From Shigella phage SSP1, in sequence record KY963424: DNA of 64,000 nt. One strand, written 5' to 3'. How positions within the stretch are numbered: the first letter of the stretch is position 1; each line of letters opens with the position of its first letter. A program made the translations under genes and the position numbers. Of this stretch, positions 1 to 64,000 are shown piece by piece. The notes below the pieces were generated by a model. The model was given only the letters and a program-made list of their open reading frames with translations. It ran no database searches and was not told the DNA's origin.

Positions 1-29
1 TGCAGGTTCGAATCCTGTGCCCAGCACCA
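1..29 (+). tRNA. 3-prime fragment of a tRNA (T-arm, acceptor strand, CCA), truncated by window start
   Basis: GGTTCGAATCC T-loop context followed by acceptor strand and terminal CCA at 27-29. Confidence 0.55.
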
Positions 30-211
30 ATTTAAGGATTAGTATGTTTAAACTCCTAGTAGTTATCTGGTATAGCCAATCAAATAGAGCTAATACCTCT
101 CACGTTATAGACTTTAATACTAAAAATGAAGCTGAAGAAGCATATGCTAATTTAATACAACGTAATAAAGAATCTCGTAGTATAGTTTATGAAGTGACTA
201 AACTTTATTAA
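17..211 (+). CDS. hypothetical small protein (start uncertain, probably internal ATG near 44)
   Basis: ORF in track; 5-prime end overlaps tRNA fragment so annotated start is doubtful. Confidence 0.3.
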   Translation: MPSTNLRISMFKLLVVIWYSQSNRANTSHVIDFNTKNEAEEAYANLIQRNKESRSIVYEVTKLY

Positions 212-219
212 AAATTCAT

Positions 220-248
220 TTGCTTTCTCTCTTATTTATTGTTATAAT
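220..248 (+). promoter_or_regulatory. T5 early-type sigma70 promoter (TTGCTT-N17-TATAAT)
   Basis: -35 TTGCTT 220-225, -10 TATAAT 243-248, 17-bp spacer, conserved leader ATAAATTAATGAGAGGG before ATG 279. Confidence 0.75.
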
Positions 249-278
249 ATTTATATAAATTAATGAGAGGGAAACCAA

Positions 279-572
279 ATGAAACGTTATCTTTCTGTTG
301 TGTTCCAAACTGGTGGTCAACGCTATACCTATGAATTTCCTAGCTCTTGGAAGATCAAAGAAGGTGATCAAGTAGTAGTGTTAACACCGCGTGAGGGTTT
401 CAAGGTAGTAACGGTTAAGCAAGTATTTCCAAAAGATCGTGAACCAGCTAAAGGCATTCGCTATAAGATGATTCATGGTGTAGTTCGTCAAGTACCACGA
501 GCGGAAGTCGAAATCAAAGTAGATAAAGATGGTAAACTTAAATATACCTCTTGCTTAGATGAGTTGCTATAA
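279..572 (+). CDS. hypothetical early protein
   Basis: ORF directly downstream of consensus promoter and RBS-containing leader. Confidence 0.6.
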   Translation: MKRYLSVVFQTGGQRYTYEFPSSWKIKEGDQVVVLTPREGFKVVTVKQVFPKDREPAKGIRYKMIHGVVRQVPRAEVEIKVDKDGKLKYTSCLDELL

Positions 573-778
573 TGAGAATTACTTTCACAGAAAAGATTAT
601 GGGTAATGGTGTTATGATCATTACCGCATGGGATGGTAATCAGTGGTGTAGTGTTTCAGGTATTAAGCCTGAAGAACAAACACTAGAAAATATCTCAAAG
701 ATTAAGCGAAGAATGGCAGAACGTGCACGACTTCCAGGTGCGCCTAGAAATGGTAAACGTTCTGCAATTAAATATTAA
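572..778 (+). CDS. hypothetical early protein
   Basis: ORF overlapping previous stop (ATGA-type coupling). Confidence 0.5.
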   Translation: MRITFTEKIMGNGVMIITAWDGNQWCSVSGIKPEEQTLENISKIKRRMAERARLPGAPRNGKRSAIKY

Positions 779-779
779 T

Positions 780-856
780 GCTTCGGTAGCTTAGCGATCT
801 AAAGCACTCGGCTGATAACCGAGAGATCGGGGGTTTAAATCCCTCCCGGAGTACCA
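780..856 (+). tRNA. tRNA-Ile (anticodon GAU)
   Basis: Cloverleaf by eye: acceptor GCTTCGG/CCGGAGT, anticodon stem CTCGG/CCGAG with loop CTGATAA, T-stem GGGGG/CCCTC, 3-prime CCA. Confidence 0.7.
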
Positions 857-953
857 AATTTAGGAATTAAGACTATGCGTCCAGGAAAGTTTAAAAAAGC
901 TAATTGGTCTAAAGAGTATAAAGAATACTTACTTAGTCTAGTAAAACATAACA

Positions 954-1027
954 GTTAGTTGGCAGAGTGGTTATGCACCTCCCTCATACGGAGCGACTAC
1001 AGTGGTTCAAATCCACTACTAACTACC
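954..1027 (+). tRNA. tRNA with CAU anticodon (Met or lysidine-Ile)
   Basis: Acceptor AGTTAGT/ACTAACT, anticodon loop CTCATAC, T-arm AGTGGTTCAAATCCACT, 3-prime CCA. Confidence 0.65.
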
Positions 1028-1065
1028 ATTAAAATAGCTAGAGATAGCTAAATTTAGGAGCAGCT

Positions 1066-1260
1066 ATGTTAACAATTAAAATAATGTCAGCCAAGAATGG
1101 TGAACATATCCATACGGGCAAAAGCGTAAGCTTTAATCCTAGAAATAAGAGATTGGCTATAGTTGGAGTAGATCAAGCCATCTTTTTAAAAGAAGATGAA
1201 GTAGCATACGTCATGAACCAAACTGGTAAGACAGTTTCCGTATACTATGGAAAAGTATAA
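1066..1260 (+). CDS. hypothetical protein
   Basis: ORF with RBS AGGAG upstream. Confidence 0.5.
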   Translation: MLTIKIMSAKNGEHIHTGKSVSFNPRNKRLAIVGVDQAIFLKEDEVAYVMNQTGKTVSVYYGKV

Positions 1261-1302
1261 AGAATAAAGAGCTGAGCCAAATTCTAACATCGGGGAGATC
1301 TA

Positions 1303-1671
1303 ATGAAAGCATATCAAAATCTTAAATCTGGCGTAATTAACCTTGTTCATGAAAATCAGATTATTCAGCTATACTCCGACAATGGTGAACTTAAACAGAA
1401 AGTTCTAGTCGAAGATCTAGAAGGTATCACACCTCACTTTGACCCTGAGGCCTTTCGCATTGTAGATGTGGAAGTGGTTCCTCAAGTCGAGGGTGGTCAG
1501 CACCTAAATGTCAATGTGTTAAGCCGTGATCAGCTTTTGGATGCACAGAAACATCCTGAAAAATATCCTCAGTTGACCATCCGTGTCTCTGGCTATGCTG
1601 TTCGATTTAACGCATTGACGCGTGAACAACAGAACGACGTTATTAGTCGTACATTTACTCAGGCGATATAA
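1303..1671 (+). CDS. autonomous glycyl-radical cofactor (GrcA/YfiD-like)
   Basis: C-terminus [55 protein letters not shown] closely matches the GrcA/PFL glycyl-radical domain (RVSGY radical glycine motif). Confidence 0.8.
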
Positions 1672-1752
1672 TGGGGTTTGGATACGATTTCTCCCAGCTA
1701 CGCAAGGTAGTCGAGCAAACTCCATTTATCTCCCAAGTTTTAGGAGAAATGT

Positions 1753-2052
1753 GTGGATCGAGCATTAAGACGCCATCACCGGCAACGTGTGAAAAACAAT
1801 CGCAAAAAGTATTGGACAGTCTTCCCACATGAAGAAAGTCCTAAGCGGTTAGGCATTATCACTACCACTCCTTGCATCTGTTCTTGTTGGATGTGTGGGA
1901 ATCCTCGCAAATACTATAAGAATAGTAAAGCAGGTATGAAAATCTCGGAGATTAAAAAGATGGATGCAATGATTATGGGCATCACCTTTACAGGTGGTAT
2001 CTCTGATGAATTCGACGGTTTTGTAACTCAGGATATTGTCGAAATTATCTAA
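1753..2052 (+). CDS. hypothetical Cys-rich protein (GTG start, uncertain)
   Basis: ORF with CxCxC..CxxC cluster; non-ATG start in track. Confidence 0.35.
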   Translation: MDRALRRHHRQRVKNNRKKYWTVFPHEESPKRLGIITTTPCICSCWMCGNPRKYYKNSKAGMKISEIKKMDAMIMGITFTGGISDEFDGFVTQDIVEII

Positions 2053-2061
2053 TTAATAATA

Positions 2062-2098
2062 AACCCCAGCTATTGAATACGTAGTCTGGGGTTTTCTT
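2062..2098 (+). terminator. putative intrinsic terminator
   Basis: Stem AACCCCAG/CTGGGGTT followed by TTTCTT. Confidence 0.5.
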
Positions 2099-2116
2099 GT
2101 ATATAGGATTTTCGAA

Positions 2117-2302
2117 ATGAAAATTTTTAAAGTGAACTATAGCGGCCTGTGGTTAGGTGGTACAGCTATTGTTGTTGCGGAAACTGTGGAAGAAGCAATC
2201 GAACTGGCTAGAAACCATAGAAGTTCTATAGAATTCGAGGATGTGACAGTAGAAGAACTCCCGAGCAGTGGGGTAGTATACAACGACAACGGAGATTACT
2301 GA
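2117..2302 (+). CDS. hypothetical protein
   Basis: ORF with upstream RBS. Confidence 0.45.
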   Translation: MKIFKVNYSGLWLGGTAIVVAETVEEAIELARNHRSSIEFEDVTVEELPSSGVVYNDNGDY

Positions 2303-2360
2303 TGTTATATTTTGAAGTTCGCCCACATTAAGTTAATTTAAAAGACTTAATGGAGGTAAT

Positions 2361-2756
2361 ATGAGCCGTACATATCGTAAACAATCTGGTGATCGTCACT
2401 GGCGTGATGCACATCGTTCTACTTATAATTTTCATAGCACTAATATCCGTATTCCGTATATCTACACGGATAGGGATGGTAAGCAGTGGAAGTATTATCA
2501 AGTTCGATCCAATGAAGCATGGGCTAAAACTTGGGATGAAATTGAGAAGGAGATTCAGGAAAATATCATCCGTAACGAGAAGAAAGATGGGCACTGGTGG
2601 GATTCTGTTAGTAGGAATGTTAAGTGGCATTCTAACAAAATGGTTCGTCAAGGAAACCGTCGCGAACTTCATCGTGTGATGAAAGATCCAGAAAATTACG
2701 ACTATAATCGCGATCATGATCTGCGTAAGCGTGGGTTATGGTGGTGCTACGACTAA
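2361..2756 (+). CDS. hypothetical basic protein
   Basis: ORF with RBS GGAGG; Trp/Arg-rich. Confidence 0.5.
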   Translation: MSRTYRKQSGDRHWRDAHRSTYNFHSTNIRIPYIYTDRDGKQWKYYQVRSNEAWAKTWDEIEKEIQENIIRNEKKDGHWWDSVSRNVKWHSNKMVRQGNRRELHRVMKDPENYDYNRDHDLRKRGLWWCYD

Positions 2757-2773
2757 TTTCGTAAATAATTCAT

Positions 2774-2802
2774 TTGCTAAAACCCTCTCCTTTTGATATA
2801 AT
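2774..2802 (+). promoter_or_regulatory. T5 early-type promoter (TTGCTA-N17-TATAAT)
   Basis: -35 2774-2779, -10 2797-2802, conserved leader ATAAATTGATGAGAGGG. Confidence 0.75.
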
Positions 2803-2832
2803 ATTTATATAAATTGATGAGAGGGCTTTGAA

Positions 2833-3105
2833 ATGAAAGAAGCAGAAATTAATGAAATGGCTAGAGTATTCATCGTTTCCTATATGCAAGGCAGTTGCAA
2901 TAGTTTATTCGAGTCCGCTGTAGTATTTCAGGAAATGTTAGCCGAAAAAGGCGTACATATGGAAGATACTGAAATTGAAGATCTTCTAATGGAAACTTGT
3001 AGTAGTGCTGAAGTCTTCCAGTGTGGTAACTGTAATTGGTGGTGTCCAGAGCATGATCGTTCTGAAGAAGGTTCCTACTGTTCCGATTGTGAAGGAGAAG
3101 AATAA
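2833..3105 (+). CDS. hypothetical acidic Cys-rich protein
   Basis: ORF downstream of consensus promoter; C-terminal CGNCNWWC..CSDC motif. Confidence 0.55.
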   Translation: MKEAEINEMARVFIVSYMQGSCNSLFESAVVFQEMLAEKGVHMEDTEIEDLLMETCSSAEVFQCGNCNWWCPEHDRSEEGSYCSDCEGEE

Positions 3106-3404
3106 TGAATAAGTTTATTATTGCTCTGGTGATTTCAGCAGTTAGTTTCGGTTCTCTGGCATCTACCAAAGTTTCTATGAAAAATGGTAATGTTAAAGTT
3201 CAACAGAACGGCATTATTACCGAATATGGTAAAGTTCGTGATGTTAAGGAACGTAATGGTAAAGTAGAAATCTATACTAATAAAAACTTCTCTACTCCAG
3301 CCGTTACTATTAGCAAACGCGGTGAAATAACCACTCAACGTACTAATAGCTCCAGTTCTTTTACTTGTCGTTATGATTGCGACTTTGAAGGTGAAGATGA
3401 ATAA
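3105..3404 (+). CDS. putative secreted/periplasmic protein
   Basis: N-terminal signal-peptide-like MNKFIIALVISAVSFGSLAS. Confidence 0.5.
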   Translation: MNKFIIALVISAVSFGSLASTKVSMKNGNVKVQQNGIITEYGKVRDVKERNGKVEIYTNKNFSTPAVTISKRGEITTQRTNSSSSFTCRYDCDFEGEDE

Positions 3405-3792
3405 TTTAGACCCTAGAATTAAATTTGCAATTACAGAAATCCAAGATCAAATTGATGAGGATTTCACTGTTTGGTCAAGGTCTGGTAATGGAGAATATTG
3501 CCAGCTTTATAGTATGAAAATGGGTATCTCAATTGAGCTTAATATCAACTCTGAAGGTAGGGTAGAAGCCCAACCCATGTTCAGTGTTCCAGGCTTCTCT
3601 GGATTTGTTGCAGGTATAAAATTGTGTCTACCAAATAACCATCTTCATCGAGTTATTTGTCAGTTAGAGACTATTAAGCATTTCTTGCCAGAAGGTAACA
3701 TTAATGACTACTACCATGAAGTTGTAGCAGCTCATATGATGAAAGAACGCAAACGTCGGAGAGAAGAACGTGAAAAGACTAAACATCAATAG
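3397..3792 (+). CDS. hypothetical protein
   Basis: ORF; start moved to internal ATG with SD-like GGTGAAG upstream. Confidence 0.45.
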   Translation: MNNLDPRIKFAITEIQDQIDEDFTVWSRSGNGEYCQLYSMKMGISIELNINSEGRVEAQPMFSVPGFSGFVAGIKLCLPNNHLHRVICQLETIKHFLPEGNINDYYHEVVAAHMMKERKRRREEREKTKHQ

Positions 3793-4066
3793 CACAGTGC
3801 AGATTCCAGCAACTAAGGATGTTTTAACATTCCTACGGAGTGAAAACGCTCAGTTTTGGCATGATCATGTTGTAAAGAACGGTAGTACTCCAGATGTAGT
3901 TGCCTTTGCTAAAAAACGTATCGAAGAATATAAAGATCCAGAGATTAAAGATGGGATGATCACTATGCAATTGTGGGTAGCCATGAATACGTTTGGACCT
4001 ACTATGAGTCTAGGAGTTACTCCACTGTTTACTAATATTCTAATTAATGAAAAGGATCTGAAATGA
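3770..4066 (+). CDS. hypothetical protein
   Basis: ORF overlapping neighbours in operon-like array. Confidence 0.45.
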   Translation: MKRLNINSTVQIPATKDVLTFLRSENAQFWHDHVVKNGSTPDVVAFAKKRIEEYKDPEIKDGMITMQLWVAMNTFGPTMSLGVTPLFTNILINEKDLK

Positions 4067-4347
4067 TTATCTCTCCATTTGCTCTTTGGTTCGTCATCGG
4101 ATCTGTGGTTGCTATTTATAGCTTGGTTGATGATCTGTATATTTCTAAGAATAAAGATGTAATATTATACGTTATACATAAAACTCGACCGTTAGACATA
4201 CCACCTCTTGATGATAAAACATTACTCAGATGTGCTAGATCTATGATATTTATTGTGGATATTCTTCTAGGCCCAACATCTGTGTTTTTCTTTTATAGAA
4301 AAACTCGTAATATGAAAAAGTTTAAAGCTGAAATGCGGAATATTTAA
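4063..4347 (+). CDS. hypothetical membrane protein
   Basis: Two hydrophobic segments (LWFVIGSVVAIYSLV; IFIVDILLGPTSVFFFY). Confidence 0.5.
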   Translation: MIISPFALWFVIGSVVAIYSLVDDLYISKNKDVILYVIHKTRPLDIPPLDDKTLLRCARSMIFIVDILLGPTSVFFFYRKTRNMKKFKAEMRNI

Positions 4348-4457
4348 AGAACTCGCGTAGGACCGAGTTGCGTCACCTGCAACTGTTACGGATAAGGGAG
4401 TCGTGCCCCTTAGTGCGGTAAGTGGTGAGGTGGCTGCTAGCCCTAACTGGAGATAAT

Positions 4458-4802
4458 ATGACTATATTACTAATTCTTATTACAACTTGGTTTTTAATCG
4501 GTGCTGGATATGCTATAGCTATTATTAGACATTTGGACGAATACTCTGCTGAATGGTTTGTTAAGTATCTACGTATTGATAATCAAGAACATGAGTTTAA
4601 AGATGAAAAGCAGAAAAAAGCAGTAAATAATATGACAGCCAAAGAATGCTTGTTCTACATGCGTATTGTAGGGTTCTTTGGACTATTAGTTGCTGGCCCA
4701 ATTGGTTCTACCATTGCTCCATATAAAGAAACAGTTGCTGACATCAAATTGTGGAGAAATGCAGGGGTACTACGCAAAGCTAGAGAAACTAATATTATAT
4801 AA
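4458..4802 (+). CDS. hypothetical membrane protein
   Basis: ATG with GGAG RBS; TM segments ILLILITTWFLIGAGYAIAII and IVGFFGLLVAGPIG. Confidence 0.5.
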   Translation: MTILLILITTWFLIGAGYAIAIIRHLDEYSAEWFVKYLRIDNQEHEFKDEKQKKAVNNMTAKECLFYMRIVGFFGLLVAGPIGSTIAPYKETVADIKLWRNAGVLRKARETNII

Positions 4803-4847
4803 GATTGATGCTAAATCAACTTACTAGCAAAAGCAAATAATGACAAA

Positions 4848-4881
4848 GCCCAGCCTGCACTTTTGCGACTGGGCTATTTTT
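4848..4881 (+). terminator. putative intrinsic terminator
   Basis: GCCCAG...CTGGGC stem followed by TATTTTT. Confidence 0.5.
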
Positions 4882-4896
4882 ATAATAAAATTTTAG

Positions 4897-4925
4897 TTGC
4901 TTAGATGCCCAAACTTTTGTATAAT
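4897..4925 (+). promoter_or_regulatory. T5 early-type promoter (TTGCTT-N17-TATAAT)
   Basis: -35 4897-4902, -10 4920-4925, 17-bp spacer. Confidence 0.7.
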
Positions 4926-4956
4926 ATGTTTATAGATTGAGGCAAGAGGATTAAAT

Positions 4957-5637
4957 ATGAAAATCATCTCTAAATTCGTAGATGTGTATGATTTGCAGAA
5001 CAGTTTATTTGACGCAGATCGTGTTTGGGAACGTAAAACTGAAGAGCTAACAATAAAAGCCCCAGATGATGGCAACTATATGATCATGCAAGAACGTAGG
5101 ATTGCTCGTATTGAGGGGAAGATTGGCTACTTTAAAATTTTGCCTTTCTTCCTAGCTGGGGAGATTTACTGGTTATACCACATTGATGTACTGGATACCC
5201 AAGTAAAAACCTTCAGTCTGGACAAGGCGTTAGAAATTTTAGATGAGAAGGGATGGTCAACAGGGTTTTCTTTGCTAGACATAAACAGAGGGAAGCCAAA
5301 AGAGTCGATCTTATCGTGGCAAGAAGAAGTTACCCCGAAAGCTAAAGAAGCCTTATCTGAGCTAAGAGTACCGCTAGCAGTTCTAGATTCATTAGTTCCA
5401 AATGATAAAGATAACAATAAATACTTCAAGATTATAACTAATCCGCGTCTACACCTATCAGGTATTCCGTGGCAGGAAATTGAAAGTAACTTATACCGTT
5501 TACACCAGATGATCGAGCAATATATCTGGGGCGTGTTAGGAACCGGTGAACCAAATACTATTACGATTTCCGATAAGGATCGCTTAGCTGCACATGGATT
5601 TGATACTGTTACTTCTTTTAGGAATATGAAAAGATGA
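4957..5637 (+). CDS. hypothetical protein
   Basis: 226-aa ORF downstream of promoter. Confidence 0.55.
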   Translation: MKIISKFVDVYDLQNSLFDADRVWERKTEELTIKAPDDGNYMIMQERRIARIEGKIGYFKILPFFLAGEIYWLYHIDVLDTQVKTFSLDKALEILDEKGWSTGFSLLDINRGKPKESILSWQEEVTPKAKEALSELRVPLAVLDSLVPNDKDNNKYFKIITNPRLHLSGIPWQEIESNLYRLHQMIEQYIWGVLGTGEPNTITISDKDRLAAHGFDTVTSFRNMKR

Positions 5638-6131
5638 TCAGTAAGGAAGAGCTAAGAAGAATGTTCGATTACCAAGAAGATGGTAATCTTATCTGGAAAC
5701 CCAGGGAAGGGGACGAACATTTTAATAAGATATTCGCCGGAACAGTAGCAGGATCTAGACAAAGTACAGGGCATAGAGTAGTTGAACTATATAATGGTTC
5801 CCTAGCTATAGGGGCGCACAGATTAATCTATGCATGGCATACTGGAGAATGGCCTGAAATAGTTGATCACAAGGACAAAGACCCAACTAATGATAGATTT
5901 GAGAATCTAAGACCTGCTACAAGATCTGATAATGCTTGTAACCAAAAAGTAAGAAGCGATAACCATTTAGGCGTTAAAAATATCCATAGAAAAACAAATG
6001 GGACTTACCAAGTAAGAATTACCAAACATGGTAAGCAAGTTTCGAAAACACTTAAGAGTTTGGAAGAGGCTATAAAATGGCGGGATACCAAACTCAAAGA
6101 ACTCCACGGTGAGTTTGCGAGTACAGGCTAA
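5634..6131 (+). CDS. HNH homing endonuclease with AP2-like DNA-binding region
   Basis: AHRLIYAWHTGEWPEIVDHKDKDPTNDRFENLRPATRSDN HNH_3-type motif; paralog of minus-strand ORF 29527-30024. Confidence 0.75.
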   Translation: MISKEELRRMFDYQEDGNLIWKPREGDEHFNKIFAGTVAGSRQSTGHRVVELYNGSLAIGAHRLIYAWHTGEWPEIVDHKDKDPTNDRFENLRPATRSDNACNQKVRSDNHLGVKNIHRKTNGTYQVRITKHGKQVSKTLKSLEEAIKWRDTKLKELHGEFASTG

Positions 6132-6574
6132 TGCGGAAAGGGTTTGTAGACTTAGTTTGGAATAACAAGATGTATATCCTGGGAGCAGGTCTAGCGATAG
6201 GCATCGGGTTCGGCACTTATCACTTAGTAGATAAAGTGGAGACTTTAGCGGGAGATCTTGCGGTAGCTACTAAAAAGATTTCTTCTCTAGAGATTTCCCT
6301 TAATAAGGTGAAAGCTGAAAGCGAACTTCGTGAGACTAGAATGAATCAGTATTTCACGATGAATAATATTTCTCAAGCAGACTTAGATAAGAAAATTGGT
6401 CAGCTTGATAAAGCACTTAACCGCCAAGATATTATAGCCGCAAAGCCTGGATTGGTAACATTAATTGCTAAAAAGCAGAGTAAGGAGTTCGAGGAAAGAT
6501 TAGCATGTTTAACTGGAAACTTGGAATACTGCTCGCAGCCGCAATCACAATCACAGGCTGTGCACAAGAAATAG
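6131..6574 (+). CDS. candidate i-spanin (inner-membrane spanin)
   Basis: N-terminal TM segment then coiled-coil-like periplasmic domain; 3-prime end overlaps a lipoprotein gene. Confidence 0.45.
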   Translation: MRKGFVDLVWNNKMYILGAGLAIGIGFGTYHLVDKVETLAGDLAVATKKISSLEISLNKVKAESELRETRMNQYFTMNNISQADLDKKIGQLDKALNRQDIIAAKPGLVTLIAKKQSKEFEERLACLTGNLEYCSQPQSQSQAVHKK

Positions 6575-6858
6575 AGTCAGAACCCACACATGAGCTACCA
6601 ACAGCTCATGTAGACTGGCCTAAAGGACTTCAACCTTGTAGCTTTGACTTTAAGTTTGAAAAGAAATTAGCTACAAATGGGGAAGATGGCGTAGTAGTTG
6701 TTGTACCATATAAAGATTGGAATATGTTGGCAAAATGCCGTGAGGCAGAATATTCATATATTTCACGACTGACAAGTATGGTTTGCTTCTATCGCCAAGA
6801 TTTGCAAGAAAAACGTTGTTTAGTATATTATCCACCAATTAACAATAGGAAAGATTAA
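6505..6858 (+). CDS. candidate o-spanin (outer-membrane lipoprotein)
   Basis: Lipobox ITGC after hydrophobic signal; overlapped architecture with upstream TM/coiled-coil gene. Confidence 0.45.
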   Translation: MFNWKLGILLAAAITITGCAQEIESEPTHELPTAHVDWPKGLQPCSFDFKFEKKLATNGEDGVVVVVPYKDWNMLAKCREAEYSYISRLTSMVCFYRQDLQEKRCLVYYPPINNRKD

Positions 6859-7610
6859 TGTCAGTATTAGTCGGTTTACATGGTGAAGCTGGTTCGGGAA
6901 AAGATACCGTTGCAAAATTAATTATCGATTGGTGTAATGACACGTATCCAACGTGTTTTTCTCGTCGTTATAGTTTTGCTAAGCCCGTTTATGAACTTGC
7001 ATCCGTAATCCTCGGTGTAACTCCAGAGTTTCTAGGAGAGCGCAGGGGAAAAGAGATTGACCAATGGTTTACGGTCACACAGTCTCAATTGGAGCGAGCC
7101 AGAGATGTGTGGTTTAAGTACGGTATAGATAAGTTTGAAGACTTCTCGTACGTTTGGCCTATTTTTGAGGAAAAATATCTTAATCCTCAACAACTTATCT
7201 CAGAGAATAAAGAGGACGGACTTTATAGTTTATTTATTTCTCCGAGAAAAATGTTACAGCTCGTAGGAACAGAGCTAGGAAGGCAGCTGGTGCATGAACG
7301 CATTTGGCTCATAATTCTGGAGCAATCCATCGCTAAAGACGACCCAGACGTCGCCGTAATAACAGATGTTAGATTCCCCAATGAAGGAGAGTTACTCAGA
7401 GAAACAAACCATTTAGATATGGATTCTTTGATAGTAAATGTAGTACCAGCTGAGCAGAAGTTCACTATTAAATCAGATCATCCATCTGAAAGTGGTATTC
7501 CTGCAAAATATATTACTCACGAATTAGTTAATAAATTCGATGGTATCAATAACCTTAAACTAGAAGTTTATAACTTCTGTGACTTAGAGCTAGAACCACT
7601 AGTTGGATAA
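6858..7610 (+). CDS. dnk: deoxynucleoside monophosphate kinase
   Basis: P-loop GEAGSGKDT at N-terminus; 250 aa as recalled for T5 dNMP kinase. Confidence 0.7.
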   Translation: MSVLVGLHGEAGSGKDTVAKLIIDWCNDTYPTCFSRRYSFAKPVYELASVILGVTPEFLGERRGKEIDQWFTVTQSQLERARDVWFKYGIDKFEDFSYVWPIFEEKYLNPQQLISENKEDGLYSLFISPRKMLQLVGTELGRQLVHERIWLIILEQSIAKDDPDVAVITDVRFPNEGELLRETNHLDMDSLIVNVVPAEQKFTIKSDHPSESGIPAKYITHELVNKFDGINNLKLEVYNFCDLELEPLVG

Positions 7611-7622
7611 TCAAGGATCGCT

Positions 7623-8204
7623 ATGACTAATAAAAAAGAAAAGACTAACCTGTTTCACTCCATTCGCCAATCTAATGAGTATACCTTTTTCTTTGATGAA
7701 GAATTAGGCCCGCCGGATGAATACCGTGATTTATCAATGGTACTTATGCAAGCAAATGAGGACGACGAAATTAATCTGATGATTAATGGCCCGGGTGGTT
7801 ATGTTGATACTGCTGCACAGTTATCTAACTTAATTGCTAATTGCCGTGGAACAGTTATAGGACATCTGGTTGGTCCTAGTGCTTCTGCTTACTGCACAAT
7901 TTTCCTATCCTGTCATGGGTGGGTAGTACACCCACATGCTACGCTAATGGGACACACGTTCTCTGGCGGATTCTGTGAGAAGGGTCAAGAAATCAAGAAA
8001 GCCTATGAATCTTACAACAAGTTCGTAGAAGATATGATGCTAGATGTCTACTATCCGTTCTTCTCAATAGACGAAATCGACGAGATGGTAAAAGACAATA
8101 AAAATATCTATCTAGATAGCAAAGAAATCCATAAGCGTATTGAAATCTTGGCAAAATATCGATCTGAGCAATATAATAAAGCCCAGTTATCTCGATCAGA
8201 GTAG
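7623..8204 (+). CDS. ClpP-like serine protease (putative)
   Basis: INGPGGYV...GPSASAYC...HPHA resembles ClpP INSPGG / catalytic Ser / His spacing. Confidence 0.45.
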   Translation: MTNKKEKTNLFHSIRQSNEYTFFFDEELGPPDEYRDLSMVLMQANEDDEINLMINGPGGYVDTAAQLSNLIANCRGTVIGHLVGPSASAYCTIFLSCHGWVVHPHATLMGHTFSGGFCEKGQEIKKAYESYNKFVEDMMLDVYYPFFSIDEIDEMVKDNKNIYLDSKEIHKRIEILAKYRSEQYNKAQLSRSE

Positions 8205-8228
8205 CATAATGAAGAGTAAGTAGTTTTA

Positions 8229-8260
8229 AGCCAGGGTTTAACGACCCTGGCTTTTCTTTT
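8229..8260 (+). terminator. intrinsic terminator
   Basis: Stem AGCCAGGG/CCCTGGCT, loop TTTAACGA, then TTTTCTTTT. Confidence 0.7.
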
Positions 8261-8322
8261 ATCTAAAATTCTTCTTGACAACGACAAAATTTTATGCTCC
8301 AAATAAGATCTTTAAAAACACA

Positions 8323-8351
8323 TTGTAATTTTCCTCCAAAATTAGTATAAT
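8323..8351 (+). promoter_or_regulatory. sigma70 promoter (TTGTAA-N17-TATAAT)
   Basis: -35 8323-8328, -10 8346-8351; RBS GAGGAGG 8363-8369. Confidence 0.6.
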
Positions 8352-8375
8352 GGTACTGGTTAGAGGAGGTTACAA

Positions 8376-9032
8376 TTGGAAAAGTTCTTACAATTATTAA
8401 CGGTACTGCTCCAAGAAGCGAAAGATCCAGCATCGCTTCTTAAACGTCTGCTAACTATCTTAGTTGCTGTCATTATTTTCTTATTTGTTAGTAATACTAG
8501 TGAGGTGATGTCATTCTTAAAGACTTTCTCCACGTCTGCGGTTCTACAGGATGTTCAAACTCAAAGGATAAGTAATTTTCCTAACGTAGCTAGAGAAAAG
8601 AGCATGGTGCTTTTTTCCCAAACGGGTGCGGATGCTGTTTTTGTCGTAAAGTATAAACCCGATGCCGTTAATGATTATTCTAACATTATTGCATGGGAAA
8701 GCAATGCGCAATTAGATAGGACTGACTTGGCCGATAAAGCGGTAAATAAAACGTCTGAGCTATATAGACGACACTTAGACGGCTTTAACTACGCATCGGA
8801 CTTAAGTGTAAAAGTAAATAAATACATGGGGTTAAATATACCTGCGTTTAAGAATGTTACTTTTAATTACATATACACTTGTCCGTATTTCAATCTAAAC
8901 AATATCTATGCTGGATATATTGGTATTGCTTGGAAAGATAATCCTGTAGATGCAGCCGATTCTGAGAAATTTAACGAGTACTTAACAAAGCTCTGTTCCC
9001 CACAACAGAGATCTTTAGGTAGATCAATATGA
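8376..9032 (+). CDS. hol: holin (T5-type)
   Basis: 218 aa, N-terminal TM LLKRLLTILVAVIIFLFV, immediately upstream of and coupled to endolysin; TTG start. Confidence 0.7.
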   Translation: MEKFLQLLTVLLQEAKDPASLLKRLLTILVAVIIFLFVSNTSEVMSFLKTFSTSAVLQDVQTQRISNFPNVAREKSMVLFSQTGADAVFVVKYKPDAVNDYSNIIAWESNAQLDRTDLADKAVNKTSELYRRHLDGFNYASDLSVKVNKYMGLNIPAFKNVTFNYIYTCPYFNLNNIYAGYIGIAWKDNPVDAADSEKFNEYLTKLCSPQQRSLGRSI

Positions 9033-9442
9033 GTTTTAAATTTAGTCAAAGAAGTTTAGATAGATTAAAAGGTGTTCATCCAGACTTAGTAAGAGTAACT
9101 CATAGGGCTTTAGAATTAAGCCCGTATGATTTTACGATTACAGAAGGACTTCGTTCTCTAGAGCAAAGTGCTAAGAATATTGCTAATGGAACCTCGTTTT
9201 TAAAAGACCCAAGCAAATCCAAGCATGTTCAAGGTAGGGCGGTAGATTTTGCTCCACTTAAGGATGGAAAGATTGACTGGAATGACCTAGAATCCTTCAA
9301 GTTAGTGGCAGATGCCTTCTTCAAAGCAGCCGAAGAGCTAGGAGTAAAGATTAGATGGGGTGGTGATTGGAACCAAAATGGAAGTTATAAGGATGAAATC
9401 CAACGAGGTACTTTTGACGGACCACACATAGAACTAGTTTAA
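9029..9442 (+). CDS. lys: endolysin, L-alanyl-D-glutamate peptidase (M15 family)
   Basis: 137 aa; ALELSPYDFTITEGLRS..NIANGTSFLKDPSKSKH..DF..DWND matches recalled T5 endolysin. Confidence 0.85.
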   Translation: MSFKFSQRSLDRLKGVHPDLVRVTHRALELSPYDFTITEGLRSLEQSAKNIANGTSFLKDPSKSKHVQGRAVDFAPLKDGKIDWNDLESFKLVADAFFKAAEELGVKIRWGGDWNQNGSYKDEIQRGTFDGPHIELV

Positions 9443-9453
9443 TTAATAACTGA

Positions 9454-9477
9454 GGCGGGAATATTCCCGCCTTTTTA
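9454..9477 (+). terminator. intrinsic terminator
   Basis: Perfect palindrome GGCGGGAAT/ATTCCCGCC followed by TTTTT. Confidence 0.8.
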
Positions 9478-9519
9478 GGCAAAGGGGGCTTTAATAATTT
9501 TTGAAGATAGGAGAAAGCC

Positions 9520-9936
9520 ATGTTTGCAGAACTATTCCTTATGATGCTGCTGGGTATCTGGAAAATAAGTCTAGTAGTATTCGTTTTAATGATAGTCTTT
9601 ACTATCCTTGCATTAACTACCCGAAATAGCTTATTAATAAAGGTTATTCACGGACTAGAGTATATAATTATGGGTTCATTCGGCGTTTGTAAATGCAATT
9701 GCCATAGAGATACGAAATATTGTTGGTTATGGATGGAACTAGAGAATCCTATATCCATAGCTTTGGCTGTTTCATTCGGCATGATTCTTATGGCCCTTAT
9801 TCTAGCATTAATACCTTTGATGTTAGCTGGGGGAGTTACAGCGTATTTCACCCTTTTCTCCCCGATACTTATGTACTCAATTTACCCAATAACTATGTAT
9901 CTAGTTAGGAGAAGATTTATACATGCAGTAGATTAA
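9520..9936 (+). CDS. hypothetical polytopic membrane protein
   Basis: Several hydrophobic segments across 138 aa. Confidence 0.5.
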   Translation: MFAELFLMMLLGIWKISLVVFVLMIVFTILALTTRNSLLIKVIHGLEYIIMGSFGVCKCNCHRDTKYCWLWMELENPISIALAVSFGMILMALILALIPLMLAGGVTAYFTLFSPILMYSIYPITMYLVRRRFIHAVD

Positions 9937-9949
9937 GATAAAAAAGTAG

Positions 9950-9978
9950 TTGACTTTTAGCCCTAGTTATTGTATAAT
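9950..9978 (+). promoter_or_regulatory. T5 early-type promoter (TTGACT-N17-TATAAT)
   Basis: -35 9950-9955, -10 9973-9978, leader ACATAAATTAGTTAAGAGAGG. Confidence 0.75.
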
Positions 9979-10011
9979 ATATACATAAATTAGTTAAGAG
10001 AGGTATATATT

Positions 10012-10443
10012 ATGTCTGATCGTTTCTATACTCAAATGGCGGAACATTTTCGTATACCACATTACGAGCTAAACATTGCACTCCGTGACCATGACTCTCC
10101 TGAGTACAAAAAGCTCGAAAAGAAAGCGGAAAAATCTATTGATACAAAGGTAGGTGCATCTATGTCTAAGGGCAAAAAGTTAACTCGTCTTGATCTTAAT
10201 AAAATTTTAACTGAACTTTTGGGTACTGATATTGAAGGTGCTAAATTACCGCTTCTTGTACTAGAGACTATGATTAAAAAGGTCAAAAATAAAGAATATA
10301 AGAAGGTAGAAGTCCCAGAAGGCAGATTAAAGGCTCCTTATCAGGAAGCATTAACCGAGTGTTTGGGTGTAAATCTTGATCTGAGCACCGCAACAGTAAA
10401 AACCATGAAAAACTTCTTAGAGGCCATTAATAACTATGAGTAA
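10012..10443 (+). CDS. hypothetical protein
   Basis: ORF downstream of consensus promoter. Confidence 0.55.
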   Translation: MSDRFYTQMAEHFRIPHYELNIALRDHDSPEYKKLEKKAEKSIDTKVGASMSKGKKLTRLDLNKILTELLGTDIEGAKLPLLVLETMIKKVKNKEYKKVEVPEGRLKAPYQEALTECLGVNLDLSTATVKTMKNFLEAINNYE

Positions 10444-10726
10444 ATTAGTATATCTATTGAAAGGTTCCACGTGTCGTCCTTGTGCTCTTTTCGAGCCAGT
10501 ATTTGATAAAGTAGTCAGTGACTATAATTTGGAAGTCCACAAAGAGACTGATAATACAGAATTAATGCAGAAATTTGGTGTGCGCCAAGTTCCTGTAGTA
10601 GTTCTGGCAGATCGCTTACCTAATGGTCGAGTAGAAGCTAATCATATTTTGATTGGACGTCAGCTTCGTAAAGAAACTATGCACGAAGCTATTAAAAATT
10701 TCCTGGATGATAATCCAGAGGACTAA
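10436..10726 (+). CDS. thioredoxin/glutaredoxin-like protein
   Basis: CxxC active-site-like CRPC near N-terminus and VPVVV beta-strand typical of thioredoxin fold. Confidence 0.55.
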   Translation: MSKLVYLLKGSTCRPCALFEPVFDKVVSDYNLEVHKETDNTELMQKFGVRQVPVVVLADRLPNGRVEANHILIGRQLRKETMHEAIKNFLDDNPED

Positions 10727-10732
10727 TAAACA

Positions 10733-10765
10733 AAGCCTGATCTTAGCTGATCAGGCTTTTATTTT
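10733..10765 (+). terminator. intrinsic terminator
   Basis: 10-bp stem AAGCCTGATC/GATCAGGCTT then TTTTATTTT. Confidence 0.8.
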
Positions 10766-10767
10766 AC

Positions 10768-10796
10768 TTGCTTTTTGCTAAAAATTTTGGTATAAT
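10768..10796 (+). promoter_or_regulatory. T5 early-type promoter (TTGCTT-N17-TATAAT)
   Basis: -35 10768-10773, -10 10791-10796, leader ATAAATTGATAGGAG. Confidence 0.75.
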
Positions 10797-10824
10797 ACTT
10801 ATATAAATTGATAGGAGTATTACG

Positions 10825-11202
10825 ATGAACTATGCATATCTAATTATTAATAACAATGTAGTTTGTGGTACTCGCGCCGTTGAGATGGGTATTACAGAAG
10901 AAAAGTATAAGTCACTTCCAGAAAAGGAACAACAATATTATGTTGAAGAAGCTGCTTGGGAATATGCTGATGTTTATCCCGAACAACGTGAAGATCGCGT
11001 TACTATTGTTGTTTCTTTGGGGCTGGTTGGCTGTGATACCGAAGTTGATACAGACCTAGAGACTTTAGAAGAGTGGGAAGAATTAGACATTTCAGCTAAA
11101 AACTCTTTAATCCGTGAGGCTTTTTGGGAAGCAGTTGACTGCCATGTTGTCTTCGAGCCTAACGATGAGGAAGCTGAGAAGCATACTAACCAATGGGGAT
11201 AA
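10825..11202 (+). CDS. hypothetical acidic protein
   Basis: ORF downstream of promoter. Confidence 0.55.
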   Translation: MNYAYLIINNNVVCGTRAVEMGITEEKYKSLPEKEQQYYVEEAAWEYADVYPEQREDRVTIVVSLGLVGCDTEVDTDLETLEEWEELDISAKNSLIREAFWEAVDCHVVFEPNDEEAEKHTNQWG

Positions 11203-11206
11203 TTAA

Positions 11207-11452
11207 ATGTTAGCGGAACAAGCAAAACGTTTAGCCAGGATAAATAGAGCTGCACTCCTTAAGAGCAAGAAGAAAACGTATAAGTATATTAAAAAGAGAA
11301 TAGTTTCTTCCGTAGGTATTGGAGGTTCTTTTGTACAGTTTAATCGTGATGAAATTAGTTATGAAGCTATAAAAGCCCTCTATAAAGAGGGCTATACTCT
11401 CCAACTATCTAATGATTATGGCACAACTATTTTAACTGTTATTTGGGAATAA
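11207..11452 (+). CDS. hypothetical protein
   Basis: ORF with basic N-terminus. Confidence 0.45.
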   Translation: MLAEQAKRLARINRAALLKSKKKTYKYIKKRIVSSVGIGGSFVQFNRDEISYEAIKALYKEGYTLQLSNDYGTTILTVIWE

Positions 11453-12306
11453 TTATGAAAAAAGAATTTAACCTGCATGAAATGTTAGTAGTACCAGACG
11501 ATGCTAATCTGTTCTTCGTAGGAGATATTCACGGCTGTAATGATATGCTGGAAGATGCTCTTAAACTAGCAGGATATAAAGAAAAGCGTGACTATGTTGT
11601 CTGTGTTGGTGACTTAATTGACCGAGGCACACAAAACCTACAAGTCTTAGCCAAATTCCTATATAATCCACGTTTTATCAGTGTACGTGGTAATCATGAT
11701 CAATTTATGATTGTGGGAGATTGGGCTAATTGGATGTATAATGGTGGTATGTGGGCCATGAATGAACTAGATGCAGACACCATTAAAAATATTGCCGAAG
11801 ATATGGCTGAAAAAATGCCTCTACTTATGACTGTGCTACATAGAGGGAAAAAATATGGTGTAGCACATGCCGCAGTACCAATTGAATACAAAGAATGTGG
11901 CAATGAAGTAAAAATCCCTAATTGGGACAATCTAGTAGTACAACTAGAACATGCCACAGGTCATGAGTTAGGGGATCTTATGGATGCCTACCTATGGGAT
12001 CGTGATGTTATTCAAGATGTATTTTCCCATATGTCTGAGGATGCAAATCACCCATACTTTAAAAAGTATGCAGGGATGCCGGAAGAACTAATAAACGTAG
12101 TGCCAGAAGTTAAAGGGGTAGATTTCGTGTTTCACGGACATACTGGAGTTCCTTACCCACTTCTTTATAAGAACCGTGTTTATCTTGATACTGGCGGTGT
12201 TTTCAACGGGCAGTTGACGGTTGCGCAAGTTAACGATGAAACTGGCAAAATCACCACATTTACCACAGACAAAAATGATAGCTGCGGTGTACAGAGGATT
12301 CTTTAA
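11443..12306 (+). CDS. Ser/Thr protein phosphatase (metallophosphatase)
   Basis: Motifs GDIHGC, GDLIDRG, GNHD characteristic of PPP-family phosphatases. Confidence 0.8.
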   Translation: MGIIMKKEFNLHEMLVVPDDANLFFVGDIHGCNDMLEDALKLAGYKEKRDYVVCVGDLIDRGTQNLQVLAKFLYNPRFISVRGNHDQFMIVGDWANWMYNGGMWAMNELDADTIKNIAEDMAEKMPLLMTVLHRGKKYGVAHAAVPIEYKECGNEVKIPNWDNLVVQLEHATGHELGDLMDAYLWDRDVIQDVFSHMSEDANHPYFKKYAGMPEELINVVPEVKGVDFVFHGHTGVPYPLLYKNRVYLDTGGVFNGQLTVAQVNDETGKITTFTTDKNDSCGVQRIL

Positions 12307-12827
12307 TGAAAGTTCGCTTTTGGAGTGATCTCCACTTGGGGCATGCAAATATTACTAAATTCAGACCAATCTTCTCTACTATGGAAGAGCATGATGAATT
12401 TATTATGGATACTATTACATCCATGAAAGATAAGCGTACAGTATTCTATATTTTAGGAGACGCATTTGTATCTAGAAATGGTTTGGAGAAGTTCGAAAAA
12501 CTCTTTGGCAATGTTAGAACTACGTTAGTTCTGGGAAACCACGACTTAGAACGAGAAGGATTATCTTTCAAAGACTTAATAGGAGTTGTAGATAACGTAC
12601 AATCACTAGTTAAATATAAAAACTTCTGGCTTTCCCATGCTCCAATACACCCTGGGGAGCTGAGAGGTAAAAAGAACTTACATGGGCATACTCACTTTGA
12701 GTTAATGGGAGATCCTCGTTATATTAACGTTTGTGTCGAGTATGCAAAATCACCAGTACGCCTGGAAGACATCATGGGTGGTAAGTACACTTCGCATGAT
12801 AAAACTAGTTGGATGTTAGATGTCTAA
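12306..12827 (+). CDS. calcineurin-like metallophosphoesterase
   Basis: Motifs DLHLGH, GDAF, GNHD, HGHTH. Confidence 0.7.
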   Translation: MKVRFWSDLHLGHANITKFRPIFSTMEEHDEFIMDTITSMKDKRTVFYILGDAFVSRNGLEKFEKLFGNVRTTLVLGNHDLEREGLSFKDLIGVVDNVQSLVKYKNFWLSHAPIHPGELRGKKNLHGHTHFELMGDPRYINVCVEYAKSPVRLEDIMGGKYTSHDKTSWMLDV

Positions 12828-12935
12828 GTATATAGCTGAGGCTATTATTAAACGAATCATACAAGCGATAGCGATACTTATAATCATTTGTATTGCTATT
12901 GGTACGGGATTAGGCATTTTAATTAAAAGTTTTAT

Positions 12936-12964
12936 TTGCTAAAATGCTTAAGTTTCTGTATAAT
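12936..12964 (+). promoter_or_regulatory. T5 early-type promoter (TTGCTA-N17-TATAAT)
   Basis: -35 12936-12941, -10 12959-12964, leader ATAAATTGATGAGAAGG. Confidence 0.75.
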
Positions 12965-12994
12965 TACTTTATAAATTGATGAGAAGGAATCAAA

Positions 12995-13426
12995 ATGAAC
13001 AAAGTTGATAAAGCTCTAGTTTTCGCAGCAGCAGATAAGTTTGAACAAGTTAAGGCAACTTTCCGAACCTTGTTCCAGTCTTACGTTCAGGATAAGTCTA
13101 ATCCTATCTCTGAACGTTTGATGGTCTGGGAATGTCATGCTTGCAATGCCCTATTAATTGCGGATTATCGTAGCGATATAGATAAAAATCTGTGCGAAAT
13201 TCTTATCCCTGAGGAGGCAGAACGTTATCAGTTAATCTCTTTCCAAGATTTGGCGGAGCATATCATTCCTGATGATCTTTGGGATAAATACTACGGTGAT
13301 CCTGAAGATGAGGGAATGACTCCAGAAGCCTGTATTGAGCTGATCTGCAAAGATCATCCTGAAATTGCAGAGAAATTTGAAAAAGTTTTTGCTTCTGAGT
13401 TCTCCGGCGTTGTTAACGATTGGTAA
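12995..13426 (+). CDS. hypothetical acidic protein
   Basis: ORF downstream of promoter. Confidence 0.55.
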   Translation: MNKVDKALVFAAADKFEQVKATFRTLFQSYVQDKSNPISERLMVWECHACNALLIADYRSDIDKNLCEILIPEEAERYQLISFQDLAEHIIPDDLWDKYYGDPEDEGMTPEACIELICKDHPEIAEKFEKVFASEFSGVVNDW

Positions 13427-13443
13427 GTACTTAAAAAATTCAG

Positions 13444-13472
13444 TTGCTTTAAGCCTTAAAATTCTGTATAAT
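13444..13472 (+). promoter_or_regulatory. T5 early-type promoter (TTGCTT-N17-TATAAT)
   Basis: -35 13444-13449, -10 13467-13472, leader CATAAATTAATGAGAGAGG. Confidence 0.75.
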
Positions 13473-13504
13473 AAGTTCATAAATTAATGAGAGAGGAAAT
13501 TCTA

Positions 13505-13756
13505 ATGGAAAACATGACTAAAAATGAAATGGCTAACGTTCTGGCAATTCTCCTCGATATGCAAGGATTTGAGGGGCAACTGATGAAAATGTCTATTCCG
13601 GCAATGAAAAAGATGTATGATTCCCTGAATAAGAATGCTATGGCGTTCAACCTTGCAAAACAGGAAGCACGTTTTGCGAAAGAGCATCAGGCAACTGCCG
13701 AACGCCGTGCAGCATCCTTTGAGCGTGAAGTTAAGCAACTGAAAGGTAAGAAATAA
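13505..13756 (+). CDS. hypothetical protein
   Basis: Track ORF starts at ATG inside the conserved promoter leader; real start more likely ATG 13505. Confidence 0.5.
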   Translation: MENMTKNEMANVLAILLDMQGFEGQLMKMSIPAMKKMYDSLNKNAMAFNLAKQEARFAKEHQATAERRAASFEREVKQLKGKK

Positions 13757-13917
13757 TGGAGAATAAACTAGCATTAGTAGCAATAATGGTAGTTTTCCAA
13801 GCGATATTTTTGGGACTTATCCACAATAAAGTTTCTAAACTAGAAAACTCAGCAAAAGAACTGAAAGTAGAAATGTGTAAATTAGTCCCGGATAACGAAA
13901 AATGTAGGGGTATTTAA
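13756..13917 (+). CDS. small hydrophobic protein (53 aa)
   Basis: TAATG-coupled to both neighbours; TM segment LALVAIMVVFQAIFLGLI; below ORF-track length cutoff. Confidence 0.4.
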   Translation: MENKLALVAIMVVFQAIFLGLIHNKVSKLENSAKELKVEMCKLVPDNEKCRGI

Positions 13918-14198
13918 TGTTAATTGAAATTCTCATCGGATTGCTAGTGCTTATGACACTAGCAGCGATTGGTGGGGTTATTGGTATTGTAAGCCTACGA
14001 AAAAATATGGAGAGTATGCTTATTACTAATAGTGGACTCCACTGCCGCTTAATAGGACAAGAACAAGATATTGAACTAGCTCAGAGACGCTCAGATATTC
14101 TAAAAGAAAAACTAAACAATATCGAAGCAATTGCTGGGAATACAAAACTACCTAATAAAGTAATGCGTGCACAGATAATTACGGAGATTAAAAAATGA
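13917..14198 (+). CDS. hypothetical membrane protein
   Basis: N-terminal TM segment MLIEILIGLLVLMTLAAIGGVIGIV. Confidence 0.5.
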   Translation: MLIEILIGLLVLMTLAAIGGVIGIVSLRKNMESMLITNSGLHCRLIGQEQDIELAQRRSDILKEKLNNIEAIAGNTKLPNKVMRAQIITEIKK

Positions 14199-14440
14199 TG
14201 ATGTTTATTCTAGCGTTTTATCTAATTGTGGTTAGTGTACTGGTTACTAAATACCACACATGGACGCCAAAGAATGTTGTTAAGGTAGCCTTATTTGTTA
14301 TTCCAGTTCCACTTATTATCTTTTCTATGTTACTGGTGATGTTAGTTGGTAAAATAACAAAAACTGATATTAAACGTATTGCTTATGAATTGCAACAGTC
14401 TTGTGATATGGTAGAGGATATTCTTAAAGATGAAGCTTAA
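14195..14440 (+). CDS. hypothetical membrane protein
   Basis: Two hydrophobic segments; overlapping stop/start with neighbours. Confidence 0.5.
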   Translation: MMMFILAFYLIVVSVLVTKYHTWTPKNVVKVALFVIPVPLIIFSMLLVMLVGKITKTDIKRIAYELQQSCDMVEDILKDEA

Positions 14441-14756
14441 TTTTAATGAATTAAATACCTTACATGAGATATTACAGTTTGTGAATAATAATATTAGTAT
14501 TCCAGATGATACACTAGAAGTTCTCATGTTAATCGAGAAAAAGGTAGGAATTGAAATTGAGGACTCTTGGAAACCACTTTCTGTATTAACACCACTTAAT
14601 ATGAAAGTGATAGTTAAAAATATTGATACTGGTGAAGAGTGTGAAATGATTCGTAAAGAACTAGCTGATAGCTATTCACCAAAGTCTGTAGTAATGTACC
14701 ATGATGATACTGCTAAGACTCTACAGACAGCTAGTTACGTATGGCGTCTCCCATGA
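14430..14756 (+). CDS. hypothetical protein
   Basis: ORF in coupled array. Confidence 0.45.
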   Translation: MKLNFNELNTLHEILQFVNNNISIPDDTLEVLMLIEKKVGIEIEDSWKPLSVLTPLNMKVIVKNIDTGEECEMIRKELADSYSPKSVVMYHDDTAKTLQTASYVWRLP

Positions 14757-14855
14757 TTGATTTAGTACCAATTACTGCGGGGCTACTAGCACTATTAGTG
14801 CTCGCAGTTTTTATTATTGTGGAGCAGGCCAAAGTAATAAGGAGACTTAAAAACA

Positions 14856-15056
14856 ATGATAAAACGTCTTGTTTATCAGGCACCAAAGATTGTAACTGAG
14901 TATTTTGTATTACTGCCTCAGATTGTATTTCTAACAGCATTATTTAATATACTTTTTCGACATCTAGGAATAACGGAAAATATCTTCTACACTTCTGAAC
15001 TACTTCCTTTTATGTACGAAGGCATCATCGTGGCAATTAACGGAGTTCGTAAATGA
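14856..15056 (+). CDS. hypothetical small membrane protein
   Basis: Hydrophobic stretch YFVLLPQIVFLTALFNILF. Confidence 0.4.
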   Translation: MIKRLVYQAPKIVTEYFVLLPQIVFLTALFNILFRHLGITENIFYTSELLPFMYEGIIVAINGVRK

Positions 15057-15514
15057 CAGCACTACAACAACTACAGAATTACTGGTTTGATAACCAATTT
15101 AACGATCTCTTCATCCAGTTGTTTGTCGAAACGAACGGACGCTTCAACTACCGATTCTTTAATAAGTTTCACGAAACAAAATTCTCGCATACAGAAATTA
15201 ATGCAGCGATCCAAGACCTAACTGGTTCTAAAGTAGTTCAATATCGTGAAGTAGACTTTACACCAGATTGTTTTGGGTTTGAATTGTTTAAGAAAGCATA
15301 TAAATTTGGTAAGTTTGAGGATGCTCGTCAATGGGTTCATGATTTCTGGTACAACACTGATATTGTTCCTAGTCGTGTGCTGATTCTTAACTGGATTGCT
15401 AAGCAACATCCACCTAAAGCTCAATCGTCCTTCTTACCAACTGACACAGGAAACCTCTACCATGACAGAAAAGAAAAATCCATTGCTGGAGCAGATGAAG
15501 GAATGGGAGAGTAA
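15053..15514 (+). CDS. hypothetical protein
   Basis: 153-aa ORF overlapping previous stop. Confidence 0.5.
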   Translation: MTALQQLQNYWFDNQFNDLFIQLFVETNGRFNYRFFNKFHETKFSHTEINAAIQDLTGSKVVQYREVDFTPDCFGFELFKKAYKFGKFEDARQWVHDFWYNTDIVPSRVLILNWIAKQHPPKAQSSFLPTDTGNLYHDRKEKSIAGADEGMGE

Positions 15515-15833
15515 TATTGAATCTGGTCTAGTAGATGGAGAAGATATTGTTAACTCTATGTTAGAAGTAACAATAGATAATATTGATCCCATCTTAGCTA
15601 GTGAAACCTCAGATCTTATAGGACTTTCTATTGCATTCGATTCTTTGGCTAAATTAGCTTTAGATGATGAAGAGATAACCAAAGAAGATCTCGCCTCAGC
15701 TATGAATATGGCTATTAACGCTTACATTGGCAAACGTACCGATGAACTCGACAAACAAATCAAAAAGCGTGATACAACGTTAAATCTTATGGAAACGGCC
15801 ACTATGTTAAGAAGTGGTAAGCAACTTCATTAA
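15462..15833 (+). CDS. hypothetical acidic protein (start ambiguous: 15396, 15462 or 15495)
   Basis: ORF overlaps the previous gene; several in-frame ATGs. Confidence 0.4.
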   Translation: MTEKKNPLLEQMKEWESNIESGLVDGEDIVNSMLEVTIDNIDPILASETSDLIGLSIAFDSLAKLALDDEEITKEDLASAMNMAINAYIGKRTDELDKQIKKRDTTLNLMETATMLRSGKQLH

Positions 15834-15840
15834 TTTTAGA

Positions 15841-15868
15841 GGCCAGGACTTAATTGTTCTGGCCTTTT
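15841..15868 (+). terminator. putative intrinsic terminator
   Basis: GGCCAG...CTGGCC stem followed by TTTT. Confidence 0.6.
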
Positions 15869-15887
15869 GTGTTTCAAGGAATATAAT

Positions 15888-16085
15888 ATGAAAGCACTAG
15901 ATAATTACTTAAAGGCTAAATATAGCCCTACAGAAGATCAATCTGCTGTAACTTGTGAAATAAGTCGAAATAATACAGTACGATTGGCTCAAAAAGGCGG
16001 AGGAACATCTGCCAGTATTATTTGGCTATCAGAAGAACAAGCAAAAGACTTGTACCATAAACTAGACAAGTTATTTAACAAGTAG
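15888..16085 (+). CDS. hypothetical protein
   Basis: ATG with AGGA RBS; track ORF uses upstream TTG. Confidence 0.45.
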   Translation: MKALDNYLKAKYSPTEDQSAVTCEISRNNTVRLAQKGGGTSASIIWLSEEQAKDLYHKLDKLFNK

Positions 16086-16086
16086 T

Positions 16087-16533
16087 ATGAGAGAAAAAGT
16101 AAATGAATTATTAATCGAGGAAGCTAACAACTTCCCAATAAATAGGTTTATCAAATCGGATGGGTCTATTAATAGAACTAAGATTAAGCAGTTACATCCC
16201 GACTTTCAACAAGAAGCACTAAACCTTATATTTATCAAGAAAGCTGTTGCAGTTCATGGAGCTTTCTTTGGGTATGAGCGTGTAAATTACAAAACAATGC
16301 AACAACAAGTCGAGATCTACTGTCCAGATCATGAAGGATATTACTGGCAAACTGCTAGATCTCATTTAGAAGGGCATGGTTGTCGACTGTGTGCACACAA
16401 GGTTGTACAGCGTGTCACGGATTATGGAACTTATACCGTGCCAGCATGTTATCATAAATTTGTAATTGACGATAATCATATAGTTTGGTATAATAAGTTT
16501 TCAAAGCTAAGAATGGAGATAAATAGTGAGTAG
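16087..16533 (+). CDS. hypothetical protein with Cys/His cluster
   Basis: CPDHEGYYW...HLEGHGCRLCAHK suggests a metal-binding site. Confidence 0.5.
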   Translation: MREKVNELLIEEANNFPINRFIKSDGSINRTKIKQLHPDFQQEALNLIFIKKAVAVHGAFFGYERVNYKTMQQQVEIYCPDHEGYYWQTARSHLEGHGCRLCAHKVVQRVTDYGTYTVPACYHKFVIDDNHIVWYNKFSKLRMEINSE

Positions 16534-16816
16534 CTATATTATATGGTCAAATCCATTAGCAGCACTTAGTAACAAACTATTTAAAACAACGTTGGGCTAT
16601 AATGAAATAGACTTAAGCAGTCGCCCCATACCAAATACATGCTCACTAGTCCCAGATCTGTATAAAGTAGTAATAAATAACGTAGAATATTTGGTTGACG
16701 AATTTGACAGAAGGTATATACTAGAGAGTATTTATGATGCCAGTATATCAATGAATGAATTGATAGAGCATGCCCAAATGTGTGATAAAAGTTGGATGTT
16801 AATATGGAAATCATAG
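16526..16816 (+). CDS. hypothetical protein
   Basis: ORF in coupled array. Confidence 0.45.
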   Translation: MSSYIIWSNPLAALSNKLFKTTLGYNEIDLSSRPIPNTCSLVPDLYKVVINNVEYLVDEFDRRYILESIYDASISMNELIEHAQMCDKSWMLIWKS

Positions 16817-17037
16817 CAATTATTTTAGTAGTTATGTTATTCATCGTAGTACTTGTATCTTTTGCTATTATGCGTAGAGCTAGAGAACTAGCAGAAGATC
16901 TAGTAAAATTACGTGGTGAGTTGGCTGCTCTTAAACTACAACGAGAGGCCTTAAAAGTATTTGTAGCTCAAGGTAGCGCAGCGCATACAGCAGAAGACTT
17001 CATCGTATCTCTCAAACGTTACATGGGAATCAAATAA
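16792..17037 (+). CDS. hypothetical membrane protein
   Basis: N-terminal TM segment IIAIILVVMLFIVVLVSFAIM. Confidence 0.45.
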   Translation: MDVNMEIIAIILVVMLFIVVLVSFAIMRRARELAEDLVKLRGELAALKLQREALKVFVAQGSAAHTAEDFIVSLKRYMGIK

Positions 17038-17222
17038 TGGAAACATTACTTCTTGTATTACTAGGAGGCTCACTCCTAATAATCCTGGGGCTGATACTGA
17101 TTTGCAGTCGCCTCAATACTAAGAATCTAGAGTTAACCTGTGAGAATGAAATTCTCAATAATGAACTCTTTCAATATAACATCGCAGCTCATAAACTGTT
17201 AGACAAACTGGAGGATATATAA
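17037..17222 (+). CDS. hypothetical small membrane protein
   Basis: N-terminal TM segment LLLVLLGGSLLIILGLILI. Confidence 0.45.
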   Translation: METLLLVLLGGSLLIILGLILICSRLNTKNLELTCENEILNNELFQYNIAAHKLLDKLEDI

Positions 17223-17836
17223 TGTTTACACAACAACCTATTCAAGTAGTACCGGATCATGAACTGAACACATGGGATTATAGCTTTAAAGATTTAACTG
17301 CTACTGTACAATTTAAATCTATGAAGCTAACATTTGCACATACGGATCTTAAAGCCTGTAAAGATCTTGAAGGTAAGCTCGAAGATGCTCGTAAGATTTT
17401 TGGCAAGGCTCGCATCCCAGCTGATAATCTAATTAACGCATTAATCGATGCAGGGTACAAACTTGTGAAGACTGAGGTGAACCGCCCTAGTACTCCAGTG
17501 ACTATTAGAGATCCGTGGCCGTCAGGGACAATCTCAATGCTGAATAACTCCGATAAAAGATTAATGTCGGATATGCACAATGTTCCTTGTGGGGGTGTGG
17601 TAAGTAGTACGCAGTCATATAAGTTTGGGGAAGATTACGGCCCTTCTGTACAGCTGAAACATACTCAAGAAGCTTTTGAATCTGATATGCGAAGCGTAGC
17701 ACCTGCGGATGCTGGAGTTTCTAGGAGTTCTGTTTATGCTATTCATTTTAATAATCCTAGTAAACATGGAAGTTTAGAGGATGCTATTATGGAGGCGTTG
17801 GGAGCCGCTATTAATGAAGATAAGAGAGGTAATTAA
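17222..17836 (+). CDS. hypothetical protein
   Basis: 204-aa ORF coupled to neighbours. Confidence 0.5.
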   Translation: MFTQQPIQVVPDHELNTWDYSFKDLTATVQFKSMKLTFAHTDLKACKDLEGKLEDARKIFGKARIPADNLINALIDAGYKLVKTEVNRPSTPVTIRDPWPSGTISMLNNSDKRLMSDMHNVPCGGVVSSTQSYKFGEDYGPSVQLKHTQEAFESDMRSVAPADAGVSRSSVYAIHFNNPSKHGSLEDAIMEALGAAINEDKRGN

Positions 17837-18177
17837 TGATATTTGGTAAAACAAAAATAGCCCCTGCTGGGGAAAATTTAATTACTCTTAGCCTTTACTA
17901 TAAAGACGAGGATTCTGAGGTAGAGACATTAGAATACGTGGTGGTAGTAAACAGTAAGGCTAAAGAGACAGAATTATTTAATACATTAATAGAGATATCA
18001 AACTGTGAATCTCTACCCCCATTGACCCCTAGAAATGTTGCCCATATGGTTAACCAGCTAGGAATGCTGTGGTATAAATTAGAACCTAGTAAAAGTAATA
18101 CTACAGGAACTTTTAAACCACGAAGAGAGAAAAAGACACAAGTTAGTGATACTAGTCAGCAGGCATGGGATATATGA
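17836..18177 (+). CDS. hypothetical protein
   Basis: ORF in coupled array. Confidence 0.45.
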   Translation: MIFGKTKIAPAGENLITLSLYYKDEDSEVETLEYVVVVNSKAKETELFNTLIEISNCESLPPLTPRNVAHMVNQLGMLWYKLEPSKSNTTGTFKPRREKKTQVSDTSQQAWDI

Positions 18178-18920
18178 TTGAAGAAGCTAATAAATTTAAG
18201 AATATACTCGCTTTAGCAGTAACAGCAGATCACAAATGTCTATCAGAGCTAGAGCCAGATGTCAAACATGCAGTAATGTTTGTTTGTGAGATGTTCCCTG
18301 CTAAATGGGAGGGCAAGAAGATTAAGTTTGATATTAATGCTCCTCAAGCAGATCTAGCGTATTCATACGTGGATATGAACAAAGTATTGAAGTCTTTAGA
18401 TCCAACTGCTAAAGGGCATAGAGCTAACTTTTTACATGTTATTATAGATGAACCTTTGCCAACATATCCAGAAGCAAACGTTCGTCAGGCACTAGAGGCC
18501 TATCCTGAACAACTTCTTATTCCGCCTAAGAAATGTAAGTATGACCATCTTCCCCCTCTAAAATATATGGAGAGTGTTTCTTTCGAGGATATTAATAAAA
18601 CAATTGGAGCTATGATAGCACGGATTGCAGTATCTCATACCCGTAAGATTCCATTAACGGATATTGAAGATAACATTCTTTATGCTATTCATGATGAAGA
18701 GAATACCTTTAGACGTCTTGCGGATGTTCTAGGATTAGGATCATTAACTGCGGCTGTGCTTAACTATGCTCCTAAAACAAATAAATACCCTAGAGGTACG
18801 TTAACCTATGAGGAATCTGGATCAGAATCTTCGTTTCTAGCAACATATATTTACCTAGCATCTAAAGGGGTATATCTCAAAGCCAAGAAGAATCCAAAAA
18901 CGTTAGCAAAATCTTCTTGA
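18165..18920 (+). CDS. hypothetical protein
   Basis: 251-aa ORF; last + strand early gene before the repeat region. Confidence 0.5.
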   Translation: MGYMIEEANKFKNILALAVTADHKCLSELEPDVKHAVMFVCEMFPAKWEGKKIKFDINAPQADLAYSYVDMNKVLKSLDPTAKGHRANFLHVIIDEPLPTYPEANVRQALEAYPEQLLIPPKKCKYDHLPPLKYMESVSFEDINKTIGAMIARIAVSHTRKIPLTDIEDNILYAIHDEENTFRRLADVLGLGSLTAAVLNYAPKTNKYPRGTLTYEESGSESSFLATYIYLASKGVYLKAKKNPKTLAKSS

Positions 18921-19261
18921 CGTTATTAAAAATGTATGTTATAATAATCTCATAGATTAACAATAACTCTTATTGTGAACTCTAGGGGCGATGATTATTA
19001 CAACTCTATTTGCGTCTGTGCTATAGCGGCTAGTCTTAGCGCGGGCCAATATTAGAGTTCTTCCGTAATACTCACGCGCCCCACGAGGAATCTCACATGA
19101 AATGGGGGATCATTTACTTTTAAAACATACGAATATATTTAAAGGCAATATTTGTATTCAAGATGATACACTTGTTGCCGCTCTCCATCTCTAGGATCAC
19201 ATACACTTTCCTAGAAACTCCAGAGTTCTCACGAGATATCACACTTCTAGTGGGCGGTTCT

Positions 19262-19333
19262 CCTAAGTTTCTAGGAACATATACTAGGCGGTTAATACAG
19301 GGCGGTTATGGGGAGGGCGGTTATTTCTAGACA
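19262..19333 (+). repeat. four direct copies of GGCGGTT(A/C)
   Basis: GGCGGTT at 19263, 19297, 19311, 19326. Confidence 0.7.
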
Positions 19334-19366
19334 ACATTTTTTGAAAACACATTTTCAGAAATTATT

Positions 19367-19972
19367 GTCGGATTTGCACACTGACATAAGTTTAAAAACT
19401 GGTCGGATTTGCACAATTGCCTAAGTTTTTAGGAACATATAATCTCCTGAAAATGCCAGCATTATTTCGGGCCGAAGGCCCATGGTTGCCTGAGTTTTTA
19501 GAGCCACAGAAATTTTCACTTGTCAAGCTATTTTGCCCCATTTAGCAAATAAAATTTTACTTTATCTCCACTAATCTCAAATTAACCCAAATCTTCTCAA
19601 CTCTTCCCCAAAATCCCCACAAATCAGGTGCTCCGCACCAAACATGCGCCCCTCTAGCTTCCCCCCCCCCCCTAATTTTCTCTCGCTCTCTCAACTTCTC
19701 CCCAAACCCACACAATCACACACCCTCTCATCGAAGTCACAAAAATATTCCTGAAACCATAAATCTGTCTCCTAGTAAACTCGTGTCGGATTTGCACATA
19801 CCCCACAGGATTCGAACGCAGTTCGAGATTGCTGGAGTTTTTGGGAAAATTCATTGTCGGATTTGCACACTATAAAAATTTTTCGGGTCGGATTTGCACA
19901 CTACCAAAAATTGTCGGATTCGCACATACACGCCCGCACGTAACACCCGTGGAGCAATGTCGGTTTTGCACA
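19367..19972 (+). repeat. dispersed array of seven copies of 14-mer GTCGGATTTGCACA
   Basis: Exact copies at 19367, 19402, 19785, 19856, 19887; one-mismatch copies at 19913 and 19959; same orientation. Confidence 0.85.
19661..19672 (+). repeat. C12 homopolymer within a G-depleted C/A/T-rich tract
   Basis: Twelve consecutive C; surrounding 19560-19780 has about 6 percent G on + strand. Confidence 0.85.
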
Positions 19973-20002
19973 AAAGCGCAGGGCAATTGCCCTGCGCTAA
20001 AT

Positions 20003-20160
20003 ACGAATGATAATAAGAATCATTCTCATTTAAAAAGCGGAATGAGAATGATAATAATTCGCATTTAGAAAGTGAAATGAGAATCAATCTCATTTAAAAA
20101 GTGGAATGATTCTCATTTAGATAGTGGAATGCAAATGATAATGATTCGCATTTAAGAACG
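20003..20160 (+). repeat. tandem array of degenerate AT-rich palindromic repeats (AATGAGAAT...ATTCTCATT / TGATAAT cores)
   Basis: About five tandem units each ending CATTTA(R)AAAG; extra copy at 20491-20512; resembles Fur-box-like GATAAT arrays. Confidence 0.6.
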
Positions 20161-20161
20161 G

Positions 20162-20295
20162 AAGTGAGAAACACTGTTATTTAAGTTATCCACAGACTTA
20201 TCAACAGCACGATTTGACTTGACAAAACCCTAGCCATTTTGAAGCGTTATTAACAGACTTATCCACAGCTTATCCTACTGTATAAATATACAGTA
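20162..20295 (+). repeat. left arm of about 135-bp imperfect inverted repeat carrying DnaA boxes
   Basis: Reverse complement of 23553-23686 aligns with few mismatches; TTATCCACA at 20186-20194 and 20259-20267, TTATCAACA at 20198-20206. Confidence 0.8.
20276..20295. promoter_or_regulatory. LexA (SOS) box-like palindrome TACTGTATAAATATACAGTA
   Basis: 19 of 20 matches to E. coli LexA consensus TACTGTATATATATACAGTA. Confidence 0.55.
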
Positions 20296-20550
20296 TTCCT
20301 ACGCAGTGAATAATTCTAATATAGCGTTAAAACGCTCTCAAACGCATTCTAACGCGTTTAATTTTGGTGGGGATACTAAATCAAGGGCAAAATTGAAGGA
20401 GGCTTGAAAATTAGTTAGCGCGCTAACGATCACACAAGGCGACACGTAACACCCGAATCATTAGCAGGCTAACCATCGCGGGCGCGGTCAAATGAGAATG
20501 ATTATCATTTGAAAATTGGGGCACTTCCAGATAGTTGCGCCCCGTGATTA

Positions 20551-20745
20551 TTAGTCTGGTAGTCGATGCGTGATCTTTTCCTCCTCCCCATATGAGTCCA
20601 CCAAATACTTATAATAACCATCGTGATCATAAATCACTTTATCATATTCGCCACGCTCAACCGCTTGTCGGTTTTCCGGCGTATCGGGCACGTAAAAAAC
20701 ATCAACCATTGTACTAGTTTTGGTTACAACAATTTTATTGCTCAT
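20551..20745 (-). CDS. hypothetical protein (cassette gene 8)
   Basis: 64-aa ORF, GC-richer composition, last gene of minus-strand cassette. Confidence 0.45.
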   Translation of the reverse strand: MSNKIVVTKTSTMVDVFYVPDTPENRQAVERGEYDKVIYDHDGYYKYLVDSYGEEEKITHRLPD

Positions 20746-20855
20746 AATAACTCCCTAGTAAATATATTTTTGCCAATAGTGGCGAACGTTATCGCCCCCA
20801 GCGGAATCATTAGCGGCCTTACTATTACCAACGAAAGTATATAATCTCATTAGTA

Positions 20856-21017
20856 TTATTTTCCTTGCATTAATTTATATATAACGAACATTCCGCAAAA
20901 CTGCCCTAATATAGTGCAGACAACAAGGGATAACACAATATTGCCGATTGTGTTATAAATAACCATACCAACAATAAGGGATAACGCATATCCTAGCAAA
21001 GCAATATAAACAGCCAT
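20856..21017 (-). CDS. small two-TM membrane protein (cassette)
   Basis: ATG one nt after upstream stop; hydrophobic MAVYIALLGYALSLIVGMVIY and LSLVVCTILGQFCGMFVIY. Confidence 0.45.
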   Translation of the reverse strand: MAVYIALLGYALSLIVGMVIYNTIGNIVLSLVVCTILGQFCGMFVIYKLMQGK

Positions 21018-21018
21018 A

Positions 21019-21363
21019 TTATTTACCCATTTTTCGAAACGCTGTTTCAATACTATCAGCCGTGGATTGAATATATGCTCCTTTCATTATCAGGCGCTCG
21101 GTGCACACCTTACGGAAAATATTAATAAAATCATCCTCATTTTCTGCAATTAATGCTTCACCCATAACCTGAACGTCGCAAGCTGCAAAGGTTAAAAATT
21201 GAAACGCTAGTTCACGGGCAACGACCGCATTGATTTTATAATGCGCCTTACCCTCATAAATATTAATAACGCCCTTATATGCTGGCGAAAGCTGGTTTAA
21301 ATAGCTTGCTAATAATGCCGGGCGGCAGTTAGCAACAAAACGATTTCCCTCATAAATAACCAT
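21019..21363 (-). CDS. hypothetical protein (cassette)
   Basis: 114-aa ORF with GGGAGG RBS supplied by upstream small ORF. Confidence 0.55.
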   Translation of the reverse strand: MVIYEGNRFVANCRPALLASYLNQLSPAYKGVINIYEGKAHYKINAVVARELAFQFLTFAACDVQVMGEALIAENEDDFINIFRKVCTERLIMKGAYIQSTADSIETAFRKMGK

Positions 21364-21364
21364 T

Positions 21365-21490
21365 TTATAACCTCCCGATCAGATAGCCCGATAATAACAT
21401 AAAGATCCCCAGCGAAAGAGGATCATTCTTAAATAAGGTGGCGATAAAACCGCCAGCCATTGCAAGGGCAATAACAATAACGCTTTTCAT
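21365..21490 (-). CDS. small hydrophobic peptide (41 aa, cassette)
   Basis: ATGA overlap with upstream stop; sequence MKSVIVIALAMAGGFIATLF...; below track cutoff. Confidence 0.4.
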   Translation of the reverse strand: MKSVIVIALAMAGGFIATLFKNDPLSLGIFMLLSGYLIGRL

Positions 21491-21699
21491 AGTACCCCAC
21501 GAAACGCAGCGTAAAAGGTGGCAAAGTGCCTAACCGTTTCAAGGATCACGTTGCCGCGCTTGTCGAATTTCTTTTCAGTAACACGAAAAGCGTTTTTGTT
21601 ACGTGCTACATATTCGATTTTACAATCTGGACGCTCGAATGTGTTAGCATCCACCAGCTTAAAACCTTTCGAACGTGCAAGAGAAACGTTACGAATCAT
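21487..21699 (-). CDS. hypothetical protein (cassette)
   Basis: 70-aa ORF translationally coupled to neighbours. Confidence 0.5.
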   Translation of the reverse strand: MIRNVSLARSKGFKLVDANTFERPDCKIEYVARNKNAFRVTEKKFDKRGNVILETVRHFATFYAAFRGVL

Positions 21700-21701
21700 T
21701 T

Positions 21702-21881
21702 TTATTCTCCTTTACTATTCATGCAGCCCAGCAGATAAGAAAATGCAGCGATACCCGCGCCAATAATAACCATTGGTTTTGTGACTACTAAACCGCAATA
21801 ATCTTGAATGCCGTAAGCGGTGGCGAAAAGGGTCAAAATAGCGCCCAAGATACCCGCCAGAATAGCTCGAAAAATAACCAT
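21702..21881 (-). CDS. small two-TM membrane peptide (59 aa, cassette)
   Basis: GGGGAG RBS; MVIFRAILAGILGAILTLFATAYG...MVIIGAGIAAFSYLLG; below track cutoff. Confidence 0.45.
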   Translation of the reverse strand: MVIFRAILAGILGAILTLFATAYGIQDYCGLVVTKPMVIIGAGIAAFSYLLGCMNSKGE

Positions 21882-21931
21882 TTTTTAATACTCCCCTAGT
21901 TAGTGGGGCGAAAGTAACGCCCCGTTATTAA

Positions 21932-22162
21932 TTACATTAAGATAATTTTTGCAGCTTGTTTTTTGGTGCAATGTTCCGCCTTCAGGGTATCCAGCAAAAA
22001 GCCCGCTGTTTGTTGATCGATTTGATCATTATCATAAAGCGTCTGGATGGTGTTATAAGTTTTAGCAATGCCGTATTCTTGGACCATTTCTTGAATAATC
22101 CAGCGATTTGATACCCAGCCTTTACCAGTGAAAAGAGCGTCAGAAGAAGAAAAAGCAACCAT
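21932..22162 (-). CDS. hypothetical protein (cassette)
   Basis: 76-aa ORF on cassette strand. Confidence 0.5.
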   Translation of the reverse strand: MVAFSSSDALFTGKGWVSNRWIIQEMVQEYGIAKTYNTIQTLYDNDQIDQQTAGFLLDTLKAEHCTKKQAAKIILM

Positions 22163-22277
22163 TTTAAGCCTCCAAATTTTTGGGAAAATTTTCGACCGTC
22201 CTCAAACGGTGTAAAGGCATTATAACAAAAAAGGCCACCATAAAAGGCGACCTTTACAAAACTTTACAATAGGCTAG

Positions 22278-23267
22278 TTATTGCTCGTTTTCGGTGTTAT
22301 TGGTAAAAGTAGAAATATCGATACCTTTTACCATTTCATCGATCATCTCAGCGATGTTAAAACTTTGGACCATTTCCAACATTGCCGCTTCCATAGCCGC
22401 CCCCGCTACCGCTTTCGCTTTCTGGTTACTCGGGGCGTACTGGTCAACCGCTACACTCAGCAGGTTAGCGATCACTACACGACCAACCGGCGTATCAATA
22501 TAGCCTTTGATCATGAACGGTGCTTTTTTAGCCGCTACTTTCGTGATTTGAGTTAGTGCAATTTTACCCGCTTCCAGTTTTGCAGCGTTTACAACGGCAG
22601 ACTTATTGGCGGCAACGATGTTAGCAATCTTGGTCATAGTGTTTTTTCCTTTATTTTCAGTAGTTTGAGTGTGAACGCTTTTAGTGTTAGAATTTACAGC
22701 ATGTTTTTCTATATTGCCAATACTTTCTTCCCTTTCGAAAGAAAATCCGGCGTCAACAATATCGCCGTCATATACCCGATTATATAACTCCGACGGTAGC
22801 AAAAAATTACCGTTATCATCAAAGGCCATTATAGCCGCAAAACGATACCCATCAGAATCCGACCGATTCCAGCCAACTGATAAATAACGCCAAAATGAAT
22901 CAAGAAAATTTTCTACGTCATAAAGATCATTATCATTGGCCTCATAGTTTTCTATTGAAAAAACTTCTAAGCCCGCCCCAGTATCATAGGCTTTTACTGT
23001 GTTGCCTTTTACGATTATGAAATCAGTATCCGGCCCCCGACTAGTGAGTAATTGATAATCCTGATTATACAAAACAAGCGTTGCCCCTTGCTTATATAAC
23101 GGTAGAAAACTATTCATATTATAAGCATCATAAGCATCAAAAAAGTTTTGATGAATAGTTTCAATATTGAAAACAAAATGTTTAATGCTGGTGGTCCTGC
23201 TACCATCCAGCAGGTTACGCAGCGCACCTTTTAAGACGGTTGCGTTATCTGGTTTATATAGCCTCAT
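22278..23267 (-). CDS. hypothetical 329-aa protein (first and largest cassette gene)
   Basis: Long ORF with RBS GAGGAGG; N-terminal Asp/Tyr-rich domain and Ala/Lys-rich helical C-terminal half; no motif I recognise. Confidence 0.6.
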   Translation of the reverse strand: MRLYKPDNATVLKGALRNLLDGSRTTSIKHFVFNIETIHQNFFDAYDAYNMNSFLPLYKQGATLVLYNQDYQLLTSRGPDTDFIIVKGNTVKAYDTGAGLEVFSIENYEANDNDLYDVENFLDSFWRYLSVGWNRSDSDGYRFAAIMAFDDNGNFLLPSELYNRVYDGDIVDAGFSFEREESIGNIEKHAVNSNTKSVHTQTTENKGKNTMTKIANIVAANKSAVVNAAKLEAGKIALTQITKVAAKKAPFMIKGYIDTPVGRVVIANLLSVAVDQYAPSNQKAKAVAGAAMEAAMLEMVQSFNIAEMIDEMVKGIDISTFTNNTENEQ

Positions 23268-23552
23268 TTGTTGGCCTCCTCGTTAATCGGTGAGTGAATG
23301 ATAAGGGTAATTTTCTAGTATAGGCAAAGATTATTTTACTTTTTTATTTTCCTTGCCTAGTGCCTAATTTTATGCTAACCGCGCAGCGGTGTAATAAAGA
23401 GCAAAACACGGCGAAGCCACCAGGGCGCCGCATTGCCGCCACCTGGCCAACGTGTTGGGCCTTTACTTTAATATTACCCCGCAGCGTTTAGCTCGTTAGA
23501 AAGCGTTTTAGGCGGCCTAAAATTGATTGCAGTCGTTAACACTGCCTTTCTA

Positions 23553-23572
23553 CCCTGTATATTTATACAGTA
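23553..23572. promoter_or_regulatory. LexA box-like palindrome (CTGTATATTTATACAG core)
   Basis: CTGT-N8-ACAG with AT spacer, 17 of 20 to LexA consensus; inverted copy of the site at 20276-20295. Confidence 0.5.
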
Positions 23573-23686
23573 GGATAACCTGTGGATAACTCTGTGTAAA
23601 AGTCCCCATATCGCCGCCTATTGTGTCAAATTATTTTGTGCTGTGGATAACGTTGTGGATAACTTAAATGATAGTGGTTCTCACTT
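23553..23686 (+). repeat. right arm of inverted repeat carrying DnaA boxes
   Basis: TGTGGATAA at 23581-23589, 23642-23650, 23654-23662; reverse complement matches 20162-20295. Confidence 0.8.
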
Positions 23687-23696
23687 ATGCCGATAG

Positions 23697-23765
23697 TTTC
23701 TTATAGTTATTATTATAATGGTGATGATTACATATAGCTATTATTATAGTGGTGATGATTTCATA
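23697..23765 (+). repeat. AT-rich direct repeats (two copies of about 31 bp)
   Basis: AGTTATTATTATAATGGTGATGATTACATAT and AGCTATTATTATAGTGGTGATGATTTCATAT in tandem inside a 350-bp AT-rich non-coding stretch. Confidence 0.75.
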
Positions 23766-24045
23766 TAGTTATTATTTCTCATTAATTTATAAGTATATTA
23801 TATATCATGAAATAGTTAGTTGGCTAATGAGATTTTCCGTGATTAATAGTCTGCTAATAGTTCAGGCCGTTACAATCCACCAGCATGATTATCATCCTAG
23901 CAATTATTAGTCTGCTATCTTTCCGATGCATACTAACAAATAAAAGTCAATTAATTAATTTTATAAAATAAGTCATTTGATCTTGATTTTTAAAAGTCAA
24001 GACCTTTTCCAACTATTTTTCAATTTTGCGTTTGTTAATGATTTG

Positions 24046-24285
24046 TTAAGTCGAAAATAGGCGGCCTAAAACGCCCCAGAACGCAATAAAGTTTTTAGCC
24101 ATCCCATCATAAGGGGATATGCCGTTTATCGCTGCCACGAGGTTTTTGGATTTTGTCAAGTAGGGCAGGGCAAATATAAATGAAAAAATTACTTGCCTAT
24201 TTGCTTTGTTTTGTGGTATTCGCGCGCCCGTTTCTTTTAATTTTGGGCCGTCGCCGGACGTGGTGCGGAAAACTGTATTAGCCAT
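24046..24285 (-). CDS. hypothetical protein (doubtful)
   Basis: 79-aa minus-strand ORF without clear RBS or promoter. Confidence 0.25.
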   Translation of the reverse strand: MANTVFRTTSGDGPKLKETGARIPQNKANRQVIFSFIFALPYLTKSKNLVAAINGISPYDGMAKNFIAFWGVLGRLFST

Positions 24286-24286
24286 A

Positions 24287-24314
24287 TTGCTAATAATTTT
24301 GATATAATATAATA
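24287..24314 (+). promoter_or_regulatory. sigma70 promoter (TTGCTA-N16-TATAAT)
   Basis: -35 24287-24292, -10 24309-24314, upstream of HNH gene with AGGAG RBS. Confidence 0.5.
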
Positions 24315-24342
24315 ACCAAATGAAACTAATAGGAGAATACTA

Positions 24343-24684
24343 ATGATTGAACTAACAAAAGATATTGATTTAGAAACCGTACTAGATAACCTTTACTATG
24401 ATGAAACTAGTCCTAGTTGCCTACGGTGGAAAGTATCCCGCCCCGGTTGCGCCCTTCATGGGGTAGCAGGTACTAAACGGAAGGATGGCTATTGGTCTGT
24501 TCAACTAAATAAAGAGCGTTATCTTGCGCATCGTATTGTGTGGTTACTATTTAATTATAAAATAGATAGCAAACTAGTAATTGATCATATTGATCGTAAT
24601 CCTAGTAACAATTTTATTGATAACTTACGGTTAGTAACTCAAGCCGAAAACAACCAAAATAAAGGAGAGTATAGAAAGGCGTAA
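24343..24684 (+). CDS. HNH homing endonuclease
   Basis: LAHRIVWLLF...IDHIDRNPSNNFIDNLRLVTQAENN HNH_3 motif; AT-rich relative to neighbours. Confidence 0.75.
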   Translation: MIELTKDIDLETVLDNLYYDETSPSCLRWKVSRPGCALHGVAGTKRKDGYWSVQLNKERYLAHRIVWLLFNYKIDSKLVIDHIDRNPSNNFIDNLRLVTQAENNQNKGEYRKA

Positions 24685-24804
24685 AATTTACATTTCTTTA
24701 CAAATATAAGGTTGCGCCTTTTTCGTTATTTGTTATTATTTATCTCGTAGGGCGGCAATGACGAACTACACGGCGGGAAGTTTACCGCCGCGCTCTTTAA
24801 AAAT

Positions 24805-24828
24805 TGGGTATATCTTAAAGCCTATCGG
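24805..24828 (+). repeat. left copy of 24-bp inverted repeat TGGGTATATCTTAAAGCCTA(T/C)CGG
   Basis: Reverse complement of 25075-25098 with one mismatch. Confidence 0.8.
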
Positions 24829-24862
24829 CGGTAAACTTATTACATTATAAGGAATCGACGAT

Positions 24863-25066
24863 ATGAAACAAACTTTATTGATCACTGGTAAACCTAGCAA
24901 GGCACTGGATAGCAAAACAAAAAATTTATTGACAGTAGCGCAAAGATCGGTAAAATATCGATTTGAGCAGTACAAGAAAGGCCGCCAGCAAGGTTTAGAA
25001 ATGATCTGGCGAAATATTATGATCGACCTGAAGGAAAATCATAAAAAACTGCAAAAAATAGTTTGA
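24863..25066 (+). CDS. hypothetical basic 67-aa protein flanked by inverted repeats
   Basis: ORF with AAGGAA RBS lying between the two 24-bp repeat copies. Confidence 0.45.
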   Translation: MKQTLLITGKPSKALDSKTKNLLTVAQRSVKYRFEQYKKGRQQGLEMIWRNIMIDLKENHKKLQKIV

Positions 25067-25074
25067 CAACATAG

Positions 25075-25098
25075 CCGGTAGGCTTTAAGATATACCCA
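25075..25098 (-). repeat. right copy of 24-bp inverted repeat
   Basis: CCGGTAGGCTTTAAGATATACCCA is reverse complement of left copy. Confidence 0.8.
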
Positions 25099-25296
25099 GT
25101 TCGATAAGAGCGATAACTTGATACAATTTGACGGTCGGTACTTACCATAATGTGCCCCGCCCCCTAACTGGGATATAGCGGCCCGCGTGGAGTTCCTTAA
25201 ATTGATTTTATAATGGCGAGCGGATTTTTTCTTATTACCTGTTATTTTCCAGCAGGTAATGCGGAACAATCCCCTAAATAACTTGGAGTTTATACC

Positions 25297-25548
25297 ATGA
25301 AAAACGTTATTACCGCGCCTAAAATTGGTCAATCTGTTTTCATCCCTTTCGTTACTAAAACGGATGAATTAACCGGAAAAGCCGAACGTATTAAAGGCGC
25401 GGCGCTCATGCCGTTCGATACAATCGATGCGGTATACGCTGAAACAGAACGCAGTAACAACGGCAAGCCGATTTATAACGTTCGCGTTAAATCTGGCGAC
25501 GTTGTAAAGGTTGTTCAACGCAACGAAAAATGGGAAGCCGTTTTATAA
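25297..25548 (+). CDS. hypothetical pre-early protein
   Basis: ORF preceded by conserved leader CCCCTAAATAACTTGGAGTTTATACC. Confidence 0.55.
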   Translation: MKNVITAPKIGQSVFIPFVTKTDELTGKAERIKGAALMPFDTIDAVYAETERSNNGKPIYNVRVKSGDVVKVVQRNEKWEAVL

Positions 25549-25562
25549 TTTAGTGTTAACTT

Positions 25563-25590
25563 TATATGCCCCAGTAGTTCGGGGCATATA
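25563..25590 (+). other. GC-cored hairpin without U-tract (pre-early intergenic punctuation)
   Basis: 10-bp stem TATATGCCCC/GGGGCATATA with 8-nt loop. Confidence 0.6.
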
Positions 25591-25646
25591 ACGATTAACA
25601 TTATGTTAATCTTATCCCTTAAATTAAATTAATTGGAGTTTATATC

Positions 25647-26054
25647 ATGACTAACGTTAAAGCCGCAAAATTCACCTGGAACGAAGAAAACACCCAAAAA
25701 GCTGTTACCATGTATCAGCAGTTAATCAATGAAAACGGATTAGAATTCGCAAACAGCGACGGCCTGAAAGAGATTGCGAAAGCAGTGGGCGCGACTTCTC
25801 CCGTGTCAGTTCGTTCGAAATTGACCAGCGCGAAAGCCTATCAAAAAAGCGATAAGCCTCGCAAGGTTGGCGGCGGTAGCTCAATCCGCAAGGCTCATTA
25901 TGTGCGAGTAATTGCAAGACACGCCATCGATTCCGGCATTATCAAAGACGCCGATGATCTGGCAAGCCTTGAAAGCGCGAAGCTGGAAACGCTGGACGCC
26001 GTGGCGCAGTTGTTAGGCGTTGCCGATGAGGTGAAACAAGCCGCAGGCGAATAA
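25647..26054 (+). CDS. hypothetical pre-early protein
   Basis: ORF preceded by leader CCTTAAATTAAATTAATTGGAGTTTATATC. Confidence 0.55.
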   Translation: MTNVKAAKFTWNEENTQKAVTMYQQLINENGLEFANSDGLKEIAKAVGATSPVSVRSKLTSAKAYQKSDKPRKVGGGSSIRKAHYVRVIARHAIDSGIIKDADDLASLESAKLETLDAVAQLLGVADEVKQAAGE

Positions 26055-26062
26055 ATTTAATT

Positions 26063-26088
26063 AGTGGGGATTATTCCCCACTATTTTC
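26063..26088 (+). terminator. hairpin / possible terminator
   Basis: Stem AGTGGGGA/TCCCCACT loop TTAT followed by ATTTTCC. Confidence 0.5.
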
Positions 26089-26109
26089 CCCTTGATTGGA
26101 GTTTTTAAA

Positions 26110-26307
26110 ATGATCTTTTACCCCACTGAATCGCTCATTCTAGGCTTATTTATTATGGCGGCCTCGTTATTGTTCGCATATTTTCAAAATGATTTAGATT
26201 CGTATTATTTTAAACGCAAATCTAAGTTAGCGAAGCGTTTGGGCCTGATTTGTTTTATTGCCGCCGTTGCTTGTGGTGTTAGTTCTAGCCTGATGCCGAT
26301 TAGTTAA
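26110..26307 (+). CDS. small two-TM membrane protein (pre-early)
   Basis: ATG after TTGGAGTTTTTAAA leader; hydrophobic LILGLFIMAASLLFAYF and LGLICFIAAVACGV. Confidence 0.5.
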   Translation: MIFYPTESLILGLFIMAASLLFAYFQNDLDSYYFKRKSKLAKRLGLICFIAAVACGVSSSLMPIS

Positions 26308-26319
26308 ATATTGCAAATT

Positions 26320-26345
26320 ATAACGCCTATTATTGGAGGCGTTAT
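26320..26345 (+). other. intergenic hairpin
   Basis: Stem ATAACGCCT/AGGCGTTAT. Confidence 0.55.
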
Positions 26346-26347
26346 AT

Positions 26348-26364
26348 TTGGCAATATTTGCCAA
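26348..26364. promoter_or_regulatory. 17-bp palindrome TTGGCAA-TAT-TTGCCAA (operator-like)
   Basis: Perfect 7-bp half-sites, located about 40 bp upstream of A1 start. Confidence 0.4.
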
Positions 26365-26404
26365 TAACAAACGTTTTTTAATCCCTTTAATGGAGTTTAT
26401 TATT

Positions 26405-28075
26405 ATGATTATTTCCGCAGAAAAACAAACCGTTATCCTGAAGCTGGCCGCTGACTTTAATTTCTATGGTAAACGTCTGCGCGCCACTAAATTGGAAGTA
26501 TGTGACGATATTTCGAAAGCGGTATACGATACACCGAAACACTCTACCGCGATTTGTGATTGGCTGGAAGCAAATAAACCAGCGAAACCGAAAACGGCAA
26601 AAGTAGCAAAAGCTATTAAAAACGACGAGCGCCCCGAGGCGGCTGGAATTATTTCTAGCACGGTGGAACAGTGGGAAGTAAAGCAGGGCAAACGCTTTAT
26701 TATTACATCGATTCAGAATAATACTTTCCCGCATAAAAACTTTTTGGCCTCACTGGAACAATACGCTAAATTTATCGGCGCTGATTTACTTGTTTCTAAG
26801 TATATTTATAACAAAAACGGCTTTCAAAATGGTGAAGGCGCGGACGGTGTAAAATATGATTCCGCGTTTGATAAGTATATTTGCAGCAAAAACGTGTTTT
26901 TAAATAACCGCCGTTTTGCTTTCATGGCTGAAATTAATGTTCTGCCCACTGCAGACTATCCGCTGTCTGGATTCGCAGAAACTGCAACGGCTCTCAATCT
27001 TGAAGGTCTGGCAATTGGTCACGCTAAAATCACCGCCGAAAGCGTGCCAGCTCTCAAAGGTGAAGTAGTACGCCGCATGTACTCAACCGGAACGGCAACA
27101 CTCAAAAACTACATTCAGCAGAAAGCAGGACAGAAAGCGGAAGCACTGCATAATTTCGGTGCGCTGATTGTTGAGTTCGACGAAGACGGTGAGTTTTTTG
27201 TGCGCCAGCTTGAAACGATGGACGAAAGCGGCATGTTTTACGATTTGAATATTTGCGCGACCCCCGCCGGATGTTATGAAACATCGGGGCATGTTTTAGG
27301 TTTACAATATGGCGACATACACGCCGAAAAACTTGATGAGGAGTGCGCCGCAGCGTCATGGGGTCATGGTGATACTTATGGGCTAGTGGATATTCTTAAA
27401 CCTAAATATCAGTTTGTGCATGACGTTCACGATTTTACATCACGCAACCATCACAACCGCGCTTCAGGTGTATTTCTAGCGAAACAGTATGCAGCCGGAC
27501 GTGACAAGGTTCTGGATGATCTCATCGACACCGGGCGCGTGCTGGAATCAATGGAACGTGATTTTAGTCAAACGATCATTGTCGAATCTAATCACGATCT
27601 GGCGCTATCCCGTTGGCTTGATGATCGCAATGCTAACATTAAAGACGATCCAGCCAACGCGGAACTGTATCACCGCCTTAATGCTGCGATTTACGCGGCA
27701 ATCGGTAATCATGACGATACTTTCAACGTGCTGGATTATGCGCTGCGTACGGTTGCAGGTTGCGAGTTTAACGCGATTTTCCTGACAACTGACCAATCGT
27801 TTAAAATCGCAGGCATTGAATGCGGCGTACACGGTCACAACGGCATTAACGGGAGCCGTGGCAATCCGAAGCAATTCAAGAAATTGGGCAAGTTAAACAC
27901 GGGGCACACCCACACCGCCAGCATTTACGGCGGCGTTTATACCGCTGGCGTCGCTGGTTCCCTCGATATGGGCTATAACGTTGGCGCGTCAAGCTGGACG
28001 CAAACGCATTTAATTACCTATGCAAACGGCCAGCGCACTTTGATTGACTTTAAAAACGGCAAATTTTTCGCATAA
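26405..28075 (+). CDS. A1: A1 pre-early protein (metallophosphatase-fold, host DNA degradation/takeover)
   Basis: 556 aa from ATG 26405 as recalled for T5 A1; phosphoesterase motifs GDIHAE and GHGD; conserved pre-early leader. Confidence 0.75.
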   Translation: MIISAEKQTVILKLAADFNFYGKRLRATKLEVCDDISKAVYDTPKHSTAICDWLEANKPAKPKTAKVAKAIKNDERPEAAGIISSTVEQWEVKQGKRFIITSIQNNTFPHKNFLASLEQYAKFIGADLLVSKYIYNKNGFQNGEGADGVKYDSAFDKYICSKNVFLNNRRFAFMAEINVLPTADYPLSGFAETATALNLEGLAIGHAKITAESVPALKGEVVRRMYSTGTATLKNYIQQKAGQKAEALHNFGALIVEFDEDGEFFVRQLETMDESGMFYDLNICATPAGCYETSGHVLGLQYGDIHAEKLDEECAAASWGHGDTYGLVDILKPKYQFVHDVHDFTSRNHHNRASGVFLAKQYAAGRDKVLDDLIDTGRVLESMERDFSQTIIVESNHDLALSRWLDDRNANIKDDPANAELYHRLNAAIYAAIGNHDDTFNVLDYALRTVAGCEFNAIFLTTDQSFKIAGIECGVHGHNGINGSRGNPKQFKKLGKLNTGHTHTASIYGGVYTAGVAGSLDMGYNVGASSWTQTHLITYANGQRTLIDFKNGKFFA

Positions 28076-28082
28076 TTAAATT

Positions 28083-28110
28083 TATAAGCGGGGTATATAC
28101 CCCGCTTATA
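28083..28110 (+). other. GC-cored hairpin without U-tract
   Basis: Stem TATAAGCGGGG/CCCCGCTTATA around TATATA loop. Confidence 0.6.
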
Positions 28111-28142
28111 TCCCTTATTAAATTAATTGGAGTTTTATAACT

Positions 28143-28535
28143 ATGAAAAAGCAAAATATCCCATTCGATCGCGCTCAATCTTCCATCGTTCTGGTTTATT
28201 CTAATGGTGAGCGGTATCACGTTGAGGCCGGTCACGTTGTTGATGATTTAATCGACTTTAATGACGCTTTACAGATTACTACTTTCGCCTATACGCAAGG
28301 CCGCGCAAGTAGTCACATCAAGGCCGCAGGCGTTTATGTTGATACGGTGAAGCAGGAAACGATTATCATCGACGCCGTAAAATCCGGTCTAGCCTTTGCA
28401 GTTGTCGCGCCTTGTCCAGCTTGCTTTGATGATCAGCTATCGAGCGCAAAGGTATATATCTGCGCGGGTGTTCGTTCTCATGTATCCGGCGAAGATATTA
28501 GTTTCATCGCTGATGCGTTGGCTTATGGTCTTTGA
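28143..28535 (+). CDS. A2: A2-like pre-early protein (assignment by position and size)
   Basis: 130-aa ORF between A1 and dmp with conserved leader TTAAATTAATTGGAGTTTTATAACT. Confidence 0.45.
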   Translation: MKKQNIPFDRAQSSIVLVYSNGERYHVEAGHVVDDLIDFNDALQITTFAYTQGRASSHIKAAGVYVDTVKQETIIIDAVKSGLAFAVVAPCPACFDDQLSSAKVYICAGVRSHVSGEDISFIADALAYGL

Positions 28536-28548
28536 TAGTTGATTTATT

Positions 28549-28575
28549 ATTGCCCGCTGATAAATAGCGGGCAAT
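28549..28575 (+). other. GC-cored hairpin without U-tract
   Basis: 10-bp stem ATTGCCCGCT/AGCGGGCAAT, loop GATAAAT. Confidence 0.6.
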
Positions 28576-28615
28576 GCTGGATAAACTAAATCCCTTTAAT
28601 GGAGAACGTAACAAA

Positions 28616-29350
28616 ATGAATCAAGTTAAAATGAATATTACCCGTAATTTCCCGCATATTTCCCGCGTCATGATTTGGGATCTGGACGGAACAATCATTA
28701 ATTCATTCCATCGTGTCGCGCCTTGCTTTGATAGCGAGGGTAATTTAGATTTAAATAAGTATAAGAATGAAGCGTGTAAGCATCATTTAATAATGCAAGA
28801 TACCTTATTGCCTTTGGTTGAATATATGCGCCAGTGCATGAATGACGCAAATACTTTAAACATTATTTGTACCGCTCGACTAATGAGCAAATCGGACTAT
28901 TATTATTTGCGCAAACAAGGCTTACGCGGTCGTGGGGATAGTAATATCCGCGTGTTTTCCCGCGATACGCTGCATAAATATTTTGAAGCTGATAAAGTTA
29001 GCGAAATATACCACAGTAAGGACGCAGTTTATAAATCGTATTATTTTGAGCTATTCAAACAACTATATCCGAACGCTGATTTTACAATGATTGATGATCA
29101 TAAAGGTGTATTATCAGCGGCAGCGTCATACGGATTTAAAACGCTGGACGCGCAAGCCGTTAATGATATTCTATCAATCGGCGTGGCATTGATAGGCGGA
29201 ACCTTTATTGATGAATCTCTCGATGATGATAATGATTATCAGTTCCTAGCGGACCGCTTAAAACTATGTTGGGAAAGCATGACCGAAGAAGAACGCGCAG
29301 AATATAGTTGCAGCCCGCAACAATATATTGAGAAATTAAAAGTTGCGTAA
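28616..29350 (+). CDS. dmp: 5-prime-deoxyribonucleotidase (HAD family)
   Basis: 244 aa from ATG 28616 as recalled for T5 Dmp; HAD motif I WDLDGTI. Confidence 0.75.
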   Translation: MNQVKMNITRNFPHISRVMIWDLDGTIINSFHRVAPCFDSEGNLDLNKYKNEACKHHLIMQDTLLPLVEYMRQCMNDANTLNIICTARLMSKSDYYYLRKQGLRGRGDSNIRVFSRDTLHKYFEADKVSEIYHSKDAVYKSYYFELFKQLYPNADFTMIDDHKGVLSAAASYGFKTLDAQAVNDILSIGVALIGGTFIDESLDDDNDYQFLADRLKLCWESMTEEERAEYSCSPQQYIEKLKVA

Positions 29351-29526
29351 TAATTAAAATTGAAATAGTTTCATCCTGTAATTAAAAATGGTTGCAGGGT
29401 GAAACAGTTAGCAGGGTAATAGTCACGGGGGTGGCGGTTAGCAGACTAAGTATTTTCGCCCTAGCCACTGGACTCACCCACGCGTACGTAATCCAAAGAA
29501 TTTGGCAAAAGTCATTTTAGCGCTAA

Positions 29527-30024
29527 TTAATTATGATTTGCAAACTCACCGTGATAGTGCTCCCTGGCTTTTCTAAGTTCTTTTTCAGCCTGCTCAAGAG
29601 TTTTAAAAGTTCCCACGGTAATCCTATTGCCATTTACACGTAATTTTGCTTCGAACTTTTCCTCACCACGTTTATATACTCCCTTAACTCCGGTAGACTC
29701 ATTCTTCCATCCCGAAGAGTTTTTGCCATTCTCTGCATTTGTTGCTTTACGCAGGTTATTCCATCTATTGTTGAAAGGATCTTGATCTTTATGATCAATG
29801 AGAAACTCACTCGGATCTTCTCCTGTCATGTATAGATATGCTACCCGATGGGCTTTATATAACCCATTACTGCCCATTGATAGGGATATTCCTGAGCTGT
29901 TTCTACTGCCTGCTGGCTTACCTTTACGACTTCCCGAGTTCCAAGTAAAGATACCAGTTCCAGGATCATAATCAAATTTCTTCTGGTATTCTGCTAAGGG
30001 CAGTAGAGGTTTATGATTTGCCAT
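29527..30024 (-). CDS. HNH homing endonuclease with AP2-like domain
   Basis: AHRVAYLYMTGEDPSEFLIDHKDQDPFNNRWNNLRKATNAEN; 165 aa, paralog of 5634-6131. Confidence 0.75.
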   Translation of the reverse strand: MANHKPLLPLAEYQKKFDYDPGTGIFTWNSGSRKGKPAGSRNSSGISLSMGSNGLYKAHRVAYLYMTGEDPSEFLIDHKDQDPFNNRWNNLRKATNAENGKNSSGWKNESTGVKGVYKRGEEKFEAKLRVNGNRITVGTFKTLEQAEKELRKAREHYHGEFANHN

Positions 30025-30229
30025 CTATCTTGGATCTCCTCCGAGAACTTCTTGAACCGTCATTCCACTCCCGCTCAAACTCCGCACGTTTCTCATCAAA
30101 CTTCCGCTCCCTTTCCGCAATCTCCCGCGATACTTCCGCAATATATTTACGATGCTTGTTGATTGCCGCAGTCGTCCCGAAAACTCCCGCGAGTATCCCG
30201 ATAATAAAAGCAATTACAATACTAAACAT
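30011..30229 (-). CDS. small single-pass membrane protein with charged C-terminus
   Basis: TM segment FSIVIAFIIGILAGVFGTTAAI then Arg/Glu-rich tail; coupled to upstream ORF. Confidence 0.5.
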   Translation of the reverse strand: MFSIVIAFIIGILAGVFGTTAAINKHRKYIAEVSREIAERERKFDEKRAEFEREWNDGSRSSRRRSKIDGKS

Positions 30230-30416
30230 CTAATTCCCTCTCAATTTGCAGAATACGGGTGCTATCACAACGTTGCAGTAGTACTAGCTTTTCTAGAATA
30301 ACTTGTTGTTGTTTCACCTGAGCTTCTAGAGTTTTTAGGCGGAGATACACGATACGAGAGACAATGAGGATTACCCAGACTAATATTACTATTAGTGTAA
30401 CTGCCACCTCCATCAT
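30222..30416 (-). CDS. small single-pass membrane protein
   Basis: TM segment VAVTLIVILVWVILIVSRIVYL; ATGA overlap with upstream ORF. Confidence 0.5.
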   Translation of the reverse strand: MMEVAVTLIVILVWVILIVSRIVYLRLKTLEAQVKQQQVILEKLVLLQRCDSTRILQIERELDV

Positions 30417-30520
30417 TTACGTTTCTCCAATAATAAGGTCTCAATTCTAGCTAAGTGATTATCTAAAATACACTGTCCAATAATCACAATCCCTAGTAGT
30501 GTAATAATTACCCATTCCAT
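30413..30520 (-). CDS. small membrane peptide (35 aa)
   Basis: TAATG and ATGA coupling to both neighbours; MEWVIITLLGIVIIGQCIL; below track cutoff. Confidence 0.4.
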   Translation of the reverse strand: MEWVIITLLGIVIIGQCILDNHLARIETLLLEKRK

Positions 30521-30711
30521 TAAATCCACCCCGCCATAGCTGCTAACCAAAAGCCTACGAAAATAAAGAATAAGATAGTTCCGAACCCAAAACTATTTAT
30601 CCAGCTATCATACACCTCTCCACGTCTGCTCTTTCTTTTATTTGACATATCTTTCATGCTCCTGTAAATGTTGTATTTGGAATATTTTATATTTTGTGCA
30701 TAACCAACCAT
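30520..30711 (-). CDS. small C-terminally anchored membrane protein
   Basis: Basic N-terminus, C-terminal TM segment FGFGTILFFIFVGFWLAAMAGWI. Confidence 0.5.
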   Translation of the reverse strand: MVGYAQNIKYSKYNIYRSMKDMSNKRKSRRGEVYDSWINSFGFGTILFFIFVGFWLAAMAGWI

Positions 30712-30823
30712 GCTTGTGACTTCCTAGAGGACTTCTACTTTTCTTACATAGTGGTTTCTGCCAATATACCATCCAAGAAATAAAAAATTTAGTTTACTTG
30801 GATGTCTTTTTGCTTTATACTAA

Positions 30824-31090
30824 TTACAGGTAGTTAGATTGCTCTAGTTTAAATTTACAATCACCATATTTAAGGTCAAACTGACTGAGATCCCACCACC
30901 CAAACTTAGTGCGGAGCTGTACTACTGGAAAGCGATCTCCCTTAATACGAACTTTTTGAACCTTGAGGCCGTAATGTTCTTCTCCAGCACCACCAAAAGA
31001 TTTTACAAATCCAGTACAAAATGGTTTGGGAGCAGGTGCACAACCAGATAACATAACTGTGGTAACTAGTGCAATCACAAACTTTTTCAT
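30824..31090 (-). CDS. llp: Llp-like lytic-conversion lipoprotein (receptor-blocking)
   Basis: Signal peptide with lipobox LSGC; divergent from and adjacent to the receptor-binding protein gene; own strong early promoter. Confidence 0.65.
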   Translation of the reverse strand: MKKFVIALVTTVMLSGCAPAPKPFCTGFVKSFGGAGEEHYGLKVQKVRIKGDRFPVVQLRTKFGWWDLSQFDLKYGDCKFKLEQSNYL

Positions 31091-31121
31091 ATTTATCTCT
31101 CCATTTCTAATTTATGAATCT

Positions 31122-31150
31122 ATTATAGCAAAATAGAGGGATGAAAGCAA
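31122..31150 (-). promoter_or_regulatory. T5 early-type promoter for llp (TTGCTT-N17-TATAAT)
   Basis: Minus-strand -35 at 31145-31150, -10 at 31122-31127, then AGATTCATAAATTAGAAATGGAGAG leader. Confidence 0.75.
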
Positions 31151-31175
31151 ATACATTTTTATAATAGGAGATTAT

Positions 31176-32933
31176 ATGGGTTTTTTCGCTGGAAAATATA
31201 GCGATGGTAAGACCGTACTATCTTTAAATACTGAATCTGGTGGTGACATTAATCGTCACTATAGTCCAAATGCTAATAGTATTTTTCATAGTGATATGCC
31301 ATTTGTCCTAGTTGATGGTACTTACGAGGCTGGGTTAGGAAATGCTGGAAATGGGTTTTTTGTATGCCAGATGCCTTCTGACATAATAAATATTAAATCC
31401 AACGACCCAGGTAGAGTTATACTAACTGCTATTGAGATTAATGGTACTCATAGGGCTTTTCTTAACGGTACTCAGAGTAAGGTGGGTCAAACTATAGTTG
31501 CCACTCAAGCAGATCCTTTTAGATCTTTTGCTAGTGTTTCCCAGACTAGTGGATTTGCATTTGGTAATAGCCTGGCATCTGGTACATATAACTATAATCC
31601 ATCTATAGGACATGAAGAATCTATTTCTAGGAATGGTACAGGGGGTACTACCTTACATAGTACGTATCATGGTATAGTTAGGCCAGGTGCAGGAGCTCCA
31701 GTAGGTATTACTGTTGCAGAAGCTTTTGCACAGTTAGGATTCCCTACTAATAGTAGTACAGTACCTATAGATGGTAATAACCAATATTACTGGGACCCAG
31801 GATGGATGTCTCCTTTAGGATCAGCACACAGAGGGCACGATTGGTTTTATGTTTGTAACTCTAACATACGTGGGTATGGTGGGGTAAGACAAGGTCTTCC
31901 TGGTAATGTAAATACTATGTATCATGATGGAGGTAACAGATTTGTTTGTAGGGGTTCTACAACTAATTTAGCTAACCAATCTGGTAACGCTACAATATTA
32001 CAGGATTGGTATAACATAACCCCTACTAAAGTTATTTGGTACGTTTTGAATTTAAGATACTCAAATGGTGGTATGAGTATCTCTGGTAATCCTTTTACTG
32101 GTTCAGATATTCTTATATCTCCTTCTAATTTCATAATTAAAGGGGTTAGTCTTCCCAATACTGGATACAAGTTTATTAACCAAAACGCTTTCGGTAACTT
32201 AGGTTATAGACCAGATATGGAATACATTGGAAATAACGCAGCATACACTGGGGCCTTTGGGGATACCACTGCAAGATGTGAACTTGTAGGTTCTAGTAAC
32301 GGGAGTTTATGGTCTCCTGTAGACTATGGAGGGGCTAAGTCTCAAATTAGTATTTACAAATTCGGAGCTGGTAAGCAATGGTACGTAAACTCTAATGATA
32401 ATACTATCGGTAATGAACACGGGGTTGTTTGGGGGCCTTCAGCAGTTCCACTACGACTTTTTAGCGGAAATGTTGGTAGTTCTTACATGGGGGATGATAT
32501 TACTCCCAGCTATCCAGGAACTGGAGATAGATACGTTGGTTTATCAACTATTGGGCTAGGTATACCGGGTGGCAATGCTACAGTAATTCTTACCACTGAA
32601 GTTATATCAGGTAATCTTAACTGTGCAGGTGTTCCTGCTAATACATGGAATAACGGTGTGTTTCAAGTGCAAGGAAGAAGAGCATATAGTTATAGTAATG
32701 GAGACGCGATATTCCACCAGATTTTAACACTACCAGTAGGGTATTTAGTACCTTTTCATACTACATCTGCTTTTAGATACACACCTAACAATGCCCTAAG
32801 TAGAAATAGTTTTATATACACTGCTAAAAATCTGGGGAACGGAAATGTAGAGTTAGGGGTAGTTATGCACGTAAGTTTAGGTAGTGCAGTTTTCCTACCT
32901 AGATTAAGAGTAACAGTTCAACGCCTTACCTAA
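31176..32933 (+). CDS. receptor-binding tail protein (pb5-like)
   Basis: 585 aa; N-terminus [17 protein letters not shown] resembles recalled pb5 family start; Gly/Asn-rich; position next to llp as in T5. Confidence 0.65.
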
Positions 32934-32943
32934 AGGAGGAAAT

Positions 32944-33426
32944 ATGGCAAATGATGTATTAGTACCAGATCTTATGTCCCCTGAAGGGATGGATGTAATT
33001 GAAGCTTATTTACAGTGCGGTAGTGATGTGCCCTCTGCCGCACGTAGTCTCGGAATGTCAGAAATTGCTTTCCGAGATATTATGAATCGTAGTGAAGTTA
33101 AGAACTACTTAAATGATATTTTTATGGAGAGTGGATTCCGTAACAGAGATCGTTTATTTGGTGTTCTGGATGAAGTTATCAAGCGTAAACTAGAGGAGCT
33201 AGAAGAAACCGGCATGGGTTCTGATCAGGATATTATGGATATTCTCTGGAAAGCACATAAAATGAAAATGGAAGAAATGAAAATGATGGTAGAATTGGAG
33301 AAAGTGAAGGCAGCAGCCCGTACTCCAGCTAATCAGACTAATATCCAGAATAACATTATTGCTGGAGCTGGAGATCAAAACTACATGGATTTAATTACTT
33401 CCCTAGCTACTGGAGGTAAGAAGTAA
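32944..33426 (+). CDS. terminase small subunit (putative)
   Basis: Directly upstream of and coupled to the large terminase; HTH-like [17 protein letters not shown]. Confidence 0.5.
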
Positions 33427-34742
33427 TGGAAGTATCAAGACCCTATGTTAATACAGTAGATGTTATTGATTTCGGAATAGATAAGCGTTTCTTTCGTCTA
33501 CCTGTTTCGGGAATACTAGCGCAAGAAGGTATTACACCTAATGGCCCTCAAATAGCAATTATCAATGCCCTAGAAGACCCTAGACATCGTTTTGTAACGG
33601 CGTGTGTATCACGCCGTGTGGGTAAGTCCTTTATAGCATATACACTTGGGTTCCTAAAACTGCTGGAACCTAATGTGAAAGTACTAGTAGTTGCTCCTAA
33701 CTACTCACTGGCCAATATCGGATGGTCTCAGATTCGTGGTCTTATTAAAAAGTACGGCCTACAAACCGAACGTGAGAACGCTAAAGATAAAGAGATTGAG
33801 CTGGCAAACGGCTCACTGTTTAAACTAGCTTCCGCGGCGCAGGCTGACTCAGCAGTTGGACGTTCATATGATTTTATCATCTTTGATGAGGCGGCAATTT
33901 CTGATGTTGGTGGTGATGCCTTTAGAGTTCAGCTACGTCCTACCCTAGATAAACCTAATTCTAAGGCTCTATTTATCTCTACCCCTCGTGGAGGTAACTG
34001 GTTTAAGGAGTTTTATGCCTATGGATTTGATGATACATTACCTAACTGGGTATCTATTCATGGTACATATCGTGATAACCCACGTGCTGATCTGAATGAT
34101 ATCGAAGAAGCACGTCGTACAGTTAGTAAAAACTACTTCCGTCAGGAATATGAGGCTGACTTCTCTGTATTCGAAGGTCAGATCTTTGATACCTTTAATG
34201 CTATCGATCATGTTAAAGACCTCAAAGGTATGCGTCACTTCTTTAAAGATGATGAAGCATTCGAAACGTTGCTCGGTATTGACGTTGGTTATCGTGATCC
34301 TACAGCAGTTCTTACTATCAAGTATCACTATGATACGGATACTTACTATGTATTAGAAGAGTACCAGCAAGCGGAGAAAACCACAGCTCAGCATGCTGCT
34401 TACATTCAGCACTGTATAGATCGTTATAAAGTTGATCGTGTTTTTGTTGACTCTGCCGCAGCTCAGTTCCGTCAGGACTTAGCGTATGAACATGAGATTG
34501 CCTCTGCTCCTGCTAAGAAATCTGTCCTAGATGGCCTAGCATGTTTACAAGCACTATTCCAACAGGGTAAGATTATTGTAGATGCTTCATGTTCCTCATT
34601 AATTCATGCACTGCAGAACTATAAGTGGGATTTCCAAGAAGGTGAAGAAAAATTATCACGTGAAAAACCACGTCATGATGCTAACTCTCACCTTTGTGAT
34701 GCTCTGCGCTATGGAATTTACTCTATTTCCCGTGGTAAATAA
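33426..34742 (+). CDS. terminase large subunit
   Basis: Walker A-like SRRVGKS, Walker B IIFDEA, C-terminal nuclease-like acidic motifs; 438 aa. Confidence 0.85.
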   Translation: MEVSRPYVNTVDVIDFGIDKRFFRLPVSGILAQEGITPNGPQIAIINALEDPRHRFVTACVSRRVGKSFIAYTLGFLKLLEPNVKVLVVAPNYSLANIGWSQIRGLIKKYGLQTERENAKDKEIELANGSLFKLASAAQADSAVGRSYDFIIFDEAAISDVGGDAFRVQLRPTLDKPNSKALFISTPRGGNWFKEFYAYGFDDTLPNWVSIHGTYRDNPRADLNDIEEARRTVSKNYFRQEYEADFSVFEGQIFDTFNAIDHVKDLKGMRHFFKDDEAFETLLGIDVGYRDPTAVLTIKYHYDTDTYYVLEEYQQAEKTTAQHAAYIQHCIDRYKVDRVFVDSAAAQFRQDLAYEHEIASAPAKKSVLDGLACLQALFQQGKIIVDASCSSLIHALQNYKWDFQEGEEKLSREKPRHDANSHLCDALRYGIYSISRGK

Positions 34743-34856
34743 ATAAGTATAGGATGGGATACTACTCAGTTGGTATCCCATCCCTGCATTTTAAAATCCC
34801 CTTTACAAATTCGATACGATTATGTATACTATATTCATACAGTTGAGGAGAACACT

Positions 34857-35294
34857 ATGGCAAGCAATGTAAAATATAAACGCGATGCTATATCCCTTAT
34901 GAGAGACGGAATAAAAAGTCAATATAAAAAAGACTCTCAATGTGCTATCTGCGGTTGTGCTGAAGAATTAGAGCTTCATCATTACCATACGGTGTCTCTA
35001 CTAGTTAAAAAATTTGCTAAAGAACTCCAATTGGATTTCACTGACGAAGAAATAGTCCTTTCAAATAGGACGGCATTCTATGATCGATATAGGCATGAGC
35101 TAGTAGAAGACACTGTTACCCTTTGTGTACACCATCACCAATTATTACATAAGGTTTACACAAAAGAACCTCCTTTATTTTCTGCTAATAAGCAAAAAGT
35201 GTGGGTTCAAAAGCAGAAAGACAAATTACAGAATCCTCAAGAAAAGACACAAGTCAAGACTGAAACAAAATCAGGATTCGCAAGGTTCTTATAA
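34857..35294 (+). CDS. HNH endonuclease (terminase/portal-associated)
   Basis: CAICGC...LELHHYH...CVHHHQLLH zinc-binding HNH motif; GAGGAG RBS at internal ATG. Confidence 0.65.
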   Translation: MASNVKYKRDAISLMRDGIKSQYKKDSQCAICGCAEELELHHYHTVSLLVKKFAKELQLDFTDEEIVLSNRTAFYDRYRHELVEDTVTLCVHHHQLLHKVYTKEPPLFSANKQKVWVQKQKDKLQNPQEKTQVKTETKSGFARFL

Positions 35295-36511
35295 TGGGTT
35301 TTAAAAGCTGGATTACTGAAAAGCTAAATCCGGGTCAACGTATTATAAGAGACATGGAACCAGTTAGTCATCGCACTAACCGTAAGCCTTTTACCACTGG
35401 ACAAGCCTACAGTAAAATTGAGATTCTCAATAGAACTGCTAATATGGTTATAGATAGTGCGGCGGAGTGTTCTTATACTGTCGGAGATAAATATAATATT
35501 GTCACGTATGCCAATGGCATCAAGGCAAAGACTCTAGACACTCTCTTAAATGTACGACCTAATCCATTCATGGATATAAGCACATTCCGTAGACTTGTAG
35601 TCACTGACCTACTTTTTGAAGGTTGTGCATACATCTATTGGGATGGCACAGCACTTTATCATGTCCCTGCTGCACTTATGCAAGTAGAGGCAGATGCCAA
35701 TAAGTTTATCAAAAAATTTATATTTAATAATCAGATAGACTATCGCGTAGATGAGATTATCTTTATAAAGGATAACAGTTACGTGTGTGGCACAAATTCT
35801 CAAATTTCTGGACAATCTCGTGTTGCTACTGTTATTGATTCTCTTGAGAAGCGATCTAAGATGCTTAACTTTAAAGAGAAATTCCTCGATAACGGAACCG
35901 TGATTGGTCTTATTCTTGAGACGGATGAAATCCTGAACAAGAAATTGCGTGAGCGTAAACAAGAAGAATTACAACTAGATTATAATCCTAGTACTGGTCA
36001 GTCCTCTGTCCTGATTCTAGATGGTGGTATGAAAGCTAAACCGTACTCCCAAATATCCTCTTTTAAAGATCTAGACTTTAAGGAAGACATTGAAGGATTT
36101 AATAAATCCATCTGTCTAGCCTTTGGTGTTCCGCAAGTGTTACTTGATGGCGGTAATAATGCGAACATTCGACCAAATATCGAACTGTTCTATTACATGA
36201 CTATCATCCCTATGCTGAACAAACTGACTAGTTCTCTTACTTTCTTTTTTGGTTATAAGATTACTCCTAATACTAAGGAAGTAGCTGCGTTAACACCAGA
36301 CAAAGAAGCTGAGGCTAAACATTTAACCTCATTGGTTAATAATGGTATTATGACTGGTAATGAAGCTCGTTTAGAGCTGAACCTTGAACCTTTAGATGAT
36401 GAGCAGATGAATAAGATTCGTATTCCTGCTAACGTTGCTGGTTCTGCAACAGGCGTATCTGGTCAAGAAGGTGGTAGACCTCAAGGTTCCACCGAGGGAG
36501 ATAAAGAATGA
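35294..36511 (+). CDS. portal protein
   Basis: 405-aa protein between terminase and protease/capsid genes; size close to T5 pb7. Confidence 0.75.
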   Translation: MGFKSWITEKLNPGQRIIRDMEPVSHRTNRKPFTTGQAYSKIEILNRTANMVIDSAAECSYTVGDKYNIVTYANGIKAKTLDTLLNVRPNPFMDISTFRRLVVTDLLFEGCAYIYWDGTALYHVPAALMQVEADANKFIKKFIFNNQIDYRVDEIIFIKDNSYVCGTNSQISGQSRVATVIDSLEKRSKMLNFKEKFLDNGTVIGLILETDEILNKKLRERKQEELQLDYNPSTGQSSVLILDGGMKAKPYSQISSFKDLDFKEDIEGFNKSICLAFGVPQVLLDGGNNANIRPNIELFYYMTIIPMLNKLTSSLTFFFGYKITPNTKEVAALTPDKEAEAKHLTSLVNNGIMTGNEARLELNLEPLDDEQMNKIRIPANVAGSATGVSGQEGGRPQGSTEGDKE

Positions 36512-36990
36512 TTGATTATAATGGTCTAAAGACCATTTTTGGTGAAAAACTACCAGAATCTCATATCTTCTTTGCTACGGTTGCTGCGCATAAATATGTT
36601 CCTAGCTATGCTTTTCTACGTAGAGAACTAGGACTTTCATCTGCGCATACTAACCGTAAAGTATGGAAGAAATTTGTAGAGGCATATGGTAAAGCAGTTC
36701 CCCCTGCTCCACCATTAACTCTTTCTAAAGATTTAACTGCTAGTATGTCTATTACAGAAGGGGCAACATTAACACTTTCTGTTACTGCAACCGGTGGCAC
36801 CGGTCCTTATACTTACGCATGGACTAAAGATGGTTCTCCTATTCCAGGTGCTTCAGGAGCTACCTACACTAAGCCTGCAGCAGCTACTGATGATTCTGGA
36901 GTCTATAAAGCAACGGTTACAGATAGCAAGAAAGTTAGTAAACCTTCTACTGCATGTACAGTAACGGTTAATCCAGGTGTTGGAGGCTAA
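36508..36990 (+). CDS. head decoration protein with C-terminal Ig-like domain (pb10-like)
   Basis: C-terminal TLSVTATGGTGPYTYAWTKDGSPIPGASGATYT...GVYKATVTD is an Ig-like domain signature. Confidence 0.6.
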   Translation: MIDYNGLKTIFGEKLPESHIFFATVAAHKYVPSYAFLRRELGLSSAHTNRKVWKKFVEAYGKAVPPAPPLTLSKDLTASMSITEGATLTLSVTATGGTGPYTYAWTKDGSPIPGASGATYTKPAAATDDSGVYKATVTDSKKVSKPSTACTVTVNPGVGG

Positions 36991-36993
36991 TAA

Positions 36994-37626
36994 ATGACAC
37001 AAGCTGCTATTGACTATAACAAGTTAAAATCAGCACCGGTTCATTTAGATGCTTATATTAAATCTATTGATAGCGAATCCAAAGAGGGTGTTGTAAAAAT
37101 CCGTGGATTCGCTAATACAATTAGTAAAGATCGCGCTGGTGATGTAATTCCTGCTTCGGCATGGAAAACATCTAATGCACTTGCTAACTACATGAAAAAC
37201 CCGATTATTCTTTTCGGACATGACCATCGTCGTCCAATCGGCAAGTGTATTGATCTTAACCCTACTGAAATGGGTCTCGAAATCGAATGCGAGATCTACG
37301 AAAGTTCTGATCCGGCTATCTTTTCACTAATTAAAAACGGTGTACTGAAAACTTTTAGTATCGGATTCCGCTGCCTAGATGCAGAGTGGGATGAAGCTAC
37401 TGATATATTTATTATTAAAGATTTAGAACTATACGAAGTCTCGGTAGTTTCTGTACCTTGTAATCAGGACTCAACATTCAACCTCGCTAAGAGCATGAAT
37501 GGTCATGATTATACTGAATGGCGTAAATCTTTTACTGCAATAAGTTCTAAAGCTGTCCCAGCTCAAGAACGTAATCTTTCTGAACTAGAAAAACTTGCGA
37601 TAGCTTTAGGCTACGTTAAAGAATAA
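36994..37626 (+). CDS. prohead protease
   Basis: 210-aa protein immediately upstream of the major capsid gene. Confidence 0.7.
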   Translation: MTQAAIDYNKLKSAPVHLDAYIKSIDSESKEGVVKIRGFANTISKDRAGDVIPASAWKTSNALANYMKNPIILFGHDHRRPIGKCIDLNPTEMGLEIECEIYESSDPAIFSLIKNGVLKTFSIGFRCLDAEWDEATDIFIIKDLELYEVSVVSVPCNQDSTFNLAKSMNGHDYTEWRKSFTAISSKAVPAQERNLSELEKLAIALGYVKE

Positions 37627-37643
37627 CGGAGAATTATTTAAAA

Positions 37644-39020
37644 ATGACTATTGATATTAATAAGCTGAAAGAAGAACTTGGTCTGGGTGATCTGGCTAAA
37701 TCTCTGGAAGGTCTGACCGCTGCTCAGAAAGCTGCTGAAGCTGAACGTATGCGTAAAGAGCAGGAAGAAAAAGAACTGGCCCGTATGAATGACCTGGTTT
37801 CTAAAGCAGTTGGCGAAGATCGTCAGAAACTGGAAGAAGCTCTGACTCTGGTTAAGTCTCTGGACGAGAAATCCAAGAAGAGCGCAGAACTGTTTGCACA
37901 GACTGTAGAAAAACAGCAGGAAACTATTGTTGGTCTCCAGGATGAAATTAAATCTCTGCTGGCAGCTCGTGAAGGACGTTCCTTCGTCGGTGATAGCGTA
38001 GCTAAAGCACTGTACGGTACTCAGGAAAACTTTGAAGATGAAGTTGAAAAACTGGTTCTGTTATCTTATGTAATGGAAAAAGGCGTATTCGAGACCGAGC
38101 ACGGTCAGAGACACCTGAAAGCTGTAAACCAGTCCTCTTCAGTAGAAGTTTCTAGTGAAAGCTATGAAACTATTTTCTCCCAGCGTATTATTCGTGACCT
38201 GCAGAAAGAACTAGTAGTTGGTGCTCTGTTTGAAGAACTGCCAATGTCCAGCAAAATTCTTACTATGCTGGTTGAACCAGATGCTGGTAAAGCTACTTGG
38301 GTAGATGCTAATACATATGGTACTGATGCTACTACTGGTAACGAAGTTAAAGGTGCTCTGACTGAAATTCAGTTCAAAACCTATAAACTGGCTGCTAAGT
38401 CCTTCATTACTGATGAAACTGAAGAAGATGCAATCTTCTCCCTGCTACCATTGCTGCGTAAGCGTCTGATTGAAGCACACGCTGTTTCTATCGAAGAAGC
38501 GTTTATGACTGGTGACGGTACTGGTAAGCCTAAGGGTCTGCTGAAACTGGCTGAAGGCGATAGTGCTAAAGTTATTACTGAAGCTAAAGCTGATGGTTCT
38601 GTTCTAGTAACTGCTAAAACTATCTCTAAACTGCGTCGTAAACTGGGCCGTCATGGTCTGAAACTGAGCAAACTGGTACTTATCGTATCTATGGATGCTT
38701 ACTACGATCTGCTGGAAGATGAAGAATGGCAGGATGTTGCCCAGGTTGGTAATGATGCTGTTAAACTGCAAGGTCAGGTTGGTCGTATTTACGGTCTGCC
38801 GGTTGTAGTTTCTGAGTTCTTCCCGGCTAAAGCTAACTCTGCAGAGTTCGCAGTTATTGTTTATAAAGATAACTTCGTAATGCCGCGTCAGCGTGCTGTT
38901 ACTGTTGAACGTGAGCGCCAAGCTGGTAAACAGCGTGATGCGTACTACGTTACTCAGCGTGTTAACCTGCAACGTTACTTCGAAAACGGCGTTGTATCTG
39001 GTGCTTACGCTGCATCTTAA
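37644..39020 (+). CDS. major capsid protein precursor (pb8-like) with N-terminal scaffolding delta domain
   Basis: 458 aa; coiled-coil-rich first 150 aa; strongly host-optimised codon usage; position after protease. Confidence 0.85.
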   Translation: MTIDINKLKEELGLGDLAKSLEGLTAAQKAAEAERMRKEQEEKELARMNDLVSKAVGEDRQKLEEALTLVKSLDEKSKKSAELFAQTVEKQQETIVGLQDEIKSLLAAREGRSFVGDSVAKALYGTQENFEDEVEKLVLLSYVMEKGVFETEHGQRHLKAVNQSSSVEVSSESYETIFSQRIIRDLQKELVVGALFEELPMSSKILTMLVEPDAGKATWVDANTYGTDATTGNEVKGALTEIQFKTYKLAAKSFITDETEEDAIFSLLPLLRKRLIEAHAVSIEEAFMTGDGTGKPKGLLKLAEGDSAKVITEAKADGSVLVTAKTISKLRRKLGRHGLKLSKLVLIVSMDAYYDLLEDEEWQDVAQVGNDAVKLQGQVGRIYGLPVVVSEFFPAKANSAEFAVIVYKDNFVMPRQRAVTVERERQAGKQRDAYYVTQRVNLQRYFENGVVSGAYAAS

Positions 39021-39041
39021 TACAGGCTTTTCAGCCGATAA

Positions 39042-39065
39042 GGAGAGCTTCGGCTCTCCTTTTTT
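39042..39065 (+). terminator. intrinsic terminator
   Basis: Stem GGAGAGC/GCTCTCC with UUCG tetraloop then TTTTTT. Confidence 0.85.
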
Positions 39066-39079
39066 ATTGGGAAAAATAA

Positions 39080-39592
39080 ATGCAAATCATCACAGCCGAA
39101 GATTATAGATTATATGGTAGCTTAAAACGACCTGAATTAGAATCTGGTGTAGAAATGATGATTACTGCTGCCAATGCGCTGATCACGAGCCTTCTAGGCA
39201 TGGATGATGCTGATGCGGTAGACCAGTTAATCAATACAAAACCTACACGTAGGAAATATTTTCTGAGTTCACCATCTGCTACCTCCGTAACTAAAGTGAC
39301 GATTAATGATAATGAGATTGACCCAGAGCAGTATAAGCTATACTCTGACGGTATTATCCTTCTCAAATTTAATCCTCCAGAAGGTTATATGGATGTAGCA
39401 TATACACAAGGTGGATTTAATCCAGTGCCTGAAGATCTCAAACTTGCAGCGTGTATGCTAGTAGATCATTGGCATAAACAAGATTATCGCCAAGCTAAAA
39501 CAATTGGTGGTGAAACAGTAACCTTCAATAGCACTAAGTCTGGTATTCCAGAGCATATTCGTACTATTATTGAAGTATATAGGAGAGTATAA
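39080..39592 (+). CDS. head completion / head-tail connector protein (putative)
   Basis: 170-aa ORF immediately after capsid gene. Confidence 0.5.
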   Translation: MQIITAEDYRLYGSLKRPELESGVEMMITAANALITSLLGMDDADAVDQLINTKPTRRKYFLSSPSATSVTKVTINDNEIDPEQYKLYSDGIILLKFNPPEGYMDVAYTQGGFNPVPEDLKLAACMLVDHWHKQDYRQAKTIGGETVTFNSTKSGIPEHIRTIIEVYRRV

Positions 39593-40359
39593 TGTCTCTT
39601 TCCGATCTAGCTAAACAAATTATTAAAGAGCAGCTAGATACTGCAGGACGATCTGAAAATAATAAGAATACTGTTGTGTACTCTGTTGAAACAGGGTTAA
39701 AAGATCCTACCAGAGATGGTACTATTGCTCAAGTATCTTTTAAGTTTTCAAAACCCGTATCACAAGATCTTCTTGATGTTAGAACAGCCTCCATACTAAA
39801 AGCTGTATCCTCTAGTTTAGATATTTCAGGAGATTTAGGTGCTCTAGAAAATTTAATACAAGCAACTGCTGGTAAAAAATCTGCTGTAGGTAAAAAACGT
39901 TCTACAGGCAGAGTACAGGTAAACTTTGGAGATCCTAAAGACGTAGAGGATGGATACTCAGGTGCAATAACAGGTGCTTCCGGACGTTTCGTGTCTAATA
40001 GCAATATGAAGGTTATATTAGAGATAGTTGCTAAAGAATACTTAATAAAGGATATGAAAAAGACAGGAGCGCCATTAAAATTTAGAACCGGTCGCTTTGC
40101 AAATTCTCTAAAAATTAAGGATGTTATGCTTAGAGACGCAGAGACTAGTAAAGGTTCTCCTGAATTGAACGTAACATATAATTATATGACTCGTCCATAT
40201 TCTGTGTTCAACCCCGCAGTATCTACATATAGAAGATTATCTCTACGACCTTATCCTGGCGCTAGAAACCCACAAAAACTTATTGGTGAGGCTATAGCAA
40301 AAGCTGCAAGAGACCTGATTCACTCCAGATATAAAATTAAGGTTAATCAAGGAACCTAA
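39592..40359 (+). CDS. neck / tail completion protein (putative)
   Basis: 255-aa ORF in head-tail joining position. Confidence 0.45.
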   Translation: MSLSDLAKQIIKEQLDTAGRSENNKNTVVYSVETGLKDPTRDGTIAQVSFKFSKPVSQDLLDVRTASILKAVSSSLDISGDLGALENLIQATAGKKSAVGKKRSTGRVQVNFGDPKDVEDGYSGAITGASGRFVSNSNMKVILEIVAKEYLIKDMKKTGAPLKFRTGRFANSLKIKDVMLRDAETSKGSPELNVTYNYMTRPYSVFNPAVSTYRRLSLRPYPGARNPQKLIGEAIAKAARDLIHSRYKIKVNQGT

Positions 40360-40362
40360 TAA

Positions 40363-40848
40363 ATGGACCATAGAACAAGTATTGCACAAGCTATGGTTGA
40401 CCGAATCTCTAAACAAATGGATGGTTCTCAACCTGACGAATATTTTAATAACCTATACGGAAACGTTTCTCGTCAAACTTATAAATTTGAGGAAATACGA
40501 GAGTTTCCTTATGTGGCAGTTCATATCGGAACTGAAACTGGGCAGTATCTTCCTTCAGGCCAACAGTGGATGTTTTTAGAACTTCCAATCCTGGTGTACG
40601 ATAAAGAGAAAACAGACATTCAAGAGCAACTTGAAAAACTCGTAGCGGATATAAAAACCGTTATTGACACAGGTGGAAATTTAGAATATACTGTTAGTAA
40701 ACCTAATGGATCGACCTTCCCATGTGAGGCAACTGATATGATCATTACATCAGTTAGTACAGATGAGGGTCTACTGGCCCCATATGGTTTAGCAGAAATA
40801 AATGTAACAGTGAGGTATCAGCCTCCACGTAGGTCACTTCGCAGATAA
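40363..40848 (+). CDS. tail terminator protein (putative)
   Basis: 161-aa ORF directly upstream of tail tube gene. Confidence 0.5.
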   Translation: MDHRTSIAQAMVDRISKQMDGSQPDEYFNNLYGNVSRQTYKFEEIREFPYVAVHIGTETGQYLPSGQQWMFLELPILVYDKEKTDIQEQLEKLVADIKTVIDTGGNLEYTVSKPNGSTFPCEATDMIITSVSTDEGLLAPYGLAEINVTVRYQPPRRSLRR

Positions 40849-40874
40849 GTTACAGATTAGGAGAAAATAATTAA

Positions 40875-42281
40875 ATGTCTTTACAACTATTACGTAATAC
40901 TCGAATCTTCGTGTCTACGGTTAAGACCGGTCACAATAAGACCAACACGCAAGAGATTCTAGTTCAGGATGATATTTCTTGGGGTCAGGACAGTAACTCA
41001 ACAGATATTACTGTTAATGAAGCTGGTCCGCGTCCAACTCGTGGTTCTAAACGTTTTAATGACTCTTTAAACGCAGCTGAGTGGAGTTTCTCTACTTATA
41101 TCCTGCCATATAAAGATAAAACTACTAACAAACAGATTGTTCCTGACTATATGTTATGGCATGCACTTTCTAGTGGTAAAGCTCTTAACCTAGAAGGTGA
41201 TACAGGAGCACACAATAACGAAGCTAACTTTATGGTTAACTTCAAAGATAACTCTTATCACGAGTTAGCAATGTTACATATTTATATTCTGACCGATAAA
41301 GCATGGAGTTATATCGATTCCTGTCAGATTAATCAGGCAGAAGTTAACGTTGATATTGAAGATATTGGTCGTGTAACTTGGTCTGGTAATGGTAATCAGC
41401 TTATTCCTCTGGATGCTCAGCCATTTGATCCTGATACTGTAGGTATTGATGATGAAACTTATATGACTATTCAGAGTTCTTATATCAAGAACAAATTGAC
41501 TATCCTGAAAATTAAGGATATGGATTCTGATAAGGCATATGATATCCCTATTACTGGCGGTACTTTCACCATTAATAACAATATCACGTACCTAACCCCG
41601 AATATTATGTCCCGTGTAAATATTCCGATCGGTTCATTTACTGGTGCGTTTGAATTAACTGGTTCACTAACTGCCTATCTAAATGATAAATCTCTTGGTT
41701 CTATGGAGCTGTACAAAGATCTTATCAAGACTCTGAAGGTAGTTAACAAGTTTGAAATTGCACTTATCCTTGGTGGTGAGTATGATGATGAACGCCCGGC
41801 AGCTGTGTTAGTTGCTAAACAGGCGCATGTTAACATTCCTACTATTGAGACTGATGATGTACTTGGTACTTCAGTAGAGTTTAAAGCTATTCCTACAGAT
41901 CTGGATACTGGTGATGAAGGTTATCTTGGTTTCTCTAGCAAGTATACTAAAACCACTGTGGCTAATCTGATTGCTACAGGAGATGGCGCTAAAACTCCAC
42001 CAAAACTAGTTGAATCAATCACAGTTAAATCTGCTGGTAATGTCACTTCAGTAGCGAACAGTAATACTCTACAGATGTCTGTTGAAGTAACTCCGCCAGA
42101 TGCTACTAATAGTGCCGTAACCTGGTCTATTTCTAGTGGTGATGCAGCTACAATTGATCCAGAGTCTGGTCTATTAACTGCGGACACTACTAAGACAGGC
42201 TCTGTTACTGTCAAAGCTGTAGCTAAAGACGGTTCTGGTGTAGAAGGTACTAAGAGCATTACAGTTACTGCTGGTGGCTAA
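40875..42281 (+). CDS. major tail tube protein (pb6-like) with C-terminal Ig-like domain
   Basis: 468 aa; C-terminal Big_2-like segment VTSVANSNTLQMSVEVTPPDATNSAVTWSISSGDAATIDPESGLLTA. Confidence 0.8.
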   Translation: MSLQLLRNTRIFVSTVKTGHNKTNTQEILVQDDISWGQDSNSTDITVNEAGPRPTRGSKRFNDSLNAAEWSFSTYILPYKDKTTNKQIVPDYMLWHALSSGKALNLEGDTGAHNNEANFMVNFKDNSYHELAMLHIYILTDKAWSYIDSCQINQAEVNVDIEDIGRVTWSGNGNQLIPLDAQPFDPDTVGIDDETYMTIQSSYIKNKLTILKIKDMDSDKAYDIPITGGTFTINNNITYLTPNIMSRVNIPIGSFTGAFELTGSLTAYLNDKSLGSMELYKDLIKTLKVVNKFEIALILGGEYDDERPAAVLVAKQAHVNIPTIETDDVLGTSVEFKAIPTDLDTGDEGYLGFSSKYTKTTVANLIATGDGAKTPPKLVESITVKSAGNVTSVANSNTLQMSVEVTPPDATNSAVTWSISSGDAATIDPESGLLTADTTKTGSVTVKAVAKDGSGVEGTKSITVTAGG

Positions 42282-42285
42282 TTAA

Positions 42286-43185
42286 ATGTACTACTCTCTA
42301 ATGAGAGAGTCAAAAGTTATAGTTGAGTATGATGGTAGGGCATTTCATTTTGATGCCCTATCAAACTATGATATACAGACTTCCTACGAGGAATTCAAGA
42401 CTCTTCGTAGGACTGTTCATCGTAGAACTAACTATGCAGACTCTATTATAAATGCTCAAACTCCCTCTTCTATCTCTCTAGCAGTAAATTTCAGTAATAC
42501 TCTTACTGAGGCTAACTTCTTTGAATGGTTAGGTTTTGATAGAAAAGGTAATACTTTCTTACTCCCACTATATAGTAGTAATATTGAACCTATTATGTTC
42601 AATATCTATATAGTAAATAAAGATAATAACTGTGTATATTTTGAAAACTGTTATGTATCTACGGTAGATTTTTCTTTAGATAAGAACATACCAATTCTTA
42701 ATGTTGGTATTGAGTCTGGGAAATTCTCAGAGGTATCTACCTATAGAGAAGCAGCTTCTATTATACAGGGTGAAGTAATGTCTTACAGCCCAGTAATAGC
42801 TTCTACTAATGGCAGCATCTTACCCGGTCTTATTTCTGCCTCTTTATCTTTCCAACAGCAGTGCTCCTGGAGAGAGGATAAGAGTGTTTTTGATATAAAT
42901 AAAATTTATAATAATAAAAGAGCCTATGTAACTGAAATGAATGCTTCGGCAACCATCTCTCTATACTACTTAAAACGTTTTGCAGGAGATATGGTTTATA
43001 ATATAGAACCGGAGATAGATATACCTTTAACGATAAGAAATAATAATATTTCTATAGATTTTCCTTCAGCACGTATTACAAAACGCCTAGAGTTCTCAGA
43101 TGTGTATAGAGTTGAGTGGGATATTATACCTACTGCTTCTTCAGACCCAGTGAGAATAGATTTCTTTGGAGAAATTAAAAAATGA
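42286..43185 (+). CDS. hypothetical tail-associated protein
   Basis: 299-aa ORF between tail tube and tape measure genes. Confidence 0.45.
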   Translation: MYYSLMRESKVIVEYDGRAFHFDALSNYDIQTSYEEFKTLRRTVHRRTNYADSIINAQTPSSISLAVNFSNTLTEANFFEWLGFDRKGNTFLLPLYSSNIEPIMFNIYIVNKDNNCVYFENCYVSTVDFSLDKNIPILNVGIESGKFSEVSTYREAASIIQGEVMSYSPVIASTNGSILPGLISASLSFQQQCSWREDKSVFDINKIYNNKRAYVTEMNASATISLYYLKRFAGDMVYNIEPEIDIPLTIRNNNISIDFPSARITKRLEFSDVYRVEWDIIPTASSDPVRIDFFGEIKK

Positions 43186-43586
43186 TTAATTTAAAAGATA
43201 TTACTCTTGATACTCGTACTATTACTCTTTCCTACCCAGGTATGCCGAACTTTAAACTAGAACTTAACTATATGTCTCGTGCTACCTCTAAACGTGTTAT
43301 TTCTTCTGCTAAACGCGATGAATGGGTTAACGGTACTTTGATTCAGGTGCAGGATGATGATAAGTTCATTGAAGCCTTTGTTGACGCAGCTATTAAAGGC
43401 TGGACTGGCTTAACTGTTGGTGACGTTGAAAAACTGATGCTGATTGAAACAGACGCTGATCCTACTACTGAAGTTCCTTTTAGCCGCGATAATGCTGTAA
43501 TGCTCATGCAGAACTCTGCTGCGTTTGATTCTTGGATCAACCAGACAGTGTTCCACTTAGACACTTTTCGTAGCCCAAAAGCGTAA
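43182..43586 (+). CDS. putative tail assembly chaperone
   Basis: 134-aa acidic protein upstream of tape measure gene. Confidence 0.45.
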   Translation: MINLKDITLDTRTITLSYPGMPNFKLELNYMSRATSKRVISSAKRDEWVNGTLIQVQDDDKFIEAFVDAAIKGWTGLTVGDVEKLMLIETDADPTTEVPFSRDNAVMLMQNSAAFDSWINQTVFHLDTFRSPKA

Positions 43587-43647
43587 AGAACTCCTAGATG
43601 CTGTTGCTGATTTTGCAGATAAATGTATTAAAAGCTCAGCATCTAAA

Positions 43648-44016
43648 ATGACCAAACAACAATATTTGATACTTTGTGAGTCAATGGGTATAGAACCTGA
43701 TCCTAAGGCTATGCCCGTTGAACTCGAAGATTTTCCACCTATTGTATCTATTAGTATGAATATTTATAACAGTCTGATTGACTGTTTCATACCTGGTGAC
43801 TTTCCTATTTTTATAGGTAAGGATAAGGCTGCATTAGGTGTTTTATTTGATATTTATGGGATTACTGATCCTATAGAAAAAGAATTTGTTCTACACATTA
43901 TCAATATATTTGATGCTAAAGCTGTAGATGCTGCACGTAAGCGTGCTGAGAAGCATAAACCGCAAAACGGAAGGATTCCTAACGTTAAGCCACATGCTAG
44001 ATCTCGTGCACGGTAA
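43648..44016 (+). CDS. putative tail assembly protein
   Basis: 122-aa ORF immediately upstream of tape measure gene. Confidence 0.4.
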   Translation: MTKQQYLILCESMGIEPDPKAMPVELEDFPPIVSISMNIYNSLIDCFIPGDFPIFIGKDKAALGVLFDIYGITDPIEKEFVLHIINIFDAKAVDAARKRAEKHKPQNGRIPNVKPHARSRAR

Positions 44017-44051
44017 AAGTTTCCTCCAATGGGCGTTCCACGATGAGGCTT

Positions 44052-44082
44052 GGCTCTGGGTGATTTGCCCAGAGCCTTTTTT
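44052..44082 (+). terminator. intrinsic terminator
   Basis: 9-bp stem GGCTCTGGG/CCCAGAGCC then TTTTTT. Confidence 0.85.
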
Positions 44083-44099
44083 ATTGGGAAAAATAAAAC

Positions 44100-47000
44100 A
44101 TGACTGATAAGCTAATACGAGAATTACTAATAGACGTTAAACAGAAGGGGGCAACTCGTACTGCAAAGTCTATTGAAAACGTATCTGATGCGTTGGAAAA
44201 TGCTGCTGCTGCTTCCGAACTGACAAATGAGCAGTTAGGTAAAATGCCCAAAACCCTTTACTCCATTGAGAGGGCAGCAGATAGAGCAGCGAAAAGTCTT
44301 ACTAAAATGCAAGCTAGTAGGGGTATGGCTGGTATCACTAAATCTATTAATGATATTGGTGATAAACTAGACTACCTAGCTATCCAACTTATTGAAGTAA
44401 CAGATAAACTAGAAATTGGATTCGATGGAGTTTCTAGATCTGTTAAAGCAATGGGTAATGATGTTGCAGCTGCAACAGAGAAAGTTCAAGATAGATTGTA
44501 TGATACTAATAGAGCATTAGGTGGCACAGCTAGAGGTTTTAATGACACTGCTGGTGCCGCTGGTAGAGCTTCTAGAGCTATTGGTAATACTTCTGGTTCA
44601 GCGCGTGGTGCAACTCGTGATTTTGCGGCAATGGCTAAGATCGGTGGTAGTCTACCTATTATGTACGCAGCTCTTGCTTCCAACATCTTCGTTTTGCAAT
44701 CAGCATTTGAACAACTTAAACTAGGTGATCAGCTAAATCGTCTAGAAAAATTTGGTGTTATAGTAGGTACTCAGACAGGTACTCCTGTTCAGACCCTTGC
44801 TAGATCACTACAAGAAGCTGCTGGATATGCTATTTCTTTTGAGGAAGCGATGAGACAGGCGTCTTCAGCATCTGCTTATGGATTTGATGCCGAACAACTT
44901 AATAAATTTGGTTTAGTAGCTCGTCGTGCTGCTGCTGTTCTTGGCGTTGATATGACTGATGCACTTAACCGTGTAATTAAGGGTGTATCTAAACAAGAAA
45001 TCGAACTTCTGGATGAACTTGGTGTCACCATCCGTCTTAATGATGCATACGCTGATTATGTTAAACAGTTAAATGCTGCAAACACAGGTATAACATATAA
45101 TGTTAATAATCTTACCACTTTCCAGAAGCAACAAGCATACGCTAACGCGGTAATTGCTGAATCTACTAAGCGTTTTGGCTACCTAGATGAAGTACTACGT
45201 GCAACTCCGTGGGAGCAATTTGCTGCTAATGCAGATGCTGCACTAAGAAAAATACAACAAGCTGCTGCTAAGTATTTAGGGCCAGTAATTGATGCTATCA
45301 ACACAGTATTTTATACATCTCAGGCTTCTATATCTGCTGAAGCAGCTAGAGCTCAAGAAAAAACTAATAGACAGATAGACCCTACCAACGTTGGTGCTGT
45401 TGCTTTAAGTTTAGCTGCTTCTGAAGAAGGCTATAATAAAGCTCTAGATATGTATAAGGAATCTCTTGATAAGCGTAATAAGCTAAAATCTGAGTTCGAT
45501 AAACGAATGGAACAAGCAGATTTCTATACAAAACTAGCTATACGTCAGGTTGGAGAAGGTATTCCTGTTGGTATTGCAGCAGCAGGTGCCTCGGAGGCCA
45601 ATAAGCAATTTGTAGCAGAAACTGCAGCTATGGGTCTACAAGTAACTAGACTTGGTAAGGAAGTAGAGGATTCTACAGAGAATCTCAATGCTTGGAAATC
45701 AGCGTATCAAGCTGCTGGGGCTGCTGCTGCAAAAGCTAATCCAGAGTTTCAGAAGCAAATTAATCTACAGAGAGATACTACTGATCCTGATGCTGTATAC
45801 GATTTTAACTCTACTGTATTAAAAGGACTAACTGAGCAGCAGAAAGCGTACAATCAGACTAAGAAAACTGCTAGTGACTTAGCTAATGATATACAGAACG
45901 TTGCTCAGAATACAGATACTGCTGCTAAAACTAGTGCTACTTTAGCAGATGCTATAAAAAACATAGAATCTCTATCTCTAGGTACTGGTAAGAGTGCTGA
46001 TGAATATGTTAAAAATCTTAACCTAGGCTACAATACTCTGTCTGAAATGAAAACTGCGTCTCAGGCCTTATCTGAGTATGTTAAACTAACTGGTAATGAA
46101 ACTAAAAATCAGTTAGCAGTTCAACAGAAGATAGCTGATGTATATAACCAAACTAAGGATAAAGAAAAAGCACAGGAAGCTGGTAGGCGTTTAGAACTCC
46201 AACAGTTAGAAGAGCAAGAAGCTGCTTTACGCCGTGTTCTTCAAACAAACCAGGGAAATAAAGCTGTTGAGAAAGAAATTGAAAAAATTCAGCTGGAGAA
46301 ACTTAAGCTTACCAATCAGGGCATGGAAGCTCAGAAGAAAGTTAAGGATTATACAGATAAAATTCTGGGTGTAGATCGTGAGATAGCTCTTCTGAATGAC
46401 CGTACTATGACTAGCACTCAGTATAGATTAGCACAGTTAAAGTTAGAACTAACCATAGAGGAGGAAAAATACGAGTGGTATTTAAAACAAGCGGATAAAC
46501 AAAAAGAGGCAGAACAGTCTAGACGTGCTCAAGCACAGATAAGTAGAGAGTTATGGGAAGCAGAGAAACAAGCTACTGCTACTCATGTATCCGCCCTTAT
46601 GGATGCCTTAGAGGTTAGCCAAACGCAGAGAAATGTCACTGGTCAGTCCCAGATTCTCACTGAAAGGTTATCTATTCTGCAGCAGCAGCTGGAGCTGTCT
46701 AAAGGTAATACTGAAGAAGAAATTAAATATCGTAATGAGATTTATAAAACTTCAGCAGCCTTAGAACAGCTTAGGAAACAGAGGGATAGCCAGATGCAGC
46801 AACAGGTAGGGTCTTCTGTAGGTGCTGTATATACTCCTACAACTGGACTATCTGGAGAAGATAAAGATTTTGCTGATATGCAAAATAGAATGGCTTCTTA
46901 TGACCAGGCAATCTCTAAATTATCTGAGCTAAACTCTGAAGCAACCGCTGTGGCTCAAAGTATGGGTAATCTAACTAATGCCATGATCCAGTTCTCCCAG

Positions 47001-47780
47001 GGATCTTTAGATACTACTTCCCTGATTGCTTCTGGTATGCAGACTGTGGCCTCTATGATTCAATATAGTACTAGTCAACAGGTTAGTGCAATTGATCAGG
47101 CTATTGCAGCAGAGCAAAAACGCGATGGTAAATCAGAAGCATCTAAAGCTAAGTTGAAGAAGCTGGAAGCTGAAAAGCTGAAGATTCAACAAGACGCAGC
47201 TAAGAAGCAGATTATCATCCAAACTGCAGTAGCTGTAATGCAGGCGGCAACAGCTGTTCCATACCCGTTCTCTATCCCTCTGATGGTAGCGGCAGGTTTA
47301 GCGGGTGCTCTGGCCCTCGCCCAAGCATCTTCTGCATCGAGTATGTCGAGTATTGCTGATTCGGGAGCTGATACAACTAGTTACTTAGCCTTAGGAGAGC
47401 GCCAAAAGAATATAGATGTGTCCATGTCTGCTAATGCAGGTGAACTATCTTATATCCGTGGCGATAAAGGCATAGGCGGTGCTAATTCTTTCGTTCCTCG
47501 TGCTGAGGGTGGTAACATGTACCCAGGGGTTAGCTATCAAATGGGTGAGCATGGTACAGAAGTAGTTACACCTATGGTTCCTATGAAAGCTACACCTAAT
47601 GATGAGCTAAAAACCTCATCTAACTCAACTTCAGGAAGACCCATCATCCTGAATATTAGTGCTATGGATGCTGCAAGTTTTAGAGAGTTTGCTTCTAGTA
47701 ATAGTAGTGCTCTAAGAGACGCAGTAGAATTAGCTCTGAATGAGAACGGTGCTAGTCTGAAAACATTAGGAAATTCTTAA
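44100..47780 (+). CDS. tape measure protein (pb2-like)
   Basis: 1226 aa, Ala/Gln-rich coiled-coil composition, hydrophobic segment near C-terminus, upstream of distal tail protein. Confidence 0.85.
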   Translation: MTDKLIRELLIDVKQKGATRTAKSIENVSDALENAAAASELTNEQLGKMPKTLYSIERAADRAAKSLTKMQASRGMAGITKSINDIGDKLDYLAIQLIEVTDKLEIGFDGVSRSVKAMGNDVAAATEKVQDRLYDTNRALGGTARGFNDTAGAAGRASRAIGNTSGSARGATRDFAAMAKIGGSLPIMYAALASNIFVLQSAFEQLKLGDQLNRLEKFGVIVGTQTGTPVQTLARSLQEAAGYAISFEEAMRQASSASAYGFDAEQLNKFGLVARRAAAVLGVDMTDALNRVIKGVSKQEIELLDELGVTIRLNDAYADYVKQLNAANTGITYNVNNLTTFQKQQAYANAVIAESTKRFGYLDEVLRATPWEQFAANADAALRKIQQAAAKYLGPVIDAINTVFYTSQASISAEAARAQEKTNRQIDPTNVGAVALSLAASEEGYNKALDMYKESLDKRNKLKSEFDKRMEQADFYTKLAIRQVGEGIPVGIAAAGASEANKQFVAETAAMGLQVTRLGKEVEDSTENLNAWKSAYQAAGAAAAKANPEFQKQINLQRDTTDPDAVYDFNSTVLKGLTEQQKAYNQTKKTASDLANDIQNVAQNTDTAAKTSATLADAIKNIESLSLGTGKSADEYVKNLNLGYNTLSEMKTASQALSEYVKLTGNETKNQLAVQQKIADVYNQTKDKEKAQEAGRRLELQQLEEQEAALRRVLQTNQGNKAVEKEIEKIQLEKLKLTNQGMEAQKKVKDYTDKILGVDREIALLNDRTMTSTQYRLAQLKLELTIEEEKYEWYLKQADKQKEAEQSRRAQAQISRELWEAEKQATATHVSALMDALEVSQTQRNVTGQSQILTERLSILQQQLELSKGNTEEEIKYRNEIYKTSAALEQLRKQRDSQMQQQVGSSVGAVYTPTTGLSGEDKDFADMQNRMASYDQAISKLSELNSEATAVAQSMGNLTNAMIQFSQGSLDTTSLIASGMQTVASMIQYSTSQQVSAIDQAIAAEQKRDGKSEASKAKLKKLEAEKLKIQQDAAKKQIIIQTAVAVMQAATAVPYPFSIPLMVAAGLAGALALAQASSASSMSSIADSGADTTSYLALGERQKNIDVSMSANAGELSYIRGDKGIGGANSFVPRAEGGNMYPGVSYQMGEHGTEVVTPMVPMKATPNDELKTSSNSTSGRPIILNISAMDAASFREFASSNSSALRDAVELALNENGASLKTLGNS

Positions 47781-47787
47781 AACTGGA

Positions 47788-47810
47788 GGAGGACTTTGAG
47801 TCCTCCTTTT
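47788..47810 (+). terminator. intrinsic terminator
   Basis: Stem GGAGGACT/AGTCCTCC then TTTT. Confidence 0.8.
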
Positions 47811-47889
47811 CTTTATGGAAAAATAAAAATTTCTTGATAAAATTTTCTAATACTATTATAATATTGTTATTAAAGAGGAGAAATTAACT

Positions 47890-48504
47890 ATGAGATTACC
47901 AGACCCATACACGAATCCGGAACTTTCAGGCTTAGGATTCGAAAGTGTTAACCTGATTGATAATGACCCAGTAATTCGTGATGAGTTACCAAATGGTAAA
48001 GTTAACGAAGTTAAGGTATCCGCTCAATACTGGGGTATAAATATTTCTTACCCAGAATTATTTCCAGATGAATATAGTGTTCTAGATGCTTTTATTCTAG
48101 AATACAAAAGGACTGGTGGTTATATAGATGTTATATTACCACAATACGAAGCTTTTAGAGTTAGAGGTAATACTAGTCTAGTAAATATACCTGCTGGACA
48201 GAAGGGTTCTAATATAACTATGGATACAAAAGGACTTCTTACAGGTACTCCAAAACCGGGGGATCTATTTAAGCTGTCTAACCACCCAAAAGTATATAAA
48301 ATAACATCATTTAACAAATCAGGTAATACATGGTCCATAAACCTATACCCTGATTTATTTATAACTACTACTGGAGCGGAGAAGCCAGTATTTAATGGAA
48401 TACTATTTAGAACAAAACTCATGAATGGTGATGCTTTTGGATCTACACTAAATAATAACGGAACATACTCCAACATCTCATTAAATTTACGGGAAAGTCT
48501 ATGA
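47890..48504 (+). CDS. distal tail protein (pb9-like)
   Basis: 204 aa as recalled for T5 pb9; positioned between tape measure and hub. Confidence 0.75.
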   Translation: MRLPDPYTNPELSGLGFESVNLIDNDPVIRDELPNGKVNEVKVSAQYWGINISYPELFPDEYSVLDAFILEYKRTGGYIDVILPQYEAFRVRGNTSLVNIPAGQKGSNITMDTKGLLTGTPKPGDLFKLSNHPKVYKITSFNKSGNTWSINLYPDLFITTTGAEKPVFNGILFRTKLMNGDAFGSTLNNNGTYSNISLNLRESL

Positions 48505-51350
48505 AAAAAATATTAGATAGTGCTAGAAACTACTTAAAAAATAATAGCAGAATAAAAACTGCTAGTCTAATTTCTCTAGAGTTGCCTAGCTCTACTGGTA
48601 CTAGTACTGCTTTTATTTATTTAACTGATTATTTTAGAGATGTACTATATAATGGTATTTTGTATCAGGCTGGTAAAGTTAAATCTATTAGCGCACATAA
48701 ACAAAACAGAGATTTATCTATTGGCAGTCTATCTTTTACTATTACGGGTACAGCGCAGGATGAAGTACTGAAATTAGTGCAGAATGGTGTGTCCTTTTTA
48801 GATAGAACAGTATCAATCCACCAAGCAATTATTACAGAGGATGGTTCTATTTTACCTGTAGACCCAGACACAAACGGGCCTTTATTATACTTTAGAGGTA
48901 GAATTACTGGTGGAGGTATTAAGGATAATATTAGTACTTCGGGAGTTGGAACCTCCACAATTACTTGGAATTGTTCTAACCAATTCTATGATTTTGATAG
49001 GGTTAATGGTAGATTTACTGATGATGCTTCTCATAGAGGGCTTGAAGTTGTAGCAGGGCAATTACTTCCATCTAACGGGGCTAAAAGACTTGAGTACCAA
49101 GAAGACTACGGTTTCTTTCACGCCAATAAAAGTATCTCTATTCTAGCAAAGTATCAGGTACAGGAGGAAAGATACAAGCTAAAGTCTAAGAAAAAGCTAT
49201 TTGGACTATCCAGAAGTTATAGTCTTAAAAAGTATTATGAGACTGTTACTAAAGAAGTAGATATAGATTTTAACCTTGCTGCTAAATATATACCAGTAGT
49301 TTATGGTGTGCAGAAAATACCTGGAATACCTATTTTTGCGGATACGGAATTACATAATCCTAATATAGTTTACGTAGTATATGCTTTTGCTGAAGGAGAG
49401 ATAGACGGTTTTCTTGACTTTTCCTTTGGTGATAATCCTATGATTTGTATGGACTCTAATGATAGCTCTGCTAGAACCTGCTTCGGTGTTAAAAAAGTAG
49501 CAGGAGACACCATGCAAAGAATAGCATCAGGAATATCTTCTAGTAGTCCTTCTGTGCATGGCCAGGAATATAAATATAACGATGGTAATGGTGATATAAG
49601 GATTTGGACTTATCATGGAAAAGCCGATCAAACTGCTTCTGAAGTATTAGTAAATATAGCGAAGGAGCGTGGGTTCTATCTCCAAAGTATGAACGGTAAT
49701 GGACCTGAGTACTGGGATGCTAGATATAAACTATTAGATACTGCATACGCGGTAGTACGCTTTACTATTAATGAAAATAGAACTGAGATCCCAGAAGTTA
49801 GTGCTGAGATTCAGGGTAAGAAGATAAAAATCTACCATTCTGATGGTAGAGTAACTGCTAATAGTACTAGTTTAAATGGTATTTGGCAAACACTTGACTA
49901 CTTAACTTCAGATAGGTATGGTGCAAACATTGCTATTGATCAGTTCCCTCTCCAACAATTGGTACAAGAAGCTGCTATCTTAGATATTATAGATGAATCT
50001 TACCAGGTATCTTGGCAGCCATACTGGAGATATGTTGGGTGGACTGATCCATTAGCAGAAAATAGGCAAATAGTACAAATGAATACTATTCTAGATACAT
50101 CTGAATCAGTATTTAAAAACGTGCAAGGTTTGCTAGAGTCCTACGGTGGGGCTATTAACAACTTATCTGGTCAATATAGGATTACTGTAGAAAAATATTC
50201 TAATACTCCATTAGAGATTAATTTTCTGGATACTTATGGTGATTTAGAGCTATCAGATACTACTGGTAGAAATAAATTCAACTCAGTTCAAGCATCCATC
50301 GTAGACCCAGCTCTTAGCTGGAAAACTAACTCTATTACCTTTTACAACTCTAAATATAAAGAGCAAGATAAAAATTTAGACAAAAAATTACAATTATCTT
50401 TTGCAAATATAACTAACTACTATACTGCTAGAAGTTTTGCAGACAGAGAGCTTAAAAAATCTAGGTATTCTAGAACCCTCTCATTTTCTTTACCATACCA
50501 ATTCATTGGTATTGAGCCTAACGATGCTATTGCATTTACATACGACCGTTATGGATGGGATAAGAAATACTTTTTAGTAGATGAAGTCGAAAACTCTAGA
50601 GAAGGAAAGATAAATGTTACTCTACAAGAGTATGGGGAAGATGTATTTATCAACTCTGATCAAGTAGATAATAGTGGTAATGATATACCAGATATTAGTA
50701 ACAATGTTCTTCCTCCTAGAGATTTTAAATATACCCCTACACCCGGTGGTTTAGTTGGTTCTATAGGAAAAAATGGTGAGCTATCTTGGCTTCCAAGTTT
50801 AACTAATAACGTAGTTTATTACTCTATCATGCATTCAGGTCATGCTGAACCCTATATCGTACAGCAACTAGAAACAAATCCCAATGAACGCATGATCCAA
50901 GAGATAATTGGAGAGCCTGCAGGTTTAGCAATATTTGAAATAAGGGCCGTGGATATAAACGGTAGAAGAAGTTCTCCAGTAACATTATCTATAGAACTTA
51001 ACTCTGCTAAAAACCTAAGTGTAGTATCTAATTTTAGGGTAACTAATACGGCTTCTGGGGATGTAACTGAGTTTGTAGGCCCAGATGTAAAACTAGCTTG
51101 GGATAGGATACCAGAAGAAGATATAATAGAAAGTATATTCTATACTCTGGAGATCTATGATTCTCAGAATAGAATGCTAAGAAGTGTACGTATTGAAAAT
51201 CAGTATACTTATGACTATTTATTAATGTATAATAAGGCAGATTTTGCTCTTCATAACAGCGATGCTCTAGGAATCAATAGAAAACTATATTTTCGTATTA
51301 GAGCAGAAGGAGATGATGGAGAACAGTCTGTGGAGTGGGCATCCATTTAA
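48501..51350 (+). CDS. baseplate hub protein (pb3-like)
   Basis: 949 aa as recalled for T5 pb3; follows distal tail protein. Confidence 0.8.
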   Translation: MKKILDSARNYLKNNSRIKTASLISLELPSSTGTSTAFIYLTDYFRDVLYNGILYQAGKVKSISAHKQNRDLSIGSLSFTITGTAQDEVLKLVQNGVSFLDRTVSIHQAIITEDGSILPVDPDTNGPLLYFRGRITGGGIKDNISTSGVGTSTITWNCSNQFYDFDRVNGRFTDDASHRGLEVVAGQLLPSNGAKRLEYQEDYGFFHANKSISILAKYQVQEERYKLKSKKKLFGLSRSYSLKKYYETVTKEVDIDFNLAAKYIPVVYGVQKIPGIPIFADTELHNPNIVYVVYAFAEGEIDGFLDFSFGDNPMICMDSNDSSARTCFGVKKVAGDTMQRIASGISSSSPSVHGQEYKYNDGNGDIRIWTYHGKADQTASEVLVNIAKERGFYLQSMNGNGPEYWDARYKLLDTAYAVVRFTINENRTEIPEVSAEIQGKKIKIYHSDGRVTANSTSLNGIWQTLDYLTSDRYGANIAIDQFPLQQLVQEAAILDIIDESYQVSWQPYWRYVGWTDPLAENRQIVQMNTILDTSESVFKNVQGLLESYGGAINNLSGQYRITVEKYSNTPLEINFLDTYGDLELSDTTGRNKFNSVQASIVDPALSWKTNSITFYNSKYKEQDKNLDKKLQLSFANITNYYTARSFADRELKKSRYSRTLSFSLPYQFIGIEPNDAIAFTYDRYGWDKKYFLVDEVENSREGKINVTLQEYGEDVFINSDQVDNSGNDIPDISNNVLPPRDFKYTPTPGGLVGSIGKNGELSWLPSLTNNVVYYSIMHSGHAEPYIVQQLETNPNERMIQEIIGEPAGLAIFEIRAVDINGRRSSPVTLSIELNSAKNLSVVSNFRVTNTASGDVTEFVGPDVKLAWDRIPEEDIIESIFYTLEIYDSQNRMLRSVRIENQYTYDYLLMYNKADFALHNSDALGINRKLYFRIRAEGDDGEQSVEWASI

Positions 51351-53407
51351 TGATTTCGAATAATGCACCAGCCAAAATGGTCTTAAATAGTATAATGACT
51401 GGATATACAATGGCATATGTCCAGCACTCTATATATACTGACTATGACGTTATTGGCAGATCTTTTTGGTTAAAGACAGGAGAAAGTGTAGATAGACGTG
51501 ATTATACTGGTATAGATACTTTCTTCGTAATGATTAATAATCTGACCCCTTCAACCTCTTATGAGATTCAAGGGGCTTTCTACGACTCTATTATTGATTC
51601 TGAACTGTTAGAGGCTAAGATTGGTATCAATCTCTCTAATGAGACTAACTTTAGGACAAAAGAGAAGCCAACAATTGTTGCAGCAAGATCTGAATCAGAA
51701 CCTGTGGATGTTGGGGTAGGTGCACCGATAGTTATCGTAGAAACAACTGGTGAAGCAAGCTACTGTACTATTGAGTTAAAAAGTACAGCTACTGAAGACA
51801 GTCCTTGGACTAAGTATTACATTGGTGCTTTAGGTTCTACTATTAAATTTGGTGGAGTTCCTATCGGAGATTACAAGATCAGAATATCTGGTCAAGTAAC
51901 TATGCCTGATGGTGTTACAGTTGATTCTTCTGGGTATTATGAATTCCCTAATATTTTAACTGTAGCGTATAATTTTGTTCCTCCTACTGCACCTATCAAT
52001 ATTGTTTTTAAAGCTGCACGAATTGCTGATGGTAAAGAACGCTATGATGTTAGAATTGAGTGGGATTGGGAACGCGGTGGCGGTGCTAATGTTCGTGAGT
52101 TCTTGGTTACTTATATAAACTCTGAAGAATACGGTAAGACTGGCTGGGCTAAAGCCCAAAAGATAAACGTTGGTGCTGCTAGAGCTGCAACAATTATATC
52201 CTTTCCATGGAAAGTTGAGCATACTTTTAAGGTATCATCAATTGCCTGGGGACCAAATAAGCAGGATATAACAGAATCAGCTCCTGTAACATTTATATTG
52301 AATGAAGATACTCCTCTAGACAACAGCTTTGTCAATGAGACGGGTATTGATGTTAACTATGCCTTTATTAAAGGCAGCATGAAAGATGGAGAAATCTGGA
52401 GACAGACATTCTTAATCGATGCAGCTACTGGTGCTATTAACATCGGTCTGCTAGATGAAGAGGGAAAAGCACCTATTTCTTTTGATCCTATAAACCGTGT
52501 TGTTAACGTTGATGGTAAAGTAATTACTAGAGATATTAATGCTGCGAATTTTATCATGACTAACTTATCCGGTAAGGATAATCCAGCAATTTATACTCAA
52601 GGTAAATCTTGGGGAGATAATAACTCCGGTATTTGGATGGGCATGGATAATACCTCTGCCAAAGCTAAGTTAGACATTGGTAATGCCACACAGTGGATTC
52701 GTTATGATGGTGATGTGCTACGTATCTCTAGTGGTGTAGTAATTGGGACACCAAATGGCGATGTAGATATTGGTACTGGGATGCAGGGTAAACAAACAGT
52801 ATTTGTTTATAAGTTAGCAACATCTCTACCCGCTAAACCACTAGAACAAGATTACCCGCCTCCTGGTTGGTCAAAAACTCCACCTAACCGTACAGATATG
52901 ACACAAAATATCTATGCAACTACGGGTACACTTGATCCGGTTACTAACAAACTTCTTGAAGGTACTAGCTGGTCTGATGTAGTTCAGTGGAGTGGTACTG
53001 AAGGTACTATTGGTGCAGATGGTCAAAGGGGGCCTGGCATGTATTCCTTAGGTATTCCAGGTCTTGGAGGCTGGGATGATGGACAAGCTAATGCCTTCTT
53101 CCAGAATAACTTTGGTAGTCCACCAGTTAGATATGATGTATTGACTGAGTTTAATAGTAATGCTCCGCAATCTGCATTTACTCGTCAATGGAATGGTTCC
53201 GGTTGGATTAACCCTGCAATGGTTCTTCATGGCAACATGATTGTTAATGGAACTGTGACTGCTGATAAGATTGTGGCAGGAAATGCCTTCTTATCACAAA
53301 TCGGTGTTAATATAATCTATGATAGAAATGCTGCGTTATCAGGGAACCCTGAAGCATACTATAAGATGAAGATAGACCTAAATAGTGGGTATATCCATAT
53401 AAGGTAA
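51335..53407 (+). CDS. central straight fibre / baseplate protein (pb4-like)
   Basis: About 690 aa following hub gene; alternative TAATG-coupled start at 51350. Confidence 0.7.
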
Positions 53408-53411
53408 AATA

Positions 53412-53834
53412 ATGAGTACAGAAAATAGAGTAATTGATATTGTTGTTGATGAGAAAGTACCTTATGGTCTTGTCATGCAGTTTATGGATGTTGATGATAG
53501 TGTCTACCCTCCCTCTGAAATACCTGTTAACCTAACAGGTTACTCACTTCGTGGAACTATTAAAGCAAGTCTTGATGAAGATGCAGAAACTTTAGCTACT
53601 TTTAAAACTCGTATAATCGATGCGGCTCAAGGAGCTGCTGCTATTAGCCTTAGTGTTGGAGATGTTAATAATATTGGTATTAAGGCATCCAAAGAGCGTG
53701 ATAAATATAACCCAAGACAACGTTTTGCAGGCTATTACGATATTCTAATGACCCGCGATGTTATTGGTTCAGAAGTCAGTTCTTTCCGTATTATGGAAGG
53801 AAAGGTTTATGTGAGTGATGGGGTAACTCAATAA
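53412..53834 (+). CDS. collar protein (p132-like)
   Basis: 140 aa immediately upstream of L-shaped fibre gene. Confidence 0.6.
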
Positions 53835-56800
53835 TGGCACTTAAAACTAAAATTATTGTACAGCAGATTCTGAACATAGATGACACTACAACTACTGCTA
53901 GTAAGTACCCTAAATATACAGTAGTTTTAGGAAATTCTATTAGCTCTATTACTGCTGGTGAATTAACTTCTGCTGTAGAAGCCTCCGCTGCTTCTGCGGC
54001 AGCAGCAAAAGGTTCTGAAATTGCTGCTAAAGATTCTGAGAATAAAGCAAAAGACTCCGAAATTATGGCGGGTATCTATGCAGATTCTTCCCAAACATCA
54101 GCTACTCAATCCGCAGCTTCAGCAGCAGAATCTGAGAAACAAGCTAGATTATCTCAGAAGAGTGCAGATGCTTCTGCTACATCAGCGGAAGAGTCTAAAG
54201 GATTTAGAGATTCTGCTGAACTAGCTGCTCAGAATGCTGAGAACAGTCGTAGACTTGCTGAACAAGCTAAGTCTGCTGCGCAAGCTGCTCAAACAGCGGC
54301 TGAAACTGCTAAGACTGGTGCTGAAACAGCAAAAGCTGGAGCAGATGCTGCTGCTACAACTGCTGGAGAACACGCTGCTGCTGCGAAACAATCAGAATTA
54401 AATGCTAAAACTTCTGAGACTAATGCTGCTAGCTCTGCTACAGAAGCGGGGGACAAAGCTATTGATGCTACTACTGAAGCAGATCGTGCTAAAGCTGAAG
54501 CAGATCGTGCAACTCAGATTGTTGATAGTAAACTTGATAAGGTAGATATTTCTGGTTTCATCAAAGTTTATAAGACTAAAGCAGAAGCCGATGCGGATGT
54601 TGGAAGTCGTGTACTAGGGGAGAAGATCCTAGTATGGAATCAAACTGATTCAAAATATGGGTGGTATAAGGTCACTGGTACTGCCGAAGCTCCTGTTCTA
54701 GAATTAGCAGAAATAGAGCAAAAGCTAGTTTCTATTAATAACGTTCGTGCAGATGACGCGGGTAACGTACAGATTACTCTTCCTGGTGGTAACCCCTCTT
54801 TATGGCTAGGTGAAGTTACTTGGTTCCCTTATGATAAAGATTCAGGTGTTGGCTATCCCGGTGTTCTGCCTGCCGATGGCCGTGAAGTCCTTCGTGTAGA
54901 CTACCCAGACACTTGGGAAGCCATCGAAGCTGGTCTAATTCCTTCTGTATCAGAAGCTGAATGGCAGGCTGGTGCAATACTCTACTTCTCCACTGGTGAT
55001 GGTTCTACAACCTTCCGTTTACCAGATATGATGCAAGGGCAGGCTTTCCGTGCACCAACTAAAGGTGAAGAAAATGCTGGTGCTATCAAAGAACAAATTC
55101 CTTATATCACCACTGTGAATGGAATTAGTCCTGCTGACGATACTGGAGCTATTAAGCTCCCTTACGTGGCGATGGTTAATGGAACTATTATACCAGATGA
55201 GAATGGAAACCTAGCACTAGGTAACGTTGTTACTAAGAATGTTTGGAATGGTACTGATGGAGAAGTTCTACTTCGTGGTGCTTTTGGTTTAGGTGGTGCT
55301 GGTATTGCGTTAAATGAACCTGATATAGTATCATTTTTTAAGGCTATGAGAGCTTTTGGCTCTGGGTATTATCGCAATGATACGGGATTTGATGGCTTGC
55401 CTGCATACGCTGCAGGTTTCTACTCCAGGGTAGCAGATACTAACTCGTTTATCTGCCCATCGTATGGTAGTGCTTCAGTATTTGTAGCTGCAATCAATGA
55501 TGCTGGTTTAGATAGTGAAAACCCTATTGTTCATACTAATATTCTTTATGGTACTGTTAATAAGCCAGATCTAAATGGTGATACTAATGGAGTTCTTAGT
55601 GTTGGTAAAGGCGGTACTGGAGCTACCACAGTTAGTGCTGCTAAGAAAGCTTTAGAAGTTGGTGGAGTTTTCTGTAATGATAGCCCAGCTGATGCTGCTT
55701 TCAACTCTCTCCAGAGCCCTGCTGGTATTCATGAGTTTAGACTAACTAATGAGGGGTTATGGGGTGTATGGAAGAAGGGGGAAGAAACGGTAGCTGCGTT
55801 GCCTATAGGCTCTGGTGGTACAGGAGCTACTGATAAAGTTGCTGCACGTGATAACTTTGAATTGGGGTATCATAATACTCCTAGATTTACTGGGGTAGAT
55901 CTATCTAATCCCGAAAGCATACCCTATAGTGGTATCCTTAATCTAAACAGGCTAAAGGAATCTGATCAAAATGTTATTACTCAGGGTAGAATCTATCATG
56001 AGATGCAATCAGATTTGGCTAAAATTACCCTTCATATTAACAATACTTTAAATGGTGCAAACCGTTATATACAGTTTGTAGAAAATGGTGATTTAACTGG
56101 GCTACAGAATGTACATGCAGTTAACTACCTTGCAAGTGGTTATGTTACAGCCCAGGGATGGATCAAAGGCGGGGAAAAAATCTATATACAGCAAACAGGT
56201 GGGGGCAACAGGGAAATTAGTATGGCTGTACCTACTCCTAATAATGACCCTGGTGCTGGTTCTTGGGTTAACTTACTACAGGGTAACTGGTATAACGGTT
56301 ACTGGCAAGTAGGTGGTATCCGTGGTAGTGGACCGGACTTAGACTGCCTCCGTATTGGAGTTAACAACTCTGGTACAGATTGGAAGGAATTCAATTTCTA
56401 CAACTCCTATGGTGGCCATATAACTGCTCCAAAAGGTTTTCGTGGTCAGTGTACTCAAGGATATTGGGGCTTAGAGTGGGATTACATGGGCGCCCCATTT
56501 CATGCAGAGTCTGTAGCAAATAATGATGGTGGTTGGTCTCCTATAGTATCGGGAGGTTCTTTATCCGCTGGTGGATATCATTTAAGAATAGGCCTTGGCT
56601 GTATCTCTAATGGTAACGCTGCATGGCCTGACGCTGCTCTTAAGTTAAATGGGGATGGCCAGTTCCACCGTTCATTCAACTTTAGAACAAACGGTAGCGT
56701 GTATACTTGGGGTAATGATCCTTGGGGAGGTAACTATGACTTTGCTATGAACCCTTCTTCAGATAGAGATATCAAAAGAGATATTAATTATGATGATGGG

Positions 56801-57184
56801 TTAGCCTCCTATGAGAATATAAAGCAATTTAAACCTACCACATTTATCTATAAACTAGATAAGTATAATCGTGTACGCCGTGGTGTTATTGCTCAAGATC
56901 TTTATAAAATTGACCCTGAGTACGTAAAACTGGTTCCTGGTTCCCCTATCATAGAAACTCCAGAACATCATTGCTGTGACGAAAAAACTGAGAACGTAGA
57001 AAGTAAGATCATTGACTATGAGGATGATACTTTAGCTCTGGATATTAACCCGATCGCTATTGATACGGCATTAGCAGTTCGTTACTTGTCTCTAAAGTTC
57101 GAAGAGTCCCAGGAAGAACTGAAGTCCGTTAAGGCAGAACTGGCAGAGTTAAAAGCTCTAGTAGCCACTCTGGTAAATAAGTAA
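53834..57184 (+). CDS. L-shaped tail fibre protein A with C-terminal intramolecular chaperone (S74-like) domain
   Basis: 1116 aa; Ala/Glu/Ser-rich N-terminal coiled region; GGTGATT repeats; C-terminal DRDIKRDINYDDGLASYENIKQFKPTTFIYKLD...GVIAQDL chaperone domain. Confidence 0.8.
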   Translation: MALKTKIIVQQILNIDDTTTTASKYPKYTVVLGNSISSITAGELTSAVEASAASAAAAKGSEIAAKDSENKAKDSEIMAGIYADSSQTSATQSAASAAESEKQARLSQKSADASATSAEESKGFRDSAELAAQNAENSRRLAEQAKSAAQAAQTAAETAKTGAETAKAGADAAATTAGEHAAAAKQSELNAKTSETNAASSATEAGDKAIDATTEADRAKAEADRATQIVDSKLDKVDISGFIKVYKTKAEADADVGSRVLGEKILVWNQTDSKYGWYKVTGTAEAPVLELAEIEQKLVSINNVRADDAGNVQITLPGGNPSLWLGEVTWFPYDKDSGVGYPGVLPADGREVLRVDYPDTWEAIEAGLIPSVSEAEWQAGAILYFSTGDGSTTFRLPDMMQGQAFRAPTKGEENAGAIKEQIPYITTVNGISPADDTGAIKLPYVAMVNGTIIPDENGNLALGNVVTKNVWNGTDGEVLLRGAFGLGGAGIALNEPDIVSFFKAMRAFGSGYYRNDTGFDGLPAYAAGFYSRVADTNSFICPSYGSASVFVAAINDAGLDSENPIVHTNILYGTVNKPDLNGDTNGVLSVGKGGTGATTVSAAKKALEVGGVFCNDSPADAAFNSLQSPAGIHEFRLTNEGLWGVWKKGEETVAALPIGSGGTGATDKVAARDNFELGYHNTPRFTGVDLSNPESIPYSGILNLNRLKESDQNVITQGRIYHEMQSDLAKITLHINNTLNGANRYIQFVENGDLTGLQNVHAVNYLASGYVTAQGWIKGGEKIYIQQTGGGNREISMAVPTPNNDPGAGSWVNLLQGNWYNGYWQVGGIRGSGPDLDCLRIGVNNSGTDWKEFNFYNSYGGHITAPKGFRGQCTQGYWGLEWDYMGAPFHAESVANNDGGWSPIVSGGSLSAGGYHLRIGLGCISNGNAAWPDAALKLNGDGQFHRSFNFRTNGSVYTWGNDPWGGNYDFAMNPSSDRDIKRDINYDDGLASYENIKQFKPTTFIYKLDKYNRVRRGVIAQDLYKIDPEYVKLVPGSPIIETPEHHCCDEKTENVESKIIDYEDDTLALDINPIAIDTALAVRYLSLKFEESQEELKSVKAELAELKALVATLVNK

Positions 57185-57190
57185 GAGTAT

Positions 57191-57209
57191 AGGGGAGTAA
57201 TTCTCCCCT
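57191..57209 (+). other. intergenic hairpin between fibre genes
   Basis: Stem AGGGGAG/CTCCCCT with 5-nt loop. Confidence 0.5.
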
Positions 57210-57227
57210 ATTTACTAAGGAAATACT

Positions 57228-59315
57228 ATGTCACGTAATTTAATGCCTAAATCTGGCGCAATGGCGCCTTACGTAGTAGTTAACAGAGACGCTGCAGTTG
57301 CTGGTGTTTTCTCTGTCGATGGAGAGGCTGGTGCTGTTGTACTAACTTCCAAATATCTACAAATTACAAAATATACTACTGATAAAGCTGCTACTGATGC
57401 ATCTATTAATAGTATTAATGAATCAATTGGTAATATTAATACTGCATTAGGTGGTATTAATACTACTTTAGGTACTAAAGCTGCTAAAGGTGCTAATAAC
57501 GATATTACAGAATTAAATGCACTGACTAAAGCTATTACTATTGCTCAGGGTGGTACTGGTGCTACTACGTTAGAGGGTGCTAAGAAGGCCTTACAAGTTG
57601 AGCGCCTTCGCCAACAGAGTAATGGAACTTTTATTGTATCTCCTAATGAGAAATATTCTTTATTTATATATGATAGTGGAGATTTTGGTCTACTTGATAA
57701 TTCTACCGCAGCAGTACAAGCATTAAAAGTTGCATTTGGTGGTACTGGAGGAACTACTCCAAAAGCAGCAAGAAAAAATCTTAATGTTCCGGTTGGCGCC
57801 TCGGCTGAAAAAATTGCTGATGGGGAAGATGTTCTAAACTATATTGCGGTTGCAGGTCAAAGTGGATACTATTCATCTGGTGAATTAATAGTTAATGGGC
57901 CTCCTAAGCAAGAAGGTTGGTGGGCCTATAACTTCCACTGTCATGGTGTGGATATTAACGGAGCTGCTCAGTATGGTACACTAAAAGCTACAGGAGCACT
58001 TGGAAGTACTTGGATCAATATTCTAGATGGTACAGACAACTGGAGAGGATGGAAAGAGCAATTTAATACCCAGTCTATCATACAGTTTTCAAATGGGGGT
58101 ACTGGTGCTACTTCTAAAGATGGTGCAAGAACTAACCTGGATATTGACAGATTCAAACAAAGTGCTACTGAGACTATGGTATATGCTCCCGGAAGTGGAT
58201 TTAGAATCACTGCTAGGCCTAATGGGGAATGGGGTACATGGAGAGATGATACCGGTACTTGGGTTCCTTTGGCTATTACAGCCGGGGGTACAGGAGCTAA
58301 TTCTGCCGACCAAGCTAGAAAAAATCTAGAGTTAACAGAGTGGAACCTCTTATCCTCTATGGATGGTAAATACCCTAATGGGTTTAATTTTGACACTCTT
58401 GCTGTAAATAGTAAGTTTACTGTTCCACCTACTGGAGGAAATATTGTTGGTACCCGACCATACCAACAAATAAACGGGTTGGAAGACGCTTGGTTTTTCC
58501 TAGAGACTCTAGTACACCCAGATCCTAACTATAGAATGCAAAGAGCCACCACGTTTACAGGAACTTGGAAAGGTTCAGTAAGCGTACGTATTATGGAGAA
58601 TGGTACTTGGGGTGTATGGCAACAAGCTCATGGGGCTTTGGGGCAATTAGTTAATGCAATCTCTAACCGAGGTGCCATTAGAGTACAGGGGGCTGCAAGT
58701 GGGGAATCTGGGTCACTAATAAGTGGTGCTATTACTGGTGGTTCATTTACTGATTGGAGATCAAGACCTACAGGAGTACTAGTAGAACATACTGGATTGG
58801 ATTCTGCATCTTCTGTATTTAAAAGCGTAATGTGGGGTGTAGACTGGTTAGCCGGTATGGATGTAGTAGGCTGGAGTGCCGGCGGTGCACAGTTAAACAT
58901 GTATTGCAGGGGGGCTGAGTTTCGTTTTGATAGCGCTGGTAATGCTGTTGGTGGTAACTGGGTAAGCAGTTCTGATATTCGCATGAAAGCCAATCTTAAG
59001 GAAATTGAGAATGCTCGTGATAAGGTTAAGTCTCTAGTAGGCTATACATACTACAAGAGAAATACTCTAGCAGAAGAAAGAGATACCGTGTACAGTACTG
59101 AGGCTGGTGTTATCGCTCAAGATGTGCAATCTGTTCTCCCAGAAGCAGTGTACAAGATTGAGCCACAAAAAGAAGACAGTATGCTTGGTGTCTCCCATGC
59201 AGGTGTCAATGCTCTTCTAGTTAATGCTTTTAATGAACTTAACGAAGTTGTTGAAAAGCAGCAACAAGAGATTGATGAGCTTAAGAAACTGGTAAAACAG
59301 TTACTTGATAAATAA
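57228..59315 (+). CDS. second tail fibre protein (LtfB-like) with C-terminal intramolecular chaperone domain
   Basis: 695 aa; four GGTG(A/G)(T/N) repeats; C-terminal SSSDIRMKANLKEIENARDKVKSLVGYTYY...GVIAQDVQ chaperone domain. Confidence 0.75.
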   Translation: MSRNLMPKSGAMAPYVVVNRDAAVAGVFSVDGEAGAVVLTSKYLQITKYTTDKAATDASINSINESIGNINTALGGINTTLGTKAAKGANNDITELNALTKAITIAQGGTGATTLEGAKKALQVERLRQQSNGTFIVSPNEKYSLFIYDSGDFGLLDNSTAAVQALKVAFGGTGGTTPKAARKNLNVPVGASAEKIADGEDVLNYIAVAGQSGYYSSGELIVNGPPKQEGWWAYNFHCHGVDINGAAQYGTLKATGALGSTWINILDGTDNWRGWKEQFNTQSIIQFSNGGTGATSKDGARTNLDIDRFKQSATETMVYAPGSGFRITARPNGEWGTWRDDTGTWVPLAITAGGTGANSADQARKNLELTEWNLLSSMDGKYPNGFNFDTLAVNSKFTVPPTGGNIVGTRPYQQINGLEDAWFFLETLVHPDPNYRMQRATTFTGTWKGSVSVRIMENGTWGVWQQAHGALGQLVNAISNRGAIRVQGAASGESGSLISGAITGGSFTDWRSRPTGVLVEHTGLDSASSVFKSVMWGVDWLAGMDVVGWSAGGAQLNMYCRGAEFRFDSAGNAVGGNWVSSSDIRMKANLKEIENARDKVKSLVGYTYYKRNTLAEERDTVYSTEAGVIAQDVQSVLPEAVYKIEPQKEDSMLGVSHAGVNALLVNAFNELNEVVEKQQQEIDELKKLVKQLLDK

Positions 59316-59320
59316 AAGAA

Positions 59321-59349
59321 AACCCCAGTGGATTGCCCACTGGGGTTTA
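59321..59349. terminator. bidirectional intrinsic terminator between convergent genes
   Basis: 12-bp stem AAACCCCAGTGG/CCACTGGGGTTT, A-run upstream and T-run downstream. Confidence 0.85.
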
Positions 59350-59352
59350 TTA

Positions 59353-59619
59353 TTACCTGCTACCAGCAATAATACCTAAATTAAACACTGCTAACATAGC
59401 TCGAAGAGTAGGATCTTCTGAATTACTACATAGTTCGATAAAAGCCTCCTCATCCCAATGGATTACATTGCCTTCACGATCTACTTTGAGAACTACGTTA
59501 TTCATGTCTGGTTCTGCTACCATAACATGATGATATGTAGCGGGATGTTCAAATGATCCTACCATATTAGGATCAACAAAATTATTTACTTCCTGAACTT
59601 CCAAATCCACCTTCTCCAC
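59353..59619 (-). CDS. hypothetical protein
   Basis: 88-aa ORF downstream of dUTPase on minus strand. Confidence 0.5.
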   Translation of the reverse strand: MEKVDLEVQEVNNFVDPNMVGSFEHPATYHHVMVAEPDMNNVVLKVDREGNVIHWDEEAFIELCSNSEDPTLRAMLAVFNLGIIAGSR

Positions 59620-60028
59620 GATTAGTCTCCTCTAGTTCGTCAACGATTTTAAAATTATGGGTTGAGTAGTGTGGTACTATCACCAACTGACAAAGTCTTT
59701 CGAAATTTTCTAATGTTTGTATTTCAGAACCGTAGTTAAATAGATTCATCTTAATAGTTCCACGATAGTCTGAGTCAATCACTCCTGCGGTGTTTGCGAT
59801 CATCAGATGACGCTTACCTAAAGAGCTGCGAGGAACTACCAAACCGAACCAACCTCGCGGAATTTCCACCGCGACACCGGTGTCAATCATTAAGGATTTG
59901 CCTGGTGCAATAGCACGTAAATCTGCGGCAGGGTTAGTACCAAAGAACGCTCGTAAATCCATACCTGCGGCATCTTCGGAACCAATCTTAGGCATACAAT
60001 CTGGATGAGTTAATTTAATTTTAATCAT
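59582..60028 (-). CDS. dut: dUTPase
   Basis: 148 aa; conserved dUTPase motifs AGMDLRA, GLVVPRSSLG, IDSDYRG, RGEGGFGSSG. Confidence 0.9.
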   Translation of the reverse strand: MIKIKLTHPDCMPKIGSEDAAGMDLRAFFGTNPAADLRAIAPGKSLMIDTGVAVEIPRGWFGLVVPRSSLGKRHLMIANTAGVIDSDYRGTIKMNLFNYGSEIQTLENFERLCQLVIVPHYSTHNFKIVDELEETNRGEGGFGSSGSK

Positions 60029-60900
60029 TGTTCTGCAATCTCCAAAATATCTTTTGTAAACTTATCTAATACATCTTGACCTACAGCAGCAATAGCATCT
60101 ACACAGTAGGTAGGTAAATCAACCAGAATTAAGTTTCGGTAAAGCAATTCTTCCGAAGCATTTAAATTCTGTATATATTTCTGTTTTCCAGGTAGTGGAA
60201 GCTGATCAATAATATCCAGAACGTTACCAAATTCACGAATAATATTATACCCGCGTTTTGCCCCAATACCTTCAACACCACGGATATTATCCCCTAAATC
60301 ACCCATAATTGCTTTCAGAGAGATAAACTGCTCTACATCGTCAACATTATGATGCTCATACATATCACGAAGATGGTATTCGCGACGTGTTGTAAAAGAG
60401 AAGCGAGAAACTTTATCAGTTAATAAAGTATCCCAGTCACCATCAGTAGAAATCAACCAAACGTGATCATACAGATGTCCAATGAGTTTAACGATATAAG
60501 CCGCCATATCATCTGCTTCTACACCACGAATAGTGAATGTTGGGAATGTAGTTTCACATAGTTCGAAAGCATCTTTCAAATACTCGAAGAACTGCTCATC
60601 TAACGCTTTCTCCTCTTCCGTACGCTGCGAGTATTTCTCATCTCGATTCCCTTTATACTCAGGGAGATGCTCTAAGCGGAATGCAGACTTCCCTTTATCT
60701 CCTAAAACTATTGTAGTTCTAGCGGAATAAGATTTTGCTAGAGACTGAATAGTGGAAACATAACTTGAGGCAAATGGTTTTTTACTGTTATTATGCTTGA
60801 AGCGAAAGCCTAAGTTAGTTCCATCAACAATCATTAGGTTACGACGGGAAGCCATTTCAGCTTCCTCTTCTTCAATAAATTTTCCCCAGGATTTACTCAT
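60025..60900 (-). CDS. D15: flap endonuclease / 5-prime-3-prime exonuclease
   Basis: 291 aa; N-terminus MSKSWGKFIEEEEAEMASRRNLMIVDGTNLGFRF matches recalled T5 D15 exonuclease. Confidence 0.9.
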   Translation of the reverse strand: MSKSWGKFIEEEEAEMASRRNLMIVDGTNLGFRFKHNNSKKPFASSYVSTIQSLAKSYSARTTIVLGDKGKSAFRLEHLPEYKGNRDEKYSQRTEEEKALDEQFFEYLKDAFELCETTFPTFTIRGVEADDMAAYIVKLIGHLYDHVWLISTDGDWDTLLTDKVSRFSFTTRREYHLRDMYEHHNVDDVEQFISLKAIMGDLGDNIRGVEGIGAKRGYNIIREFGNVLDIIDQLPLPGKQKYIQNLNASEELLYRNLILVDLPTYCVDAIAAVGQDVLDKFTKDILEIAEQ

Positions 60901-61382
60901 TATTTAATTAAGTCCTCAACAGATGCATGATGTAGCCACGGCTCAAATAAACCAATTACGATTTCCATGTCTTTCTTATTTAACACCATATGGGTACGAC
61001 TCATTAAGTTGTCAACCATCGGGTCTGAGCTATCCAAAGCTATTAACCACTGTCCTCTGTCTTTCTTGAATATTAATGCAGGTTTGGAGTTCATCTGCTC
61101 ACCTTCACGTGAGCACTGCTGCCACCACTTCTCTAGAGTGGATTCACCAACATTAAATAAATTACTTGATATATTATCATCTTTATACCACTTAACTTCG
61201 AAGCAGTATTTACTAATGTGTCCGCTTTGTGGTGGAAGGTAGATGTCACCCTTCAATCCGTGGCTCTGGCCAAAAGCACCAGAACCAGGAACACGTTCCC
61301 ACTCAAGACCTGTACGTTCACGTAAAATATCTCTTACCTGATATTCACCACGTTTACCCTTCTCTCTACTATCTACAGCCAT
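60900..61382 (-). CDS. D14: D14-like protein (function unknown)
   Basis: 160-aa ORF between flap endonuclease and SbcC-like genes. Confidence 0.55.
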   Translation of the reverse strand: MAVDSREKGKRGEYQVRDILRERTGLEWERVPGSGAFGQSHGLKGDIYLPPQSGHISKYCFEVKWYKDDNISSNLFNVGESTLEKWWQQCSREGEQMNSKPALIFKKDRGQWLIALDSSDPMVDNLMSRTHMVLNKKDMEIVIGLFEPWLHHASVEDLIK

Positions 61383-61385
61383 GTT

Positions 61386-63224
61386 TTATTCTAAGTAGGA
61401 AAATCCTTCTGCATCTTTTTTGACAGTAATCTTATGGGCCAATGGATGCGTATGCCCATGAGAAACAATGATAGAATTTAGACTTTCTTCCTCATTTAAT
61501 AATTCAACAAGGGTGTCAAGTCCTTTAGTATCAATAAAGCTAATTACTTCATCAAGGAATAGAAGATTAATATTAACTTTACTAATAGATGTTAGTAGCA
61601 TTCGAATAGCTAACAGAGTTGCTAGGTTGATTCTACTTTGCTGACCAGTAGAGCAGTTCTCCATACTGGTACGGTTTCCATCATTGAAGATTACTACTTG
61701 TAATTTCGTTTCATCAAGCTCAAATCCAAGTGCGAACTTACCGCCAGTCATAATAGAAAGGTATTTATTGATAAGCTCTTCAAATACTTTCACACTATGC
61801 TCTAGTTTATACCCTACCAGATTTTTCAATGCGGCGATCAGAATATCGAGATCAGCAACAGCTTCTGATACTCCATCTAGTTTGGAAGTAATCTCAGACA
61901 TTTCTGCCTCAGCTTTCTCAATCTGTTCTAGTTTCGCTCTATATTTTGCATTGGCTAATTCAACATTTGCATTATGCTCTTTGGCAATTGCAACCTTAGA
62001 ACGTCCGTCAGCGATTTCCTGTTCTAGTTGTCGGATTTGCACCTGTAGGTTTTGCACATTGAGTTCTTCAAAAGAGGCATCACTCATTGAATTTTTGAAC
62101 TCGTCTCTAGCTGCTACTGCTTTATCCAAAGCATCCTTTGCTCTGATATACGTAGTGTACTCAAGTTGTTCTTTCTTCAGCTGTTCTAGCTTGGTTTCAA
62201 GAGATTGCTTCTCTTTGAACAGAGGATCATATTCTGTTCTAGCCATATCCATTGCTTTTTGAGCAGCAGTTATATCCAGATGAGTACCACAAGTAGGACA
62301 TTCAGTATTTGAAGCCTCTTGCTTGAACTTCTGATAACGTTTCTTGACTTCGCCCGCACGTGAGGTCACAATTGTTAGGTCACGCGTAACACTCGAGATC
62401 TCTTCATTTTGGTCGGTGGGCGCAGGTAAATTTTTGAAAGGCTCGAAAGATTGTTCGGCAACTTGTACAGCTTTGTCCAAATTACGCAATTTAGTAATAT
62501 TAGCCTCTTGAGACTTGGCTAATGCCGCCTTAATTTTCGATTCAGTAAGTTCTTGTGCTAAGGGTTCTTCGTCAAACTCAGGCACTTCGACTGGTTCCTG
62601 CAAAGTTCCCAGATTATTCTTTCCATTAAGGATTTTCGTAATTACAGCCATTTGGCCCTGCAAATTATTCAAGGTATTTGCTATTTCTTTACGGTCGGCC
62701 TTAATAGTTTCTGACATTTCTTTGTACTGTTCTTGATTGAACAAGTTAACAAGAAAAGCCTTACGTGTTGCATCTGTTGCTTTTAGAAAATCTAGGTTGG
62801 AACCCACTGATTGATAAATTAGTTTGGTGAATGTTTGGAAGTCACCACCCATAATCTCTTCAATCATCTTGTATGTTTGAGTTGCCGTGTGGCCACTAAT
62901 ATCTTCTCCATTCTTAATAAGAGTTACTTTAGCAGTTGATTTAACTACTTTATGCAATTCATACTCATCTTCATCTTTTGAGAAGTAAGCGTGCATATCA
63001 TACTCTTTTTTCGGAGAAGACCAGGAGAACAGAGCATCCTTCTTAATACCACGTGAGTTCTTATTATAAAATAGTTCTTCAATAACAGTAGCAATAGTGG
63101 ATTTTCCTAACCCATTGCCACCAATTAGTTGGGTAACTGGATTCTTATCGAAATGAATTACGATGTCCTTACCGTAAGACATAACGTTACTAAATTTTAG
63201 TGTCTTAATTGTAATCTTTGACAT
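61386..63224 (-). CDS. D13: SbcC/Rad50-like recombination ATPase
   Basis: Walker A GGNGLGKST, long coiled-coil middle, CxxC zinc hook (CPTCG), C-terminal signature/Walker B LLFLDEV; start set at internal Met. Confidence 0.85.
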   Translation of the reverse strand: MSKITIKTLKFSNVMSYGKDIVIHFDKNPVTQLIGGNGLGKSTIATVIEELFYNKNSRGIKKDALFSWSSPKKEYDMHAYFSKDEDEYELHKVVKSTAKVTLIKNGEDISGHTATQTYKMIEEIMGGDFQTFTKLIYQSVGSNLDFLKATDATRKAFLVNLFNQEQYKEMSETIKADRKEIANTLNNLQGQMAVITKILNGKNNLGTLQEPVEVPEFDEEPLAQELTESKIKAALAKSQEANITKLRNLDKAVQVAEQSFEPFKNLPAPTDQNEEISSVTRDLTIVTSRAGEVKKRYQKFKQEASNTECPTCGTHLDITAAQKAMDMARTEYDPLFKEKQSLETKLEQLKKEQLEYTTYIRAKDALDKAVAARDEFKNSMSDASFEELNVQNLQVQIRQLEQEIADGRSKVAIAKEHNANVELANAKYRAKLEQIEKAEAEMSEITSKLDGVSEAVADLDILIAALKNLVGYKLEHSVKVFEELINKYLSIMTGGKFALGFELDETKLQVVIFNDGNRTSMENCSTGQQSRINLATLLAIRMLLTSISKVNINLLFLDEVISFIDTKGLDTLVELLNEEESLNSIIVSHGHTHPLAHKITVKKDAEGFSYLE

Positions 63225-64000
63225 ATTTCGCAGCTCTAGCCAAGATTCTATCAATGTCACCTTGAGATAGCTTCTCAACTTCACGGAAGTAAAGTTCAAG
63301 TTCACCTAACATATCAAGATCAACAAGATTTAACTTAGCGTCTTTAGTAACTCGATGATTAATCTTCTTATCTAATAAATCAGAGTCTTTGATAGACTTT
63401 AATTGAACAACGTCACCAGTAACTTCATAGACTACACGATCATAATCACTAGGTTCCATCTCTTCACCAGCTCCGATTGTTTTACGAATCAGTTGTGGTA
63501 AATCACCGAGTTCAATCCATTCTACTTTTAATGTATCGGTATCAATGATAAAGCAACCATTTGTACCTTTTGTGCGTTCTCTATGGAACGATGTAGTTAA
63601 TGGAGACCCTGGGTAGAGGAGTCTAGTAGATCCGATAGTCTGGCTATTAGTATAAGAATGTAAATCGCCAGCAATTACAGTATCATAACAGTTGTACTTA
63701 GTTAGATCAATTTCTGGTTTTACATGTGGAGGGATTTCACCACGAACATGCGTGAAACATAGTTTTGATTCAGATGGTTTCCACTTAGACTTATGGATCT
63801 CATCATACGGAACAATATCAAATTCAGGGGAACGATATGGTTTGGTAATTACTTCCCACTTCCCACTCGTTACTTTATTAATAACTCCCGCATAATGATA
63901 TAGGCATGAAATAGTTTTAGTTAACATTTCATGATTTCCAGTAAAGATTTTGCCCGGATGGTCAAGTCTTGACATGAACTGTTCAAGCAGTTCTATTTCT
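63205..64000 (-). CDS. D12: SbcD/Mre11-like nuclease, 5-prime truncated by window end
   Basis: Phosphoesterase motifs GNHE, GDLHS, HGH; reading frame open to window edge so true start lies beyond 64000. Confidence 0.8.
   Translation of the reverse strand, partial: EIELLEQFMSRLDHPGKIFTGNHEMLTKTISCLYHYAGVINKVTSGKWEVITKPYRSPEFDIVPYDEIHKSKWKPSESKLCFTHVRGEIPPHVKPEIDLTKYNCYDTVIAGDLHSYTNSQTIGSTRLLYPGSPLTTSFHRERTKGTNGCFIIDTDTLKVEWIELGDLPQLIRKTIGAGEEMEPSDYDRVVYEVTGDVVQLKSIKDSDLLDKKINHRVTKDAKLNLVDLDMLGELELYFREVEKLSQGDIDRILARAAKYVKDYN

Follow-up and report, generated by a model that had tools for sequence, protein, structure and literature searches.

Three late genes of Shigella phage SSP1 are each followed by a strong terminator and, directly behind it, by a copy of the same short motif, which raises the question of what signal or signals this motif carries. 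The window analysed here is a stretch of 64,000 nucleotides from sequence record KY963424; it is T5-like, with ~96% identity to Salmonella phage STP-SP2 and the same late gene order as T5. An earlier note on this DNA had described the motif as not simply a ribosome-binding site and had proposed a late promoter or anti-termination element for a modified RNA polymerase. On re-reading the sequence, all three copies were found where that note had put them, all on the plus strand, and the spacing it had given was borne out, with the motif next to the ATG at the first two sites (S1 and S2) and 60 nt 5' of it at the third (S3):

39064-39079, plus strand: motif copy at S1, TTATTGGGAAAAATAA; the ATG is next, at 39080
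44081-44098, plus strand: motif copy at S2, TTATTGGGAAAAATAAAA; the ATG is at 44100
47812-47829, plus strand: motif copy at S3, TTTATGGAAAAATAAAAA; the ATG is at 47890, 60 nt further 3'

As set out below, we consider it likely that the motif is a composite of two adjoining signals that function separately, and not one element.

The copies are unequal in their similarity. S1 and S2 share an exact identity of 23 nt, CCTTTTTTATTGGGAAAAATAAA (39058-39080 versus 44075-44097), which is among very few non-palindromic repeats of at least 20 nt in the window, while S3 has only the 11-mer GGAAAAATAAA in common with them. A wide motif search upheld the repetition, as GGAAAAATAAA occurs exactly three times in the window with every copy at S1, S2 or S3, and it is absent elsewhere in the genome of the closest relative. 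When up to three mismatches were allowed, a 17-mer search of the window returned four matches versus 0.77 expected. An 11-mer with three copies is in itself nothing unusual here, as the window has 124 canonical 11-mers with at least three, and the significance of S3, the weakest member of the three, therefore depends on its position directly 3' of a terminator. At all three sites the order is a T-tract, (A)T(T), GG and an A-rich run, at an equal distance from the hairpin.

The first half of the motif belongs to the terminators, which are composed of the following features:

39040-39061, plus strand: intrinsic-terminator hairpin of S1, AAGGAGAGC-TTCG-GCTCTCCTT (terminator scan, RNA fold)
39060-39068, plus strand: U-tract of S1, TTTTTTATT, the first half of the motif (sequence reading)
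44052-44076, plus strand: intrinsic-terminator hairpin of S2 (terminator scan, folds; a T5 terminator is annotated here)
44077-44085, plus strand: U-tract of S2, TTTTTTATT (sequence reading)
47785-47809, plus strand: intrinsic-terminator hairpin of S3 (terminator scan, fold)
47807-47816, plus strand: U-tract of S3, TTTTCTTTAT (sequence reading)

We took as an intrinsic terminator a G+C-rich hairpin on the sense strand, 3' of a stop codon, with ~8-9 nt of U-rich sequence immediately behind it; the scan recovered a hairpin and T-run before every motif copy, so that each copy follows a strong predicted terminator. The hairpins start 5-35 nt past the stop codon and their regions fold with ~-17 to -23 kcal/mol. 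The S1 hairpin lies 20 nt 3' of the major head protein stop codon (39018-39020), that of S2 follows the tail assembly chaperone gene (stop codon 44014-44016) and that of S3 follows pb2 (stop codon 47778-47780). In T5, the position homologous to the S1 hairpin is annotated as a putative rho-independent terminator, and that of S3 as a terminator adjoining promoter P-G 25. For comparison with more remote phages, distant genera were drawn from GenBank phage records and a few distant relatives came from IMG/VR. The S2 stem carries compensatory changes, reading GGCTCTGGG/CCCAGAGCC in SSP1, GGCCTAGGG/CCCTAGGCC in a Klebsiella phage and GCTCTGAGG/CCTCAGAGC in Vibrio phi 3, and the S1 and S3 stems are different yet pairing in Vibrio and other genera; within the enteric-host phages the S1 stem is invariant and thus uninformative on this point. 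The S1 U-tract differs in length between relatives (T13 in L012 and an ATT duplication in L020 and L024), and these changes leave the GG-to-ATG distance unmoved. A bidirectional terminator at S1 or S2 was also considered and rejected, as no T-run follows the hairpins on the minus strand.

The second half of the motif at S1 and S2, GGGAAAAATAA(A), adjoins the start codon of the next gene:

39069-39079, plus strand: weak Shine-Dalgarno GGGA and A-rich spacer AAAATAA of S1, before the head-tail adaptor ATG at 39080 (anti-SD duplex)
44086-44099, plus strand: weak Shine-Dalgarno GGGA and A-rich spacer of S2, before the ATG of tape measure protein pb2 at 44100 (anti-SD duplex)

We took as a Shine-Dalgarno sequence a purine-rich complement of the 16S 3' end located 5-13 nt 5' of a genuine start codon, and S1 and S2 each have one: GGGA lies 7 and 10 nt 5' of the respective ATG and gives an anti-SD duplex of -4.2 kcal/mol at both sites. 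Other low-copy late genes are similar in strength (portal, -4.1; pb3, -4.3), and the strongest sites range from -9 to -11.6. That GGGA is a weak Shine-Dalgarno sequence counts against the composite reading. The adaptor start codon is supported by the alignment of Met1 across the family and by the head completion protein chains in the PDB, which have 170 aa. Relatives carry GG, AGG, GGAGG, GGGG or GGAG at S1, always 6-8 nt from the ATG, and GGA, GGGT, AGGTG, AGGAG or GGAG at S2, 6-11 nt from it. Across the Demerecviridae the variable core is always Shine-Dalgarno-like and the GG-to-ATG distance stays at 6-11 nt, versus a hairpin-to-GG distance that ranges over 8-16 nt, and such variants extend to phages whose adaptor protein is only ~30% identical. 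What evolution has kept is thus anti-SD complementarity and the spacing to the ATG; the exact letters and the distance to upstream features have been free to change. In the record of Serratia phage Slocum, GGA is annotated as a ribosome_binding_site at both the S1 and S2 positions. Hairpins followed by TTTTTTATTGGRWAAAATAAA(A)TG also occur in unrelated IMG/VR phage contigs, before genes for a tape measure protein, a prohead protease and a tail fibre.

The two halves have been separated in T5 itself. At S2 of T5 an HNH endonuclease gene is inserted exactly between TTTTTTATT (TTATT) and GGG; the T-tract remains with the terminator, and T5 pb2 retains AGGAAAAcattagATG, with AGGAAAA 9 nt before its ATG, the remaining motif being lost. 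Given these variants, their spacing and the anti-SD pairing, the GGGA/A-rich half behaves like the ribosome-binding site of the adjoining gene, and the statement that the motif is not simply a ribosome-binding site does not hold at S1 and S2.

S3 has a different downstream partner, and its features, together with a second late promoter given for context, are:

47817-47833, plus strand: GGAAAAATAAAAATTTC, two A-tracts in UP-element position, -52 to -36 (by distance to the -35 hexamer)
47834-47862, plus strand: core sigma-70 promoter TTGATA-17-TATAAT, 11/12 consensus, equal to T5 late promoter P-G25
47873-47892, plus strand: strong Shine-Dalgarno AAGAGGAG and ATG of the distal tail protein gene (anti-SD duplex, -9.1 kcal/mol)
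40664-40692, plus strand: TTGACA-17-TATACT inside the tail-terminator gene, the equivalent of T5 late promoter P-J5 (promoter scan; P-J 5 is annotated in the homologous T5 gene)

At S3 both the -35 and -10 hexamers are present at a spacing within 16-18 bp, and transcription from the P-G25 equivalent is predicted to start near 47869. The S3 motif spans -57 to -40 of this promoter, the core of which begins 5 nt past the motif, and in the T5 record NC_005859 the first base of the annotated P-G 25 falls exactly at the motif. The UP proximal subsite consensus is AAAAAARNR at -46 to -38, and ATAAAAATT at this position agrees with six of its eight specified positions; the distal part, GGAAAAA (-52 to -46), does not match the UP distal subsite consensus. 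An A4-6 tract at ~-46 to -40 is kept in all relatives at S3 and TGG is not, and a AAAAATTT-type tract is also found 5' of most T5-type promoters in the genome. An UP element is marked in T5 promoters in the legend of Figure S5 of PMC7472727. The same paper reports that P-G25 is late by primer extension and that all T5 gene classes, the late one included, are transcribed by the sigma-70 holoenzyme; the identity and late timing of P-G25 were thus established in T5, not in SSP1. The earlier proposal of a late promoter for a modified polymerase is therefore right in that S3 lies inside late promoter P-G25, and wrong in that P-G25 is of the ordinary sigma-70 kind, preceded by A-rich sequence. A late promoter for a modified polymerase would be expected to put one common motif at a constant distance 5' of the start site of all late transcription units. 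None of the other late promoters checked has the motif, namely P-J5 (40664), the one at 34802 and that of oad, and at S1 and S2 there is neither room for a promoter before the ATG nor a promoter-like site after it, so the motif does not qualify. Generic constraints leave unexplained why the exact 11-mer, GG included, occurs at S3, where no ATG follows, and this observation also counts against a composite.

That GG would be accounted for if the sequence after the U-tract were a DNA-level terminator enhancer at all three sites. The pause consensus has a pyrimidine at -1 and G at +1, and by this mechanism a G following a pyrimidine would strengthen the pause at the end of the U-tract, and the easily melted downstream A/T-rich duplex would favour release. 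The sequence concerned is GGGAAAAATAAA. The equal hairpin distance at all three sites fits such an enhancer, as does a Klebsiella phage that retains TTTTTGGAA at S3. However, other strong terminators of the window (8228, 10732 and, on the minus strand, 59348) have no GG after the T-run, the motif is missing at S3 in Slocum, RP7, PR1, phi 3, Thalassa and pVp-1, and among the S1 variants GG shifts relative to the hairpin and not relative to the ATG. We therefore consider an enhancer unlikely.

The conservation of the S1 junction points to a second alternative. Its hairpin and tail are 88-100% identical in the enteric-host relatives, versus only 57-75% for the flanking coding DNA, which is more than the general demands on a terminator and a ribosome site account for and counts against the composite reading. 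Directly 5' of the S2 terminator there is a further conserved stretch:

44021-44051, plus strand: conserved non-coding element TTTCCTCCAATGGGCGTTCCACGATGAGGCTT (family conservation), given for context

This element is conserved across the family, with its core present in Vibrio phages too, and is unique in the window; it has no Rfam match. A coding role was rejected, as every frame is broken by stops or by 1-nt indels between relatives. The junction at S1 and S2, above all the hairpin GGAGAGCTTCGGCTCTCC of S1 together with its tail, might be a sequence-specific regulatory site, an RNA operator bound by a factor from the phage or the host, an idea that we regard as improbable. If true, the operator would tie the translation of the adaptor and tape-measure proteins, both low-copy, to termination or read-through, or to mRNA stability, and the 31-nt element 5' of the S2 terminator would belong to the same control.

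An RNA-level element in the read-through transcripts is less probable still, and we give it very little weight. It could act in one of several ways: pairing of the U-tract with the A-tract could display or mask the Shine-Dalgarno sequence, the U-rich and (ARN)n stretches could recruit ribosomal protein S1 or Hfq, or an RNase E site could part the stable upstream mRNA from the downstream one. AAA-AAU-AAA can be read as an ARN repeat, and ribosomal protein S1 targets U-rich leaders. In minimum-free-energy folds the U-tract recurrently pairs with the A-rich run 3' of it, with GGG in a loop in T5-like phages and the Shine-Dalgarno sequence partly paired in Vibrio phages. However, these A-U hairpins are marginal and would be expected for any T-run followed by an A-run, and with the Shine-Dalgarno sequence in loop or stem depending on the phage, no consistent structure is conserved. 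Accordingly, a conserved U-tract/A-tract hairpin was rejected as a candidate; although predicted, it is marginal and inconsistent among clades. At S3 the idea is inapplicable, since the terminated and the P-G25-initiated RNAs never contain both halves. An Rfam scan of 38500-48500 returned only a chance snoRNA match (E 0.96).

That S1 and S2 are themselves late promoters, with the motif as an upstream or -35-like sequence, a start inside the 5' end of the adaptor gene or pb2, and possibly a phage-modified polymerase, is in our assessment highly improbable. The reading has a precedent in T5 record AY587007, where a 'putative late promoter T5P40' covers the S1 terminator and the motif and extends 41 nt into the adaptor ORF; in addition, the S3 motif looks like the A-rich stretch that lies upstream in a genuine late promoter, and TTGGGA agrees with the -35 hexamer at four of six positions by sequence reading. 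However, the T5P40 prediction is tied to a truncated start of ORF137, 26 codons inside the gene, versus the full adaptor N-terminus that is conserved from Met1 and present in the 170-aa PDB chains, and a transcription start 3' of the motif would leave out the ATG. The promoter scan found no sigma-70-like site (at least 9/12) on the plus strand within ~70 nt 3' of S1 or S2, and the TATAGATTATAT stretch of the adaptor gene is lost in PR1 and RP7 while the motif is retained. The motif is missing from the late promoters P-J5, 34802 and oad, and it is sigma-70 promoters that serve the T5 late genes (PMC7472727). By eye and by scan, no credible candidate was seen for a -10 within the motif (AAAAAT, with TTCGGC as -35) or for a -35/-10 pair after it.

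The anti-termination element of the earlier note is unsupported: an anti-termination RNA must be transcribed before the terminator that it suppresses, so a motif that begins inside or after the U-tract, past the release point, and has neither a stable structure nor an Rfam match, is not of the nut/put type. T4 late promoters have the sequence TATAAATA and work with gp55, and lambda nut and HK022 put are anti-termination sites; the SSP1 sites are like these only in their setting of late structural genes and adjacent terminators. Unlike T4 late promoters, the SSP1 sites have no T4-like -10 motif and the other late promoters lack the motif, and unlike nut and put it lies 3' of terminators, not 5'.

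The composite of terminator and downstream initiation signal has closer parallels. The T5 terminators and P-G25 (NC_005859; 101563-101586, 96553-96587, 92087-92113 and 92013-92087) occupy the homologous positions and are near-identical in sequence: S1 shows no difference from the hairpin up to the ATG, the motif included, and S3 is identical through the motif and the -35 hexamer, with one difference in the spacer. S2 differs, as the HNH endonuclease gene lies between the terminator and pb2, which leaves T5 without the composite motif at this site. In the T5 records the junction is not described as a repeated unit. In T7, T-phi is a leaky internal terminator after the major capsid gene 10 that sets stoichiometry. 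By analogy, the SSP1 layout also appears to place a terminator directly after the most abundant structural gene and to leave promoterless low-copy genes to read-through, and it differs in that T-phi acts on T7 RNA polymerase and the SSP1 sites are predicted targets of the host sigma-70 polymerase. Leaky terminators that balance phage gene expression are established for T7, according to the work cited in PMC9163698. The A-tracts of S3 resemble an rrnB P1-type UP element in position, and S1 and S2, unlike UP-element promoters, are without a core promoter. S3 also resembles the promoter-coupled terminators of Fletcher et al. (bioRxiv 10.64898/2026.08.19.745784) in having a terminator and the next promoter in one short intergenic region shared by functionally related tandem genes; here the inferred distance is ~55 bp, and the T-tract lies 5' of the UP-like region.

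The composite reading suggests how these junctions may work. TTTTTTATT, or TTTTCTTTAT at S3, would be the U-tract that ends the abundant major-head-protein, tail-tube/chaperone and pb2 messages, and at S1 and S2 GGGAAAAATAA(A) would serve as the translation initiation region of the next gene, with a weak Shine-Dalgarno sequence (GGGA/GGA) and an unstructured A-rich spacer. As the adaptor and tape measure genes have no promoter of their own, they would depend on read-through: only polymerases that pass the terminator would transcribe the adaptor gene and its two followers as far as P-J5, and the tape measure gene would likewise be expressed solely in this way. Together, a strong terminator and a weak ribosome site may keep the levels of these low-copy virion proteins far under those of the major proteins encoded upstream. 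The A-tracts that follow the U-tract at S3 would form the UP-like upstream region of P-G25, where transcription probably restarts for the tail-tip genes. The analysis establishes how the sites are built in sequence, how they are conserved and that the two halves can be separated; termination efficiency, dependence on read-through and the use of GGGA by ribosomes are what we infer from this. The identity of S1 and S2 probably reflects a junction of terminator and ribosome site that is very compact and under strong purifying selection, and the partial match of S3 a like composition of a T-tract followed by an A-rich run, possibly along with common ancestry.

A specific regulator could lie behind either the unusually invariant S1 hairpin or the conserved element 5' of the S2 terminator. 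As a whole, the motif is ordinary. The old T5P40 annotation as a putative late promoter, which rested on a truncated ORF, is corrected, and the value of the finding is chiefly in annotating the late expression layout of T5-like phages, with strong terminators behind the genes for the major head protein and the tail tube/chaperone, weak ribosome sites set against the U-tract for low-copy proteins that would depend on read-through, and a restart of transcription at P-G25.

We confirmed on the + strand the three motif copies that the earlier note had described, S1 (39064-39079), S2 (44081-44098) and S3 (47812-47829), and that each directly follows a terminator, as scans detected a hairpin and T-run with a stable fold at all three. 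An exact 23-mer, CCTTTTTTATTGGGAAAAATAAA, is common to S1 and S2 and is among the very few non-palindromic repeats of at least 20 nt in the window, while S3 has in common with them only GGAAAAATAAA and a T-rich lead. Within the window this 11-mer has exactly three occurrences, those at S1, S2 and S3, and a search of the remaining ~48 kb in the closest relative's genome gave no match. 11-mers present three or more times in the window are not rare (124), and the membership of S3 is significant mainly through its position, not through the 11-mer match.

Anatomy of the three motif sites (+ strand)
S1: hairpin 39040-39061, TTTTTTATT, GGGA, AAAATAA, ATG 39080
S2: hairpin 44052-44076, TTTTTTATT, GGGA, AAAATAAAAC, ATG 44100
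S3: hairpin 47785-47809, TTTTCTTTAT, GGAAAAATAAAAATTTC, TTGATA-17-TATAAT 47834-47862, AAGAGGAG, ATG 47890

At all three sites, therefore, the U-tract of the terminator supplies the first half of the motif. The second half adjoins the ATG at S1 and S2, and at S3 spans -52 to -36 of a sigma-70 promoter. The motif combines signals that are known and have already been annotated.

From 38000 to 48500 the sequence shows 94-96% identity to many T5-like phages (Demerecviridae), with Salmonella phage STP-SP2 as the top match, and late gene order is the same as in T5.

Late genes of the window
5' of the major head gene: receptor-binding protein, terminase, portal and protease genes, ordered as in T5
37644-39020: major head protein
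39080-39592: head-tail adaptor, then tail completion and tail terminator proteins
ending at 44016: tail tube pb6, then two tail assembly chaperones
44100-47780: tape measure pb2
from 47890: distal tail protein, then tail tip genes

Several other features were observed. The large terminase gene is followed (34752-34860) by a 13-bp hairpin that has no good T-run, then by TTTACA-17-TATACT at 34802-34830 and GAGGAG-ATG with the ATG at 34857; the nicking-endonuclease homologue therefore probably does not begin at the TTG listed as its start, 34770. The second chaperone ORF (ATG at 43648) lacks a Shine-Dalgarno sequence (-0.1 kcal/mol), and its +1 (or -2) frame is open from ~43561, overlapping the end of the first chaperone ORF beside CCCAAAA at 43574-43580; this open overlapping frame suggests that the two chaperones form a programmed frameshift fusion. 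In the tRNA/early region, five or six copies of GTCGGATTTGCACA-type 12-17-mers within ~540 bp (19364-19900), with another at 62030, may be a regulatory or origin-like repeat. A 25-nt inverted repeat, ATCCTACTGTATAAATATACAG..., has arms at 20270-20294 and 23555-23579, ~3.3 kb apart.

In T5, the motif at S1 and S3 is the same as in the window, while at S2 (L001 30480-30590) the HNH endonuclease gene T5.141 is inserted exactly between TTTTTTATT and GGG, that is, between the U-tract and the ribosome site. The terminator retains its T-tract, and T5 pb2 is preceded by acAGGAAAAcattagATG, in which only the GGA of the motif survives, at Shine-Dalgarno distance. As each half stays with its own neighbour, the two are separable. 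Among close relatives, the S1 T-run reaches 13 (L012), ATT is duplicated and GGG becomes AGG in L020 and L024, GGG becomes GG in L006 and L009, and extra sequence is inserted 5' of the hairpin in some, with GGAAAAATAA-ATG constant in position relative to the ATG across all variants. Free-standing endonuclease-type genes occur at S1 in L006, L009 and L024, past the head protein stop codon but ahead of the terminator, and the S1 and S2 junctions appear to be preferred insertion points for such genes.

The comparison was extended to six further distant genera from GenBank records and a Klebsiella phage from IMG/VR (L029/L030).

Motif tails in distant relatives
Providencia PR1: S1 TTTTTTATTGGGAAAAATAAATG; S2 TTTTTTATTGGAAAAATATAATG
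Proteus RP7: S1 ..GGGTAAAATAAATG; S2 TTTTTTATAGGTGAAATTCATATG
Serratia Slocum: S1 TTTTTATTGGGAAAAATTCATG; S2 TTTTTTATTGGGTAAAATAAATG
Klebsiella phage: S1 ..GGGTAAAATATG; S2 ..TTGGAAAAAATCATG
Vibrio phi 3: S1 TTTTTTATTGGAGGTAATAAAATG; S2 TTTTTATTAGGAGAAAACTCATAATG
Vibrio Thalassa: S1 TTTTTCTTTATGGGGAATACGATG; S2 TTTTTTCGTATGGAGAAAACAATG
Vibrio pVp-1: S1 TTTTTGTTTATGGAGAACAAGATG; S2 TTTTTTCGTATGGAGAAAACAATG

In every phage compared, the variable core at S1 and S2 is complementary to the anti-Shine-Dalgarno sequence, 6-11 nt from the ATG, and in distant genera it is sometimes a far stronger Shine-Dalgarno (GGAGG, AGGAG). The Slocum record labels the GGA at both sites ribosome_binding_site. For GGGA in the window, pairing to the 3' end of 16S rRNA is worth -4.2 kcal/mol, near the values for portal (-4.1) and pb3 (-4.3, also GGGAAA), and far weaker than for terS, terL and the distal tail protein (-9 to -11.6). 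Family-wide alignment from Met1 supports the adaptor start codon, and so do the PDB chains of the head completion protein, which are 170 residues long.

Of the proposal of a late promoter or anti-termination element for modified RNA polymerase, only this much holds: at S3 the motif extends over upstream sequence of a sigma-70 late promoter that was already known. In NC_005859, 'promoter P-G 25' begins at the T of TTATGGAAAAATAAAAA, stops 2 nt short of the ATG and is abutted by a terminator feature; S3, with an 11/12 consensus match in its core promoter, is this classical T5 late promoter, P-G25, an identity established in T5. According to Klimuk et al. (PMC7472727), sigma-70 holoenzyme transcribes every class of T5 genes, late genes are preceded by strong sigma-70 promoters, and P-G25 and P-J5 (another late promoter) transcripts appear at 30 min in T5; Figure S5 of that paper marks -10, -35 and UP elements on T5 promoters. 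At S3, all relatives have a terminator, then a sigma-70 promoter close to consensus whose upstream part, at about -46 to -40, carries an A4-6 tract, and TGGAAAAATAAA is limited to T5-like and, in part, Klebsiella phages. A AAAAATTT-type tract lies 5' of most T5-type promoters in the genome, and one early promoter has AGAAAAATAAAAATTTTAG-TTGCTA. Shared composition or ancestry is the best reading of the exact S3 11-mer, GG included. The distal tail protein leader (47866-47892), ATTAAAGAGGAGAAATTAACTATG, is letter-for-letter a ribosome-site string printed in 13 papers, which we take to be that of pQE/ASKA-type expression constructs.

As a general late-promoter motif the element fails: it is absent from the other late promoters, namely the P-J5 homologue (40664), TTTACA-17-TATACT at 34802 and that of the oad region, and no promoter-like site was found on the + strand within ~70 nt after S1 and S2. 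T5 record AY587007 annotates 'putative late promoter T5P40' across S1. The ORF137 start that accompanied this annotation lies 26 codons within the gene, and neither PR1 nor RP7 conserves the AT-rich stretch on which it relies, TATAGATTATAT (coding for DYRLY), although both conserve the motif.

Within T5-like genera the three intergenic regions are 94-100% conserved versus 82-89% for adjacent adaptor gene DNA. PR1, RP7, Slocum and the Klebsiella phage show 88-100% identity over the 41 nt upstream of the adaptor ATG, but 57-75% in flanking coding DNA. The S1 hairpin, GGAGAGCTTCGGCTCTCC, with its tail (39040-39079) matches PR1 at 100% identity and the Proteus, Serratia and Klebsiella phages at 88-95%. 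Its C(UUCG)G tetraloop stem is wholly unchanged in enteric-host phages, with no compensatory changes seen among them, an uncommon pattern in a terminator; the S2 hairpin has diverged by changes that compensate each other. A 31-nt element that is unique in the window, TTTCCTCCAATGGGCGTTCCACGATGAGGCTT (44021-44051), lies 3' of the chaperone stop codon and just 5' of the S2 terminator. It is near-invariant in enteric-host Demerecviridae, its core (TCCTC..GGGC.TTCCACGAG) is present in Vibrio phages too, and it has no Rfam match. One-nucleotide indels rule out a coding role for it. Together, these features give a small probability that a sequence-specific regulator acts here. Enhancement of termination by GG after the U-tract at the DNA level is disfavoured because GG is absent after other terminators and at distant S3 sites. 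An anti-termination role fails, as such RNA must precede the terminator and the motif sits at or past the release point, with no stable structure in RNA folds and no Rfam family matched.

The terminator and ribosome-site junction is a generic design. A scan of IMG/VR for TTTTTATTGGRWAAAATAAA retrieved two sites per T5-like genome and 18 contigs unrelated to T5. In seven of these a G+C-rich hairpin runs directly into the T-run, and several have an ATG 0-1 nt past the motif; the genes that follow encode a tail fibre, a tape measure protein or a fusion of prohead protease and major head protein, with a UvsX-like recombinase gene farther downstream. A hairpin with TTTTTTATTGGRWAAAATAAA(A)TG precedes tape measure, tail fibre and prohead protease genes in the unrelated IMG/VR contigs L051, L101 and L102, and a similar junction lies in the early region of the window at 15838 (hairpin, TTTTGTGTTTCA, AGGA, ATATAAT, ATG). 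This points to convergence on one compact terminator/ribosome-site design, or to its spread, among phages.

We propose that polymerases from the oad and 34802 promoters would mostly halt at S1, after the major head gene, with the few passing it supplying the adaptor, tail completion and tail terminator genes. P-J5 would transcribe the tube and chaperone genes, mostly halting at S2, and read-through would supply pb2. S3 would close the P-J5 unit, with P-G25, whose late timing is known from T5, restarting transcription for the tail tip. Leaky terminators are established in such expression balance in T7, according to work cited in PMC9163698. A strong terminator joined to a weak ribosome site, if GGGA is used by ribosomes and termination is efficient, would set the large ratio of major to low-copy virion proteins that is needed.

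Follow-up and report, generated by a model that had tools for sequence, protein, structure and literature searches.

The L-shaped lateral tail fibres of Shigella phage SSP1 are encoded by an operon of three adjacent genes, ltfC-ltfA-ltfB, on the + strand of the 64,000-nt window analysed here (record KY963424). The first, ltfC (53412..53834), encodes a fibre-anchoring collar protein of 140 aa that matches PF23926 (LtfC, E 1.7e-14) and is 93% identical to LtfC of phage DT57C. Its stop codon overlaps by 1 nt the start of ltfA (53834..57184, ATG), whose 1116-aa product is a tail-attached fibre protein matching the tail fibre family phrog_5481 over its full length. A 43-nt spacer, with a putative 9-bp hairpin (57189..57211) followed by an AAGGAAA ribosome-binding site, leads to ltfB (57228..59315, ATG), which encodes a second fibre protein of 695 aa (phrog_12321, full length). 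The original prediction of two fibre open reading frames at 53834-59315, with these lengths, is borne out exactly. Just beyond ltfB, a 13-bp GC-rich hairpin lying between A and T runs (59320..59348) is a likely bidirectional intrinsic terminator closing the operon; the equivalent site is annotated in T5.

The gene order is that of DT57C, as are the neighbours: pb4 precedes ltfC, and a convergent dut block (dUTPase, flap endonuclease D15, D14) follows ltfB. Over 6 kb, the locus shares 99% nucleotide identity with vB_Sen-E22, 98% with NR01 and 97% with SPC35, T5-like Salmonella phages (Tequintavirus) from which it differs essentially not at all; LtfB shares 100% identity with its vB_Sen-E22 counterpart. 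The SSP1 locus is thus of the SPC35/NR01/vB_Sen-E22 type, built on the DT57C plan, and a two-protein lateral fibre is ordinary for this group. We regard the arrangement as already known, because the 2016 DT57C paper lists SPC35 as a phage with two ltf genes (PMC4728585). In the databases, the proteins of these three relatives carry generic labels such as 'chaperone of endosialidase' and 'tail fibers protein'.

LtfA is conserved in its proximal part and variable beyond it. Residues 1-222 (53834..54499) comprise N-terminal strands, predicted to insert into the LtfC ring, and an Ala-rich trimeric coiled coil; this region is 85-97% identical across all two-gene relatives and 86% identical to that of DT57C, whose LtfA N-terminal structure has been described (PMC10713586). 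The whole protein matches that structure (PDB 8hqz_d, E 1e-244). Residues 223-442 (54500..55159) form a domain like that of the Kuravirus proteins phiEco32 gp14 and SU10 gp12. It is 89-96% identical in two-gene relatives, 89% identical to the phiEco32 gp14-like domain of DT57C (aa 223-471 there) and about 43-45% identical to ORF31 of Kuravirus 172-1 (E 6e-46), and it matches 7z47_D (E 4e-41). We propose that it is the docking site for LtfB. Further out, aa 680-975 (55871..56758) are the variable distal shaft and receptor-binding tip. Identity there is only 3-33% in five of six two-gene relatives and reaches about 50% with lateral fibres of Drexlerviridae; no Pfam domain was found in this region.

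LtfB begins with a short peptide, aa 1-48 (57228..57371), resembling phiEco32 gp15 and proposed as its anchor. This peptide is 92-98% identical in two-gene relatives (92% in DT57C) and 71% identical to that of Kuravirus 172-1 ORF32, the match to which extends over aa 1-56 (68% identity, E 5e-17). A compact beta-rich domain occupies aa 189-278 (57792..58061; AF2 pLDDT ~81-92); it has no Pfam match, and Foldseek returned only weak galectin-like matches (probability 0.35-0.41). The variable receptor-binding tip, aa 372-581 (58341..58970), resembles the distal subunit gp37 of T-even phages and Drexlerviridae fibre tips. Its identity among relatives spans 8-99%, and aa 462-561 form a hypervariable patch that is replaced in GSW6.

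Both proteins end in an S74 intramolecular chaperone domain, aa 976-1116 in LtfA (56759..57181) and aa 582-695 in LtfB (58971..59312). The original prediction of such domains at both C-termini, made without domain searches, is upheld by an HMM search with PF13884 (Peptidase_S74): LtfA matches at aa 976-1032 (E 8.7e-10, 39.2 bits) and LtfB at aa 582-642 (E 1.9e-13, 50.9 bits), both above the gathering threshold of 22 bits. The catalytic Ser/Lys dyad, with Lys five residues after Ser, is intact in each (S976/K981 and S582/K587). Both dyads align with the 'TSDARLK' motif of T5 Ltf and with the dyads of DT57C LtfA and LtfB, and in 69 LtfB homologues neither S582 nor K587 varies. Each protein is predicted to cleave itself just before the serine, S976 in LtfA and S582 in LtfB.

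Between the conserved proximal parts and the tips lie six copies of a short glycine-rich module. A six-frame scan of the 64-kb window with the pattern GGTG[AG]..A[RK]..[LF] finds exactly these six and none elsewhere. They start at aa 593 and 661 in LtfA (A1, GGTGATTVSAAKKAL, 55610..55654; A2, GGTGATDKVAARDNF, 55814..55858) and at aa 108, 171, 290 and 353 in LtfB (B1, GGTGATTLEGAKKAL, 57549..57593; B2, GGTGGTTPKAARKNL, 57738..57782; B3, GGTGATSKDGARTNL, 58095..58139; B4, GGTGANSADQARKNL, 58284..58328). The count of two in the first protein and four in the second had been predicted correctly; the literal pattern given for them was one residue short, the true form being GGTGAT-x4-A(R/K)xxL, and exact GGTGAT occurs in only four of the six (B2 has GGTGGT and B4 GGTGAN). 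A lone GGTG arises in 14% of residue shuffles of LtfA and LtfB. Chance is not a plausible origin for the six full modules, because these 15-residue elements form three pairs, spaced by 63-68 aa, that align as homologous units of ~100 aa. In the AF2 model each module is a strand, a turn and a helix (pLDDT 80-92), and Foldseek returned only fibre shaft and knob folds, for example those of R-pyocin fibres and T4 gp34. We found no description of the module by name in the literature searched.

How does this locus compare with better-known fibres? As the original prediction stated, T5 has a single fibre gene: its ltf, which encodes a 1396-aa protein (pb1), precedes a terminator and convergent genes. 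It occupies the same slot, after pb4 and ltfC, and its product carries a C-terminal S74 domain with the same Ser/Lys motif, but it lacks the docking domain, LtfB and the GGTGAT modules. Similarity of T5 Ltf to LtfA is confined to aa 1-81 (65-70% identical); with two genes present, a T5-type single-gene fibre is ruled out here. DT57C and DT571/2, in contrast, share the gene order, LtfC, LtfA 1-442, the LtfB anchor and S74 domains on both proteins (PMC4728585, PMC10713586). In alignments to DT57C, the tail anchor, coiled coil and docking domain of LtfA (aa 1-442) are 88% identical, and the proteins are non-homologous beyond about aa 442 of LtfA and aa 120 of LtfB. DT57C has 19-aa tandem repeats and PF07484 collar domains that are absent here, and one module per protein where SSP1 has two and four. 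Its ltfA and ltfB distal parts share long DNA repeats that fuse both genes, whereas the distal parts are only distantly paralogous in SSP1. The Kuraviruses are podoviruses in which adjacent genes (phiEco32 gp14/gp15, SU10 gp12/gp13, 172-1 ORF31/32) encode the same pair of docking domain and anchor peptide. In these phages the proteins join the virion through an adaptor rather than LtfC and are otherwise unrelated (5-23%); 172-1 ORF31 also bears GGTGA modules.

The LtfA docking domain and the LtfB anchor are inherited together, Kuravirus podophages included. Among 26 informative T5-like loci, nine have both, 16 have neither and one has the docking domain only; the anchor accompanies the docking domain in all nine two-gene loci, and neither is present in the single Ltf of phage 2-3. 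Co-inheritance of the pair, and its absence from single-fibre phages, favours a branch over an end-to-end joint. We consider it highly probable that ltfC-ltfA-ltfB specifies a fibre on the DT57C plan, with LtfB docked on LtfA as a side branch and two S74-assisted tips per fibre. A branched fibre like that of DT57C had been suggested from the sequence, and gene order, LtfC, the N-terminal 442 aa of LtfA, the LtfB anchor and the two S74 domains all speak for it. In DT57C there is genetic evidence for branching: LtfA and LtfB have independent receptor specificities, and both are lost only in ltfA mutants (PMC4728585). The cryo-EM map of DT57C resolved the N-terminus of LtfA only and showed no robust density for LtfB at the collar (PMC10713586).

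Two other geometries have to be weighed against the branch. LtfB might extend LtfA end to end from its distal end, in the manner of the proximal and distal halves of the T4 long fibre, giving an elbowed fibre with one working tip. The wording of earlier papers leans this way: the SU10 paper calls the homologues proximal (gp12) and distal (gp13) long-tail-fibre proteins with one elbow between them, and the BASEL paper speaks of a 'proximal fiber' bearing a second fibre. LtfA, however, possesses a full distal region of its own and an S74 domain; once the latter is cut off, a free C-terminal tip would remain. Moreover, the anchor of LtfB, which holds 92-98% identity, tracks LtfA 223-442 and not the replaced distal 300 aa of LtfA, and the independent specificities in DT57C also argue against a serial joint, which we judge improbable. 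Alternatively, LtfB could form a separate set of fibres that join the tail tip or collar directly. Contoured at a low level, the DT57C map does contain weak fibre-like densities in contact with the tail tip, but its authors read them as folded-back C-termini of LtfB (PMC10713586). The LtfA strands that enter the LtfC ring have no counterpart in LtfB, and no N-terminal similarity was found between the two proteins. The LtfB anchor is, in addition, common to podoviruses with unrelated tails, always beside a domain like LtfA 223-442. We think independent attachment very improbable, more so than the serial arrangement.

In the branched fibre that we favour, LtfA would trimerise through its Ala-rich coiled coil and thread its first ~40 residues into the collar that LtfC forms round the tail tip. 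If aa 223-442 of LtfA are the platform on which the N-terminal ~48 residues of LtfB dock, then LtfB would hang from LtfA as a side branch; physical branching is in this sense what we infer. Each protein would continue as its own module-built shaft, with module pairs flanking small beta units, and end in its own non-enzymatic receptor-binding tip. Folding of each tip trimer would be assisted by the C-terminal chaperone, which would then excise itself.

What might the tips recognize? The LtfA and LtfB tips are paralogues by profile comparison (HHalign probability 99.7%, E 6e-27), the sole BLASTP match between the C-terminal regions of the two proteins being ~24% identical. The T5 tip gave no sequence-profile match to either, and AF2 models the tip region with low confidence. 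All receptor-binding parts have been swapped relative to DT57C; being unlike, they do not allow the host specificities of DT57C to be transferred to this phage. With two tips, the virion may have two reversible specificities for glycans, most probably O-antigen, and glycan-bound tips would keep the phage on the cell surface until its central fibre meets the outer-membrane protein receptor. That the tips bind glycans, and the assignment of a ligand to each, is our inference. We also considered the 'T-shaped' fibre of the BASEL study, with a Gp12-like RBD1 and a T5-like RBD2, and rejected it on its Gp12-like/tail-collar domain (PF07484, SSF88874). Collar (PF07484) gave no match in LtfB, either over the whole protein (E<=0.01) or in aa 185-290 and 372-582 (E<=10), and in LtfA a 15-residue match at aa 386-400 scores 18.6 bits, below the cut-off of 24.

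The one result that this analysis adds to a known locus concerns the modules. Mosaic junctions between relatives cluster at them: nine of the 19 classes of DNA junction lie within 12% of the sequence (p ~2e-4). In LtfA, junctions lie at aa 598, 604 and 612 (A1) and at aa 666 (A2, in four loci). In LtfB they lie at aa 113-119 (B1, six loci), at aa 171 (B2) and at aa 294 and 308 (B3), and in five homologues a protein-level block ends at aa 369 (B4). Module number also varies between orthologues. The proposal that the modules are recombination hotspots is therefore supported in an evolutionary sense, breakpoints falling on modules beyond chance, and not in the sense of a higher frequency of crossing-over. 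Selection favouring correctly folding chimeras could explain the clustering equally well.

Are the modules, then, purely structural elements that keep the trimer in register, with junctions falling there because such chimeras fold and not because crossovers are more frequent? Their defined strand-turn-helix fold is what this would lead one to expect. Module glycines are invariant or nearly so in 69 homologues (G171 and G172 of B2 are invariant), which implies structural constraint. Within this genome, the modules share only 61-72% identity at the DNA level and exact stretches of 6-15 nt (random mean 6.5 nt, 95th percentile 8), and are poor substrates for classical homologous recombination. Against this, the conserved codon string GGTGGTACNGGNGCTAC has breakpoints between phages at its 3' edge, and in NBSal003 one double unit is duplicated in tandem, as unequal crossing-over between modules would give. 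We see the purely structural reading as evenly balanced between right and wrong; it does not compete with the branched fibre and merely qualifies the word 'hotspot'.

On the branched-fibre explanation, the modules would be seams where phages trade distal cassettes and where units are gained or lost. There is a precedent of a kind: distal fibres of T-even phages are said to recombine through short conserved motifs placed around variable adhesin segments, at the points of exchange. Short conserved motifs lie beside variable segments in both systems, but the T-even motifs are different ones, His boxes and Gly-rich islands. More speculatively, GGTGAT...A(R/K)xxL may be a standard splice seam common to the lateral fibres of unrelated families (Demerecviridae, Kuravirus and Drexlerviridae-type tips), with the codon string as the actual crossover site. 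This extension is doubtful. If true, the modules would be a mechanistic recombination hotspot, beyond a mere tolerance of chimeras, allowing phages to swap receptor-binding cassettes in register and to alter shaft length by gain or loss of units.

Two adjacent fibre genes lie on the plus strand: ltfA (53834-57184), encoding 1116 aa, and ltfB (57228-59315), encoding 695 aa. The coordinates and sizes in the original prediction were exact. Directly 5' of ltfA, and overlapping it by one base, is the 140-aa ORF of ltfC (53412-53834; Pfam LtfC, E 1.7e-14), the collar protein gene. The straight-fibre protein pb4 and the tail-hub protein pb3 are encoded 5' of ltfC; a small ORF, dUTPase, the flap endonuclease D15 and D14 are encoded on the opposite strand 3' of ltfB. 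This is the gene order of T5. The 6-kb region is present in 351 phage records, chiefly Salmonella and Escherichia T5-like phages. Because it is 97-99% identical to such Salmonella phages (vB_Sen-E22, 99.0%; NR01, 98.2%; SPC35, 97.1% at the nucleotide level), the window can be assigned by sequence to a Tequintavirus-type genome. LtfB is 100% identical to the vB_Sen-E22 protein.

Several features border these genes. The pb4 ORF (51335-53407) was called from a GTG at 51335; since its PHROG match begins at residue 6 and its orthologues have 685 aa, the true start is probably the ATG at 51350, overlapping the pb3 stop codon (51348-51350). The 43-nt spacer between ltfA and ltfB holds a 9-bp GC-rich hairpin (57189-57211) just 5' of the ltfB ribosome-binding site, which could stabilise the transcript or tune the relative expression of LtfA and LtfB; the spacer is replaced by a one-base overlap of the genes in STP-SP2, oldekolle and NBSal003. 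A 13-bp hairpin at 59320-59348, with an A-run on one side and a T-run on the other, separates ltfB from the convergent minus-strand ORF; it is a predicted bidirectional intrinsic terminator, and a terminator is annotated at the equivalent place in T5. At the left end of the window, genes for tRNA-Ile(GAT) and tRNA-Met(CAT) (780-856 and 953-1028) presumably mark the edge of a T5-type tRNA cluster.

Both fibre proteins end, as predicted, in an S74-like chaperone domain: Peptidase_S74 (PF13884) scores 39.2 bits at LtfA 976-1032 and 50.9 bits at LtfB 582-642, against a curated cut-off of 22. When the C-termini are aligned with those of T5 Ltf, DT57C LtfA and DT57C LtfB, a serine and a lysine five residues on are invariant (S976/K981 in LtfA, S582/K587 in LtfB). 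In the chaperones of endosialidase and T5 pb1, self-cleavage by this Ser/Lys pair frees the chaperone after the trimer has folded. Across 69 aligned LtfB homologues, the columns that never vary are S582, K587, G627 and a pair of glycines in the modules.

The resemblance to DT57C that had been proposed holds for the proximal parts of the fibre. LtfC is 93% identical to its DT57C counterpart, LtfA 88% identical over aa 1-442 (the N-terminus of DT57C LtfA is PDB entry 8hqz), and LtfB 92% identical over aa 1-48 and 76% over aa 49-107; beyond these points similarity is gone. A branched fibre was put forward for DT57C in 2016: the N-terminal ~45 aa of LtfB, which are related to phiEco32 gp15, would be bound by an LtfA segment (aa 223-471) that is related to phiEco32 gp14 (PMC4728585). 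The corresponding elements here are a docking domain (LtfA 223-442) and an anchor (LtfB 1-48). Kuravirus 172-1 encodes matches to both in adjacent genes: ORF31 is 43% identical to the docking domain (E 6e-46) and ORF32 is 68% identical to LtfB 1-56 (E 5e-17), with the remaining LtfA and LtfB segments at 5-23% each. A PDB search with LtfB 1-130 returned no match to the anchor peptide; the sole matches were to the 'GANxDIT...GGTGA' shaft motif (8vbx_R, 7z47_D).

Does LtfB branch from LtfA, or do the two proteins follow one another in series? The serial arrangement is the main rival, and the paper on SU10 uses the corresponding wording, 'proximal/distal'. We judged between them by the co-variation of segments among relatives. 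In the six two-gene relatives compared, identity remains high in LtfB 1-48 (92-98%) and LtfA 223-442 (89-96%) but drops to 3-33% in LtfA 680-975 of five of them. An anchor that is unchanged when the LtfA tip is replaced disfavours seating of LtfB on that tip. LtfC served to retrieve further T5-like loci; of the 26 informative ones, nine have docking domain and anchor, 16 have neither and one has the docking domain without ltfB. LtfA also has a complete distal region and its own chaperone. The final ~230 residues of LtfA and LtfB are paralogues (HHalign probability 99.7%, E 6e-27), so LtfA is predicted to end in a working tip of its own. Published work on DT57C likewise favours branching over series: both specificities are lost in ltfA mutants only (PMC4728585), and LtfB density is absent at the collar in the cryo-EM map (PMC10713586). 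We consider a serial fibre very unlikely. The branched fibre of the original prediction is an inference, well supported by the co-inheritance of docking domain and anchor, by the distal region of LtfA and by the DT57C genetics and cryo-EM.

Other loci show different arrangements. The locus with a docking domain and no ltfB (8423-11674 of IMGVR_UViG_2974606035_000001, our L018) encodes a single 1083-aa DT57C-LtfA-like fibre in which the docking domain is kept (91% identical), with dut directly after the fibre gene. It looks like a natural case of the collapse from two genes to one that DT530(1) underwent in the laboratory. In Epseptimavirus phage 2-3, the only Ltf starts as LtfA 1-201 and continues with further coiled coil, then two modules and a distal part like that of LtfB; both docking elements are absent. 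Five T5-like loci (L022, L024, L026, L027 and L028, about 8423-12900) carry another two-ORF fibre set after ltfC (783-816 and 557-586 aa); these proteins show no similarity to the docking domain or LtfB anchor and contain no GGTGAT modules. They may represent a second, independent route to a two-protein lateral fibre.

A six-frame scan of the whole window found exactly six GGTG[AG]-x-A[RK]xx[LF] modules, starting at LtfA aa 593 and 661 and LtfB aa 108, 171, 290 and 353. The counts of two and four had been correctly predicted; the pattern had been written one residue short, and two of the six are not literally GGTGAT. The modules are paired at a spacing of 63-68 aa. Aligned with one another, the three pairs prove to be homologous ~100-aa units, each with a 'G.WG.W' beta segment between its modules. 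An AlphaFold2 model of the LtfB monomer, built from the 69-sequence alignment, is confident over aa 100-370 (pLDDT 80-92). In it each module runs from a short strand through a turn at GGTG into a 7-residue helix. The two modules of a pair enclose four or five short strands, and a distinct beta-rich domain (aa 189-278) separates one pair from the other. Orthologues have one, two or three modules in LtfA and one, two, four or six in LtfB, whereas T5 Ltf lacks them entirely. Among the matches listed in a search of the tail-fibre literature, no title or abstract names the GGTGAT module; in PMC9659904, which matched 'GGTGA' and 'tail fiber', the term is a piece of primer sequence.

The six-module LtfB is that of NBSal003 (L007 / L011, 6788-9307), 839 aa long, in which a 144-aa double unit is tandemly duplicated with both motif sequences unchanged in each copy; apart from this lengthening of the shaft the protein is orthologous. 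A second conserved motif, 'GANNDITELNALTKAITIAQ', stands just before module B1 (57492-57548, LtfB aa 89-107). It also precedes GGTGA modules in SU10 gp12 (7z47_D) and in a 'Tail fiber (gp47)' chain (8vbx_R), and appears to be a more widely shared shaft element. In LtfA, aa ~40-222 (53950-54500) form an Ala/Ser/Glu-rich coiled coil coded by many imperfect 20-34-nt direct repeats (families D1-D4, D6 and D8). During host adaptation of a T5-like Salmonella phage, the N-terminal part of Ltf acquired deletions as well as a 28-aa insertion (residues 56-97 and position 164) (PMC12541327).

Are the modules recombination hotspots, as had been suggested? Within the genome this is unlikely. The six modules share 61-72% identity in their DNA over 44-71 nt, with exact common runs of 6-15 nt (random window pairs: mean 6.5, 95th percentile 8), and would be weak substrates for classical homologous recombination. 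DT57C-style exchange between modules of one genome is unlikely because the locus has no long direct repeats, the best being 71 nt at 72% identity; in DT57C, unlike here, long ltfA/ltfB repeats fuse the two genes (PMC4728585).

Between phages, the suggestion is supported in an evolutionary sense. A breakpoint test on every BLASTP HSP end was biased, short HSPs being the repeat unit itself, and was superseded by one limited to blocks with ≥100 aa and ≥60% identity in 238 homologues. Module zones hold 5 of 14 distinct block boundaries in 7% of LtfA (p 0.002) and 6 of 8 in 23% of LtfB (p 0.003). At the DNA level, 35 of the ~350 public T5-like ltf loci gave 19 junction classes, nine of them on modules that make up 12% of the sequence (binomial p about 2e-4, with classes counted as independent and shared ancestry ignored). 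Several of the ten off-module classes fall at the ltfB start codon (8 loci), near the ltfA 3' end and at the docking-domain end (aa 424-440); the rest are in the coiled coil and the LtfB tip. At base level, identity holds across the GGTGGTACNGGNGCTAC codons and then collapses in about ten bases. Because junctions cluster on the modules and their copy number varies, we read them as seams of a mosaic. The overlap may reflect a raised crossover rate, or chimeras joined there may survive better because the seam is structurally neutral. That fibre motifs, when conserved, mark exchange points is an old principle from the T-even and P2 literature.

What do the two tips do? Pfam searches of the whole proteins found S74 and no enzymatic domain, and searches of four sub-regions at E<=10 added a sub-threshold Collar fragment only. 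A depolymerase or esterase was dropped on these grounds; the 9cod SGNH match falls in the coiled coil. A T5-like receptor-binding domain found no support at the sequence level, the LtfA and LtfB distal profiles giving no match to T5 Ltf 970-1396 (HHalign probability <1%). Foldseek matched the LtfB model to fibre shafts and knobs only (R-pyocin fibres, T4 gp34, Mu and Pa193 fibres), with weak galectin matches (probability 0.35-0.41). Lateral fibres of T5-like phages bind O-antigen reversibly and are required on smooth hosts only; according to a later paper on SPC35, GtrABC glucosylation of O-antigen shields S. Typhimurium. Given the lack of an enzymatic domain, the shaft and knob folds and this O-antigen binding, the two tips most likely provide dual, non-enzymatic glycan recognition preceding the central-fibre receptor step. 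The DT57C specificities do not carry over to these proteins, whose tips are unrelated to those of DT57C.

The two-gene branched lateral fibre of T5-like phages is already known. The 2016 paper described the architecture, the S74 domains, the phiEco32 link and the instability of the locus, and named SPC35 as a phage with two ltf genes (PMC4728585). Recent Salmonella phage papers treat LtfA plus LtfB as the normal state, and a survey from 2025 reports complexes of a proximal and an attached fibre in Tequintavirus and Gordonclarkvirinae, with receptor-binding domains often horizontally transferred. With sequence 97-99% identical to GenBank genomes, the discovery value is small; the value lies in annotation and engineering. 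Databases name these genes 'chaperone of endosialidase' or 'hypothetical', where ltfC, ltfA and ltfB are proper. The host labels of two records look doubtful, since both carry an enterobacterial T5-like fibre locus: PQ773600.1 ('Corynebacterium phage CPphiVTCCBPA_418', 41 kb; 83% nucleotide identity over 5.2 kb) and MG065642.1 ('Campylobacter phage A148', 113 kb; 48% protein identity). For retargeting Salmonella phages, the seams offer natural cut sites for swapping receptor-binding cassettes. Cuts would fall at the ltfB start codon, where the docking domain ends (LtfA aa ~424-442) and along the 3' edge of any GGTGAT module.
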